Origin: Mobula hypostoma
Lineage: Eukaryota
Direction of reading: 5' to 3'
Length of the DNA stretch: 64,000 nucleotides
Assembly: GCF_963921235.1 (NCBI RefSeq)
Contig: NC_086097.1
Coordinates: 88,352,001-88,416,000, forward strand
Notes under the pieces: model-generated
Database searches by the model: none
What the model was told of the DNA's origin: nothing
What the model saw: the letters and a program-made list of their open reading frames with translations, nothing else
Shown: positions 1 through 64,000 of the stretch, one piece after another
How the letters are laid out: the number at the start of each line of letters is the position of its first letter
Numbering within the stretch: the stretch's first letter is position 1
Position numbers and translations under genes: made by a program

Positions 1-693
1 AGTCAGGAGAGGAAGGGCAAGAGTCAGGTACTAGAGAGTACCCCTGTGGCTGTACCCCTTGACAATAAGTATGCCTGCTTGAGTACTGTTGAGGGGGACA
101 GCCTACCTGGGGGAAGCAACAGTGGTCGTGCCTTTGGCACAGAGTCCGGCCCTGTGGCTCAGAAGGGTAGGGAAAGGAAGAGGAAGGCAGTAGTGATAGG
201 ATGCTCTATAGTTAGGGGGTCAGACAGGTGATTCTGTGGATGCAGGAAAGAAACTCGGACGGTACTTTGCCTCCCAAGTGCCAGGGTCCGGTATGTTTCA
301 GATCGTGTCCAAGGTATCCTGCAGTGGGAGGGAGAACAGCCAGAGGTCGTGGTACATATTGGTACCAATGACATAGGTCGGAAAAGGAAAGCGGTCCTGA
401 AAACAGACTACAGGGAGTTAGGAAGGAAGTTGAGAAGCAGAACTGCAAAGGTAGTAATCTCGGGATTACTGCCTGTGCCATGCGACAATGAGTATAGGAA
501 TAGAATGAGGTGGAGGATAAATGCGTGGCTGAGGGATTGGAGCAGGGGGCAGGGATTCAGATTTCTGGATCATTGGGACCCCTTTTGGGGCAGGTGTGAC
601 CTGTACAAGAAGGATGGGTTGCATTTGAATCCCAGGGGGACCAATATCCTGGCAGGGAGATTTGCTAAGGCTACTGGGGAGAGTTTAAACTAG
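1..693 (+). pseudogene. CR1 ORF1 remnant, SGNH/GDSL esterase domain
   Basis: VIG(C)SIVRG (block I), VHIGTNDIG (block III), DGLHLNPRG (block V). In-frame TGA at 229-231; terminal stop at 693. Confidence 0.88.
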
Positions 694-3693
694 AATTGTT
701 GGGGGGTGGGAACCGAACTGAAGAGACTGGGGGAAGAGGCGGTTCGCTCACAAATAGAGAAAGCTTGGAGACAGTGTATGAGGGAGGATAGGCAGGTGAT
801 AGAGAAGGGACGCGCTCAGACAGACAGTTTGATATGTGTCTATTTTAATGCAAGGAGTATTGTGAACAAAGCAGATGAGCTTAGAGCGTAAATCAGTACT
901 TGGAGCTATGATATGGTGGCCATTACAGAGACTTGGATGGGTCAGGGACAGGAATGGTTACTTCAAGTGCCAGGTTTTAGATGTTTCAGGAAGACAGGGA
1001 GGGAGGCAAAAGAGGTGGGGGCATAGCAATGTTGATTAGAGATAGTGTCACGGCTGCAGAAAAGGTGGACGTCATGGAGGAATTGTCTAAGGAGTGTCTG
1101 TGGGTGGAGGTTAGGAACAGGAAGGGGGTCAATAAATTTACTGGGTGTTTTTTAAAGGCTGCCCAATAGTAACAGGGATATCGAGGAGCAGATAGAGAAA
1201 CAGATCCTGGAAAGAAGTAATAATAACAGAGTTGTCGAGATGGGAGATTTTAATTTCCCAAATATCAATTGGCATCTTCCTTGATCAAGGGGTTTAGATG
1301 GGGTGGAGTTTGTTAGCTGTGTTCAGGAAGGTTTCTTGACACAATATGTAGATAAGCCTACAAGAGGAGAGACTGTACTTGATTTGGTATTGGGAAATGT
1401 ACCTGGTCAGGTGTCAGATCTCTCAGTGGGAGAGCGTTTTTGAGATAGTGATCATAATTCTATCTCCTTTACAATAGCATTGGAGAGAGATAGGAACAGA
1501 CAAGATAGAAAAGTGTTTAATTGGAGTAAGGGGAATTATGAGGCAAACAGGCAGGAACTTGGGAGCTTAAATTGGGAACAGATGTTCTCAGGGAAAAGTA
1601 CGGAAGAAATGTGGCAAATGTTCAGGGGATATTTGTGTGGAGCTCTGCATAGGTACGTTCCAATGAGACAGGGAAGTTATGGTGAGGTACAGGAACCATG
1701 GTGTACAAAGGCTGTAATAAATCTAGTCAATAAGAAAAGAAAAGCTTACAAAAGGTTCAGAGAGCTAGGTAATGTAGATTATAAGGCTAACAGGAAGGGG
1801 CTTAAGAAGGAAATTAGGAAGGCCAGAAGGGGCCATGAGAAGGCCTTGGCGGGCAGGATTAAGGAAAACCCCAAGGCATTCGACAAGTATGTGAAGAGCA
1901 AGAGGATAAGACGTGAAAGCATACGACCTATCAAGTGTTACAGTGGGAAAGTATGTATGGAACCGGAGGAAATAGCAGAGGTACTTAATGAATACTTTAC
2001 TTCAGTATTCACTATGGAAAAGGATCTTGGTGATTGTAATGATGACTTGCAGCAGACTGAAAAGCTTGAGCATGTAGATATTAAGAAAGAGGATGTGCTG
2101 GAGCTTTTGGAAAGCATCAAGTTGGACAAGTCACTGGGACTGGATGAGATGTGCCGCAGGCTACTGTGGGAGGCGAGGGAGAAGATTGCTGAGCCTCTGG
2201 CGATGATCTTTGCATCATCAATGGGGACAGTAGAGGTTCCAGAGGATTGGAGGGTTGCAGATGTTGTTCCCTTATTCAAGAAGGGGCACAGAGATAGCCC
2301 AAGAAGTTATAGACCTGTGAGTCTTACTTCAGTGGTTGGTAAGTTGATGGAGAAGATCCTGAGAGGCAGGATTTATGAACATTTGGAGAGGCATAATATG
2401 ATTAGGAATAGTCAGCATGGCTTTGTCAAAGGCAGGTCATGCCTTATGAGCCTGATTGAATTTTTTGAGGATGTGACTAAACATATTGATGAAGGTAGAG
2501 CAGCAGATGTAGTGTATATGGATTTCAGCAAGGCATTTGATAAGGTACCCTATTGCAAGGCTTATTGAGAAAGTAAGGAGGCAATGGGATCCAAGGGAAC
2601 CTTTGCTTTGTGGATCCATAACTGGCTTGCCCACAGAAGGCAAAAGGTGTTTGCAGACAGGTCATATTCTGCATGGAGGTCGGTGACCAGTGGTGTGCCT
2701 CAGGGATCTGTTCTGGGACCCTTACTATTTGTGATTTTTATTAATGACTTGGATGAGGAAGTGGAGGGAATGGGTTAGTAAGTTTGCTTATGACACAAAG
2801 GTTGGAGGTGTTGTGGATAGTGTGGAGGGCTGTCAGAGGTTACAAAGCAACATTGCTAGGATGCAAAACTGGGCTGAGAGGTGGTAGATGGAGTTCAACC
2901 CAGGTAAGTGTGAAGCGGTTCACTTTGGTAGGTGAAATATGATGGCACAATATAGTATTAATAGTTAGACTCTTGGCAGTGTGGGGGATTGGAGGGATCT
3001 TGGGGGTCCAAGTCCATAGGATGCTCAAAGCAGCTGCGCAGGTTGACTCTGTGGTTAAGAAGGCATACAGTGTATTGGCCTTCATCAATCGTGGAATTGA
3101 ATTTAGGAGCTGAGGGGTAATGTTGCAGCTATATAGGACCCTGGTCAGACCCCACTTGGAGTACTGTGCTCAGTTCTGGTCACCTCACTACAGGAAGAGG
3201 AAGGATGTGGAAACCATAGAAACCATAGAAAGGGTGCAGAGTAGATTTACAGGGATGTTGCCTGGATTGGGGAGCATGCCTTATGAGAATAAGTTGAGTG
3301 AACTTTTCTCCTTGGAGCATCGGAGGATGAGAGGTGACCTGATAGAGGTGTATAAGATGATGAGAGGCATTGATCGTGTGGATAGTCAGAGGCTTTTTCC
3401 CAGGGCTGAAACGGTTACCACAGGAGGGCACAGGTTTAAGCTGCTGGGGAGTAGGTACAGAGGAGATGTCAGGGGTAAGTTTTTTACGCAGAGAGTGGTG
3501 AATGTGTGGAATTGGCAGCCGGCAACGGTGGTGGAGGCGGATATGATAGGGTTTTTTAAGAGACTTTTGGACAAGGAACTTAGAAAAATAGTGGGCTATG
3601 GGTAAGCCTAGTAATTTCAAAGGTAGGGACATGTTCGGCTCAACTTTGTGGGCCGAAGGGCCTGTATTGTGCTGTAGGTTCTCTATGTTTCTA
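1..3693 (+). mobile_element. CR1-clade LINE, near full length (5' end outside window), inactivated
   Basis: ORF1 esterase remnant, then ORF2 fragments with APE endonuclease (YFNARSI), RT ([40 protein letters not shown]) and C-terminal RPHLEYC. Ends in GGGCCGAAGGGCC hairpin and TTCTCTATGTTTCTA tail. Many stops and frameshifts. Confidence 0.95.
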
Positions 3694-4058
3694 CATTGAA
3701 AACCTTAGACAGATTAGATGTGGAAAGGATGTTTCCCATGGTTGTGGAGTCTAGGAGAAGAGGGCACAGCCTCAGGATAGAGGGGCATCTATTTAAAACA
3801 AATGTGAAGGAGTTTCTTTAGCTAGAGGGTGGTGAATTTGTGGTATTTATTGCCGCAGGCAGCTGTGGAGGCCAGGTCATTGAGTATATTTAAGACAGAG
3901 CTTAATGGATTCTTGATTGGACCACAGTATCAAAGTTTATGGAGAGAAAGTCAGGTGGGGTTGAGGAGGGAAAAAAAAGGATCAGCCATGATTAAATGGT
4001 GGAGCAGACTGGATGGGCCAAATGGCTTAATTCTACTCCAATGTCTTATGGTCTTATG
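3694..4058 (+). mobile_element. 3' fragment of an older CR1 family, directly abutting the previous element
   Basis: RVVNLW..LPQAAVEA C-terminal motif and (TCTTATGG)n-type tail at ~4044-4058. Confidence 0.85.
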
Positions 4059-4660
4059 AATTATATTTTATTATGATGTAATAAACAATTAAATTGGTCA
4101 GCAATTTTATTCAATACTAAGTTAAATGCAGTAAATGTACCGTTTAATTTGGAAAGGGTGTTGGTGTGATTTCTATTATCGTTCCGTTCACAGTCTGACA
4201 GTACAATAACAGTAGGCCGGATATGCTGGGAAGTGACAACATTCTGTATACTACCATCATGATTCTTTTAAGTACCTGCATGTTCAGGATTTGCACACAA
4301 ATATAAATGTCCCAAACTTCCTGGAAAAACTCCAGTGGCACTTTTCTGAGAAAACTCTGCTTTTGGACTCTGCATGGAGACTGGGTTGCGAAGGTTAGTT
4401 GAGCTGCCATTGCAAATACTTAAGAGGACCTTCTGAGTACAAAAAGAGAATTTAGCAAGTACACCCGGCTAATTGAGAAAGGAAGGCTCTGCACACACTT
4501 GAAGGCATTGACCCTGAATGCCCTGTACCATGATGCTGGGCAAAGTAGTGATGAAGGGAAGTCAAACAACAGGAATTCTGCAGATGCTGGAAATTCAAGC
4601 AACACACATCAAAATTGCTGGTAAACGCAGCAGGCCAAGCAGCATCTATTGGAAGAGGCG

Positions 4661-4698
4661 CAGTCGACGTTTCAGGCCGAGACCCTTCGTCAGGACTA
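4661..4698 (-). ncRNA. Minimal type I hammerhead ribozyme (PLE-associated)
   Basis: Minus strand UAGUC-CUGACGA-AGG GUCUCGG CCU-GAAA-CGUC-GACUG: intact core, helix I UAGUC/GACUG, helix II AGG/CCU, palindromic ACGU helix III, GUC cleavage triplet. Confidence 0.8.
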
Positions 4699-5667
4699 AC
4701 TGAAGGAAGAGTGAGTAAGGGATTTGAAAGCTGGAGGGGGAGGGGGAGATGCAAAATGATAGGAGAAGACAGGAGGGGGAGGGATAGAGCCGAGAGCTGG
4801 ACAGGTGATAGGCAAAAGGGGATACGAGAGGATCATGGGACAGGAGGTCCGGGAAGAAAGACGGGGGGGGGGTGACCCAGAGGATGGGCAAGAGGTATAT
4901 TCAGAGGGACAGAGGGAGAAAAAGGAGAGTGAGAGAAAGAATGTGTGCATAAAAAAGAGTAACAGATGGGGTACGAGGGGGAGGTGGGGCCTAGCGGAAG
5001 TTAGAGAAGTCGATGTTCATGCCATCAGGTTGGAGGCTACCCAGACGGAATATAAGGTGTTGTTCCTCCAACCTGAGTGTGGCTTCATCTTTACAGTAGA
5101 GGAGGCCGTGGATAGACATGTCAGAATGGTGAGACCCGACGCAGACTAGGAGACCGCTTTGCTGAACATCTACGCTCTGTCCGCCAGAGAAAGCAGGATC
5201 TCCCAGTGGCCACACATTTTAATTCCACATCCCATTCCCATTCTGACATGTCTATCCATGGCCTCCTCCACTGTAAAGATGAAGCCACATCAGGTTGGAG
5301 GAACAACACCTTATATTCCGTCTGGGTAGCCTACAACCTGATGGCATGAACATCGACTTCTCTAACTTCCGCTAAGGCCCCACCTCCCCGTCGTACCCCA
5401 TCCGTTACTCATTTTTATGCACACATTCTTTCTCTCACTCTCCTTTTTCTCCCTCTGTCCCTCTGAATATACCTCTTGCCCATCCTCTGGGTCCCCCCCC
5501 CTTGTCTTTCTTCCCGGACCTCCTGTCCCATGATCCTCTCGTATCCCCTTTTGCCTATCACCTGTCCAGCTCTTGGCTCTGTCCCTCCCCCTCCTGTCTT
5601 CTCCTATCATTTTGGATCTCCCCTTCCCCCTCCAACTTTCAAATCCCTTACTCACTCTTCCTTCAGT

Positions 5668-5705
5668 TAGTCCTGACGAAGGGTCTCGGCCTGAAACGTC
5701 GACTG
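5668..5705 (+). ncRNA. Minimal type I hammerhead ribozyme (PLE-associated)
   Basis: tagtc CTGACGA agggtctcggcct GAAA cgtc gactg; predicted cleavage after C5700. Confidence 0.8.
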
Positions 5706-6414
5706 CACCTCTTCCTACAGATGCTGCTTCGCCTGCTGCGTTCACCAGCAACTTTGATGTGTGTTGCTCTAACTACAGTTTCTCTACATTAGTGAACATA
5801 TATGAAATATATATGTGAGGCTCATAATACAGGACTGGTAAGGCATTGTCAAAACCTGATCAATGTTACTTGGCATATGGGGGAAAGGAGTCAAAGTTGA
5901 TATCTCTTAAAACACTCCAAAACATTTTTCTTTGTAATTTAAAAAAAAATCACTAAAATCGTCCTGATAATCAGCAGAGCCTTTTTATCTTTGTAAACAA
6001 GATGGGCATGTGAAATATTGTTTTACATTAACATTCTTGAATTTATTAATAGGATGACACTTCAAAGAAATGTATTGATTTATCTGCATTGATAAATGCT
6101 AACTAGAGTTGCATTAATCTGTATACTCTTGTGAATTATATGTGACCACTGGGTTCTTAATCATAGATTTCCACACGGAGCTTAAGCTATCTGTGCTTTA
6201 TTTCAAAGCTCTCTAAGGATCTTTCATCAACTAGTCTTGCAACCCAGAGTGCATTTAGACAGCAGTTGAATAGTGGGGAGTCCCAGGGGCAAAAAGAGCA
6301 TATGGGATTAAAGGGGAAGGAGTGGACTAACTAAGAGTGGCTGAGGAAGGGGAGAGATGGGGACTGAGCAAGGGAGTTATGGAAAGGGCAGTTGAAGGAC
6401 GTGATCAGTGTGAG

Positions 6415-7700
6415 TTTCAAAATTCAAGTTTATCACAGGCATACATACACAGGGTATAAATTCTATCAAAGTTAGCTCCTTAAAGCAGCAGCAGCGCAGT
6501 ACATTGCAAAGGCAGCTAGGGCAAATTCAATTCTGGATTGGTTTTTATGTAATGAACCAGATTTGGTTAGGGTGCTTAAGGTAAATGAACTCTGAGGAAA
6601 TAGTGATCGTAATATGATAGAATTCTCCCTGCAAATTGAGAGGGAGAAGATAAAGTCAGATATATCAGTATGACAGTGGAGTTAAGGGAATTACAGAGGC
6701 ATGAGATAGGAGCCCACAAAAATTGATTGGAGGTGTCATCTGCAGGGATGATGAGAGAACAGCAAAAGTTGGAGTTTCTGGGAGCAATTCGAAAAGCACA
6801 CAATAGATACATCCCAAAGGTGAAGTGTTCTAAAGGGAGGATAAGGCAACTGTGGCTTTCAATGGAAGACAAAGACAGCATAGAAGCAAAAGAGAAGGCA
6901 TATAATATAGCAAAAATTTAGTGTGAAGTTAGAGGATTGGGAAGCTTTTAAAAACTAACAGAAGGTAACTAAAAAAAACATAAGGAGACACAATGAAATA
7001 TGAATGTTAGTTACCAATAATATAGATGCCAATAAAAGAGGATACCAAAAGTTTTTTCAGATATATGAAGAGTAAAAGAAAGGTGGGAGTGGATATTAGA
7101 CACTAGATAGAGTGGAACTGGAGAGGATGTTTCAAATAAGTGGGTGTGTCTAAAAGCAGAAGGTGCAACCTCAGAACAGAGGAAGTCCAGTTATAACAGA
7201 TGAGAAGGAATTTCTTTAGTCAGAGAATCAGAGGATGGTGAATCTGTGGAATTCATTGCCACAGGTGGCCGTAGAGGCAGAGTCATTGAGTACTGTTGAT
7301 AGGTTCGTGGTTACTCAGGCATCAAAGGTCACTGGAAGAAGGCAGGAGAAAGATGTTGAGAGGAATAATAAATCAGCCATGGTGGAATGGGGAGCAGACT
7401 CGATGGGCCAACTGGCTTAATTCTGCTCCTATGTCTTAGGCGAACATAAATTAGCATAACTTACACATAATTTTCATGTATGTAAAATTAAACAACAAAT
7501 TAAGCATGACAACATTAGTACATATTGAGAGAGAAAGAAATGGTCTGAGGTAGTATTAAGGTTTTTCAGGTTGGTTCGAGAACTGGTGGCAGTGGGGAAG
7601 AAGCTATTGTTGAACGTTGAGGATCATGTACCTTCTGCCTTCTGGTGGCATTGGGAAGAGTGCACGGCCCAGATGGTGAGCTGAACAGAAGAGTGCCTGC
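6415..7700 (-). mobile_element. Rex1/Babar-like LINE 3' fragment interrupted by CR1 fragments
   Basis: 6415-6510 and 7440-7700 resemble the 3' ends of the other Rex-like copies in the window; degenerate. Confidence 0.55.
6520..7440 (+). mobile_element. Degenerate, internally deleted CR1 ORF2 fragment with 3' tail
   Basis: Endonuclease-end/linker similarity to other CR1 copies, MVNLWNSLPQVAVEA, tail near 7420-7440. Confidence 0.8.
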
Positions 7701-8999
7701 GTGATTTTGTGTTGGATTTCCTGGAAATGGGTGGTCATAATGTGTGTGCACTGTGCTAAGTTGGTGCTATGGAGACTGTTTTCAACTGCCTTGGGCCTTC
7801 TTATCATTAGAATAACACCTCATTTTGTGGAGCCTTCGTGGTAGATGGTGTGCAATGACTACCCTTCATTAAAAGAACCACACCTAAACACCTTCAGCAA
7901 AACAATTCATCCTTGATCCCAAAGAACACTATAAGGATGGTAGAGTTATATGACATGATCCTTAAAGCCACATATTTGTTTACTACGAACACCATATATG
8001 TGATAAATTCTCAACACTGTTTATAGCTTTAAGATTGCTGGTAATGAAAAATATAGTTATTTGACCTTCTTTATATTCAGGTACAGTTCTAGCTTTCACC
8101 CACTCATCAATCGAGACTTGCAGTTTTCACCCAAATACAGTAGTTATGTTGAACTTAGGTTCACTGTGAGGTCTGGATCTGAGGACAGATTACACAGCTG
8201 ATACATGGATGCAGCAGTTTCCAGCCATCGCTTCCTGACGTTTCTTACTTTACATGCAGCCTATCATTTCACCAAGAATGACAGTGCAGACTAGCTGCAG
8301 TCTTGAGTCCTGTTGGTATGCAAAACATATCCCACAGATAGCCGTGACCAGCAATAAGATGTGCAGCATTCCTCTGCTTCATAGCAGTTCAGGTTTTGCC
8401 TCATTGAGAGAAAAGCCAGCTTAGATTATTTTTCAGAAATCAGCCAGTTAAAAACCCCACTACAAACGTTAGAGCCTTTCTTTATTGAAGCGGAACATTT
8501 CAAACTGGTAGTAGCATGGGAATGGATGAGAGTTGCTGACCCATCTTCACTTTGCCAGCATTTTTGGGCCCTGCCAGGATTTAATGCAGATATCTGACAG
8601 AATTAGGCAGGCATTCAAAATAAATTTATCATCAAAGTATGTATATATCACCAAATACTGCCCTGTGATTCATCTGCTTGCAGGCATTCACCTAGAACAA
8701 AGGAGTACAATACAGTAGATTCAGTGAAAAACTACAAGTCTGAACTGTTACCATTCTGAGATGCATCTTCCAACTGCACCTCATCTCACCGAGATGCAGA
8801 ATATACAGTACATTGTGTTTGTGTAGCATCTTTAATGTCATAAGCTGTTCTAAGGTACTTCGAAAGTGCATTATTATCCAGGCATTAAGAAAATATTGAG
8901 ACAAATAGCCTTACTTGAGATGTAGATTTTAAGCAGTGCCTTAAAGCAGTAGAGAAAGGTAGAGTATCACAGGGGTTCAAAGAAGTGATTCTGGTAAAT

Positions 9000-9425
9000 A
9001 AGCAACACACATCAAAGTTGCTGGTGAACGCAGCAGGCCAATCAGCATCTATAGGAAGAGGCGCAGTCGACGTTTCAGGCCGAGACCCTTCGTCAGGACT
9101 AACTGAAGGAAGAGTGAGTAAGGGATTTGAAAGCTGGAGGGGGAGGGGGAGATGCAAAATGATAGGAGAAGACAGGAGGGGGAGGGATAGAGCCGAGAGC
9201 TGGACAGGTGATAGGCAAAAGGGGATACGAGAGGATCATGGGACAGGAGGTCCGGGAAGAAAGACGGGGGGGGGGTGACCCAGAGGATGGGCAAGAGGTA
9301 TATTCAGAGGGACAGAGGGAGAAAAAGGAGAGTGAGAGAAAGAATGTGTGCATAAAAAAGAGTAACAGATGGGGTACGAGGGGGAGGTGGGGCCTAGCGG
9401 AAGTTAGAGAAGTCAATGTTCATGC
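9000..9425 (-). mobile_element. Penelope-like element 3' fragment (single arm)
   Basis: Near-identical to 4597-5022 (I count 5 substitutions); includes the ORF end MNIDFSNFR* and a hammerhead. Confidence 0.9.
9064..9101 (-). ncRNA. Minimal type I hammerhead ribozyme (PLE-associated)
   Basis: Same sequence as 4661-4698. Confidence 0.8.
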
Positions 9426-9532
9426 ATGTGATTGTGGTGGAAGCAGACATCTGATTCCAGGGATTCAAACACAGAATCCATAGGTCACCAAGAACTTTGA
9501 CAAACTTCCATAGACGTACGACAGAGAGTATC

Positions 9533-9625
9533 CCTGGTGAGGGTTCTTGATCCAAAAGTCGACTCTCCATTTCCCTCTGTGGATGCTACCTGAACTGCTG
9601 AGTTCCTGCAGTACTTTTTTTTTGT
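9533..9625 (+). mobile_element. Old, decayed PLE terminal fragment with eroded hammerhead
   Basis: ctggtgagggttcttgatccaaaagtcgact...gatgctacctgaactgctgagttcctgcag aligns loosely with the young hammerhead and downstream hairpin; the core is mutated. Confidence 0.55.
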
Positions 9626-9653
9626 TTTACTGTAAATGCGAGGAAATGATTTT

Positions 9654-11992
9654 TTGAACCAACATGTCGAGGAACCAACTAGAGAGCAGGCTATTCTAGA
9701 CTGGGTTTTGAGCAATGAGGAAGGGTTAATTAGCAATCTTGTCGTGAAAGGCCCCTTGGGAAAGAGTAACCATAATATGGTGGAATTCTTCATTAAGATG
9801 GAGAGTGACATTGTTAATTCAGAAACAAAGGTTCTGAACTTAAAGAGGGGTAACTTTGAAGGTATGAGACGTGAATTAGCTAAGATAGACTGGCAAATGA
9901 CACTTAAAGGATTGACGGTGGATATGCAATGGCAAGCATTTAAAGATTGCATGGATGAACTACAACAATTGTTCATCCCAGTTTGGCAAAAGAATAAATC
10001 AAGGAAGGTAGTGCACCCGTGGCTGACAAGAGAAATTAGGGATAGTATCAATTCCAAAGAAGAAGCATACAAATTAGAGGACTGGGAGAAATTCAGAGTT
10101 CAGCAGAGGAGGAAAAAGGGCTTAATTAGGAAGGGGAAAAAAGATTATGAGAGAAAACTGGCAGGGAACATAAAAACTGACTGTAGAAGCTTTTATAGAT
10201 ATGTAAAAAGGAAAAGACTGGTAAAGACAAATGTAGGTCCCCTACAGACAGAAACAGGTGAATTGATTATGGGGAGCAAGGACATGGCAGACCAATTGAA
10301 TAATTACTTTGGTTCTGTCTTCACTAAGGAGGACATAAATAATCTTCCAAAAATAGTAGGGGACAGAGGGCCCAGTGAGATGGAGGAACTGAGCGAAATA
10401 CATGTTAGTAGGGAAGTGGTGTTAGGTAAATTGAAGGGATTAAAGACAGATAAATCCCCAGGGCCAGATGGTCTGTATCCCAGAGTGCTTAAGGAAGTAG
10501 CCCAAGAAATAGTGGATGCATTAGTGATAATTTTTCAAAACTCATTAGATTCTGGACTAGTTCCTGAGGATTGGAGGGTGGCTAATGTAACCCCACTTTT
10601 TAAAAAAGGAGGGAGAGAGAAACCGAGGAATTATAGACCGGTTAGCCTAACGTCGGTGGTGGGGAAACTGCTGGAGTCAGTTATCAAAGATGTGATAACA
10701 GCACATTTGGAAAGCGGTGAAATCATCGGACAAAGTCAGCATGGATTTGTGAAAGGAAAATCATGTCTGACAAATCTCATAGAATTTTTTGAGGATGTAA
10801 CTAGTAGAGTGGATAGGGGAGAACCAGTGGATGTGGTATCCCACACAGGAGATTAGTGTGCAAACTTAAAGCACACGGTATTGGGGGTAAGGTATTGATG
10901 TGGATAGAGAATTGGTTAGCAGACAGGAAGCAAAGAGTGGGAATAAACAGGACCTTTTCAGAATGGCAGGCAGTGACTAGTGGGGTACCGCAAGGCTCAG
11001 TGCTGGGACCCCAGTTGTTTACAATATATATTAATGACTTGGATGAGGGAATTAAATGCAGCATCTCCAAGTTTGCGGATGACACGAAGCTGGGCGGCAG
11101 TGTTAGCTGTGAGGAGGATGCTAAGAGGATGCAGGGTGACTTGGATAGGTTGGATGAGTGGGCAAATTCATGGCAGATGCAATTTAATGTGGATAAATGT
11201 GAAGTTATCCACTTTGGTGGCAAAAATAGGAAAACAGATTATTATCTGAATGGTGGCCGATTAGGAAAAGGAGAGGTGCAACGAGACCTGGGTGTCATTA
11301 TACACCAGTCATTTAAAGTGGGCTTGCAGATACAGCAGGCGGTGAAAAAGGCGAATGGTATGCTGGCATTTATAGCAAGAGGATTCGAGTACAGGAGCAG
11401 GGAGGTACTACTGCAGTTGTACAAGGCCTTGGTGAGACCACACCTGGAGTATTGTGTGCAGTTTTGGTCCCCTAATCTGAGGAAAGACATCCTTGCCATA
11501 GAGGAAGTACAAAGAAGGTTCACCAGATTGATTCCTGGGATGGCAGGACTTTCATATGAAGAAAGACTGGATGAACTAGGCTTGTACTCGTTGGAATTTA
11601 GAAGATTGAGGGGGGATCTGATTGAAATGTATAAAATCCTAAAGGGATTGGACAGGCTAGATGCAGGAAGATTGTTCCCGATGTTGGGGAAGTCCAGAAC
11701 GAGGGGTCACAGTCTGAGGATAAGGGGGAAGCCTTTTAGGACTGAGATTAGGAAAAACTTCTTCACACAGAGAGTGGTGAATCTGTGGAATTCTCTGCCA
11801 CAGGAAACAGTTGAGGCCAGTTCATTGGCTATATTTAAGAGGGAGTTAGATATGGCCCTTGTGGCTACGGGGATCAGGGGGTATGGAGGGAAGGCTGGGG
11901 CAGGGTTCTGAGTTGGATGATCAGCCATGATCATAATAAATGGCGGTGCAGGCTCCGAATGGCCTACTCCTGCACCTATTTTCTATGTTTCT
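9654..11992 (+). mobile_element. Young 5'-truncated CR1 LINE (ORF2)
   Basis: ORFs 9636-10856 and 10856-11911 with RT motifs ([17 protein letters not shown]), split by one frameshifting deletion. TTCTATGTTTCTATG tail; candidate 8-bp TSD ATGATTTT at 9646-9653 and 11993-12000. Confidence 0.95.
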
Positions 11993-12749
11993 ATGATTTT
12001 GACCTTTTCTCGGGGCTGGTGCTTTCAAAATAATAACAAGCAGAAATTCCTGTAAATTCTCTGTAGTAGGATCAAGGGCTAATTTTAAGGAAGTACAAAT
12101 GTGGGGGTGGGGTGGGGGGAGGAACAAACATGTCTGTGGTAGGAGGGAAGGCAGGAGAGAAAAAGTAGTGAAAAGGGGTGGTGATGGGACCAGGAACAAA
12201 GAGGATATGATGTTATTTCAGATTTCTTGCATTGTGGTCTTTTCCTTTAGTGTCACATACTGTGAAGTCTTTATTCTCCTTACCCTCTACTTATTTCCAT
12301 CAACAGAACTTGCAGTATGTAGCTCCATTTTTGAAGGAATATCCAGTTCTTCTGTCTGTTAAGCAGATCTATTGCTCCAGGCTGGCATCAAATTTCTAAT
12401 TTTGTTTGAGGCTCATTAATTTGAATCTGTATTGTAGATCTATTCGTTCAGTCTGTGATGAATTGCATACTTATATTTGAGTTGTCAGTAGCTGCCAGTA
12501 CTCCTGTGATGTGGCTAGTGTTCAGCATCTACCTTTTTCTATTTCCATTTTTGGAGTACAGATGGTGGAAGAGGTTGGCAAACCAAGTGTGGAGAAAGAT
12601 AATTAAATTGAGGCACTTCTAACAGCCAAGAGAGGGCTATGCATCCAGTCTTCCCTGACAGGATGGTAGATTACATTGTGTGACAATTATCTATTCAGTA
12701 TAATTCCTCAAACACAATCACGCTGAATGCATTAAAGTTGAGATTATTA

Positions 12750-14290
12750 AAGTTCAAAGTGCAAAGTAAAATTTATTATCAGAGTACATACGTGTCGCCA
12801 CATATAAACCTGAGCTTCCTTTTCCTGTGGGCATACTTGGCAAATCTATAGAACAGTAACTGTGAACAGGATCAATGAACAACAAACTGTGCAAATGCAG
12901 ATATAAATAGCAATAAATAATGAGAGCATGGAATTACAAGATAGAGTCCTTAAAGTGAGACCGTCAGTTGTGGGAACATGAGAAGTTGAATGAGCATAGT
13001 TTTTGTTCAAGAACCTGATGGCTGAAGGGTAGCAACTGTGCTTGAACCTGATGGTGTGAGTCCTGAGGCTCTTGTACCTTCAACCTGATAGCAGCAGTGA
13101 GAAAAGAGCATGGCCTGGGTGGTGAGGACCTTTGATGGATGCTGCTTTTCTACGGCACTATTTCATGTAGATGTGCTGAACGGTTGGGAGGGATTTATTT
13201 GTGATGTACTGGGTTGAATCCACTACCTTTTGTAGGATTTTCTGCTCAAAGGCATTGGTGTTCCCTTACCAGGCTGTAGTGTAGCCGGTCAGTAAACTTT
13301 CCAACACACATCTATAAATGCTTGCCAAGGTTTTTGATGACATGCCGGATCTCCACAGACTCCTGAGGAAGTGGAGATACTATCATGCTTCCTTGGCAAT
13401 TGTATTTATATGATGGGGCCAGAACAGGTCCTATGAGATGGTGACACCCATGAATTTAACGTTACTGACCTTCTCCACCTCTGATCCTCCAGTGATTACT
13501 GGCTCATGGACTTCTGATATCCCTGTCCTGAAGTCTACAATCAGTTCCTTGGTCTTACTGACATTGTGTGAGAGGTTGTTGTTATTACACCATTCAGCCA
13601 AAATTTTCAATTTCCCTTTTGTTTGCTGATTCATCACTTCCTTTGATGCAGGCCACAAAGTGGTGTCATCAGCAAACTTGTATATGGTGTTGGAGCTGTG
13701 CTTAGCCACACAGTCATAGGTGTAAAGTGAGTAGAGCAGGGAACTAAGTACACATCCCTGCAGTGCTCCTGTGCTGTTGGAGCTTGTGGAGCTGATGTTT
13801 TTGCCAATCCGAACTGACTGGGTTCTGCAAGTGAGGAAATCTAGGATCCAATTGCAAAAGCAGGTCTTGGAGCTTACTGATTAGATTTGAAAGGATGATG
13901 GCATTAAATGCTGAGTTGTAATCGATAAAGAGCATCCGGATATATTTGGTGTCCAGATGTTCCAGGGATGTGTGAAGAGCCAGTGAGATAGCATCTGCTG
14001 TGGTCCTGTTGCTTTGGTAGGCAAATTAGAGCGGATCCAAGTCGGCACTCAGACAGGAGCTGATAGGCTTCAACGTGTGTCTCTCAAAACACTTCATTAC
14101 TGTGGATGCAAGTGCCACTGGGCGATTGTCGTTGAAGCAGGTTATCACACTCTTCTTAGGCAATGGAATAATTGTTTGAAGCAGGTGGGTACCACACACT
14201 GCCAGAGTGAGAGGTTGAAGATATCTATGAACACACCAGCCAGTTGGTCAGCACAGGTCTTCAGTACTCAGGCAGATACTCTGTCTGGTC
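12750..14290 (-). mobile_element. Rex1/Babar-like LINE, 5'-truncated, degenerate
   Basis: [26 protein letters not shown] and [13 protein letters not shown] motifs on the minus strand; 3' tail near 12750. Confidence 0.85.
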
Positions 14291-14390
14291 AGATTATAAG
14301 AATATACCTCTTAGTAAGGAGATTATTAAAAGTACATCATATGCAAGATAGAGTAAAGGTGTTGGGCTGGATGTCAATTACCACTTAGAA

Positions 14391-15135
14391 GTCCATAGGG
14401 CCCATATGACTAAGGATAAGTTGTCTCATTTTTATTTTGATATATCTCCATATTGTGATAAATGTAATAATGGAGAAGCTTCACTCATTCATATGTCTTG
14501 GACATGTCCAAGTCTTGGAAAATATTGGAAAGAAGTATTTCAAACCTTCTCGATACTTTTTAAAGTAAATTTCAAGCCTAATCCTTTGACTGCTTTATTT
14601 GGTTTTGTTGGAAGAAAGGATATTATTTTGGAGCCATCTGATTTGCACATGATGATTTTTATCTCTTATGGCCAGAAGGACACTTTCGCTTAAATGTAAT
14701 GATGTGGCCCCTCCTATTCACGCCCAATAGTTACGTGATAGGATGTCATGTTTAAATTTAGAGAAGATTCGATGTTCAATCTTTGAATCTAATCAAGACT
14801 TTCAAACGTTGTGGGGACCTTTTCTGAATTATGTTCAAAACCTTTGATTTGCTGTTAAAGCACAGATGATGACTAACAATCTTTTTTCTTTTTTTTCTAC
14901 TAATCAGCTTCAGTCTTGGTAGTGGGTTAAATTTTTTTTATATAATGAAATTATTATTTTTCAAAGTTACTAACTAATTGACTTGTACGAATATAGGGTA
15001 ATGAGTCTTTATATGCGATTTAGTTTAGTGTATTGACATTTTTTTTCCTGTACTCTGTATTCATATATATAATATATAATATTATATATTATAAATAATA
15101 TATATATATATTAATAAAAATGTTGGAAAGAGTGA
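14391..15135 (+). mobile_element. L1-clade LINE 3' fragment
   Basis: VHRAHMTKDKL...CDKC...LIHMSWTCP (CCHC knuckle) homologous to 47095-47400; 3' UTR ending AATAAAAA near 15113-15120. Confidence 0.85.
15063..15112. repeat. TA-rich microsatellite
   Basis: Imperfect (TA)n run inside the L1 3' UTR. Confidence 0.9.
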
Positions 15136-16690
15136 AAGATTCATCATTCATTATTTATAGGCATCATCTGTGGGGCACAGAAGGAGTTTTGAATACTGTG
15201 AGCTACACATCCCATTTTCCATTATGATCTGGATTGATTTACTGGTGAAATACTCTGTTGCTATTGCTATTATTCTACATATTCAATCCTATTTTGACAT
15301 CTTATAGTCTTTATTAGTGACAGATTTGTAAGATGCAGTTCAATCAATAATTAAAGAGTAACACAGCAGAGAAAGCAATTAATTATGATTTCAGAAACCA
15401 CAGTCCCAACAGCAAATGCTATCTCTTTGCTTCATGATCACTTGAACACCAGGAAAGTTCACTTGGTGCATTTTGAAGTGTATCTGCTAAATTTTCTTGA
15501 GTTGCATAAAAGGAGAGTAGAAATATCTCTTTTCTTCCGTTCTTCCACAGCTTATAGTAACATTTTGACTGAGTGAGAGGAGAGCCATCTGCTTCTGATG
15601 TCTCAATGGGGGGAAAAAAAACAATGCACACATCCTTTAATTTTAATGATTTTCAATCTCTTTGCCTTGCATTACGTTTTGGGACTGGATTAAGTTGAGT
15701 TCTAATGGCTTGAGTATTACAGGTTGATTTATGAATCATAAAAATGATGGAAAATCTTTATGGGTCAGTGCACGAGCAATAGTTCTTCTTAAACAACCAT
15801 GAAGTCTATGGCCGAGAAATTCTATGGATAGTGCAAGGTTTATGTGCACTGCATGATGCAATTTCTATTAAAACTAGACTCGAGTTCATTGCATAGATTG
15901 CCAAGTCCAGGATTCTTTGCCCCATCATCTGATGAACTAACAGGAGAGTGCTTATGACACACAATGTAGAATGACATTTATCCATGAATGCATGTCCGCG
16001 GAAGTGGTGCAGAAAAATGCCTCCATAGCATGTGTTGTGTTTCATCCTCATTTTGGGCGTCCCAAGTTTGAATCTAGTGCTGGATCCACTTCAGATAGAT
16101 CTTCTGTCAGTTGGGCATTTTGCATAGTGCAGTGGCTTTCACCACCCATGGGACCCTGATTATGACAACCACCACCACAACGTGACAATCATTCTCACCC
16201 ACCTAAACACAGATACAGTCTTGCTTCTCAATCTCCACAACCATTTATGATGCCCAGATCCTAATCCTCCAACCCAGCTCTCAATGTCTCAATACTGCCC
16301 CCTCCTCTGATTTTTCTTTGACTGAAACCTCCCACCCCGAAACCGACTGTGTATTTCACAGAACAGCGTTTCACTGAATTAATTCTGCAAGCTTCATTCT
16401 ACTCTGCATTACTGCTTGGCCTTGTGTGGTTTTGAATTTTGTACTTACTGCCCTGATGTGCGCCTCTGATTTAATGCACTTTTCTGGTCACAAACAAATT
16501 TTGTACCTCATGAATCTGGCACAGCATTCTCATGTGTTGTGGGGATAGTGGGTGGGGGGAGTTCCAGTGTAAAATCTCTATGATTAACTCTATCCCAGGT
16601 ATTATTTGCTGAACTAGAAGTTTATGCCCCTTACTATGCAAGGACCTCTGAGGAAACAGGGCACCTTTCCTCATTTCATGAACCAAAAAG

Positions 16691-19600
16691 ACCATAAGAT
16701 ATAGGAGCAGAATTAGGCCCTTTGGCCTCTCGAGTCTGCTTCACCATTTCACCACGGCTGATCTATTTTTCCTCTCAGCCCCAATCTCTTGTATTTTCAC
16801 CATATCACTCCCCTTGCCCTGACTAAATAAGAAGCTACTGTATCTTTTTTTGCCTTAAATATACCCAATGACTTGGCCTCCACAGATGCTTGTGGCAACA
16901 AATTTCTCAGAATTACCACACTCTGGCTGAAGAAATTCCTCCTCATCTCCATTCTAAAAGGATGCCCCTCTATTCTGAGGTTGTGTCCTCTGGCCTTAGA
17001 CTCTCCCACCACAGGAAAACATCCTCTCCACATCCATTCTATCGAGGCCTTTCAATATTTGATAGGTTTCAATGAGGTCACCCCTCATTCCTCTGAATTC
17101 CAATGAGTAGAGACCCCGAGCCATCAAATGTTTCTCATATGACAAGCCTTTCAATCCTGGAGTCATTTTCGTAAAACTCCTTTGAATTCTCTCAAATGTC
17201 AGCACACCCTATCTTAAATATGGGGCCCAAAACAGCTAACAGTACTCCAGGTGAGGCCCCAGCAGTGCTTTATAAAGCCTCAACATTATATCCTTGCTTT
17301 TATATTCTAGTCCTCTCAAAATGAATGCTAACATCGCATTTGTGTTCCTCACCACCGACTCAACCTGCGAATTAACCTTTAGGGATTCCTGCATGAGGAC
17401 TCCCAAGTCCCCTTGTGCCTCAGATTTTGATTTTTCTCTCCATTTGGAAAATAGTCTATACTTTTATTCCTTCTATCAAAGTGCATGACCATACGTTTCC
17501 TGACGGTGTAATCCATCTGACACTTCTTTGCTCATTCCCCTAATCTGTCTAAGCCCCTTTGTAACACCTCTACTTCCTCAAACCAACCTGGCTGTCCACC
17601 TATCTTCGTATCATCTGCAAACTTGGCCATATATCCATCATTTCCATCGTCCAACTCATTGACATAAACCATAAGAAAAAGTGGTCTCATCACACACCTG
17701 TGTGAAAAACCACTGGTCACTGGCAGCCAGCCAGACAAGATTTCCTTTTCTCTCACTGTTCACCTCCTGCCAATCAGCCAGTGTTCTATCCATGCTAGTA
17801 TATTTCCTGTAATATCATGGGCTCTTAACTTGTTAAGCAGTCTCATGTGTGGTACCTGGCCTTCTGAAAATCCACCTACGCAACATCCACTGATTCTCCT
17901 TTGTCTGTCCTGCTTGTTATTTCTTCAAAGGATTCCAACAGATTTGTCAGCAAAGGGTTTTCTTTAAGGAAGCTGTGCTGATTATAGTCTATTTTATCAT
18001 GTGCTTACAAGTACCTCAAAATCACATCCTTACTAATCAAATCCAACATTTTACAAGCCACTGAAGTAAGACTAACTGACCTATAATTTCCTTTCTTTTG
18101 CCTGTCTTCCTTCTTCCATTCTTCTTGAAGAGTGGAGTGACATTTGGAATTTTCCGTTCCTCTGGAACCATGCCAGAATCTAGTGATTCTTGAAAGATTA
18201 CTACTAATGCCTCCACAATCTCTTCAGCCATCTCTTTCAGCAGCCTGGGGTGTAGATCACTGGTCCAGGTGACTTGCCTACCTTCAGACCTTTCAATTTC
18301 CGAAGCATCTTCTCCCTCGTAATGGCAACTTCACTCACTTTTGCACCCTGACACTCTTGAACTTCCGGCATACTTCTAGTATCTTTTACAGTGAAGTCTG
18401 ATGCAAAATACTCATTCAGTTCGTCCACCATTTCCTTGTCCCCCCATTACCCTCCCACATCATTTTCCAGCAGTCCAATATGTGCTCTCGCCTCTATTTT
18501 ATTCTTTATATATCTGAAGAAACTTTGGGTATCCTTTTAAACATTATTTCTTTGCTTTCCTTCATAGTCCATCTTTTCCTTCATGACATTTTTAGTTGCC
18601 CTCTGTTGATTTTTAGAAGGTTCCCAATCCTCCAACTTCCCACTAATTTTTGCTCTCTCTTTGGCTTTGACTATTCTTGCGAACCATGGTTGTTCATACT
18701 GCCTTTAGAATAGTTCCTTGTTGGGATGGAAATACCCTGCACTTTCTGAATTGCTCCCAGAAATTCCAGCCGTTGCTCCTCTGCCTTAATCTCTGCTGGT
18801 GTTCCTTTCCAATCAATTTTGGCCAGCTTCTCTCTCATGCCTATCTAATTCCGGTTACTCCACTGTAATATTGATACATCTGACTTTAGCTTCTCCTTCT
18901 TAAATTGCAGGATGAATTCTATCATGTTATGATCACTGGCCCCTAAGGTTTCCTTTACTTTAAGCTCTCTAATCAATTCCGCCTCACTGCACAACATCCA
19001 ATCCAGAATACCTGATCCTGTACTGGGCTCAACCATGAGTTGCTGTAAAAAAAAACATCTTATAGGCATACCTGAAACTCCCCCTCTTGGGATCCAGCAC
19101 CAACCTGATTTTCCTAATCTGCCTGTATGTTGAAATCCTATATGACTATCATAACATTGCTCTTATTACATGTATTTTCTACCTCCCATTGTAATTTGTA
19201 GACCACATCTTTACTATTGTTTAGGGGTCTTTATATAACCTCCACAGTCTTTTTAGCTCTATCCATAACAATTCAACGCCTTCCAGTCATATTCCACCTC
19301 TTTCTAATGGTTAGACTTCATTTTTTTACCAACAGAGCCATGCCACCCCCTCTGGCTACCTGCCTGTCCTTTCGATACCATGTTTATCTTTGGACATTAA
19401 GCTCCCAGCTATAATTTTCTTTCAGCCACGATTCAGTGATGCCCACGTCATACATACCAATCCGTAACTATGCTACGAGTTCATTTACTTTATTCCGTAT
19501 ACTGTGTGCATTCAAATATAACATTCAGTCCTGTATTCACTCTATTCGATTGTGGCCGCCTTTTATATTGCAACTCATCCTGTGGCTGTGATTGTACCTT

Positions 19601-20850
19601 ATCGTAAGCCTCTGCTTGCTAGCCATCTCACAACACATTGCCTCTGTTTGTAAACCAACTCCCTCATCCTCATCACTATTATTCCAGTTCCTATCCCCCT
19701 GCCAAATTAATTTAAGCCCTCCTGAACAGCTCCAGCATACATGCCCACAAGAATATTGCACTTCCTCGGGTTCAGGTGTAACCCATCTCCTTTGTATAGG
19801 TCATACCTTCTCCAGAAGAGATCCCAATGATCCACAAACCTGAACGCCTGCCTCCTGCATCAGTTCCTCTGCCACGCATTCACCTGCCAAATCATCCTAT
19901 TCTTGCCCTCGCTGACGTAGGCATGGGCAGCAATTCAGAGATTACTATCCTGGGAGATCCTGTTTTTCAGCTTTCTACCTAGCTCCAGAAAATCTCACTT
20001 CAGGACCTTTCTTCCTATGTCACTGGTGCCAACATTTACTAAGACTTCTGGTGCTCACCGTTCCACTTTAGAATGCCATGGACCCGATCGAGTCATCCCT
20101 GACCTTTGCACCTGGGAGGCAACATACTCTGTGGGTTTCTCTATTGCACCCACAGAATCTCATTTGTGTTCCTCTGACTATGGAATTTCCTTTCACCATT
20201 GCATTCCTCATCACCTCTCTTCTCTTCTGAGCCACAGCACCAGACTCAGTGCCAGTGACCCAGTCACTGTGGCACCCCCCAGTAGGTCATTCCCCTCAAC
20301 AGTATCCAAAGTGGTATTCTTATTAAGAGGGGAATGGCCACAGGGATCCCTTTCCTTCTGACCGTTATCTAGCCCCTGCATCCTGGGCGTGACTACCTAC
20401 CAGTAGCTCCTAACTATCACCTACTCGTTCTCCCATAAGACCTGAAGGTCATCGAGCTGCAGCTCCAGTTCCTCAGGTTCTCTGAGGAACTGCAGCTCGG
20501 TGCACCTGGTGAGGCGTGGTTATCCGGGAGGCTGGATGTCTCCCAGAATTCCCATATATCATAAACAGAACAAAGCACTGCCCTTGGAGCCTGTCTCACT
20601 GCACTAATTGTGCCATAACAGATGAAGAATGAAGAATAAAAAAAGAAAAAGAAACTTGCTCGATACTTACCTCACCCAAGCCTGATGAGCCAAAGCCACT
20701 TCCACACCGGCCCACTCACAACAATGGCCATTCCACTTGCGCCTACCTTATTTTTATTCGCCCTTTCTGATGAATCCCACGCAGTGATTAGTCACAGTCC
20801 AATTTCAAAAAACTACTGCGAAGTGTTGCCTTTTCAATCTTGAGTGCGAA
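16691..20850 (-). mobile_element. Near full-length degenerate CR1 LINE
   Basis: Minus strand: tail at ~16691, RT (KFADDTK), endonuclease, esterase ORF1 remnant (~19700-20350), N-terminal zinc-finger remnant (CSVYDIWE, 20417-20599). 5' boundary uncertain. Confidence 0.9.
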
Positions 20851-20965
20851 CCTCAGTGAAAAGGTAGCTAACAACAGGAATTCTGCAGATGCTGGAAATT
20901 CAAGCAACATACATCAAAGTTGCTGGTGAACGCAGCAGGCCAGGCAGCATCTCTAGGAAGAGGTA

Positions 20966-21003
20966 CAGTCGATGTTTCAGGCCGAGACCCTTCGTCAGGA
21001 CTA
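20966..21003 (-). ncRNA. Hammerhead ribozyme variant (AUC triplet, helix III palindrome broken)
   Basis: Minus strand UAGUC CUGACGA ... GAAA CAUC GACUG; CpG-type G>A change. Confidence 0.65.
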
Positions 21004-21589
21004 ACTGAAGGAAAAGTTAGTAAGAGATTTGAAAGTGGGAGGGGGAGGGGGAGATCCAAAATGATAGGAGAAGACAGAAGGGGGAAGGATGGAGCCAAGA
21101 GCTGGACAGGTGATTGGCAAAGGGGATATGAGAGGGTCAAGGGACAGGAGGTCCGGGGAGAAAGACAAGGTGGGGGGGGGAGCCCAGAGGATGGGCAAGG
21201 GGTATAGTCAGAGGGACAGAGGGAGAAAAAGGAGAGTGAGAGAAAGAATGTGTGTATAAAAATAAATAACAGATGGGGTACGAAGGGGAAGTGGGGCATT
21301 AGCGGAAGTTAGAGAAGTCAATGTTCATTATTTATTTTTATACACACATTCTTTCTCACTCTCCTTTTTCTCCCTCTGCCCCTCTGACTATACCCCTTGC
21401 CTATCCTCTGGGTTCCCCCCCCCCTTGTCTTTCTCCCTGGGCCTCCTGTCCCATGATCCTCTCATATCCCCTTAGACAATCACCTGTCCAGCTCTTGGCT
21501 CCATCCCTCCCCCTCCTGTCTCCTCCTATCATTTTGGATCTCCCCCTCCCCCTCCCACTTTCAAATCTCTTACTAACTCTCCCTTCAGT

Positions 21590-21627
21590 TAGTCCTGACG
21601 AAGGGTCTCGGCCTGAAACGTCGACTG
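21590..21627 (+). ncRNA. Minimal type I hammerhead ribozyme (PLE-associated)
   Basis: tagtc CTGACGA agggtctcggcct GAAA cgtc gactg; predicted cleavage after C21622. Confidence 0.8.
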
Positions 21628-22794
21628 TACCTCTTCCTAGAGATGCTGCCTGGCCTGCTTCGTTCGCCAGCAACTTTGAAAAGGTAGCTCTTTTTTTAAA
21701 AGAAGACTGGGAAAGCAAATAATTTAATTCCAAAATAAATAAAAATCCAGCTAAAGGAAAAAATGTTTGCATCAACAACAGAGGAAGATGGAGACAGCTG
21801 CTCTGCCTGCTGAGATGAATAAGACAAACTCTTATTTCAAGGTCTGTCCTGTCTGAAATCTGCTAATTGGAATTAGTTTATTGTCACATTTACTGAGATG
21901 CACTGAAAAGCTTGTTCTGCAAACTGTTCATACGGATCAATTCATTATGCAGTGCATTGAGGTTGAACAAGGTTAAACAATAACAATGCTGAATGAAGTG
22001 TAACAGCTACTGAGAAAGTGCTGTGCAGGTAAGCAATAAGGTGCAAGATCATTACAAAGACCCTGTAAGGTCAATAGTCCTTCAGCAAGAAAAATGGAAT
22101 GGCTAATGGTCAGATGAGAGTTGACCCCAGTGGATGGGAATGTGAGGGAGATGAGTAGAACCATACTGATGCCCATTCTAGAGTTTAGCACCAATGACCA
22201 AGTACTATTTTTCCACAGTTTCGCTTCACAGGAGCAATATCCAAGAACTTTAATGGAGTGAGGTTGGAGGTAAATTGAGAGTGACAGTTACACAAATATC
22301 AGACCCAGAGACAGAGTAGAAATGTTTGGCAGAGCAGCTTGAGTTACACAATCAAGACCACACTCAATGAATGAGCAAATATAAAGCTAAACTCCAGCAG
22401 ATTAGGAAAATTATAAAAAGCACCAATTGTTGCAAAGGCAGCTATAAGTGGTGCAAAAGAGAAATATGAAACAATTTTTCAGGAGATTTAGCATTATTAT
22501 TAAAAGATTCTATAAATATAAAATAACAAAGAAGATGGAGGGGACAGAGACTGTTACAGCTGAATACAAGAGAGAATTTCATGGGTAATAAGGAATTGAC
22601 AATTTGTTAAATTAGCATTTGCATCAGTCTTCATAGTTAGAGGAGTACAAAATGCCTGAAAATAAATGGAGAAAATAGAGTTGGTATAATTTTGAATATG
22701 GTAGTGGAGAAAAAAATGGCATTTCATCCCTGATGAACACAGACCCTTTGCATTTGCATCCTAGCTTTAATAGAAATAGAGGATGGAAAGGCAA

Positions 22795-23055
22795 GGCACA
22801 ATTTCTGAAGCTCTGTCTCCATTGCTTTTGCTCCAGTGATAGATTTTCCACACACTACCTTTGTATTGTCTTCCTTCTTACTGAAACACATCTTCTCCCT
22901 TATTGTCATTGACAGAGCCTTTGGCCACATTTCATCTACTTCACACAGCTCTCACACTCTTCCTTCCTCATCATAGTGTTCCACTGTTTCATCCCACCAG
23001 CCTCTACATTCAAGGGATCATCCATTGCAATTCCACCAGCTTCAGTGAGTTTCCA
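22795..23055 (+). mobile_element. Old PLE coding fragment (RT C-terminus/linker)
   Basis: Remnant QFL.L...C and VPL..FHPTSLYIQGII motifs typical of the PLE RT-to-endonuclease linker; heavily decayed. Confidence 0.55.
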
Positions 23056-23339
23056 CCAACATTGTGCTTGGTGGTCACAACTGGAAGATGGACACTTGAT
23101 AAGCAAGAGGGCAAAAGACTACAAGTAGGCAGGAATGAACAGTCCAAATAATCAGATCAGCCCCAATCTTGTCAAAAAATAACAAAAGTCTGGGAGGCTG
23201 AGTGACCTGTTGTAGCCCCTAATACATATGTTTGTAATTTCATTTGGGATCACCATGGGTCTCAGTCTAGCACTGGGAATCAGACTTGGCAATATCCCTT
23301 TTATCTTGTGTATATACTTAAAGGCGTTCCATTGGACCC

Positions 23340-23670
23340 ACTCAGCTAGTAGAGCTGCTGCCCAGTGGCACCAGTAACTTAGGCTCAGTCCTGACCTTGG
23401 GTGCTCTCTGGGTGGAGATTGCACCTTCCTCCAAGTGACTTTCTTCAGGTGCTGTAGTTTCCCCTGATTTCCCAAAGACATGTGGTTCAGTGGGCTACCC
23501 CTGTATATTATCCCTGGTTTGTTGGTGAGTGGTAAAATCTGAGAGTGGGGGATGGATTGGGAAAGGGATGAAGGGAACATTAGGAGAATTGGTCATTGGG
23601 AAAACTAGTTGGACAGTAGGATCACTGTGAGTGGGTATGTACCTGATAGGCTGAATAGCCTCATTATCTA
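23340..23670 (+). mobile_element. V-SINE (HE1-like) tRNA-derived SINE, degenerate
   Basis: tRNA-like head, then gtggagattgcaccttcctcc...ttcttcaggtgctgtagtttccc matching the V-domain seen at 24770-24835. Confidence 0.65.
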
Positions 23671-23914
23671 TGTCACCTGGAAATGGAGCAGATATGAGGA
23701 TATACCAATTTAGAGCTCTGGCCTTTTACTAAAAACTATATTGTCATCTCTTGCTTCAAAATATCCATTCTTATAACCTCATCATTACAAGCAATTATGT
23801 GATTGTGAACCTCTGCTTGTAGGTAAAAGGAGCTGCATCTCTTGTATAAGATTGGCAGGAGAAAGAATTGATGACAAGTTTGTTAGAATATGCTTTATGA
23901 CTGATGGTATATGG

Positions 23915-24530
23915 CAGGTAATTGGTTTATTGTTGTCACATGTACTGAGATAGAGTGAAAAGCTTTTGTTTGCATGTCACCCAGGCTGATCATGCCATGT
24001 TTAAGCTCAAAAGGAAAAGAAACAAAGTAGGTGTAGAATATAGAAAAATGCAGTGCAGATAGACAAATAAAGTGCAAGGGCCATGAGGGGGTAGACTGAG
24101 ATTTCAAGAGTTCATCTTTATCTTATAAAGGACCATTCAAGAATCTTATGACAGAGGGAAGGAAGCTGTCCTTGAGCATGAAGGCACATCTTTTCATCTT
24201 TTGTATCTTCTGCCTAATGGAAGGGAGAAGAGGAGAGAGTGTCTGGGGTGGGCGGGCCTTTAATTATGTTGGCAAAATTTCCAAGACATTGTGAAGTGTA
24301 GACAGAGTTAATGGGGGAGGTTGGTGTTTGTGATGGTCTGGGCTGTGCTCACAATACTCTGCAATTTCTTGTGGTCACGGGCAGAACAGTTGCCCTATCA
24401 AGCTGTGATTCATCTGGATAGCATGCTTTCTGTGGTGCATCTGTAAATATCACTGAAGGTCTCTGTGGACATGCCAAGTTCTCTCAGGAAGCAGAGGGAC
24501 AGTGATGTGCTTCCTTGGCCACAGCATCAA
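23915..24530 (-). mobile_element. Rex1/Babar-like LINE 3' fragment
   Basis: ggtttattgttgtcacatgtactgagatagagtgaaaagc terminus shared with 21875-22085 and 57860-58300. Confidence 0.65.
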
Positions 24531-24689
24531 GAGAGAGGGTTAGAGTCTAAAGTGTTGGGTGACCTTAGTGTGCTGGGGGAGGTGCAAGGGGGCCAGATTT
24601 CTTTAGCAGAGCATGCAAGTAATGGACTAATAGTCAAATGTAAGCAAAGATTTTTTTAAAAAGTGATACACGTTGTAACTTGTAAGTGA

Positions 24690-24970
24690 GGTGGCACAGG
24701 AGCATAGTGGTTAGCACAATGCTCTACAGTCCGGGAGAACTGAGTTCAGTTCCTGCTGCTGCCTGTAAGCAGTTTGTCCTTTCTCCCCATGACCACAAGG
24801 GTTTTCTCTGGGTGCTCCGGTTTCCTCCCACAATCCAGGGACCTCCCGGGTGGTAGGTTAATTGGTCCTTGTAAATTGTCCTGTGATTAGGCTAGGATTA
24901 AATTGGGGGGTTGCTGGGCAGCATTGCTCAAAGGGCCAGAAGGGCCTATTTTGCACTTTATGTCAATAAT
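24690..24970 (+). mobile_element. V-SINE (HE1-like) tRNA-derived SINE
   Basis: A-box-like agcatagtgg, B-box-like gagttcagttcc, central gggttttctctgggtgctccggtttcctcccaca, CR1-like tail gggccagaagggcct. Confidence 0.85.
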
Positions 24971-25191
24971 AAGAAAAAAATTCTATGTACTATTGAACAT
25001 TCAATACTGAGAATCTCAAATTTAACATGAATATTTCTGGTTATACTGTATGATTAGGAAAGAAAGGAAACTATGCTCAGGTTTAAGGATTGGATACTAA
25101 TCTTAAACAGTAAGAAAACCTCATTAGAAGAGAATAGCTTGTGTCTCAACCTTCTGTTGTGCTTGAGAAATGTAATCATGCTTGCTAGTAT

Positions 25192-25457
25192 TGTCAGGAA
25201 ACGTGGAGGAGGCTTGACCCAAAAGCAGAGCAGTAGAGACTATTCTGCTCTAAATGATATTTTACGAATAAACTGCAAAATAACAAGCCATGAGGGACCA
25301 CAAAATGAGAGAGAACAGATGCTATACACAAGGCAACTGTAGGTTAGAGGCAACTGGTTAAGGATAGTTGATTTGTATGAATAAACAAGGCCTATAGATG
25401 AGATCTGGGTTTAAATGGGCTGCGGTGATGATTTGGAATTGACTGGCAGGTGACTCA
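25192..25457 (-). repeat. 3' LTR (internally truncated)
   Basis: Begins TGTCAGGAAA and aligns with 28181-28386. Confidence 0.8.
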
Positions 25458-28180
25458 TGGATCCGGTGAATTTCTTCGATGAGTGATGGATCCAAGGTTA
25501 AGTTGGATGATACCCAAGACCTCTCCTCTGGGGCATACTCTTCCCACTCAAGAAGGTACTGCACACCCCATCCTCAGCAATATGAATCCAACTGGTGAAC
25601 CATGTACACTGGACCACCTTCCACCATCCTTGGTTCTGACAGTGCAGACACAGGTGGGTCCATGGACAACAAGCTTGATGCAGGACATGTGGAAGGTAGA
25701 TGTGATCCTGAGGGACAGTGGCAGCTGGACATGGTAAGTGACTGGGTTGATGTGATGGGCAAACTTAAAGGGACCAAGAAACGGGGGCAAGAGCTTGTGG
25801 GAATCGGTGCACAGAGGCAAGTCTTGAGTGAACAGCCACTGTCCACAGGCCAGAGTAGTCTGACCGGATACCAGTGATGGATAGCCTGGCATCAGTGGGC
25901 ACAGTTGGTGGCTAAGATAGCCCTCTATGCTGTCTTTCAAGCATGCAGACATTGTCAAACCAAGGTCCTGGCAGATGGGACCTCCACCGTTCTCTCCTCT
26001 ACGGAGAACAACTCCATAGCCATGAAGAACTGTAAAGGGTGGCACATCTATGGCAGAGGACGTGTATAGGTTGTGAGTGAGTTCAGCCCAGCGAAGTTAC
26101 TTTTACGTAGAAGGGTTAGTGATGAAGCAGTGGAGAAAATTCTCCACTTGATGACTGGTTCTCCTGACTGTTATTGGTCTGTGGATGATAGCCAGAAGAC
26201 AAACTCGCTGAGGTGCAAGGAGGGAGCAAAAGGTTTCAAAAGGTACATTTAATTCAGAAATGTATACAATGTACATTCTGAAATTCCTTTTCGCAAACAG
26301 AGGAATGCCCCAAAGAATGAATGACAGTTAAATGTCAGTGATCATGGTGGGCTACCAGAACTAGCATTGCAGAAAATCCAGGATCTGTTGTGTGCCTGGA
26401 TGGCCGAGGAATAGGCCCATTGGAGTGCTTCAGGGGGCACGGCCACCTGCACATACATGCCGTTGTCAGGCATGTTGGCCGGAGCAGGCTTGTGCAGCAG
26501 GGCCTGGCAGATCTGGTTCTCAAAGTCCCAAATAATCGAGGTGAAGATCTTAGAGGATGTAATGATGGGCTAAGGGTCATTTTTTATTTCAGCTGCAGCA
26601 AACTCTTGTGAAAGAGCATTTGCCTTATTGTTCTTGGAGCCGGGCCAGTAGAAAATGGTGAAGTTGAATGGCTTGAGAAAGAGGGCCCAGTGAGCCTGCC
26701 ATGGGTTGAGGTGGTGGTTCTGTTGAATGGATGTGGTTCTGATGATCAGTCCAGATCAAGAAGGGTTCAGGTCCCAGGAGGGGAGAGGGCGAACAGATGA
26801 CCTCGGGGAGGGGCAGTTCCTAGGAGATGGTCAATCACACAGTCATGTGGTCTATGAGGTGGTAGGGTACTGATCTGCCTTTTACTGAAGATGATGGCTG
26901 GGTCATGGTATCTCTGTGGGAGTTTGATGAGGTTGAGAGGTTCCTCCCTCTCCACAGATTTGTGGGGTGAAGTCAGCTGAAGTTGCAGGCAGGTGGGTCC
27001 CCATCTCAGCAGTGAACCCGGATGACCATGCAAAGTGAGAGTTGTGAGAGGTAACCCAAGTATAGGGAGAGTCAATCAGGAGGAATTGGATGAACTCACG
27101 ATGAGACCAGATGCTCGTACACAGCCCATGTGTGCACTCTGATCATCCCAGGTCCCAAACGACATCTGTCAATGGCCGTGATACAGAAGGGGTGAGGGAT
27201 AGGCTTGGTAGGGAGTCCAAGCTGCAAACCCAGAATCTGGTCCAGAAAGTTGCCTGCTGAGCCAGAATCCATGAGAGCGTCCCGTGTGCATAGGGCCATC
27301 AGGGCATGGTGGAGGACAGAGAGAGTGAGTAGAGTTGTGGTGCCTGAACTGGAGGCCAGGGGAGCTTAGCAAATAGATCAGCACCTCCACAGTAAGTGCA
27401 CACGTTGTTTCTCCACAGACACTCGTGCTCTTCTGGGAGCTGTCCTGAACTGCCTGGATTCTGGAGGGATTGATGATGAGGGTAGGGTTCTGCTGCCTGA
27501 AATGGTTCTGGGAATGGAACAGATGTGCTGGCTGATGATGTGGAGGGTTGGTCCATTAAAATGCTTGTCAAAATGATGAGGCTTTTGAAGTTGTTGGGCA
27601 TCGCTCAGGTAGACAGTTCGTCTTTGAAGCGCTTTGAGAGGCTGTGATAGTAACTGATAAGCAGCGTTGCTGCACTCTGCCGCGAGTCTCCTCAGCTCCA
27701 TGGTGTAATCCAGTACTGACAGTGAGCTTTGACACATCCCAAGTATCTGATTTGCTGCCTCCCATCCGCTCCTTGGATGGTCGAAAACCAGGTACATCTC
27801 AGCGGTAAAATCTTTGTATTTATTGCAACGAGTGGTTTTGTGTCAGTTAGTGGTGGCCAAGATCAGAGCTCGCCATTGAGAGAGAAATGGCAGGCAGAGG
27901 CAATGTTGGTTTGGTCCGTAACATACAGAAATGGCTGGAGCTGGAAGTGTAAGGTGAAGTATCAGGTTGGAGATCCATCAAAGATTTAGCACCGGAATCT
28001 GGGGCTCCAACGTAGGAGGTTAACTGGTGTGGGGTTGATGTATGGAGATGGAGAGTTTGTTGAGAATGACAAGCAGATGGTCAGTGGCTTCTAGCTGCTT
28101 CAGCATCATGTGCTCCTATCGACAGGCAACTTCCTTTAGGTGAGTGTACTCTGCTCAGTTCATTACTGGTTTGTTTAGCC

Positions 28181-28435
28181 TGTCAGGAAATGTAGTGGAG
28201 TCTTGACTGAAAAGCAGAGCAGTAAAGATGATATTTTACCAATAAACTGCAAAATAATAAGCCACAAAATAACATAGAACAGATACTAGGAACAACTGGT
28301 TGGTTCACATGAGTAAACGAGGACTGTGGATGAGTGCTGGGTTTAAATGGGTTGCAGGTGATTTGGAAACAAGTGGCAGGTGACTCCTGTTGACTGGGTG
28401 GAGACTAGGAAGTGCCTGTTTATGCAGGCCTGGCA
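28181..28435 (-). repeat. 5' LTR
   Basis: TGTCAGG...CCTGGCA near-inverted termini; aligns with 25192-25457. Confidence 0.8.
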
Positions 28436-29967
28436 AGTGCATGATATACTGTGTCATTTTGGTTGATATATTTGTGGAGCTTTATCTTTAGTTGTATTTG
28501 GGAATGTTAATTTTTCATTCTGCATTCTAATACACATCATGTTTCCTGAATACAATTTATATTTGTATTAATGGGATACATAATATAAATGGGATATCCC
28601 CGACAGGGAAAGCATTTATTCTTGATCCTACGCTGCCCTTTAGATGGATTGGAACTTAAACAAAGAAAATCCATCTTAATGGTAAATTTGAAGCATGAAA
28701 CTGATGCGTGAAAGAGAAGAGAGCTCCTAATTACTGTATTGCTTTGAACAATCTCAGTTTATGCAATTCCACAGGGTCTGATTGTAAACTAGAAGTAATT
28801 GCTAGGTGCTGATTTAGTAGATGCAATGCGGTTGAACCAGAGACATTTTGTTGGATGGTATTCATTCCTTTGAGAAAGCATCTGTTACCAATTTTTCTGG
28901 GAAGTCAGCAAAGCTGGGTTTAAAAATAGAACTATAGCATATATGCAAGATGTGTATATAGGATTATTTTCTTTTTATGAAAATGTATATCCCTTTGGAT
29001 ACTGCTGGGGGGGGGGCACAGTCTGTAGGTGACCTATCAGGCCACGGCAGCAGCAGCCAGGGCACAGGCAGCGTGGCTGGTTGAGCCTGAGATTCAGCAG
29101 GGAAGGGTATAGTGAGGCAGAGTGTTAGTGATAGGAGACTCAATAGTTGGGGGGGAAGAGAGGTCATTCTGTGGTGCGAAAGAGGCACCAGTATGATATG
29201 TTACCTCCCAGGTGCTGGGGTCCAGGATGTCTCAGAGTGGCTGTGGAAGATTGTCAAGATGGAGGGTGAATCCTCAGTTACAGGAAAGATACCAGAGGAT
29301 TGGAGAATAGCCAAAGTTGTTCTGCTCTTTAAGAAAGGCTCCAAAAAATAAACTCGGAAATTATAGGCTGGTGAGCCTGACATCAACAGTAGGAAAGTTA
29401 TTGGAAGGTATTCTAAAGGACTGGCTATATGAGTATTTGGACAGACACTTATTGATTAAGGATAAATCAGCATGGCTTCAAGTGGGGTTGGTCAAATCTA
29501 ACATATCTTAAGAGTTTTTTGAGGAAGTTACCAGGAAAGTCGATAAAAGCAAGGCAGTGGATTACACATCGGCTTTGTGGGGGAAGCCAGAGAGTGGCAG
29601 TAGATGGTTGGCTCTCTGACTGGTGGCCTGTGACTGGTGGAATGCTCTGGGGATTGGTGCTGGGTCCATTGTTGTTTGTCATCTATATTAATTACCTGGA
29701 TGTTAATGTGGTTAACTGGAAATTGGAAAACAGCATTGGACAGCGAGGAAGGCTATCATGGCTTGCAGCAGAGTTTGGACCAGCTAGAAAAATGGACTGA
29801 AAAAATGGCAGACAGACTGTAATGCAGACAAGTATGAAGTGTTGTACTTCAGTAGGACCTATCAGGGTAGGTCTTGCACAGTGAACTGTAGAGCATTGAG
29901 GAGTGTAGTAGAACACAGGGATCTGGGAATGTAGGTCCATAGTTAATTAAAAGTGGCATCACAGGTA

Positions 29968-30706
29968 AACAAGAGGAAATCTGCAGATGCTGGAATTTCA
30001 AGCAACACACATAAAAGTTGCTGGTGAACACAGCAGGCCAGGCAGCATCTCTAGGAAGAGGTACAGTCGATGTTTCGGGCCGAGACCCTTCGTCAGGACT
30101 AACTGAAAGAAGAGCTAGTAAGAGATTTGAAAGTGGGAGGGGGAGGGATGGAGCCAAGAGCTGGACAGTTGATTGGCAAAAGGGATATGAGAGGATCATG
30201 GGACAGGAGGCCTAGGGAGAAAGAAAAGGGGGAGGGGGGGAAAAAGCCCAGAGGATGGGCAAGGGGTATAGTGAGAGGGACAGAGAGAGAAAAAAGAGAG
30301 AGAGAAAAAGAATGTGTGTATATAAATCAATAACGGATGGGGTACGAGGGGGAGGTGGGGCATTAGTGGAAGTTTGAGAAGTCAATGTTCATGCCATCAG
30401 GTTGGAGGCTACCCAGACGGAATATAAGGTGTTGTTCCTCCAACCTGAGTGTGGCTTCATCTTTACAGTAGAGGAGGCCGTGGATAGACATATCAGAATG
30501 GGAATGGGACGTGGAATTAAAATATGTGGCCACTGGGAGATCCTGCTTTCTCTGGCGGACAGAGCATAGGTGTTCCGCGAAACGATCTCCCAGTCTGCGT
30601 CAGGTCTCGCCAATATATAGAAGGCCACTTTGGGAGCACCGGATGCAGTCTATCACCCCAGCTGACTCACGGGTGAAGTGTCGCCTCACCTGGAAGGACT
30701 GTCTGG
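29968..30706 (-). mobile_element. Penelope-like element 3' fragment with GIY-YIG endonuclease, nested in CR1
   Basis: Minus strand reads ...HFTRESAGVIDCIRCSQSGLLYIGET*RRLGDRFAEHL... (GIY-YIG). GGTA at 29964-29967 and 30707-30710; CR1 resumes after it. Confidence 0.9.
30064..30101 (-). ncRNA. Hammerhead ribozyme variant (AUC triplet)
   Basis: Minus strand UAGUC CUGACGA AGGGUCUCGGCCC GAAA CAUC GACUG. Confidence 0.65.
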
Positions 30707-30959
30707 GGTAGATTGGGTCGTAAAAAAAGCTTTTGGCATTTTGGCCTTCATAATCAAAGTATTGAGTACTAAATTTGGGATATTATGTTGAAGTTGTATA
30801 AGATATTGGTGAGGCCTAATTTGGAGTATTATGTGCTGTTTTGGCCATCTACCTACAGAAAAGATGGAAGTAAGGTTGAAAGAGTACAGGGAATATTTAC
30901 AAGAAAATTGCCGAGTGTGGAGGAACTGAGTAATAAGGAACGATTGATTAAGTTAGCCC

Positions 30960-31378
30960 TATGAGAATAGGTTGAGTGAACTCAGCCTTTTCTCCTTGGA
31001 GCGATGGAGGATAAGAGGTGACCTGATAGAGGTGTAAAAGATGAGAGGCGTTCATCGTGTGGATAGCCAGAGGCTTTTTCCCAGGGCTGAAATGACGAAC
31101 ACGAGAGGGCACAGTTTTAAGGTGCTTGGAAGTAGGTACAGAGGAGATGTCAGCGGTAAGTTTGTTACGCAGAGGGTGGTGGGTGCGTGGAATGGGCTGC
31201 TAGCGAGGGTGGTGGAGGCGGATACGATAGGGTCTTTTGACGAACTCCTGGATAGGTACGTGGAGCTTAGAAAAATAGAGGGCTATGCATAACCCTAGGT
31301 AATTTCTAAAGTAAGTACATGTTTGGCACAGCATTGTGGGCCGAAGGGCCTTTATTGTGCTGTAGATTTTCTATGTTT
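30960..31378 (+). mobile_element. Younger CR1 3' fragment nested in CR1
   Basis: Highly similar to 3282-3693 and 57058-57470; has its own tail at ~31368-31378; host CR1 resumes after it. Confidence 0.88.
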
Positions 31379-33149
31379 TTATTCCTTGGAGTGTAGAAAA
31401 TTGAGAGAGGTTTGATAGAGGTATACAAAATTTAAGGCGTGTAGATAGGGTAAATGAAAGCAGGCTTTTTCCACTGAGGTTGGGTGAGCTGCAACCAGAG
31501 ACCATGGGTTAAGGGTGAAAGGTGAAATGTTGAAAGGGAACACAAGGGAAAAGTTCTTCACTCAGAGGGATGTGAGTGTGTGGAATGGACTGCCAGCACA
31601 AGTGGTGCATGCAAGCTAGATTTCAATGTTTAAGAAAAGTTTGGATAGGTACATGGATGGTAGGAATATGTAGAGCCCAGTGTAGGTCAATGGGAGTAGG
31701 CAGTTTAAATGGTTCAGCATGGATTCGATGGGCCAAAGGGCCTGTTTCTCTGTTGTACTTTTCTATGACTCTGAGTCCTCAGTGGTTGCTGATGAATGTA
31801 ATTTGCTGAGATTTTTCATTCCAAACCTGAGTGACTTTAAATTGGTGAAACATTATCAGCAAGTGATATTTCAATAGATTCACATTGAAAAGAGGCCTTA
31901 TTAACAAAACTAGATTTTCTTCTTCCTTGGTTGATCCTATTGCCAAATATATTTGCAGTTGCCAATAATTTAACAGCCATTCATTACCTCTTTCGTATGG
32001 AGGTATCAGCAAATTTACCGTGTTCCTGCAATTCATTTGATTGACTTTAATGAACTGAATTTCAGAGGCAGAATAACATTGTTGTGATTATATAATTTAT
32101 TATCACCAAATAGGTGGTGCCTATTTCCAGTTCTGCTAGTAACTGACAGATGAAAATCAACAATGCTAATCCATGGATGTTTTCAGCTAAACAAACAAGC
32201 ATGCAAAAGGGTGAATAAAGCAACAATGATGATCCAAAAGTTAATTATTCCTGTTTTACCCATTCAAAGCACATGGCAGGAATCCCATCTGACTGAGGAT
32301 AATTCTAGAATCTAATACAGTTGAGGGGAAACAAAACAGTAAAATGAACACAGTAAAATTAACTGCATGAAGAATATGAATCTTTCAAAGATTTTCCTGA
32401 GGCAGCATTGGTGCAATTGCTCCTTGGAGTGCCTGCTGTAGGTAGTGTGGTCTCGTAAGCACACACCATGATGAGCATCTGTGTTACCTGGGATGTCAGG
32501 AATCTGAGATCAAGACATTCAAATGGCCAAAGACTGCTGTTATGCCAGAAGTATATTGATGAATTCTGTCATTGACCCCCGACTTTTGGTGGGGGAGGTC
32601 TCCAAAATTATTGAAGGTGGTCGACATTTTCCAGAATCTCATTATGGATCTCCATTGTCAATCAGCATGCTGTGTCGTGTAATAGAGCTAAGATCAGAGA
32701 GGGTCTCTATCATTTCAACATTAAGTGCAAATCTCCTTTGTTTGTCCTGTATGTTTCAATGAATGAGTTAACAATGACTTGGAGCTTAGTCAGCATTTGT
32801 GCACTTCAGTTTGATGACCAAGATTGAAGTAATTTGATTTTGGAGTAGAGGCAGTAATGCATGAACTGTTTCCCATTCATCCTGTGGGAAGCAGCATTAG
32901 GGTGCTGAAAAACATTATTGTGGTGAAGAAGATTAAGAAGAGGATTGGAACAACAAACACATTAGACCCCAATCAGCAATGGGATTGTATCGATTGTGGT
33001 AAGGAGAATGGAGATAAATTTCTGTAGGCCCCCAAATTTGAGGTTAATTTTTTTTGTGTCTCAGTTGGCAAAACCAACTGCTCTAGTGAGGTTGAATCTA
33101 ATCAGTGTTTATAGTGTAGAATGATAGTTGATGTTCCTTGTGATTTTCT

Positions 33150-33470
33150 TTGAATTGTCATGTGGTGAAGATTATATTTTAGACCCCCGCAAACTATTTA
33201 CCCCTTGCTTTTTGCCGTTGAGGCAGTTTTGGGATCAGCATTCCATTTTTCCTTGGACTATTTGCTCCTACTTTTCTAACCAGACTGCCATATCTAAAGC
33301 CTTGTTAATTATCCATGGAGATGAAATTAAATATTGCAGCATGCTGCGCTCATCGACTCTCACAGTAGCCTCCTCAAAACATTTAATCAACTTGGTCAGA
33401 CGTGACCTTCCTTCAACAAATTCAAACAATTCCAAACCGAAATTTGTAATGACTCTCTTCACAGAGGTGT
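33150..33470 (-). mobile_element. Degenerate CR1 RT fragment
   Basis: FVEGRSRLTKLIKCFEEATVRVDE resembles FVKGRSCLTNLIEFFEDVT. Confidence 0.65.
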
Positions 33471-34839
33471 GAGAGCTATGCTGTGAATTAGTCCCTATCT
33501 TGCTTTCACTAAATTAGCACCATTAATTACTTCCAGCTCATAGTGAAAATCTGTAGAACTGTGTGAACTTGGTATTGCTAAATAATTAGTAGGTGTGCCT
33601 CGAATAAAGCTGCTGTCACTGTTATTTCATTTTTGTATAATGAAGGCTTTGCATTTCTTGCAAGGTATATTTCCTTTAATATTTTAAAAGTTTTTCTGCT
33701 TTAATGTAGAAGAGAAAGGAAGCACAGTTTCATGTCTTTTATCTCTACTCTGCTTAATCTTGTCAATTCCCCTTTACCTCTGAACACCTGGGATAAAATA
33801 TGTTAGCCTCAAGAAAAATAGTTTTTCTATATTTTGTATCCACCAAGGAAACTCTCAATTAGATGCATCAATCAGGAATGCTTGATCATTACATAGTAAT
33901 AATTTTCAAATTACTACCTCATTAATTGTGATATTCTAACCATTGTTTCATTAAAATCACACTCCTGCCGCTCTGTGATGAAGGAAGGTTTCAGATTTTT
34001 AATTCTTCCCCATTCCATGTTATTGACTGCATTACAAGTAGAAGCCTTTCACAGGCTGATGATCGACTGCCAATACTTTATGGGTGATTGTGGAAGAAAA
34101 TTCTGAATAAAGGGTTAAAATATCTGAGTTGCTAATGCCCTGCACCGTCCATTAATTAACAAATCATATATCTAGTGCTAGTTCTAGTGCATAACACAGC
34201 TGCATAAACAAGATAAAGACAGTGAAGGTCATAAATTGTGGGGAGGACCCTGTGGGTTGTCAAGTCTCTGACCATTAAGGGGTGTCTTTGTTTTCCTTCA
34301 CATATCAGGTACTAACATGTAAAGCAAATTATACCTCTGTACTTTAATGAACTTACAGGTTTTAAGGGTTTAATGAACCTTCTATAATATCATAAATGAA
34401 GATTTACCATTCGGTCTTGGGTTCTCAGCATGCTTGCAATAATTTACCTTGGATTCAAGGATGAATAATAACTTATCTCTGTGAGTTGTGGACAAACTGT
34501 GGGATAGGCTGTCTCTGACATTGTAGGATGTGATAAGTCACACAGGACTGAACTTTTTTAACTTTGGCTGATGTAATCGACTTTCTGTATTCATGTATAA
34601 GACAGGCTATGGCTGTTACTTTTTGGAAGATCTTGTGATCGCACTGTTAGTGAGCCACTCTTCCTTTGTTTATAAATAAAGGTATTCTCTAGTCACTTTA
34701 AAGTCCACGTTCAATTTATTTGTGACCAATTTTAATTCAATTTCCTTTGTAAATTAATTTCCCTAAAAGTGATTTTAATCTTACTTCATGTTTTCATCAT
34801 GGCTGGCAGCCTTCTCCACCTGCCTTACTGTAATGATGC

Positions 34840-35170
34840 AATGGGGCTGCCACAGTAGTAGTACTAGTAAAGTGGCTGCCAGAGACCCAAGTTCAATCCT
34901 GACTGCAGGTGCTGTCAGAGAGGACCCTGTGTGTTCTCCCTGAGACCACATGGGCTTCCTCTGGGTGCTCCAGATTCTGAAGACATGTAGGTTAATTGGC
35001 CACAGAAAATTATCCCCAGTGCATCAGTGAGTGCTGGAATCTGGGAAGAGTTGATGGGAATATGGAAGAATAAAAAATGGGATTAATGAAGAGCATTAGT
35101 AAGTAGCTGATTGTCAGTGTGGAGTCACTGAACCAAAAAGTTTGCTTCTATACTAAACTTCTCCATGACT
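34840..35170 (+). mobile_element. V-SINE (HE1-like), degenerate
   Basis: gttcaatcctgact B-box-like and catgggcttcctctgggtgctcc V-domain. Confidence 0.7.
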
Positions 35171-36029
35171 CCACAGTCACTAACCCAGCCCAATCCTGCT
35201 TATGTGGTGTCCTTTCACAGCATTCTCTCGCTTTCTCCAGTACTATTATCTTAAACTTCTCCTATTATCCTCACCTCTCATTCCATTCTTCTGTCCCCAT
35301 TCCTCTTCCAGTCCCCTTTCCCCCTTCATCCGCGGACCTTCTCTTTTTTGGCCCCATCTCTATCTTGCATTCTTTAATCTTCTTCCAAGTGTGAAATTCA
35401 AATTAATTTTGACCCACAATATGCAGTTCCACCGCATAATCAGCCTTCTGAAAAGAACAGTAGCTTCCTTTGGATAGTATCCACAATGTGACTGCAAAAG
35501 TTGGATTACTAATTAATTAGTGGGAGTGTATTTCAAAGTTAATGAAAATTAGAGAATTTCAAGCTTGTCTAAAGCAATTTGTGGCACTAAACAGACAGCT
35601 GGAGGAGGTCATGGAGCCATTAAGAAGAGTGCAATCTCTTTGGATGCCAGGAAGATAAAATAATGGACTGAAGAACACAATCCTGTTTTAAAGTATTTCT
35701 AGGCATTACCCAGAATGGAGAAACTTATTTTTTTAATTTATTAATAGAATGTAGGTGTTACTTAGAAGATCAGAATTTCTTGTTGATCCTCAATTGCCCT
35801 GAAATTAATTTGGTGAGCTCCCAAGCGGAACCACTTGAGTCCTTCTGGTGAAGGCATTCTGACAGTTCTGTTGAGAAGGAAATAATAAACCTAGAAATTG
35901 CTCCTCTTTATTTTCTTAGCACATGAACATGATCATGGATCATCCTAAAACTGTTTGAGGGAGTTGCAAAATAAATCTTCACAGAGCTTCATTGTTAAAT
36001 TTCTCTCTGTACTGTTGAAATTAATAATA

Positions 36030-36600
36030 TGTGTCATGATTATCCTCAACACTGGTGCTTCAAAAGGCTATGTTCTCAGCCTGCTACTCTACTTCCTGTA
36101 TACTCACCTTTGCATGGCCAGATTCTGTTCTAATGCTATCCAGGATTTTGTAGTTGGACTGAAACTCAAGCAATGATCAGTCAGAGTGCAGGAAGAGGAT
36201 GGAATGCCTATTGGCATAGTGTCGTGATAATATTTCCCTTGATGTCAACAAAGCAAAAAAGCTGGTCATTGATTTCAGGAATGGGGACAGTGCATACACT
36301 CTTGTTTATATCTAGGATGCTGAGGTTCAAAGGATTGAAGGCTGCAAGTTCCTATGAGTGAACACCATCAGTAGCCTTTCCTGGTCCATTCACATAGATG
36401 CCATGGCAAAAAAAGTTCACCAGCACTGCTATTGCAGCAGGAGGCTAAAGAAATCTGTCATGTTCCCATAGACCTTCAACTCTTTTTATTGGACACCATA
36501 GAAACTACCCGATCATGATGCATCAGGCTTGGTATGGCATCTGCTCTGCCTTAAACTGCCAGGTAACGCACAGAGCTGTGTGATACTGCTCAGCACATCT
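36030..36600 (+). mobile_element. Rex1/Babar-like RT fragment
   Basis: ILNTGASKGYVLSLLLYFLYTH resembles the TGAPQGCVLSPLLYSLYT motif. Confidence 0.75.
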
Positions 36601-37248
36601 GTAGAGCGAAAGATTGCAGAGGGAGTTGGAAGCACTTTGTTGTGGAGTTTACGCACCAGTTTTAAAAAGCCAGTGGGGCCTGTCAAGACTTATCTGTAGA
36701 GTGGGAGATTGATTGGGGTGTTAGTAAAGCAAGTATTGGCAAGGGCCAATAAAAAGAAGTTAGATGTAAGCAGAGCAGCTATTGTTGGTGTGAGCCAGGT
36801 TTAGAGAAGGAGGCGTTGGCCTAACAGGCTTTGGCAAGAACAGGTGGAGGTTCTAAGTAAGTTTCAAGTAGTTTTACTTTATCCATTAGCATACAGCTAA
36901 TGTGTCGAGAATCAATCTAGTCTTAGTGATCTGTTCTTCATGTGAGATATGGGAACTCTGGGAGACCTCCAGTCTCCCTTATGACTACACCTGCATGACT
37001 TGCATTGAACTGCAGTTCCTTAGAGACTATGATAAGGAACTGGAGCAGTAGATCAATGGCTGAGGAGGCCAAGTTGTTGGTTATATTTAAAATGGTAGTT
37101 GATAGATTCTTAATTAGTCATGGTGTCAAAGGTTACAGCAAGAAGGTCAGAGAATGGGGTTAAGAGGGATAATAAATCAGCCATGATGGAATGGCGGAGC
37201 AGACTCAATGGCCCAAGAGGCCCAATTTTGCTCCTATGTCTATGTCTA
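36600..37248 (+). mobile_element. CR1 5' part (UTR plus ORF1 zinc finger) joined to a CR1 3' end
   Basis: CSSCEIWE...DYTCMTCIELQFL at ~36930-37025, then 3' tail region 37066-37248. Confidence 0.7.
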
Positions 37249-37837
37249 CAGTACAAAATCCTGAGGGCACGTACCATTGGACTTAAGGTCAGCTTCTCTT
37301 CCACTGTTACAAGGGTGCCCATGTACTATAATCTTACAATCTATCTCATTGTGGCCTTGCACCTTACTGGCTGTCTGCACTGCTCCTTCTCTGTTAATTA
37401 TGGCTCTCTATTGTACTATCTCAATGCACTGTCACAATTAAATGATCTGTATTGATGGTATGAAAAGTTTTTGACTGTATCTTCATACATGTGACATTAA
37501 TAAACTAATTTACTAGTTTGCCAGCAGGTAACACAGGGTATAATCAGAGTGGTCAACTCTACTTGCAGGGACATACTACACATAGAAGCCAGAACTGGAG
37601 AGTACTGAGTCTGAATGAATGAATTGTGTGATGGCTGCACGGGGATGGAAGATTGCTCTCAGACAGTCAGAGGGAGCTGACCTGCCTGGTGAATACCTGT
37701 GCTCACAGCAGGTTTGTTCCCCGTGCTTTGGGAACATCGAGACTCTCTAGAGCATGTGCTGGACGTATTTGGCAAGAAGTTGCCTGGAAGGTCTCTGTAA
37801 GTGAAGAGTGCAGTTGTAACGTCTGTAGTGGAAGCAA

Positions 37838-39355
37838 GTGGTCCAAGTATTTTAAAATGTGAAGTTCGTAATGCAGTAAATAAGATGAAGAAAGGAAAGG
37901 CAGCAGTTCCTGATGAATTAGTAATAGAACAAATTAATGCCCTTGAAGATTATGGAATTTAAACACTTACTGATTCAATCAATTACATTTATGAGACTGG
38001 AAATAATACCAGAAGAGATGAGAAAAATCAGTGTTTATCATTCTTCCTAAGAAACCTGGAGAAATAGAATATGAATTACATAGGACCATAAGTTTAATGA
38101 GTCATATCACCAAGATACTGCTAAAAATTTTGATGACAAGAGCTAAAAGTAAGATACAAGCTGAAATAGGTAAAGAACAATGTGGTTTTGTGTAAGGCAA
38201 GGGTACAAGAAACGCAATATTGATGTTAAGGATACTATCAGAATGAGCTATTCAAGTGCAAATAGATTTGTTTGTTTTATCGACTACACAAAAGCATTTG
38301 ATAAAGTGAAGCACAATAAGTTATTTGAAATATTACAGAAAACTCCAGATCTAGATTCGAAAGACCCCTGCCTAATCAGAAATCTGTACTGGGAACAAAC
38401 TACCGCTGTAAGAATAGATGGAGAAGTGAGTCAGTTTACGAAAATCAAGAGAGGCTTTAGACAAGCGTGTGTTTGCTCCCCTGATTTATTTATTGTGTAC
38501 AGTGAAACAATATTACAAAAAATAAAGAGACATCTTGAGAATCAAAGTTGGTGGAAACATCAATAATTTCAGATATGCAGATGACATTGTGTTAATTGCA
38601 AGTACGGAGGAAGAACTACAGAACTTAATTGATATAGTTGTTGAAGAAAGTGCAAAAATGGGTCTATCTATCAATTGCAAAAAGACAGAATGTTTGGTGA
38701 TATCCTAAAAGAAGGAGAATCCTATCTGCGGGCTGAAGATAAATTGGGAAGACATAAAACAAGTACAGATCTTTTGCTACTTAGGAAGCTGGGTGACATC
38801 AGATGGAAGGTGCGACATGGACATCAAAAGAAGAATAGGGATGGCAAAAGACACCTTTATGAGAATGAAGAGTATACTGACCAACACTAAACTAGGCATG
38901 ACAACCCGCCTCAGAGTACTGAAATGTTACGTTTATCCAGTTATGTTATATGGCTCAGAATGTTGGACAATATCTAGTAACATGAGGAAACAAATTGAAG
39001 CAGCAGAGATGTGGTTTTTGAGGAGGATGCAGAGAATATCATGGATGAAACAAATATCTAATGAGGATGTCATGAACAGAGCAAACACAAAAAGAGAAGT
39101 AATGTATGAGATCATGAAAAGGCAACGTAACTTCATTGGACATGTTATTAGGAAAGAGGAGTTTGAATGCACAGTAATTATGGGAACGATTGAAGGGAAG
39201 AAAGCAAGAGGAAGACAAAGACAAATGATGATGGAGACAGCAGCCAGAGAACTAGAAATGAATACCATTGAATTGATCCGCTTGACCCTAAACAGGAGTG
39301 TGTGGGCCATGGCAGGCAAAGCTCAAACTGGGCACGGCACCTGATGATGATGATG
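37838..39355 (+). mobile_element. RTE-clade LINE, 5'-truncated, with 11-bp TSD
   Basis: FIDYTKAFDKVKH, YADDIVLIA, YVYPVMLYGSECWT; (TGA)n tail; AGTGGAAGCAA at 37827-37837 and 39356-39366. Confidence 0.93.
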
Positions 39356-39555
39356 AGTGGAAGCAAATTGTTCTGCCTGCTTTGCCTGTTGCTGTAACTG
39401 AAGGTAAAGTGGATGAATTCTCCTTGAATAGCAGTAAGCAGCAGCAAACTGAAATGATCCTATTCTTAGTCACAGGGTGAGATAGACAGTACAGAAACTG
39501 GCCCACTGAATCTACACTTGCCCTTCAATCAGAAATATTTATTATGTAAATCCAT

Positions 39556-40482
39556 CTGACTGTGTGGCTCGGCACATCTCAAATGCCATCTGTAAATTTG
39601 CTGCTGACGCAACCATTGTTGGCAGAATGTCAGACGCTGACAAAGGGCGTACAGGAGTGAGGTATACCAGTTAGTTGAGTGGTGTCGCAGCAACAACCTT
39701 GCACTCATCGTCAGCAAGACCAGAGAGCTAACTGAGGACTTCAGGAAGGGTAAGATGAGGCAATAGAAACTAATCCCCATTGAGAGATCAGAAGTGGAGA
39801 GAGAGAGCAATTTCAAGTTTGGTGTCAATATCTTTGAGGACCTAACCTGGACACAACATATTGATGCAGCAATTAAAAAAAAGGCAAGACTGTGGCTGTA
39901 TTTCATTAGCAGTTTGAGGAGATTTGGTTTGTCAACTAAAACACTCGAAAACTGCTACAAACGTACTGTGGAGAGTATTCTGACTGGTTGCATCATCATC
40001 TGGTGTGGGGAGGCTAAGACACAAGATCAAAATAATTTGCAGAAACTTGTAAAATTAGTCAGCTCCAGCATGGGTACTTGCCACCATAGTATTCAAAACA
40101 TCTTTAAAGAGCGGTGCATTAGGAGGTGATGTCCATCTTTAAGGATCTCCACCACCCAGGGCATGCCCTCTTCACACTGTTGTCATCGGGAAGGAGGTAC
40201 AGAAGCCTGAAGGCACACACTCAGCGATTCAGGAACAGCTTCTTCCCCTCTGTCATCCAATTTCTAAATGGATATTGAACCTGTGAACACTATCTCACAG
40301 CATTTTTATTTCTTTATTTTCTTGAACTACTTATTTTAACTTAACTATTTAATAGTTATATATATATATTTAATATAACAGGTTTTTCTCTATATTTATC
40401 ATGTATTTCATTGTACTGCTGTTGTAAAGTTAACAAATATTACAACATATGCTGGTGATACTAAATCTGATTCTGATACTTG
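39556..40482 (+). mobile_element. Rex1/Babar-like LINE, 5'-truncated, with 7-bp TSD
   Basis: KFAADAT remnant, EDLTWTQHIDAAIKKK..RL, YKRTVESILTGCI; CTGATTCTGAT tail; AATCCAT at 39549-39555 and 40483-40489. Confidence 0.88.
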
Positions 40483-42099
40483 AATCCATAATGTAATGGA
40501 GCTTTAGTAACAGAACAGACCAGGTGTCATGAGAAACTGAGGTTGCGGAATCTTTTTGGTCTTGCCAAAGTTGAAGTTTCAGGAGAGATGTGGGTAGTAA
40601 TTCCTGGCTATTCTGTAAGGAAATAAGAAAAATTGACAAACTGCTTTTTCAGATGAGTGAGATTGAAGATCTCTCTGTAGTTGACCTTTTTACCTTGTTC
40701 ACTGTTGATGACTCTTAGAGAGTTTTGCAGCAGAAAGAGAGTTGAGAATTAAATCAGAATGAAAGTGAGTTTCAGAAGCAGAGTTCAACACCCAACAAAT
40801 TTAGAGGAGGCTTTTTTGGGTGCTGAAGGTGCTGGAAATCATAAGGAATTTGCTGTATTCCTGATTAATTTGTTTTCAATAGCACAGCAGCATTTTTGAG
40901 TTGTATGAATTAATTTCCAGCTTGGGGAATTTGGATCATGTGGCGATGGGGTAACAGTGAGTATAAGAGTCTGCATGTCTACACCAGGTTGCTGTGGTCT
41001 TGGAAAGGAATCTGCAGATGGTTACAGTGGTGTTTCAATGTTCTTGCTGCTTTGTCATTCTTTGTGGCAAAGGTCATTGGTTTACGAATAGCCTAGATGA
41101 ATAATTGCAGTGTATTTTGCAAATGGTCCATATTGTGATCAAGGTTTATTAGGGTTGGAGTAACTGAATAGTTATGGTGGTGGAATTGGTAGTGATCAAA
41201 ACTTAATTAGGCATCTTTTAAATATCAATCAGTTGATCTATCAAAACTAATAATGCCATAAATTGGTCAATGAATTAAAATCACTGATTTTTTTGATTAG
41301 ACACATTTTTCAGGAGTGATAATTAGACTGTGTCAGGTCATGACTTTTAACCATCAATTAATGTATTTCATTGCAAGAATAATATGTAATTCTTTCATTC
41401 TACTTGTAGATGATGACCCCTCCTGTCAGACTGTTATTAACCTCTGCTTACCAGAGCTCTGTTAAGCTCTGTTTAAGCTCACACCCCACTATTGCACGCA
41501 TCCTGTACAATACTACCATCATTTCTTATCTGGAAGGTGTGAATGTGCACTATTACTGTATTAACTGTAATTCTTGCACAGCCATCTTAGTGTGAACTTG
41601 TAAATCTTGAAAATCTTGTGATCTTTGACTTGTAAATCTTATACATTTTGTTTTTTATTTTTCTTCTAATATTTGTATATATTTGCACTCATAATGCTAC
41701 TGTGGGATCAATAAAGTATCTATCTATCTAGAGGATTACATGTTTGTGATAATCTAGGTAAGTCTAATGGATCTCTAATTCATTTGGTTTTCATTTCGAT
41801 GCACATGTTTACAATACTGCAGAAAATTTTAACCCAGTAGCCTTGAAGATGGTTTTTAAAACGCTGTCTTTTAGTAACATAGCAATTATCTGGGGAAATG
41901 GGATTGAAGGGAATGACATGAGGGCTGATGTGAACACAATTATATGAATGGTCTGCTTCTATATTGTCAGAAAATATGAGAAATGTGGAAATACAGATGT
42001 ACTGCACTGAATCAAATATAAAACTGATCCCTGCAATCTTTACCGAGGACTAAAATAGTTATTTAACTGAGCTATTGTTGGTTTGTAGTGCTAATTAAA

Positions 42100-43198
42100 G
42101 AACAGGTAAGATAGACAAAGGAGAGTCAGTGGATGTTGTTTACTTTGATTTTCAGAAGACTTTTGACAAGGTTTCACACATGAGATTGCTTAACAAGATA
42201 AGATCCCATGGTATTACAGAAAAGATACTAGCATGGACAGAAGATTGGTTGACTGGCAGGACACAGAGTGGAAGTAAGGGGTCTTTTCTGGTTGGCTCCA
42301 CAGTTGTCAGTGTTGGGATTGCTTCTTTTCATTTGTGGCCAGGTTTGCAGATGACGTGAAGATAGGTGGAGGGGTAAATAATGTTGAGGAATCTGGGAGT
42401 CTGCAGAAGGACATAGAGAGATTGAGAGAATGGATAAAAAATACAGCGTAGGGAATTGTACGGTCATGCAATAAAGGTATAAACTATTTTCTAAGTGGGA
42501 GAACAATCAAAAATCTAAAATTCAAGGGGACTTGGGAGTCCCTGTGCGGGATTCCCTAAAAGTTAAATTGCAGTTTGAGTTGGTGGTAAGGAAGGCAAGT
42601 GTAGTGTTAGCTTTCAGTTTGAGAGGAATAGAATATAAAAGCAATGATGTAATGCTGATACTTTATAAGGCAATGGTTGAACTGCACTTGGAGTATTGTG
42701 AGCAGTTTTGGGCTTCTTTTCTCAAAAAAGATATGCTGGCATTGAAGAGGGTCCAGAGGAGGCAATCAGTATGAGAATGATTCCAGAAATAAAAGGGTTA
42801 AGGAGTATTTGATGGACCTGTACACCCTGGAGTTTAGGAGAGTGAGAGGGAGATCTCATTGAAACCTATGAAATGTTCAAAGACCTAGATACACTGGATG
42901 TGGAAAGGATGTTTCCTATTGTTGGTGAGTCTCGGAGCAACGGGCACCGCCTCAGAATTGAGCGACATCCATTTAGTGCAGAGATGAGGACAAACTTCTT
43001 CAACCAGTGAAAAGTGAATCTGAGGAATTAATTGCCTCAGATGGCTGTGGAGGCCAAGTTGGTTATATTTGAGACAGTGGTTGATAGGTTCTTGATTAGT
43101 CAAAGGTTAAGGGGTGAAGGCAAGAGAATAAGGTCAAAGGCAATAATAGATCAGCCATAATGGCATGGCGAAGCAGGTGCCTCTGTGTCTATGTCTTA
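42100..43198 (+). mobile_element. Degenerate CR1 ORF2 3' part
   Basis: DVVYFDFQKTFDKVSH, LHLEYCEQFW; tail near 43185-43198. Confidence 0.88.
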
Positions 43199-44497
43199 AA
43201 GTACAAAATCCTGAAAGTGCATACCACCAGACTAAAGGACAGGTACTCTCACTCTGTTATAAGACCATTGAAGGGTGCCCATGTACTATAAAATGAACTC
43301 TTGACCTTACAATCTGCCTCATTGTGGCCTTGCAACTTACTGTCTGACTGCACTGCTGCTTTCTCTGTTAATATACCACTCAATTCTGCATTCTCTATGG
43401 CTTTCTGTTATATTATCTCACTGCACCATTATAATGAAATGATCTATATGGATGGCATGCAAAGTGTTTGACTGTACCTTCATACGTGTGCCAGTTTACC
43501 AATTTGCCAGCCAGTGGCACAGAGGGTATGATTAGATAGTCAACTGTACTTGCAGGGACATACTACAATCATAAGCCACAGCTGGGGAGCGCAGAATCTG
43601 AAGGAATGAATTGTGTGATGGCTGCACAGGGATGGAAGATTAATCTCAGGCAGTCATATGGACCTGACCAGCCTGGTGAAGACCTGTGCTCAGAGCAGGT
43701 TTGTCCTCCTTGCTCTGGAGTCATTGAGACTCTCCACAGCCCCAGCTGGGCACATCTGGCAAGAAGTTGCCTGGAAGGTCTCTGAGTGAAGAGTGCAGTT
43801 GTGTGGCCTGTAGTGTAATCAAATTGCTGTGCCTGCTCTTCCTGTCTCTGTGGCTGAAGGTAAAGTGGATGAATTCTCCTTGATTAGCAGTGAGCCCCAG
43901 CAACCTGTAATGATCTTATTCTCAGTCACAGGGTGAGATATACAGTACTGAATCTGCAGCCCCTACAATCAGCGATCAGCACCAATCCTACATTAATCTC
44001 ATTTAATGTAGCTCTAGGATTATTCCTATTGTAAATTTATATGTGAATCCATAATGTAGTGCAGTTCTACGAGCAAAATAGACCAGGTGTCATGAAAGAC
44101 GGTGAGGTTGCAGAATCTCGTTGGTCTTGCCGAAGACAAAGTTTCAGGTGAAATGTGGGTGGTAATACCTGGGAAAAAAAGGAAATAAGAAAAATGAAAA
44201 ACTGATCTTTCAGATGAGTGAGATTGAAAATCTCTCTGTAGTTGAACTTTTTACTTTGTATCACTGTTGATGACATTTAGGAGAGTTTTGCAGCAGAAAA
44301 GGAGTTGGGAATTACATCAGAATGGAAATGAGTTTCAGAAGCAAAGTTCAACACCCAGCAGATTTAGAGGAGGCTTTCCTGGGTGCTGAAGGTGCAAGAA
44401 ATCATGAGGAATTTGCTGTATTTCTAGTTAATTTATTTTCAATAGCACAGCAGCATTTTTGTTCAGAAAGTTAGATTAAAAAATCTTTCTTTAGTTG

Positions 44498-44658
44498 AAG
44501 CAACACACACTATAAATGCTGGTGAGCGCAGAAGGGTCTCGGCCCGAAACGTCAACTTTACCTCTTCTTATAGATGCTGCCTGGCCTGCTGCGTTCACCA
44601 GCATTTTTTGTGTGTGTTGCTTGAATTTCCAGCATCTGCAGATTTCCTCGTGTTTGCG
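44498..44658. mobile_element. Miniature inverted PLE remnant (~34-bp minus arm plus ~128-bp plus arm)
   Basis: aagcaacacac...gctggtgagcgcag is the reverse complement of 44589-44622. The plus arm starts inside the hammerhead (gaagggtctcggcccgaaacgtc). Flanked by TAGTTGAA on both sides. Confidence 0.85.
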
Positions 44659-45611
44659 TCTCTGTAGTTGAATTTTTTTTCCTTGTGTTGCTGTTGATGT
44701 TATTTAGGACAGTTTTGCAGCTGAAAGAGCTGAGAATCAAATCAGATTGGAAATGAGTTTCAGAAGCAAAGTTAGATGAAGCTTTTTTTTGGGTGCTAAA
44801 GGTCCTAGAAATTGTGTATGACTTGCATGTATTTTTGGTTAATTTGTTTTCAATAGCACAGCAGCATTTTTGTTTGAGACGTATGAATGAATTTCTAGCT
44901 TAGAGAATTTGGATCATTCGATGATGGAGTAACAGTGAGTGTAAGAGTCTAGATGTCTGCATCAGGATGCTGTGGTCTTGGAAAGGAACCTGCAGACTGT
45001 GATGGTGGTGTTTCCATGCTCCTGATTTGTCATTCTTTGTGGGAAAGGGTCATTGGTTTCGGGATAGCCTGAGCATTAGTTACTTAATTGAGCTATTGTT
45101 AGTTCGTAGTGCTAATTAAGAAGCAGGCAAGATAGATGAAGGAGAGTCAGTGGATGTTGTTTACTTGGATTTTCAGAAGGCCTTTGACAAGGTGTCACAC
45201 ATGAGATTTCTTAACAGAATAAGAGTCCATGGTATTACAGAAAAGATACTAGAATGGATAGAAAATTGGCTGACTGGCAAGAGGCAAAGTGTGGAAATAT
45301 AGGGGGCCTTCTCCGGTTGGCTGCTGCGGTGTTTGGTGTTGGGACCACTTCTTTTCACATCATATGTGAATGATTTGGATGATGGGATTCTGGCCCAGTT
45401 TGCAGGCAATACAAAGATATGTGGAGGGACAAGTAGCATTGAAGAAACTGGGAGTCTACTGAAGGACTTGGACAAGTTGGGAGAATGGGTAAAGGAATAA
45501 CTGATGAAATATTGTGTAGGGAAGTGTATGGTCATGTTCTTTGGTGGAAGGAATAAGCGATTTTCTAAATGTCTATGAAGGTTCTGAATTATTCAGGTCA
45601 TTATATATCCT

Positions 45612-48115
45612 GCTTTTCTTTCTTTTTAAATCTTTTTATTAATTTCAAAATTATAAACACAGTAACAATGTTGTGTTACGTACCCCGTAACTGGGTTGCC
45701 AAACCAGCAGAAATGGAACACTTGTTGGAGTCTGGATTACTAGGAACTAATAAAGTTTTATTAAAGAACTAAGTAATACGGTACTCGAATCGTAAGGATA
45801 TAAATGTGACAGGTTAGCAATGATAATACACACATGTACACAGAACTAGGGTAATAGGAATCAACCAAGCTCTATCGCAGTCTAGGGGTAAAATGGTCAG
45901 TCTTAAGTGACACAGAGTTCAGTTCAGTTTAGTGCAGTTCGCAGTAATCGCTGTTGTGGTACCACTGGGGGGGGGGAGGGAGGGAGAGAGAGAGAGAGAG
46001 AGAGAGATAGATATATGCAGTTTGGATCAGGCAGACCTTTGATGTCTTTGCAGTTGGTTTCGGGCCGACCTTTTTATGTCTTCTATCCCGCTGTGGTCAC
46101 TGACTGTGACCCCTCCGTTCCGGATACGATCGTTCTTCTGCGGTGAACCCGGCACCCAGGCAAGGATGGACACACACCCCAGGTTCCCACCAATCGTACC
46201 TTTACACCCTGTGAGCCTCTGGTTGGTTCCCACGAACGGGGCCTCCAAACTCCCACGACTTGTGGGGGCACACCGCTCTTTCCAGGGTCTCGTTGACTCG
46301 TGGTGTCGTGGTGTGTCGCGTGCCTTAGCAAGCCTGCTGTTTTTATCCCCCTGCTGGGGTATCACCTGTCCATCAAACTTCAAACAGTTCAGGTTCAAAG
46401 TAACCGGTCTGTCAATATTCTGAATTGTGTTTCTTTTCCATGAATCCCTCTCTTCTCTCTTATCAGCATTTTGAATGTTTCTCCATTGTCTCTCTTATCT
46501 CTCTCATTAGCATCCATCGTTTGATAGCTTTGTTTGGCGTCACAGTTGATACAAAGAGATTGGAATAATCTTAATAAATATATACCAAAAAGATTTCAAA
46601 TAACATAGGTATAATAGACTTCCAAACTCATAATGAAATTAGTCATAAAGAGAAAAAAGACATAAAAAGAAAAAATATATACATAAACAAAGAAAAACCC
46701 CCAAAAGAAAAAAAAACTGAATACTACACCCAAAAAAAAAAGCAAACAGAACAAAACAGGGCTAGACCAATATCTTGAATCAGACACATTCAGTAATGTC
46801 ATCAACTCCGCTCCTCTATTCGTATATTTTAAGTTAATAAAGAAGATTCAGAAAGGTCAAATTACATCATATGAAAATGTTGCATAAAAGGTTTCCAAGT
46901 TTCTTCAAATTTAACTGAAGGATCAAAAATATCACTTCTAATTTTTTCAAAATTTATACTTGATATAGTTTGAGAAAACCATTGGAATGTAGTAGGACGA
47001 TTGGTTTCCTTCCAGTTCAATAAAATAGATCTTCTGGCCATTAATGCAACAAATGCTATCATCCAACAGGCTGAAGAAGACAAAGATCTATGTTCTACCA
47101 TTGGCAATCCAAAAATTGCTGTAATAGGATAGGGTTGTAAATCAAAACATAGAACTGTTGAAATAATATCAAAATATCTTTCCAATATTTTTCCAAAAGA
47201 GGACAGGACCGAAACATATGAGTTAAAGAAGCCACCTCAGAGTGACATCTATCACAAATAGGGTTTATATAGGAATAAAAACAGGCTAATTTATCTTTAG
47301 ACATATGGGCTCTATGCACTACTTTAAATTGTATTAATGTATGTTTAGCACATATAGAAGAAGTACTAACTAATTGAAAAATTTTATCCCATTTCTCTAT
47401 AGGTAGACAAAGTTGAAGTTCCCTTTCCCATTCATTTTTAATTTTATCAGATATACCTGGCTGTAATTTCATAATGATATCATAGATAACTGCTATCAAT
47501 CCCTTCTGAAAAGAATTTAAACCTAAAATTTTATCAATGATATCAGTAGGATATGAAGTCGGAAGGGTAGGCAACGTAGTATTTAAAAAATTTCTTGTTT
47601 GTAAGTATCTGAAAAAAATGGGATCTAGGCATATCAAATTTCTTAGATAACTGCTCAAAAGACTTAAAGCAGTTATCCAGAAATAAGTCACGAAAACATG
47701 TTATACCTTTCGTTTTCCTTATCAAAAAGGCTTGGTCCATAACCAAGGGTTGAAAAAAGAAATTAGATATAATAGGAGTTGATAACATAAATTCGTTCAG
47801 GCCAAAAAATTTACGAAATTGAAACCATATTCGCAATGTATGTTTAACTATAGGGTTAAACATTTGTTTATTCAATTCAGATAGTACAAAAGGAAGTGAA
47901 CTTCCTAAAATGGAAGCTAAAGAGAACCCCTGTACAGTGTAGTCTTCAAGGTTTACCCAATGTGGGCTTGGAGTTATATTCCAATCTTGTGTCCAAAATA
48001 TTAAATATCGAATATTAATTGCCCAATAATAAAATCTTAGGTTGGGCAATGCCAAACCACCATCTTGGATTTCTGTAAATATTTTTTACTTAATCTGGGA
48101 CTTTTGTTTTGCCAT
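45612..48115 (-). mobile_element. L1-clade LINE 3' fragment interrupted by a solo LTR
   Basis: GLALPNLRFYYWA, QFKVVHRAH, CDRC...LTHMF.SCP on the minus strand; AATAAA and GAAA-type tail at ~45612-45640. Confidence 0.9.
45674..46544 (-). mobile_element. Solo LTR (871 bp) with 4-bp TSD
   Basis: TGTTACG...CGTCACA termini; GTTG at 45670-45673 and 46545-46548. Orientation inferred from a minus-strand AATAAA near 45757-45762; internal (GA)n at 45984-46007. Confidence 0.9.
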
Positions 48116-49499
48116 GTTCCAGGTAGTTTTCAGGCTTCTAAATTCTGTGAGTTATTTATAAGTATAGCAATCACATGAGGGTAATGAGAGGGTCATTCGT
48201 CTTATCTTTGCAGGAATAGAGGCGAGGAGATGCCGAGGTAGAGATGTTAGGACCTTTATGATTCTTAATAACCCACAAGTCCAGTTGCCTTGATTTACTA
48301 CTACCTAATATTTTCTAAATGGGCAGAAAATTAAAAAAAAATCAGAGGCTCAAAGGGACTTGGGCATCCCTGTGCAGAATTTCCTAAAAGTTAACTTGCA
48401 GGTCAAGTTGGTGGTAAGGAAGATAAATGCAATGTTAGCATTCATTTCGAGAGGACTAGAATACAAGAGTTAGGATATAATGTTGAGGCTTTATAAGGAA
48501 TGGATCAGACCACATTTGGAGTATATGAGCAGTTTTGGGCCCCCTTTTCAAGGAAAAAAATTGCTGGCATTGGAGAGGGTCCAGAGAAGGTTCATGAGAA
48601 TGATTCCTGGAATAAAAGGATTAATATAAGAGTAGCATTTTGTATCTCTGGATCTGTACTCAATAAAATTTGGAAAAATGAAGGGGGATCTCTTTGAGAC
48701 CTATCAAATATAAAAAGCTCTGAATATAATGGATGTAGGGAGGATGTTTCCTACAGTGGGGGATTGTAGGACCAGGTAGCATGGCCTCGGACTAGAGGGA
48801 CGTCAATTTAGTACAGAGATGAGGACGAATTTCTTTAGATACAGGGTGATGATATGTGAAATTCATTGCCAGAGACAGCTGTGGAGGGCAATTCATTTGA
48901 TTTATTTAAAGTGGAAGTTGATAGGGTGTCAAAGGTTACAGGGAGAAGGCAGGGGAATGAGGTTGAGAGGGATAATAAATCAGCCGTGATGGAATGGCAG
49001 AGCAGACTCGATGGTCTGTTAGCCTAATTCTCTTCCTCTATCTTAAGTTCTTATGGTGTAACTCAAGGCATTATACAGTTTATTCCAATCAATCGATTTT
49101 GCCTTGACATTTTGCAGCAGCTCCAGTGTTGGGTGAGTTTCATAATCCTTTAGTGATTGATATGAACTGTGGTGAGGAATGATTTTGGATGATTGATCTG
49201 ATGCCAGAATGGCATTTTATATCTAGCACTGCTTTTTATTGAAGTCAGGAAGTCTGCTTCACTCGGATCACTGTTTCATGATCTTGCATTAAGTACAGTT
49301 AGGCAGTTTAAATCCTAGATAGTGTGATGCATAAATTCAGAAGCTTAGCAGCCTTCTAAGCTCTTGTATAACAGACAGGAAATAACTGTCAAAGCAACAT
49401 TTGTCCAACTCTGGTATCAAAGGGTTTTTTTAACCTGAAGTCTCTGGGCACCAAAATTGCGTCATAGCTTAAAAAAAATAAGGTGCTCATGATTGTTGG

Positions 49500-50390
49500 A
49501 GGCTGATATTTTCAGGCCCAGAACATGAATACTGGAGCTCTGCAGCCCTAGACCCAACCGTCATCAGTTGCATCATCAATGACCTCACTTCAGTTATAAG
49601 GTCAGAACAGGAGATGTTCATGATAGTAGGATGAGAGGAAAATGTTCAATATCATTTGTAAGTTCTCAGTGAAGCAGCCTATTCCGACATCTGAGAACAC
49701 CTGAGCAACAGTCAGGCATGAGCTGATAAGTAGCAAGTAACACTTCTGCCAACCAATGTGTATCTCCAATACAAGAATCCAGCTTCCTAACTTTATATTC
49801 ATTTAGTGGTATTTCCATCTCACCCCCTGCCATTAACATCCTGGGCATCACCATTACCAAAAATTCAACAGGATCAGCCATGTAAATACCATGCCTTTCT
49901 GTGCTGATCAGGGGTTAAGTTTCACCATCTCTCTACTTCTACTATCTACCAGGCACATCAGGAGGGTGATGTTAAGGTCAGTCCCAAAACATTTGAGATC
50001 CTGAACGCTATTGAAGACAAAGCAACCAGATTGATTAGCACTTCTTCAACTCTCCTGAACATTACTCCTCTACCATCAGTCCAAAGCGGCCTTCTATAGA
50101 AAGGGCAATGATTACTTGTCTAGCTACTCCAACAGCAGCTCATAACCCTGCAATGTCTTTAGTTGCATTGGAATACCAGCGTCTGTGGATTCCATTACAA
50201 TTTTTTTATTATCTGAATTGGAAGCAACCTTTTTTAGTTGTAGGTCTGAATCATGGAACTCTTGGAGTGTCTTTATCAGAAGGACTGCTGTAGTTAAAAA
50301 AAAATGACTCACTATCAGTTTCCTCAAGGCATTTAGGATTGGGCAATAATGCTGGCTTTGCCATTGATCCCCAGGTCCTGAAAGAAGAGT
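49500..50390 (+). mobile_element. Old CR1/L2-group LINE 3' fragment
   Basis: Decayed RT segment (…CIINDL.SVIRSE…) and 3' end ggcatttaggattgggcaataatgctggc. Confidence 0.6.
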
Positions 50391-52399
50391 AAGTTTCAAA
50401 AAAATGCTACTAGACTATCAATCATGAAGTGCTTGTGCTACAAAGAGGCAGGAGTAACTCTACATCGGCAAGGAAAGAACCAGGGACTGGCACATCTTTT
50501 AAGGCTGCTGACGATTTGGTGTTTGTCCCAAAACCATATGGAATAGCTAAAGTAGATCTTGGACTGTATGCTTCCAATAAACAAAGTAATTATTGATATA
50601 TGCCCAGATGGATCAGGAGAACATGGACTATTAGTCCTTAACCAAATGCCTGGCTTTACTAATCTCCCAGACTTGACTTCTGGTCTTTCCCCCCTACCAT
50701 GTCCTCTATCATCACAGAACTCATTGACGTTATATAACATGGTGACTCATTTTCATGAGTTTAAGGTCAATAATACCTAACTGTCAAATTTCAAAGTGCA
50801 AGTTAAATTTACTATCAAAGTACATATTTGTCACAATTTACTTGCAGGTTTATTTTCTTGCAGTCTGTTGCAGTAGAGCAAAGAAGTACAATATAATCAA
50901 TGAAAAACTACACACAGAGAGTGACAAATTTGGATTGACTTACCAAAATTACCATCCTAAAATAATCGACACATAGCAAATCAGTGAAAAATCTGATTTA
51001 TTTTCCATTTGGTCTGTCAGGCAGTGTGAAGAACAATATGCCTGAATTTATTTAAAAGAAAAACCACCTTTGTAAAATGATCCATGCTTTTGATTCTCAC
51101 AAATTGGCAGAACCAAAATCTGGTGATTTTTCAGAACTTGTGCTGGTTCCTCTGATCAAATAAGGACACTTTGAGAGAGAAGTTGTTCAAGCTGTAGAAT
51201 GCTTGCAGCAGAAAGTTATTGATAGGAAAGCCACTGGCATCTTATTCCTCACATTAACCCCCCAGACTAAATGGTCGCTGTTGGCACCTGCTGCATCTCA
51301 ATGGCTTCTACAACTCATTACTTGCGACTAACAGTGGGCAATTTATTCTGATTAAATCATGTACTCAGCAAGATCTAGCAATTAAAGAAAGGGCTTAGAA
51401 AATGTGAAGTAAAACAAAACACAGATGGCTGTTCCCTTGAGCAGAAACACAACCCTTTAAGGTGCAACAGAAGCATACCGATAATGATGGTTCAATCTGC
51501 CATCACTTTTTCTGGACGATAGCCACATCAGTCCTTTTTAACTTCCTTTGATGAAGATAACGTGCTGGGGATAAGCTTCATATCATCAGCAACTCTGCCT
51601 CTCCACCTTGTTTGGTCTCCTGCCAAACACTTAGAACTATCAGCTTCACTGTATAATTCACAGCTCCTCGGGTGGCTGTGAGGCAGCTTTTTCACTGTTA
51701 TCAGTAAATTTCCTTTCTCTGTAGTAGTCTATTTCTCTGTTATGAATAATATTGTGATAGTATGTCATGGCACAATATTAAAAGAGGCAAAACAATACAG
51801 CCCTTCAATTTCCCAATGCTGCCTGCCCAGTAAATATACTTGAAATATCTGCAGTGTTAATTAGACATTGAACAGGTGGCCCACATAAATAGCTCAGTCT
51901 CCTTAGTTGCTGGAAAGCCAAAAGGAAAGATATAATGAAATAGACAAAGAGCAAAAAGCAATAAGTACTGATTTTTTTAAAGGTTATACTTACAGGTGTT
52001 TTGTTGTAGGCAATATATCTGTATTGCTGTTATGTATAACATTAAGTGAAAATCTGCAGCAGGCTAGACATTTTCTGACTATCCTGTTTAATGTGAGCTA
52101 GGAGTCTCTGTAAGGCTGCTTGCTATCGATATTTGCATTCAGGAGGATACTGCTTGGGTGAACCAGCAACAATTATATTTGCGCATCCAATCAAATGTTC
52201 ACTTGTTCGTTCTAAACTGTTGCACCTTTAATAACACAAATGATTTATTTTATTATGCAATCCTACTTTACAGGAATTAGCTGTGTATATTTAACGATCT
52301 TCAATTTGTCATGATGGTTTCTAATGATTTTGCAATATGTTGTCATTGTATCTCAGTGGTCTATCAGTTTAGCACTCCACCTACAAAAGAAGTGTTAGT

Positions 52400-52790
52400 G
52401 TCACGCTGCAGCTCTGTTGCGGACACTCTTTCCTCTAAGACAAAAGATTATGGTTTCCAGCCTTACTCTGGAGAATTCAGTAACCGAGGTTGATTCTGTG
52501 CACAATTGGTGGTGTTCTTTTGTAAGTGGGGTGCTAAACTGATAGACCATCTCCTCTTTCCAGTTTATGTAAAAGATCACATAACACTCTTCTGGAAGTG
52601 AAAGGAAGCCATCCTGTTACTCTATCAATATTTGTCCCTCAGTCAACAGTTCTCAATCAGATGAACGGGCCCTCTGGGTGCGTGAGAAAGCTGTGTGCAA
52701 ACTGTCTTTTATATTACAGCCAAAGCCTCACTTTGAAGATACTGTAAAGCACTTTTAGATGTTGTGAAGAAAGTGATGTACCTGGTCCTT
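52400..52790 (+). mobile_element. Deu-domain SINE (SacSINE1/AmnSINE1-like), old
   Basis: atgtaaaagatcacataacact...caatatttgtccctcagtcaaca...tgtgtgcaaact...tgtaaagcactttt resembles the Deu-domain and tail as I recall them. Confidence 0.6.
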
Positions 52791-53149
52791 ATTTAAAAAG
52801 AATGTTTATAATGTGCTAAATGTCAACTGCACTCGGCACACTTGTGTTTGACATTGAGGGAGAGTGTAGAGCACACGAGGACACCAGCATGCAGGCTGTT
52901 CAACTGAACTTTATTGATAACACTGCTTGAACTCCTCCCATGTGGGAGAGGATAACTGAGTGGTCCAAGGTTAACCCATTAACTGGCACAACATACACTT
53001 TTCCCAGTTGCAATGAAGTACACATCACCCATCTGAGATTGATGAACTTATGCAATATTTATCCTTTTCTACAAATGCATTACTTCTGCCGAGTGTGTGT
53101 GGAAGCAGAAATCGTTTCAGTTACATGGCCGAATGTGGATGTGTACAAA

Positions 53150-56100
53150 GCAGTACAGTTATATTTATTATTGCTCTGTAACTGTACCGGTTACTTCCAG
53201 TGTGATGCTGTGTACATACATCTATTGATGCTTCTGGACACATCTTCAGTGATGTTCCTGGAATCATCGGGTGTTTCAAGTCTTTCAACATCATACAACC
53301 TCCTCCAAGTGACCCAGCCGGGGCTGATCAGACCCCAGCTTTTGTCCAGATGGCTAGCTACTTATGACTCCATGGCTCCCCTCTTTTGAGCCACTGCCAT
53401 CTTGAGGCCCTCTCTGCCGCATCGGTGGTACTGCGGATGGCTCTCCTCTTCCTCTCTCCCTCAATGCCCAAAACGCTGAAGGCTCTAACTAAAGAGCGGG
53501 CTACAAATCCTCTACAACCAACCTCCACTGGGAGACACCTCGCTCTCCATCCAGCCTGCTGACAGTTGCTGACCAGTCCTGCATACTTGGAGAGCTTCCT
53601 TTCAAAGGCCTCTTCCAAGCTATCTTCCCATGGGACTGTCAGCTCCAGCAGCACCACTTGCTTAGTAGACTCAGACACTAGGACAATGTCTGGTCGCAGG
53701 GTGGTGGCTGCGATATGGTTGGGGAACTTCAGCTGCCCTTCGAGGTCCACCAACAGCTGTCAGTCCCTTGCAGAGGTCAGAATGCCTGCAGATGTTCTTT
53801 TGGCAGGTATTGGCTGCTCCCCAGCTCTGACAAAGGCAATGGTCTGCTTGGAGGGTCGGGACCGCTTCGCCCACTGAACTCCTGCGCTGACGGCTTCAGC
53901 GATGGTCTTCAGGACCCGATCATGCCTCCACCTGTACCGTCCCTCGCCAAGTGCCCTTGCACAGCCGCTGAGGATGTGCTCCAGGGTTCCTCGCTTGGAG
54001 CACAGTGGGCATGCAGATGACTCTGCCTTGCCCCATGTGTGCAGGTTCGATGGGCTTGGAAGCACATCGTACACTGCCTGGATGAGAAATTGGATACGGT
54101 GTGGTTCGGCTTTCCAAAGATCAGCCCAGGTCACTTTCCTCTCAACCGCATTCTCCCATCTTGTCCAAGCTCCCTGTTGCTTCATTCCCAACGCCTTGCA
54201 GGCTCTCATCTCCTCCACTACTGTTCTCACCTCCTCCTGAACTAGACGACGCCTTTCCTTCCCTCTGGTGTCCATTTGGGGAGTTGGAGAGGATCCTAGC
54301 CCAGCTCGGCCTCGTGTGACCACTCCCACCAACCTCCTGTGACGCAGCCTCGCCTCTGCCTCCTGAACAGCTTCCTCTGCCCTCCACTTCCTGCCAGTAC
54401 TTACTTGGATCCCTGCTCTCGCCACCTTCGGGTCACTTGAGTCCCTATACTGTAGCACTTCTCTGGCTCTTGTTACCTTGAATTCTTCCTCCAAGGATTT
54501 GAAGGGCAGTTGCAGTTTGTTGTGGTGTCCATAGAATGCGATGCTGCTCAGGCTCTTTGGCAGCCCCAGCCATCTCCTGAGGTGGTTGCTAACCCTCCTC
54601 TCTAAGGTTTCGACTGTCGAGATCAGAACTGCGTAGACGAGGAGGGGCCACAGGATTCTGGGAAGAATGCCATGCTGATACACCCAGGCTTTAAACTTCC
54701 CAGGTAGGCCAGACATGTCCACAGATTTCAGCCAGCCATCCAACTCGGTGCAGGTTGCCTGAATGGATGTTGTGTCCCTTAAAGAGCTGTCAAAAACCTT
54801 GCCTAAGCTCTTGACTGGTTTTTCTGTGATGGTTGGGATGGCTGTGCCTGCGATGCTGAACTGGAACTTGTTCTCCACCTTCCCTTTCCTCAGCACCATC
54901 GATCTTGATTTGGCAGGTTTGAAACACATCCGGGCCCACTCCACCAGCTTTTCGAGCCCCTGCAGAATCCACCGGCAGCCTGGGACTGATTCTGTGGTGA
55001 CTGTGAGGTCATCCATGAATGCCCTGATAGGTGGTTGCCGTTGAGCAGAATTCATTCTGGGCCCTCTGCACTCTGGTTCAGCAGACTTAGTGAGCATGTT
55101 CATGGCTAGGGAGAACAGTGTCACTGAGATAGTGCACCCTGTGATGATGCCGATCTCCACCTTGTGCCAGGTTGATGCAATTGCTGCTGAAGAGACCCTC
55201 ATCCTGAAGTTGCTGTAATAATCAGCGATAAGGTCTCTGATTCTGCTGCGGACGTGATACTTGGTCAGTGTGAGCTGCACCAGCTTGTGCGGAATGGAGC
55301 CATATGCATTTGCCAGGTCGAGCCACAACACTGACAGGTCGTCCTTGTTTTCTCTGGCCTCCCTGATGAGCTGTGTCACCACACCGATGTGCTCCAGACA
55401 GCCCGGCATCCCTGAAATGCCACCCTTCTGGACTGATGTATCAATATAGGTGTTCTTTGCTAGGTAGGTGCACAGCCGGTTAGAAACGGCACTGAAGAAG
55501 ATCTTCGCCTCGACACACAGCAGGGAGATGATGGGAAACTGATCTATCTGGGTGGCATTTTCCTCCATCGGGATCCACACCCCTTCAGCCGCTCTCCACT
55601 GTTCTGGGATCTCCAGAAGATTCTCAGGATCTTCCACAGACGCAGCAGGAGTTTGGGACAGTTCTTGTACATTTTGTACGAGGTGTTGCTTGGTCCTGGA
55701 GCCGAGCTTGCCCTTGCTTTGCAGATGACCTCTCTGACTTCCTTTAGTTGCAGCTCTGACATGTCGAACTGCACATCCGGTTCAGGTGGGTCTATTAGGA
55801 TGTCGCACTCTCCCAACTCCTGCTCTCTTTCAGGATCATTATATATCTTCTTCAGATGTTGGTCTATGTCTTCCTGTGAACAGGCCAGTTTCCCACTGCG
55901 CTTCTCCCCCAGCAACTCCTTGGTGAACTTGAACACCCCTCCCTTTGCTGTTGCCTCCAGAATTTGGTTAACATCTTCATCAAACTGCTTCCACAGTGAA
56001 GTCATGTTAGCTGCAGACCATTTGATCTGCCTCCTGCTAGACTTCATGTTAGAGGGATTAGTTTGCAACACTTGGAGGTTCCAGGCACTATGGGGTGACT

Positions 56101-56210
56101 CCGGTCCTGGCCCCTCCTTCGTCTCACCAGGTTGGACACCTGCACGTTGTGCTGCTCCTGCTCCCGCCAAACACTTCATCCTCGCTTGGTAGATCTTCAA
56201 GCCGCGATTG
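53150..56210 (-). mobile_element. HERO-like non-LTR retrotransposon (RT plus restriction-like endonuclease), 5'-truncated
   Basis: ORFs 55544-56200, 53760-55637 and 53358-53753: WLDLANAYGSIPH, GIITGCTIS, AFMDDL, CPLC..RGTLEHILSGC, RHD, RPDIV...LELTVPWE...KLSKY. 3' boundary approximate. Confidence 0.9.
53760..55637 (-). pseudogene. RT and CCHC part of the HERO-like ORF (625-aa open segment)
   Basis: Uninterrupted RT domain and zinc knuckle; flanked by frameshifts. Confidence 0.88.
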
Positions 56211-56774
56211 CTAAGTACTAGTTATGGCAAAAATTCCCTTGGACACAGAGTCCTTATATTAAACTTTAAAAAAAGCATTTAGTATTTGACAGAGTGACTA
56301 ATGCTTCAAAAAATGAAGAGGACAAATGTCACACGTTTTATCTTCAGTTCCAAGTTCAGGTCCTCCCCTGTTTACGGACAGTCCATAAATAGGTAGGTGC
56401 ATTTGGGAGACTCGCAGGTTGGATAGCAACAGATTTGCTGGCTGTTGCAGGGCTGCAGGCATCTTCTGCCAGTGGGAATGGTGTATTTCTGTGTGCCTTC
56501 TCTTCCTTCAACCCTTCTGAGTCTACTTCACTACATCTAGGGACTAGGTGGAGATGAGCAGAGCTGGGAACATCGATCAGGCTGACTTGCACACTCACTC
56601 AGTAAGTGACGTCAGCTGGCAGCCATTGTTCCTGTAACTACTTGCTTTCTGACATTCTGTTTTTATTTGTTTCTGACCTATGAACAATTTGGGTTGTGAG
56701 CAGTTCTCAGAACCAGAACACTATTGTAACTTGGGGGCTTCTTGTAAGGCTTTATGTTTGTATTCACTTCCATA

Positions 56775-57750
56775 ATTCATAGATCATTGAACAGTGCAGC
56801 ACAATAACAAGCCCTTCACTAGTTGTACTAACTAATTAAACTAGTGATATCTCATCCTTTCTGCCTGAACATAGTCCATATCCCTCTATTCTCTGCATAT
56901 TCGAGAGGTAATGTTGCAGCTATATACGACTCTGGTCAGACCCCACTTGGAGTACTGTGCTCAGTTCTGGTCGACTCCCTATAGGAAGGATGTGGAAACT
57001 ATAGAAAGGGTGCAGAGGAAATTTACAAGGATGTTGCCTGGATTGGGGAACATGCCTTATGAGAATAGGTTGAGTGAACTCAGCCTTTTCTCCTTGGAGC
57101 GCCGGAGGATGAGAGGTGACCTGATAGAGGTGTACAAGATGATGAGAGACATTGACTGTATGGATAGTCAGAGGCTTTTCCCCAGGGCTGAAATGGTTAG
57201 CATGAGAGGGCATAGTTTTAAGCTGCTTGGAAGTAGGTACAGAGATGTTAGGGGTACGTTTATTTTTAACGCAGAGAGTGGTGAGTGGAATGGGCTGCTG
57301 GTGGTGGAAGTGGAAACAATAGAGTCTCTTAAGAGACTCCTGGATGGCTACATGGAGCTTAGAAAAATAGAGGGCTATGGATAAAGCCTAGGTAGTTCTA
57401 AGGTAGAGACACGTTTGGCACAACTTTGTGGGCCGAAGGCCTGTATTGTGCTGTAGGTTTTCTATGTTTCTATTCCTATGCCAATCTAAGAGCCTCTTAA
57501 AGCCTCCTGCTTTTAGCATCCTGGAAGACCTCTTCTACACCCTCTCCATAGCCTCTGCATTTTTCCTAAAATCGGATGACCACAACTGAATGCAGTATTC
57601 CAGATGTGACCTGACCAGAGTTTTATAGAACTGCAACATAACTTTCTGACTCATGAACTCAGTGCCTTGTCTAATTAAAGCTAGCATGTAATACACCTTT
57701 TTTTTTTGCCAGCCTATCAGTTGACTTGTGTGGCAACATTCAGGGAGAAA
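56775..57750 (-). mobile_element. Old minus-strand CR1 3' fragment hosting a younger CR1
   Basis: MLQFYKTLVRSHLEYCIQLWS (57535-57700); tail near 56775-56815. Confidence 0.7.
56903..57470 (+). mobile_element. Young CR1 3' fragment with candidate 5-bp TSD
   Basis: 157-aa ORF MLQLYTTLVRPHLEYCAQFWS…; TTCTATGTTTC tail; TATTC at 56898-56902 and 57471-57475. Confidence 0.9.
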
Positions 57751-57859
57751 AAGGTCAGGAAGAAATTTATAACACTGAAATGTGAATTTCAAAAGCTGTT
57801 TAGAGACATTGATAGGAGAATTGATCAGTACAGGTTGAAGGAGTGTAAATAAATTGGCA

Positions 57860-58820
57860 TAATATTTATTGTTGTCACTTGTACCACGGTACAGTGAAAA
57901 ACTTGTCTTGCATGCCATCCATACAGATCAATTCATTACAACAGTTTATTGAGGCAGTACAAGGTAAAACAATAACAGAATGCAGAATAAAGTGTTAAGG
58001 TATTGAGAAAATGCAGAGCAGGTGAGGTGCAAGATCACAACAAGGTGGATTGTGAGGTCAAGAGTCCATCTTATCATGCCAGGGAAACTTTCTATAGTCT
58101 TATAATAGTATGATATAAGCTGTCCTTGAGCCGAGTAGCTGTGCTTTCAGACTTTTGCATCTTCTGCCCAGGAGGAGTGGGGAGAAGAGTGAATGTCCAT
58201 TGTGGGTGGTATCTTTGATTATGCTGATTATTTTAGTGAGAATTGTAGATAGAGGCCATGGAGGGGAGGCTGGTTTCCGTGATGTTCTGAGTTGTGTCCA
58301 CACAGGGACGGCTGTCTGATAACAATCCCTGGAGTATGTGGCTGGGCATCAAGGGCATTACTGACGATGCAGGGAATTACAGTGTCGACTGTACTAGTGA
58401 TACCTCCCTCCATGATGCTCTAAACAACTTTTATACATGAAGCGCAACACTGGACACAAGGGCTATCTTCCCACATGATCAACCGCTGTCTGTAACAGTA
58501 GCAGACGTGAGAAGGACTCTGCAGAGAGTTGACCAGGTCAGACAACATCCCAGGTTGAGTACTCGGAGTGTGTACTGCAGCTCACTAACATCTTCACAGA
58601 CATCATCAACACTTCACTCATCCAGGTTGTTGTGTGGATATAGAATCAATCTATGTATAGAAGCTATCTTGTGTATTTGAATTTATTGAGTATTTTTCTA
58701 GTATTATTATCATGTTCTTTACCTTTTGTGATTTTTATTTGTGCTACATCAGATCCAGAGTAGCAATTATTCCTTCTCTTTATACAAGAAATGACGTTAA
58801 GCAATCTTGAGTTTTGAACT
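57860..58820. mobile_element. Rex1/Babar-like fragments (minus 57860-58300, plus ~58300-58820)
   Basis: Minus-strand IIKD.TH.GHSLFSPL..GRR.KSLK motif and shared 3' terminus; plus part is decayed ORF and 3' UTR. Confidence 0.6.
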
Positions 58821-59158
58821 CTGCAATTTCCTGCAGTCATATGCAGAGCAATTGTCATATCAAGTGACTGTGTTGCTAGTTTACACTGGATATAGTGCTT
58901 GCTAAGCTAGATGCATTTTGTTATTTTTGCTGTCTTGCCTGTGGTTGGGGACCGCTGCTTTAGTTGATTGTGCTGCATATACTTTCTTTTAACTAGACAG
59001 ATAGATCAACAGAAATTTTTTTTTTGAAGGCAGCTAATCTCAATTTTTCCAATAAGAAATATACCAATCGCATACCAGATTGTACACTCACAGACCTGGA
59101 AGCAAAGTGATGATATGCAAAGGTTGCATATGGATCAAATGGAAATGATTTTTCTAGT

Positions 59159-60444
59159 GTAGAGTTGTTACCCTCAAATAGAACAAGAGTTCAACCAGAA
59201 TCCAAAGAATTAGGATGAGACATCAAGGTTGGTGACGAGTTCAGATGGAAAGCTGTTAAAATAACAGTCAGAGAGAGCACCGGCAGTGGAACTGCTTTTA
59301 AGATGCTCTTTATAGTGTACTTTAAACCCAAAACTACTGTGTCATTTTTATAGTATTGGCCTAAGTCAGGTCTTTCCTTGTCTTCATTTTCATTGTGGAC
59401 CCAAGTCATTTGGGAAAACTCATGTCATTAAGAACTTATAACTGGAGACAATCATTTTCTCTGCAGATCTGCAATCATGTCTAATTCAGGTGCCAGAGGA
59501 GACAGTACTAAATCAAAAGAATCATAATCAGCAAATCAGTTGAAAACTAATTGAATTAACATATCCTTGCATCTTCATGGGGTTTCATTCTTGGTCTCTT
59601 TTCATTCCTCACTGGCTGCTGAAAGCATTTGCCCAATTTAAAATGCCTGCCCCATTGTCTATTTACATTGAAGCAAGTAGGGTTTGTTAGAGCATATTCT
59701 GGACTTGAGGTATATAGCAAAACAACTAACTTCATCTACCAATCTTCAGATCTGAATATGGACTGTACATTAAATTTAAAATGTAGATCTGAAAAATGGG
59801 TTCCTAAGAACTATGAACCACAGTTAATCGGAAGACCATGCGATGCGGATTTAAAATTTATTTGTGTGTCTGTAGTGTGGGTGCAAAGGAGGAGGTGTGA
59901 AAGTTATAAGTAATTCAAAGGAAAGCATTTTAGATACCTGCAAATATAGAATTGTCCTTTGATCTTTAGCATTTAAAATTTCATGTAATGTTGGGTCAAG
60001 CAAGCCTCTTCCTCCAAAAGGGTCTTAATATGATGCCTGATATGTCCCAATATCAGCCCATGAGAGGCTTGCATCAGGCATTTTTATGCCTTACAAGGCG
60101 CAGATTGGAAGTCTCCTCTCACAGACTAGAGCAATGTGTAATTAAGTGCCTTGGTCAAGGGCACAGACACGCTGCCACAGCTGAGGCTCGAACTAGTGAC
60201 CTTGAGATAACTAGACGAACACCTTAACCACTTGGCCACTTGCCCAAGATAAGGATAAGGAGACTACTTCATATCGACCTGCTGCTGCTCTCCGGTGACT
60301 TTGTTCATGTGATAACAGTTCATTTTGTTGCTGAGGTTAGAAAAAATCAGTAACACACAAAAACACACAAGCGTAGAGTTGTTACCCTCAAATAGAACAG
60401 GAGTTCAACCAGAATCCAAGGAATTAGGATGAGACATCAAGGTT
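59159..60444 (+). repeat. 72-bp dispersed direct repeat (59159-59230 and 60373-60444)
   Basis: gtagagttgttaccctcaaatagaaca(a/g)gagttcaaccagaatccaa(a/g)gaattaggatgagacatcaaggtt; 2 mismatches. Confidence 0.95.
60040..60248 (-). mobile_element. tRNA-derived SINE (CORE-like body)
   Basis: Minus strand tggccaagtgg (A box), agttcgagcc (B box), then tgtgcccttgaccaaggcacttaa. Confidence 0.7.
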
Positions 60445-60471
60445 ACATACGCTAGACAGATGCACACACGG

Positions 60472-60492
60472 AGACAGACAGACAGACAGACA

Positions 60493-60535
<43 letters not shown>
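60472..60535. repeat. (GACA)n(CA)n microsatellite
   Basis: Direct inspection. Confidence 0.97.
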
Positions 60536-60537
<2 letters not shown>

Positions 60538-61441
60538 CTGATTAGAATAATAATGTGACTGTAGTTTGAAATTCACCCAAAACTCAATAAAATCATTTGC
60601 AAAGAACGTAATTTGTATTTGACAGTAATAATGAGTGTAGAATGCAGTTGGCATCAACATTGTCTATAATGAGATGATCACCAGTAGATAATAAATACAG
60701 CTACTACAGCACATGTAATCAAAAAGAGAATTTGCAATTGGTCAGTGTTGCTTAGGTTTTGAATTAGTTTCAGGGACTTTGTTCTTATGACAAACAGCTC
60801 TTTTGATCTACTTCATTATTATTGCAATCTCTTAAAAAAATGAATGTGTGGAGAAAGAATGTGTGTGTCTGTGTTGCTTGTGCGTTTTTTGTGTGTTTGT
60901 GTCCTGTTCAAAGTTAGCAGCAGAACCTTAATCATTAAGTGTAGGTGAAAATTATTTGGCTTTGGCTTCTGCGGGACTTCCTGAACTAGAATGAGCATTT
61001 TGTACAAATAATAATTTGCAATTCATTATCTACTTGGACCAGCACATTGAAATTTGTGACTTTGCAGTGTCAAAGGTTCTATCAACTGTAAGATGTGAAA
61101 TTTAAGGAATTAGAGATATCTTGCAAGCTTTTCTTAATCCTATTAGATGAAATCGCCTGCAACTTTTTAATTATTAGATTGCTGCAATTCCAACAATATC
61201 TTACATTAAAAAGCAATTAAGCTGACCAATCTCAAAATATAGTGTCTCCTTCATAGAATGCTTGTGATGTGATGTGATCACTCAACTTGTCTGTGTTAAT
61301 TATAATAGTTCCAGCAGTGTAGTACCCAAATTACTTTAATTAAATGTTATCTTTGCTATTCAAATCGTGGAGCCAAGTACCTCTGCAAAGATATGATTGT
61401 TATTTCATGAAACAAATGCAGACATAGCAAAGGAGAGGAGG

Positions 61442-63655
61442 TCAATGTTGAAACATTTTTGCTAATAACTCTAAAACAGCAGGAATGGATTTCTCAGGAT
61501 TAGAAATATATAAAAGTAAATCATCAGCATAGAGTGATAATTTATGGGACTTTAATCCCCGAGTTATCCCAGTAATATTTGAAGATTCTCGAATGGCAAT
61601 TGCAAGAGGTTCTAATGCAATATCAAATAATAGGGGACTAAGAGGACAGCCTTGTCGAGTACCTCGAAAAAGAGGAAAAAAAGGTGAGTTTAAAGAGTTA
61701 GTACGGACCGAGGCTACAGGGGAATGATATAACAGTTTAATCCAGGATATAAATTTCAAGCTAAAATTAAACATTTCAAACACCTTAAATAAATAAGGCC
61801 ATTCTACTCTATCAAAAGCTTTCTCGGCATCTAAAGAAATAACACACTCAGGAACATTTTGTGAGGGAGTATAAACGATATTTAACAATGTACGAATATT
61901 ATAAAAAGAGTAACGACCTTTAATAAAACCCGTTTGGTCTTCCGAAATAATAGAAGGAAGTACTTTTTCTAGTCTATTTGCTAATAACTTAGAAAAAACT
62001 TTAGAATCAACATTTAATAGAGATATTGGTCTATAAGATGCACATTGAGCAGGGTCTTTATCCTTCTTTAGTATTAAAGAAATTGACGCTCTATTAAAAG
62101 ATTCAGGAAGTTTACCAAGTTTCAGAGAAGCCTCAAAAACCCTACAGAGCCAAGGGATCAATAAAGAAGCAAAACATTTATAAAATCCAACGGTAAACCC
62201 ATCCGGGCCAGGAGCTTTCCCCAAATTCATAGAAAGAATAACATTCTTAATCTGATCCATAGTAATGGAAGTATCTAATATAGAAGACATATCCTGTGAA
62301 ATCTGAGGGAAGTCTAAATTATCTAAAAAATCATTCATATATTTAGAATCTCGAGGAGACTCTGATTGATATAAAGAAGAATAAAAATCACAAAACGTTT
62401 GATTAATCCCCACATGATCCAGTATCAATCGATCATTTTGGTTATAAATCTGATTGATTTGAGATTTAACATAATTAGATTTCAATTGATTAGCCAGCAG
62501 CTTGCCAATTTTGTCACTGTGAACATAAAATTCACTTCTTGTTTTCTTTAATTGGTTTACAATCGAGGACGAGAGTAGTAAACTGTGTTCCATTTGAAGT
62601 TCAGTTCTTTGTTTGTATAACTCCTCAGAAGGAGCCATAACATATTTCTTATCAATTTCTTTAATCTTGTCCACAATTACCATCTCCTCCTGCTTCTGCT
62701 TCTTCCTCAAAGCAGCAGAATACGAGATAATCTGACCACGAATATAGGCTTTAAAAGTGTCCCAAAGAGTGTTAACCGAAATATCCTCTGTATGGTTAAT
62801 TGTAAAAAAAAGCTCAATCTGTTCATTCATAAAGTTAACAAAGTCCGAGTCCTGAAGCAACAGCGAATTAAAACGCCATTGTCTATTATTTTGTATATTG
62901 GCCATAATTTTAATAGAAAGCTTAAGTGGAGCATGATCTGAAATGGTTATAGAATCATAATCACATTTAATCACTGAAGGAATAAGACGAGAATCAATAA
63001 AAAAGTAATCAATTCTTGAATAGGAATGATGAACATGTGAAAAGAAAGAAAAATCTTTTTCCTGAGGATGCAGAAAACGCCAAATGTCCGTCGACCCAGA
63101 ATCAGAAAGGAAAGAGTTAATCAAAGTTGCAGATTTATTAGGTAAGGTCCGTAAAGGAGCCGAACGGTCCAAAGCTGGAGACAAACAGGTATTAAGATCT
63201 CCGCCCCAGATCAATGAAAACTCGTTCAAATTCGGAAACTGATTAAATAATGATTTATAAAATTCCGGACAATCCATATTAGGAGCATAAACATTAACCA
63301 AAACTACTTTTTTATTAAATAGTAAACCACTAACCAATAAAAATCTACCATTCGGATCAGAAAAAATATCCTGTTGTATAAAAGTAACTGAGGAATCTAT
63401 AAAAATAGAGACGCCTCGAATCTTAGCATTGGAGTTCGAATGAAATTGTTGTTCCTTCCAGAATTTAAAAAAACGTAGTCTGTCCCCCCTCCGTACATGG
63501 GTCTCTTGTAAAAATAAAATTTGTGCTTTAAGTCTCCGGAACACTTTAAAAACTTTTTTCCTTTTAATAGGATGATTAAGACCGTTAGTATTCCAGGTTC
63601 TACAACTAAGTTCAATTTTTATATGTGTTTCAGGCATTACCAATTTTTGTTCCAA
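61442..63655 (-). pseudogene. L1 ORF2 endonuclease and RT segment (737-aa open frame; termini are junction-derived)
   Basis: Stop-free from WNTNGL to just after YADD; truncated by the inversion. Confidence 0.9.
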
Positions 63656-64000
63656 AATCTTTCTTTGATAAAGTTGACTCTAAAATTTCTTCATTTATTT
63701 GGCAGAATAAAAATCCGAGACTGGGTAAAATATATTTACAGAAAGCTAAGAGAGATGGAGGTTTAGCATTACCTAACTTTAGATTCTATTATTGGGCAAT
63801 TAATATTTGACATATGAAATTTTGGTTACTTGACCAGGATATACTATTTATTCCTAAATGGGTAGCATTGGAACTACAATCTGTTCAGGGCTATACACTT
63901 GGTTCTATTTTAGGTTCCTCTCTCCCTTTTGATTCGAAACGCCTTAAGCAGGTGTCTAACCCGATAGTTAAATATGCTTTGCGTATTTGGTTTCAATTCA
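61458..64000. mobile_element. Young L1 LINE with 5' inversion (minus arm ~61458-63597, plus arm ~63615 to beyond the window)
   Basis: Minus ORF: APE endonuclease (WNTNGL, LQETH, GDLN, YSRIDYFF, SDH) and RT (YRPISLLN, GTRQGCPLSP, YADD). Plus arm continues downstream ORF2 (FQALPIFVP…GGLALPNFRFYYWA). Confidence 0.93.

Follow-up and report, generated by a model that had tools for sequence, protein, structure and literature searches.

The window, that is, the whole 64-kb stretch of DNA analysed here, contains at 20857-21689 two inverted arms of a Penelope-like element (PLE) enclosed by a single target-site duplication (TSD) of 13 bp. The arms face outward, head to head, and both are short and non-coding except for the final codons of the element. 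The features of the locus are as follows:

20857..20869, + strand: left copy of the TSD, 13 bp (sequence and random-pair test)
20870..21328, - strand: long (tailed) arm, a 5'-truncated PLE 3' end of 459 nt (sequence and arm alignment)
20870..20902, - strand: 'tail' of 33 nt, missing in short arms; agrees with the optional extension of 30-40 nt described in PMC3846280 and PMC8557442
20903..20924, - strand: small hairpin with a 6-bp stem (AGCAAC/GUUGCU) and a 10-nt loop (minimum-free-energy structure)
20966..21003, - strand: hammerhead motif (minimal, type I) in the long arm (inspection against the description in PMC4209133)
21270..21327, no strand: unpaired centre of 58 nt, the part of the long arm beyond the 5' reach of the short arm (arm alignment)
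21299..21328, - strand: last 9 codons (MNIDFSNFR) and stop of the RT/GIY-YIG frame, as in the translation of the 30-kb copy and in P0002/P0003
21328..21328, no strand: arm-to-arm junction, 1-nt overlap (T) (sequence)
21328..21679, + strand: short (tail-less) arm, about 350 nt, the final 3 nt (TGA) common to the TSD (sequence and alignment)
21590..21627, + strand: hammerhead motif (minimal, type I) in the short arm, with both its core and its ACGT palindrome intact (sequence, fold and PMC4209133)
21677..21689, + strand: right copy of the TSD, 13 bp (sequence)

The 64-kb window has exactly two copies of the TSD word, TGAAAAGGTAGCT (20857-20869 and 21677-21689). With the locus excluded, an exact flanking duplication of at least 10 nt was found at none of 3999 random position pairs with the spacing of this TSD; a run with the locus included gave one 13-mer per 3000 random pairs, probably the site itself. 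The arms are 94.1% identical over 356 columns (20914-21269 versus 21328-21679). This overlap is the whole of the short arm, beyond which the long arm extends 58-59 nt further 5' and 44-47 nt further 3'. The outer end of the long arm (20870) has no homology to the target, and the short arm is bounded by 21328/9 and 21676, or 21679 if the TGA, which can be read as either element or target, is assigned to the element. The junction between the arms lies in AT-rich sequence and is not a perfect palindrome.

The first-pass annotation had described a 13-bp TSD around two outward-facing inverted PLE arms, and every feature that it named is present in the sequence, including a right arm ending some 45 nt short (measured, 44-47 nt) and overlapping the first bases of the TSD, with which it has TGA in common. 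Its extension of the left arm to the full terminus holds only approximately: the four tailed copies of the window have ends no more than about 5 nt apart, and the end of the pooled family in organism B, as a consensus of loose contig ends, lies approximately 4-5 nt beyond 20870.

The hairpin is that of the minimum-free-energy structure only, the z-scores of the whole segment not being significant. Judged from sequence, a hammerhead motif is present in the PLE terminal repeat of both arms. As in the minimal hammerheads of metazoan PLEs (PMC4209133) it has a type-I core, a short helix II and a palindromic, minimal helix III, and it lies within the terminal repeat; there is no notable difference from the hammerheads described there, and the left copy is decayed, its palindromic helix III being disrupted by a CpG-type change at 20973 (ACGT to ACAT). 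Rfam gave no hammerhead match among six matches at E≤1, and its miRNA and snoRNA matches at 21198-21396, scoring far under the gathering thresholds, were rejected as a palindrome effect. A pattern for the hammerhead region found no loci in viral contigs and none in metagenome contigs. Hammerhead cleavage as the process which sets the arm ends was ruled out, since no arm starts or stops at the cleavage site.

The element and its other copies in the window

The type of the element was read from the solo copy at 29967-30710, whose translation (30360-30710) gives the end of a GIY-YIG endonuclease, interrupted by a single in-frame stop. The last 78 residues of this copy, used as a query, returned 12 proteins among 60 candidates; the best match (P0001, 95% identity) is labelled Mobula hypostoma and most of the others are labelled rays or skates, so that the host is probably a ray. 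The 78-residue piece itself had no Pfam match, and P0001 matched the Pfam GIY-YIG family at E 4.6e-4 with 20.9 bits, slightly below the cut-off of 22.6. The element has the C-terminal GIY-YIG endonuclease which, with a CCHH motif, marks the endonuclease-bearing (EN+) PLEs. An RT upstream of the endonuclease is absent from the window, in which every copy is truncated; the homologues P0001 and P0003 carry a YIDD motif upstream of the endonuclease, and P0009 matches RVT_1 below cut-off. In P0001-P0003 the endonuclease is C-terminal and there is a C-x4-C-x2-C linker, in a part of the protein lying outside the window copies. The Neptune and Nematis types share a CX2-5CxxC zinc-finger linker between the RT and the C-terminal endonuclease (PMC8557442), and by these linker and endonuclease criteria, the linker being read in homologues only, we classify the element as an endonuclease-bearing PLE of the Neptune or Nematis type. 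The insertion traits of EN+ PLEs, namely 5' truncation, an adjoining inverted copy, a one-sided tail of 30-40 nt, a TSD of variable length and the lack of poly(A), are found among the three pairs and two solo copies of the window.

A profile search with the 3' module gave nine clear matches in the 64-kb window, two more at E>0.8 being set aside. These comprise six arms in three pairs, two solos and one old relic; those outside the pair described above are:

4563..5768, both strands: the 4565 pair, with tailed arm 4563-5129 (-), tail-less arm 5127-5768 (+) and a 3-nt junction overlap (alignment)
8999..9425, - strand: solo copy whose end coincides with the short end or lies as much as about 10 nt past it, with a degenerate TSD (alignment)
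9532-9645, + strand: old and decayed copy of the PLE 3' module in which a hammerhead remnant can still be recognised, just behind the 8999 solo (profile match, E 1.8e-6)
29967..30710, - strand: solo tailed copy with the longest GIY-YIG piece and one in-frame stop (translation)
44486..44672, both strands: the 44.5-kb pair, with a tail-less arm of approximately 32 nt at 44500-44531 (-) and tailed arm 44531-44658 (+) (sequence)

The tail is one-sided in all three pairs, for which the chance is 1 in 8 under two equally likely end states. The tail-less arms at 5768 and 44499 stop at the 3' foot of the hairpin, 32-33 nt before the terminus, and the short arm at 21679 stops in the hairpin loop, 11-14 nt before this short end of the other two pairs. 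The same asymmetry of a long and a short arm had been reported for all three pairs in the first-pass annotation: it stands insofar as just one arm of each carries the tail, but the short ends of the other two lie at 32-33 nt and not at about 45. The asymmetry is the published PLE tail, which had been missed. Likewise, the picture of two hammerhead-bearing arms within one TSD applies to the pair at 20857-21689 but not to the others, the 4565 pair having no TSD and the 44.5-kb pair an imperfect one and a short arm that lacks the hammerhead.

No TSD was found at the flanks of the 4565 pair, whose flank words have only chance-like 8-10-mer matches elsewhere, and its tail-less arm extends about 110 nt further 5' than the tailed one. 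The TSD of the 44.5-kb pair is of 12-14 bp (11/12 or 12/14 matches) and its arms overlap by 1 nt at their junction. Paralogous host repeats at 44222 and 40660 contain its target word once and serve as an in-window stand-in for the empty site. The host repeat, of approximately 260 nt, forms a tandem doublet at 44222-44880 with a paralogue at 40660-40900, and the PLE pair lies where the second unit of the doublet begins.

The 8999 solo is 98.6% identical to the arm at 4563; as direct copies 4.4 kb apart (4563-5020 and 8999-9425) the two differ at 6 of 427 columns, a closeness that suggests a young subfamily or gene conversion. The left flank of the solo (8984-9003) resembles the first 10-13 nt of the tail and has 2/13 mismatches to the right TSD copy (9426-9438), as would be expected had the target end paired with the tail. 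Because of this resemblance of its flank to the start of the tail, the copy was not taken as evidence that solos can start at the short end. It and the long arm of the pair at 20857-21689, about 9% apart, are 5'-truncated within 2 nt of each other (9423-9425 and 21328), approximately 30 nt before the stop codon; the common point may mark the start of an RNA or a site at which the polymerase stops (n=2).

Other apparent retroelements also lie in the window. Stop-free frames of 673 and 745 residues at 53760-55781 (-) and 61442-63679 (-) look by eye like non-LTR retrotransposon proteins (RT, and endonuclease plus RT), and there are many shorter RT-like fragments at 1.4-3.6, 9.6-11.9 and 38-39 kb.

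Formation of the inverted pair

The two arms at 20857-21689 differ at 17 of 352 columns, as against 25-39 differences over 313-455 columns when compared with four long copies, and they carry 7 and 10 private changes. On these counts we place them in one subfamily and at a similar age, and because of them the pair is very probably the product of a single insertion event, as the first-pass annotation had held. The exact TSD and the clean 1-nt junction speak for the same, as do the single-copy target words of the 44.5-kb pair.

Its layout is a known one. Direct and inverted terminal repeats within one TSD, with an optional 31-bp tail on one inverted repeat, are given as the typical Penelope structure in PMC3846280, where head-to-head is the commonest orientation and self-priming on an antisense template is proposed. 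According to PMC8557442 an inverted 5'-truncated copy adjoins, and the 30-40-bp tail is often confined to one end, which may be either; PMC8969392 teaches the same insertion features to annotators. Pen2a_Av and Pen2_Av of Adineta vaga (PMC3846280) and the elements of PMC8557442 (Fig. 2) similarly have head-to-head repeats in one TSD (9-10 bp there, 13 here), a one-ended tail (31 or 30-40 nt; 33 here) and an adjoining 5'-truncated inverted copy. They differ from the present pair in that its arms are both short and nearly non-coding, a 58-nt unpaired centre takes the place of a perfect junction palindrome, and the short arm stops 11-14 nt short of where the tail boundary usually lies. The locus is, then, a real, correctly described and ordinary PLE insertion structure, one more instance of a known layout.

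Biochemical data come from the anole. In vitro, the Poseidon protein PAc of Anolis carolinensis, a predicted dimer, cuts both strands and extends them, and it initiates at two neighbouring internal sites, the interval between which is the genomic tail (PMC11167929). These start sites lie in or beside a stem-loop and initiation occurs without homology to the target, as at the outer end of our long arm. PAc differs in belonging to another clade, Poseidon, and in lacking the zinc-finger linker, and the short arm described here has 3 nt of possible homology.

From the TSD, arm geometry, junction and family observed at the locus we infer the cut geometry, the priming and the order of the steps set out below. 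The preferred mechanism, and the probable one, is reverse transcription primed from both target ends. The endonuclease would cut the strands 13 nt apart, leaving 3' overhangs and a 3'-OH at the inner end of each TSD copy, and each 3'-OH would prime reverse transcription on sense RNA. The top-strand end would begin at the distal site, the end of the tail, with no homology; the bottom-strand end would begin near the proximal site, drawn 11-14 nt upstream into the hairpin loop where its last three bases could pair with UGA. Both cDNAs would end early (459 and about 350 nt) and be joined head to head through a 1-nt overlap, followed by fill-in. If a single RNA served for both, the starts would be 33-47 nt apart and the rear polymerase would displace the front cDNA, giving fully overlapping arms with exactly one tail. 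To our knowledge no RNase H domain has been described in the PLE frame. Each arm, on its own strand, reads as a cDNA of sense RNA continuing from the 3' end of the TSD, a geometry that fits, but does not prove, synthesis of both arms on RNA.

The first-pass annotation had the same two primers, each on a separate copy of the 3' region. Priming at both target ends is matched by the exact geometry and agrees with the anole protein in vitro (PMC11167929), the priming itself being inferred; the microhomology invoked for the short arm is visible as the TGA overlap, which is expected equally if the cDNA folded back on itself (see below). Separate template copies for the two strands are not required, for a single RNA on which priming takes place twice, at neighbouring sites and with strand displacement, yields an identical product. 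We consider one RNA region and separate copies (tandem repeats within an RNA, or two RNAs) about equally probable at this locus. One RNA primed twice is the better explanation of the one-sided tail, as two independent RNAs need an extra rule. Among the 21 columns at which the arms differ, 17 are private and four have both states in other copies, two of the four being CpG-type with conflicting directions. Four of 17 substitutions fall at recurring sites, for which P(≥4 of 17) is 0.04-0.15 under assumed match rates. In the pooled family of organism B, at the seven sites shown, the letter of the left arm is rare (≤7%) at five and reaches roughly 15-30% at two. In the 4565 pair, at eight of 22 differing columns, the tailed arm sides with the 8999 solo and the other arm with more distant copies; three of these eight lineage-marking sites are CpG-type and two adjoin a C run (one is both), which leaves four clean. 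Private changes in its arms number 10 and 2. Either each arm of this pair had a template of its own, or later homogenisation affected the tailed arm and the solo, which lie 4.4 kb apart.

An alternative that we regard as rather unlikely, if worth serious attention, is that the left target end alone primed and its cDNA, halted at 21328, formed a loop of 58 nt, was extended on itself back towards its start and passed to the other target end at the TGA microhomology. The short arm does lie wholly inside the span of the tailed arm both here and in the 44.5-kb pair, 17 of the 21 differing columns are private, and self-priming, on an antisense template, is already in the literature (PMC3846280). Such a fold-back would be expected just as much to leave the overlaps seen at the three junctions (1, 3 and 1 nt) and at the TGA, and the short arm here ends off the usual short site, at a 3-nt match to the target, as a chance exit would give. 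On the other hand, just 1 nt of pairing is available at the turn, and the fixed stop of two of the three short arms, matching the in vitro RT start site, is left unexplained. We prefer priming from both ends because that stop is a single fixed site of the kind at which reverse transcription starts in vitro, because the tail may sit on either arm (PMC8557442), and because fold-back cannot have produced the 4565 pair, its tail-less arm being the longer at the 5' side while the other is tailed, and the arms differing at the eight lineage-marking sites. Published cases with the tail at either end are equally impossible by fold-back. Against this, the 4565 pair, the sole one that excludes fold-back, has no TSD and may reflect two events or gene conversion.

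Sequential insertion, in which one arm came first and a second copy later entered its 5' end, has some footing: PLEs can target their own repeats, the anole protein nicks AT-rich DNA including its own repeat (PMC11167929), and the junction here is AT-rich. The 4565 pair, with no TSD, 10 versus 2 private changes and arms of different lineages, may be such a case. For the pair at 20857-21689 we think it very improbable: a second insertion should duplicate sequence at the junction rather than use the outer 13-mer of the first, the arms are of one subfamily and similar age, and a single TSD around inverted repeats recurs in the literature, an empty allele being known for one rotifer insertion (PMC3846280). 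Least credible of all is that an inverted pair already existing at a source locus was retrotransposed as a single read-through transcript. PLEs do carry neighbouring sequence and act in trans (PMC3846280), and the 5% divergence of the arms could mean an older source, but the junction has no second copy in the window, the three pairs have three different junctions, and the outer ends of the two arms are at or close to start sites of the element, unlike the 5' truncation of a read-through.

The twin-priming model of L1 reportedly dates from 2001. It shares with priming of a PLE from both ends the use of both nicks, a second primer acting through microhomology, joining of the cDNAs by microcomplementarity and a single TSD; the second L1 primer lies far inside the RNA, whereas the starts here would be 33-47 nt apart and there is no poly(A). 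The locus accordingly has one 13-bp TSD, inverted arms and microhomologies (3-nt and 1-nt overlaps), but its arms, with a 356-column overlap, do not cover largely different parts of the RNA. The contrast with non-overlapping L1 arms drawn in the first-pass annotation is right in that L1 overlaps are small, but it is one of degree: internal duplications, of median 22 bp, occur in 283 of 1,703 twin-primed inverted insertions (17%) of one tumour cohort, and are explained by one cDNA passing the start of the other on the same RNA (bioRxiv 10.1101/2024.08.27.596794).

The locus fits, without proving, priming from both cut ends, which is a reasonable proposal; one decayed locus cannot settle this mechanism. 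The origin of tandem and inverted PLE insertions is still listed as open in PMC8557442, and the main text of the 2024 in vitro work (PMC11167929) does not discuss inverted pairs. No statement of a both-ends model for inverted PLE pairs was found in full-text searches, a scope outside which the main subscription reviews of PLE structure lie, and a term search of the main text of bioRxiv 10.64898/2026.07.22.740005 gave nothing relevant. If true, such priming would join the in vitro results on two strands and two start sites with inverted insertions, and would imply that PLEs, like L1, can also bridge distant breaks. A wider proposal, which we offer tentatively and hold to be possible rather than probable, would account for the long-unexplained inverted PLE insertions by an RT-endonuclease dimer that primes from the two ends of a staggered cut, begins at the element's pair of neighbouring start sites and, in some cases at least, reads two different RNA molecules. 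A single mechanism would then underlie the TSD, the inversion and the one-sidedness of the tail.

Sequencing runs of organisms A and B

A search of sequencing runs with the left flank listed 11 runs: four from organism A (one sample, shares 0.38-0.45), four from the related organism B (one sample, 0.12-0.19) and three at 0.00. The four organism B runs were aligned to 19900-21345, a segment confined to the left flank and the left arm. This is a very abundant family: 54,967-128,245 contigs per run aligned to the segment, nearly all of them on the repeat. An apparently orthologous piece of the flank (20669-20811, 4 differences in 143) was among the matches listed in three of the four runs. Among the listed contigs of organism B, which are swamped by the repeat, there was no empty or single-arm allele and none bridged 20869/20870 informatively. 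A joint from 20775 to 20870, in one contig per run, was set aside as its short side has only 20-21 letters. The short end was absent among 24 loose ends listed for organism B out of a longer list. Many loose ends also lie at 21001-21002. In run X5 of organism B two joints, 21002 to 20892 and 21002 to 20929, connect the beginning of the hammerhead module back to where the module ends, which suggests tandem hammerhead units of about 75-110 nt.
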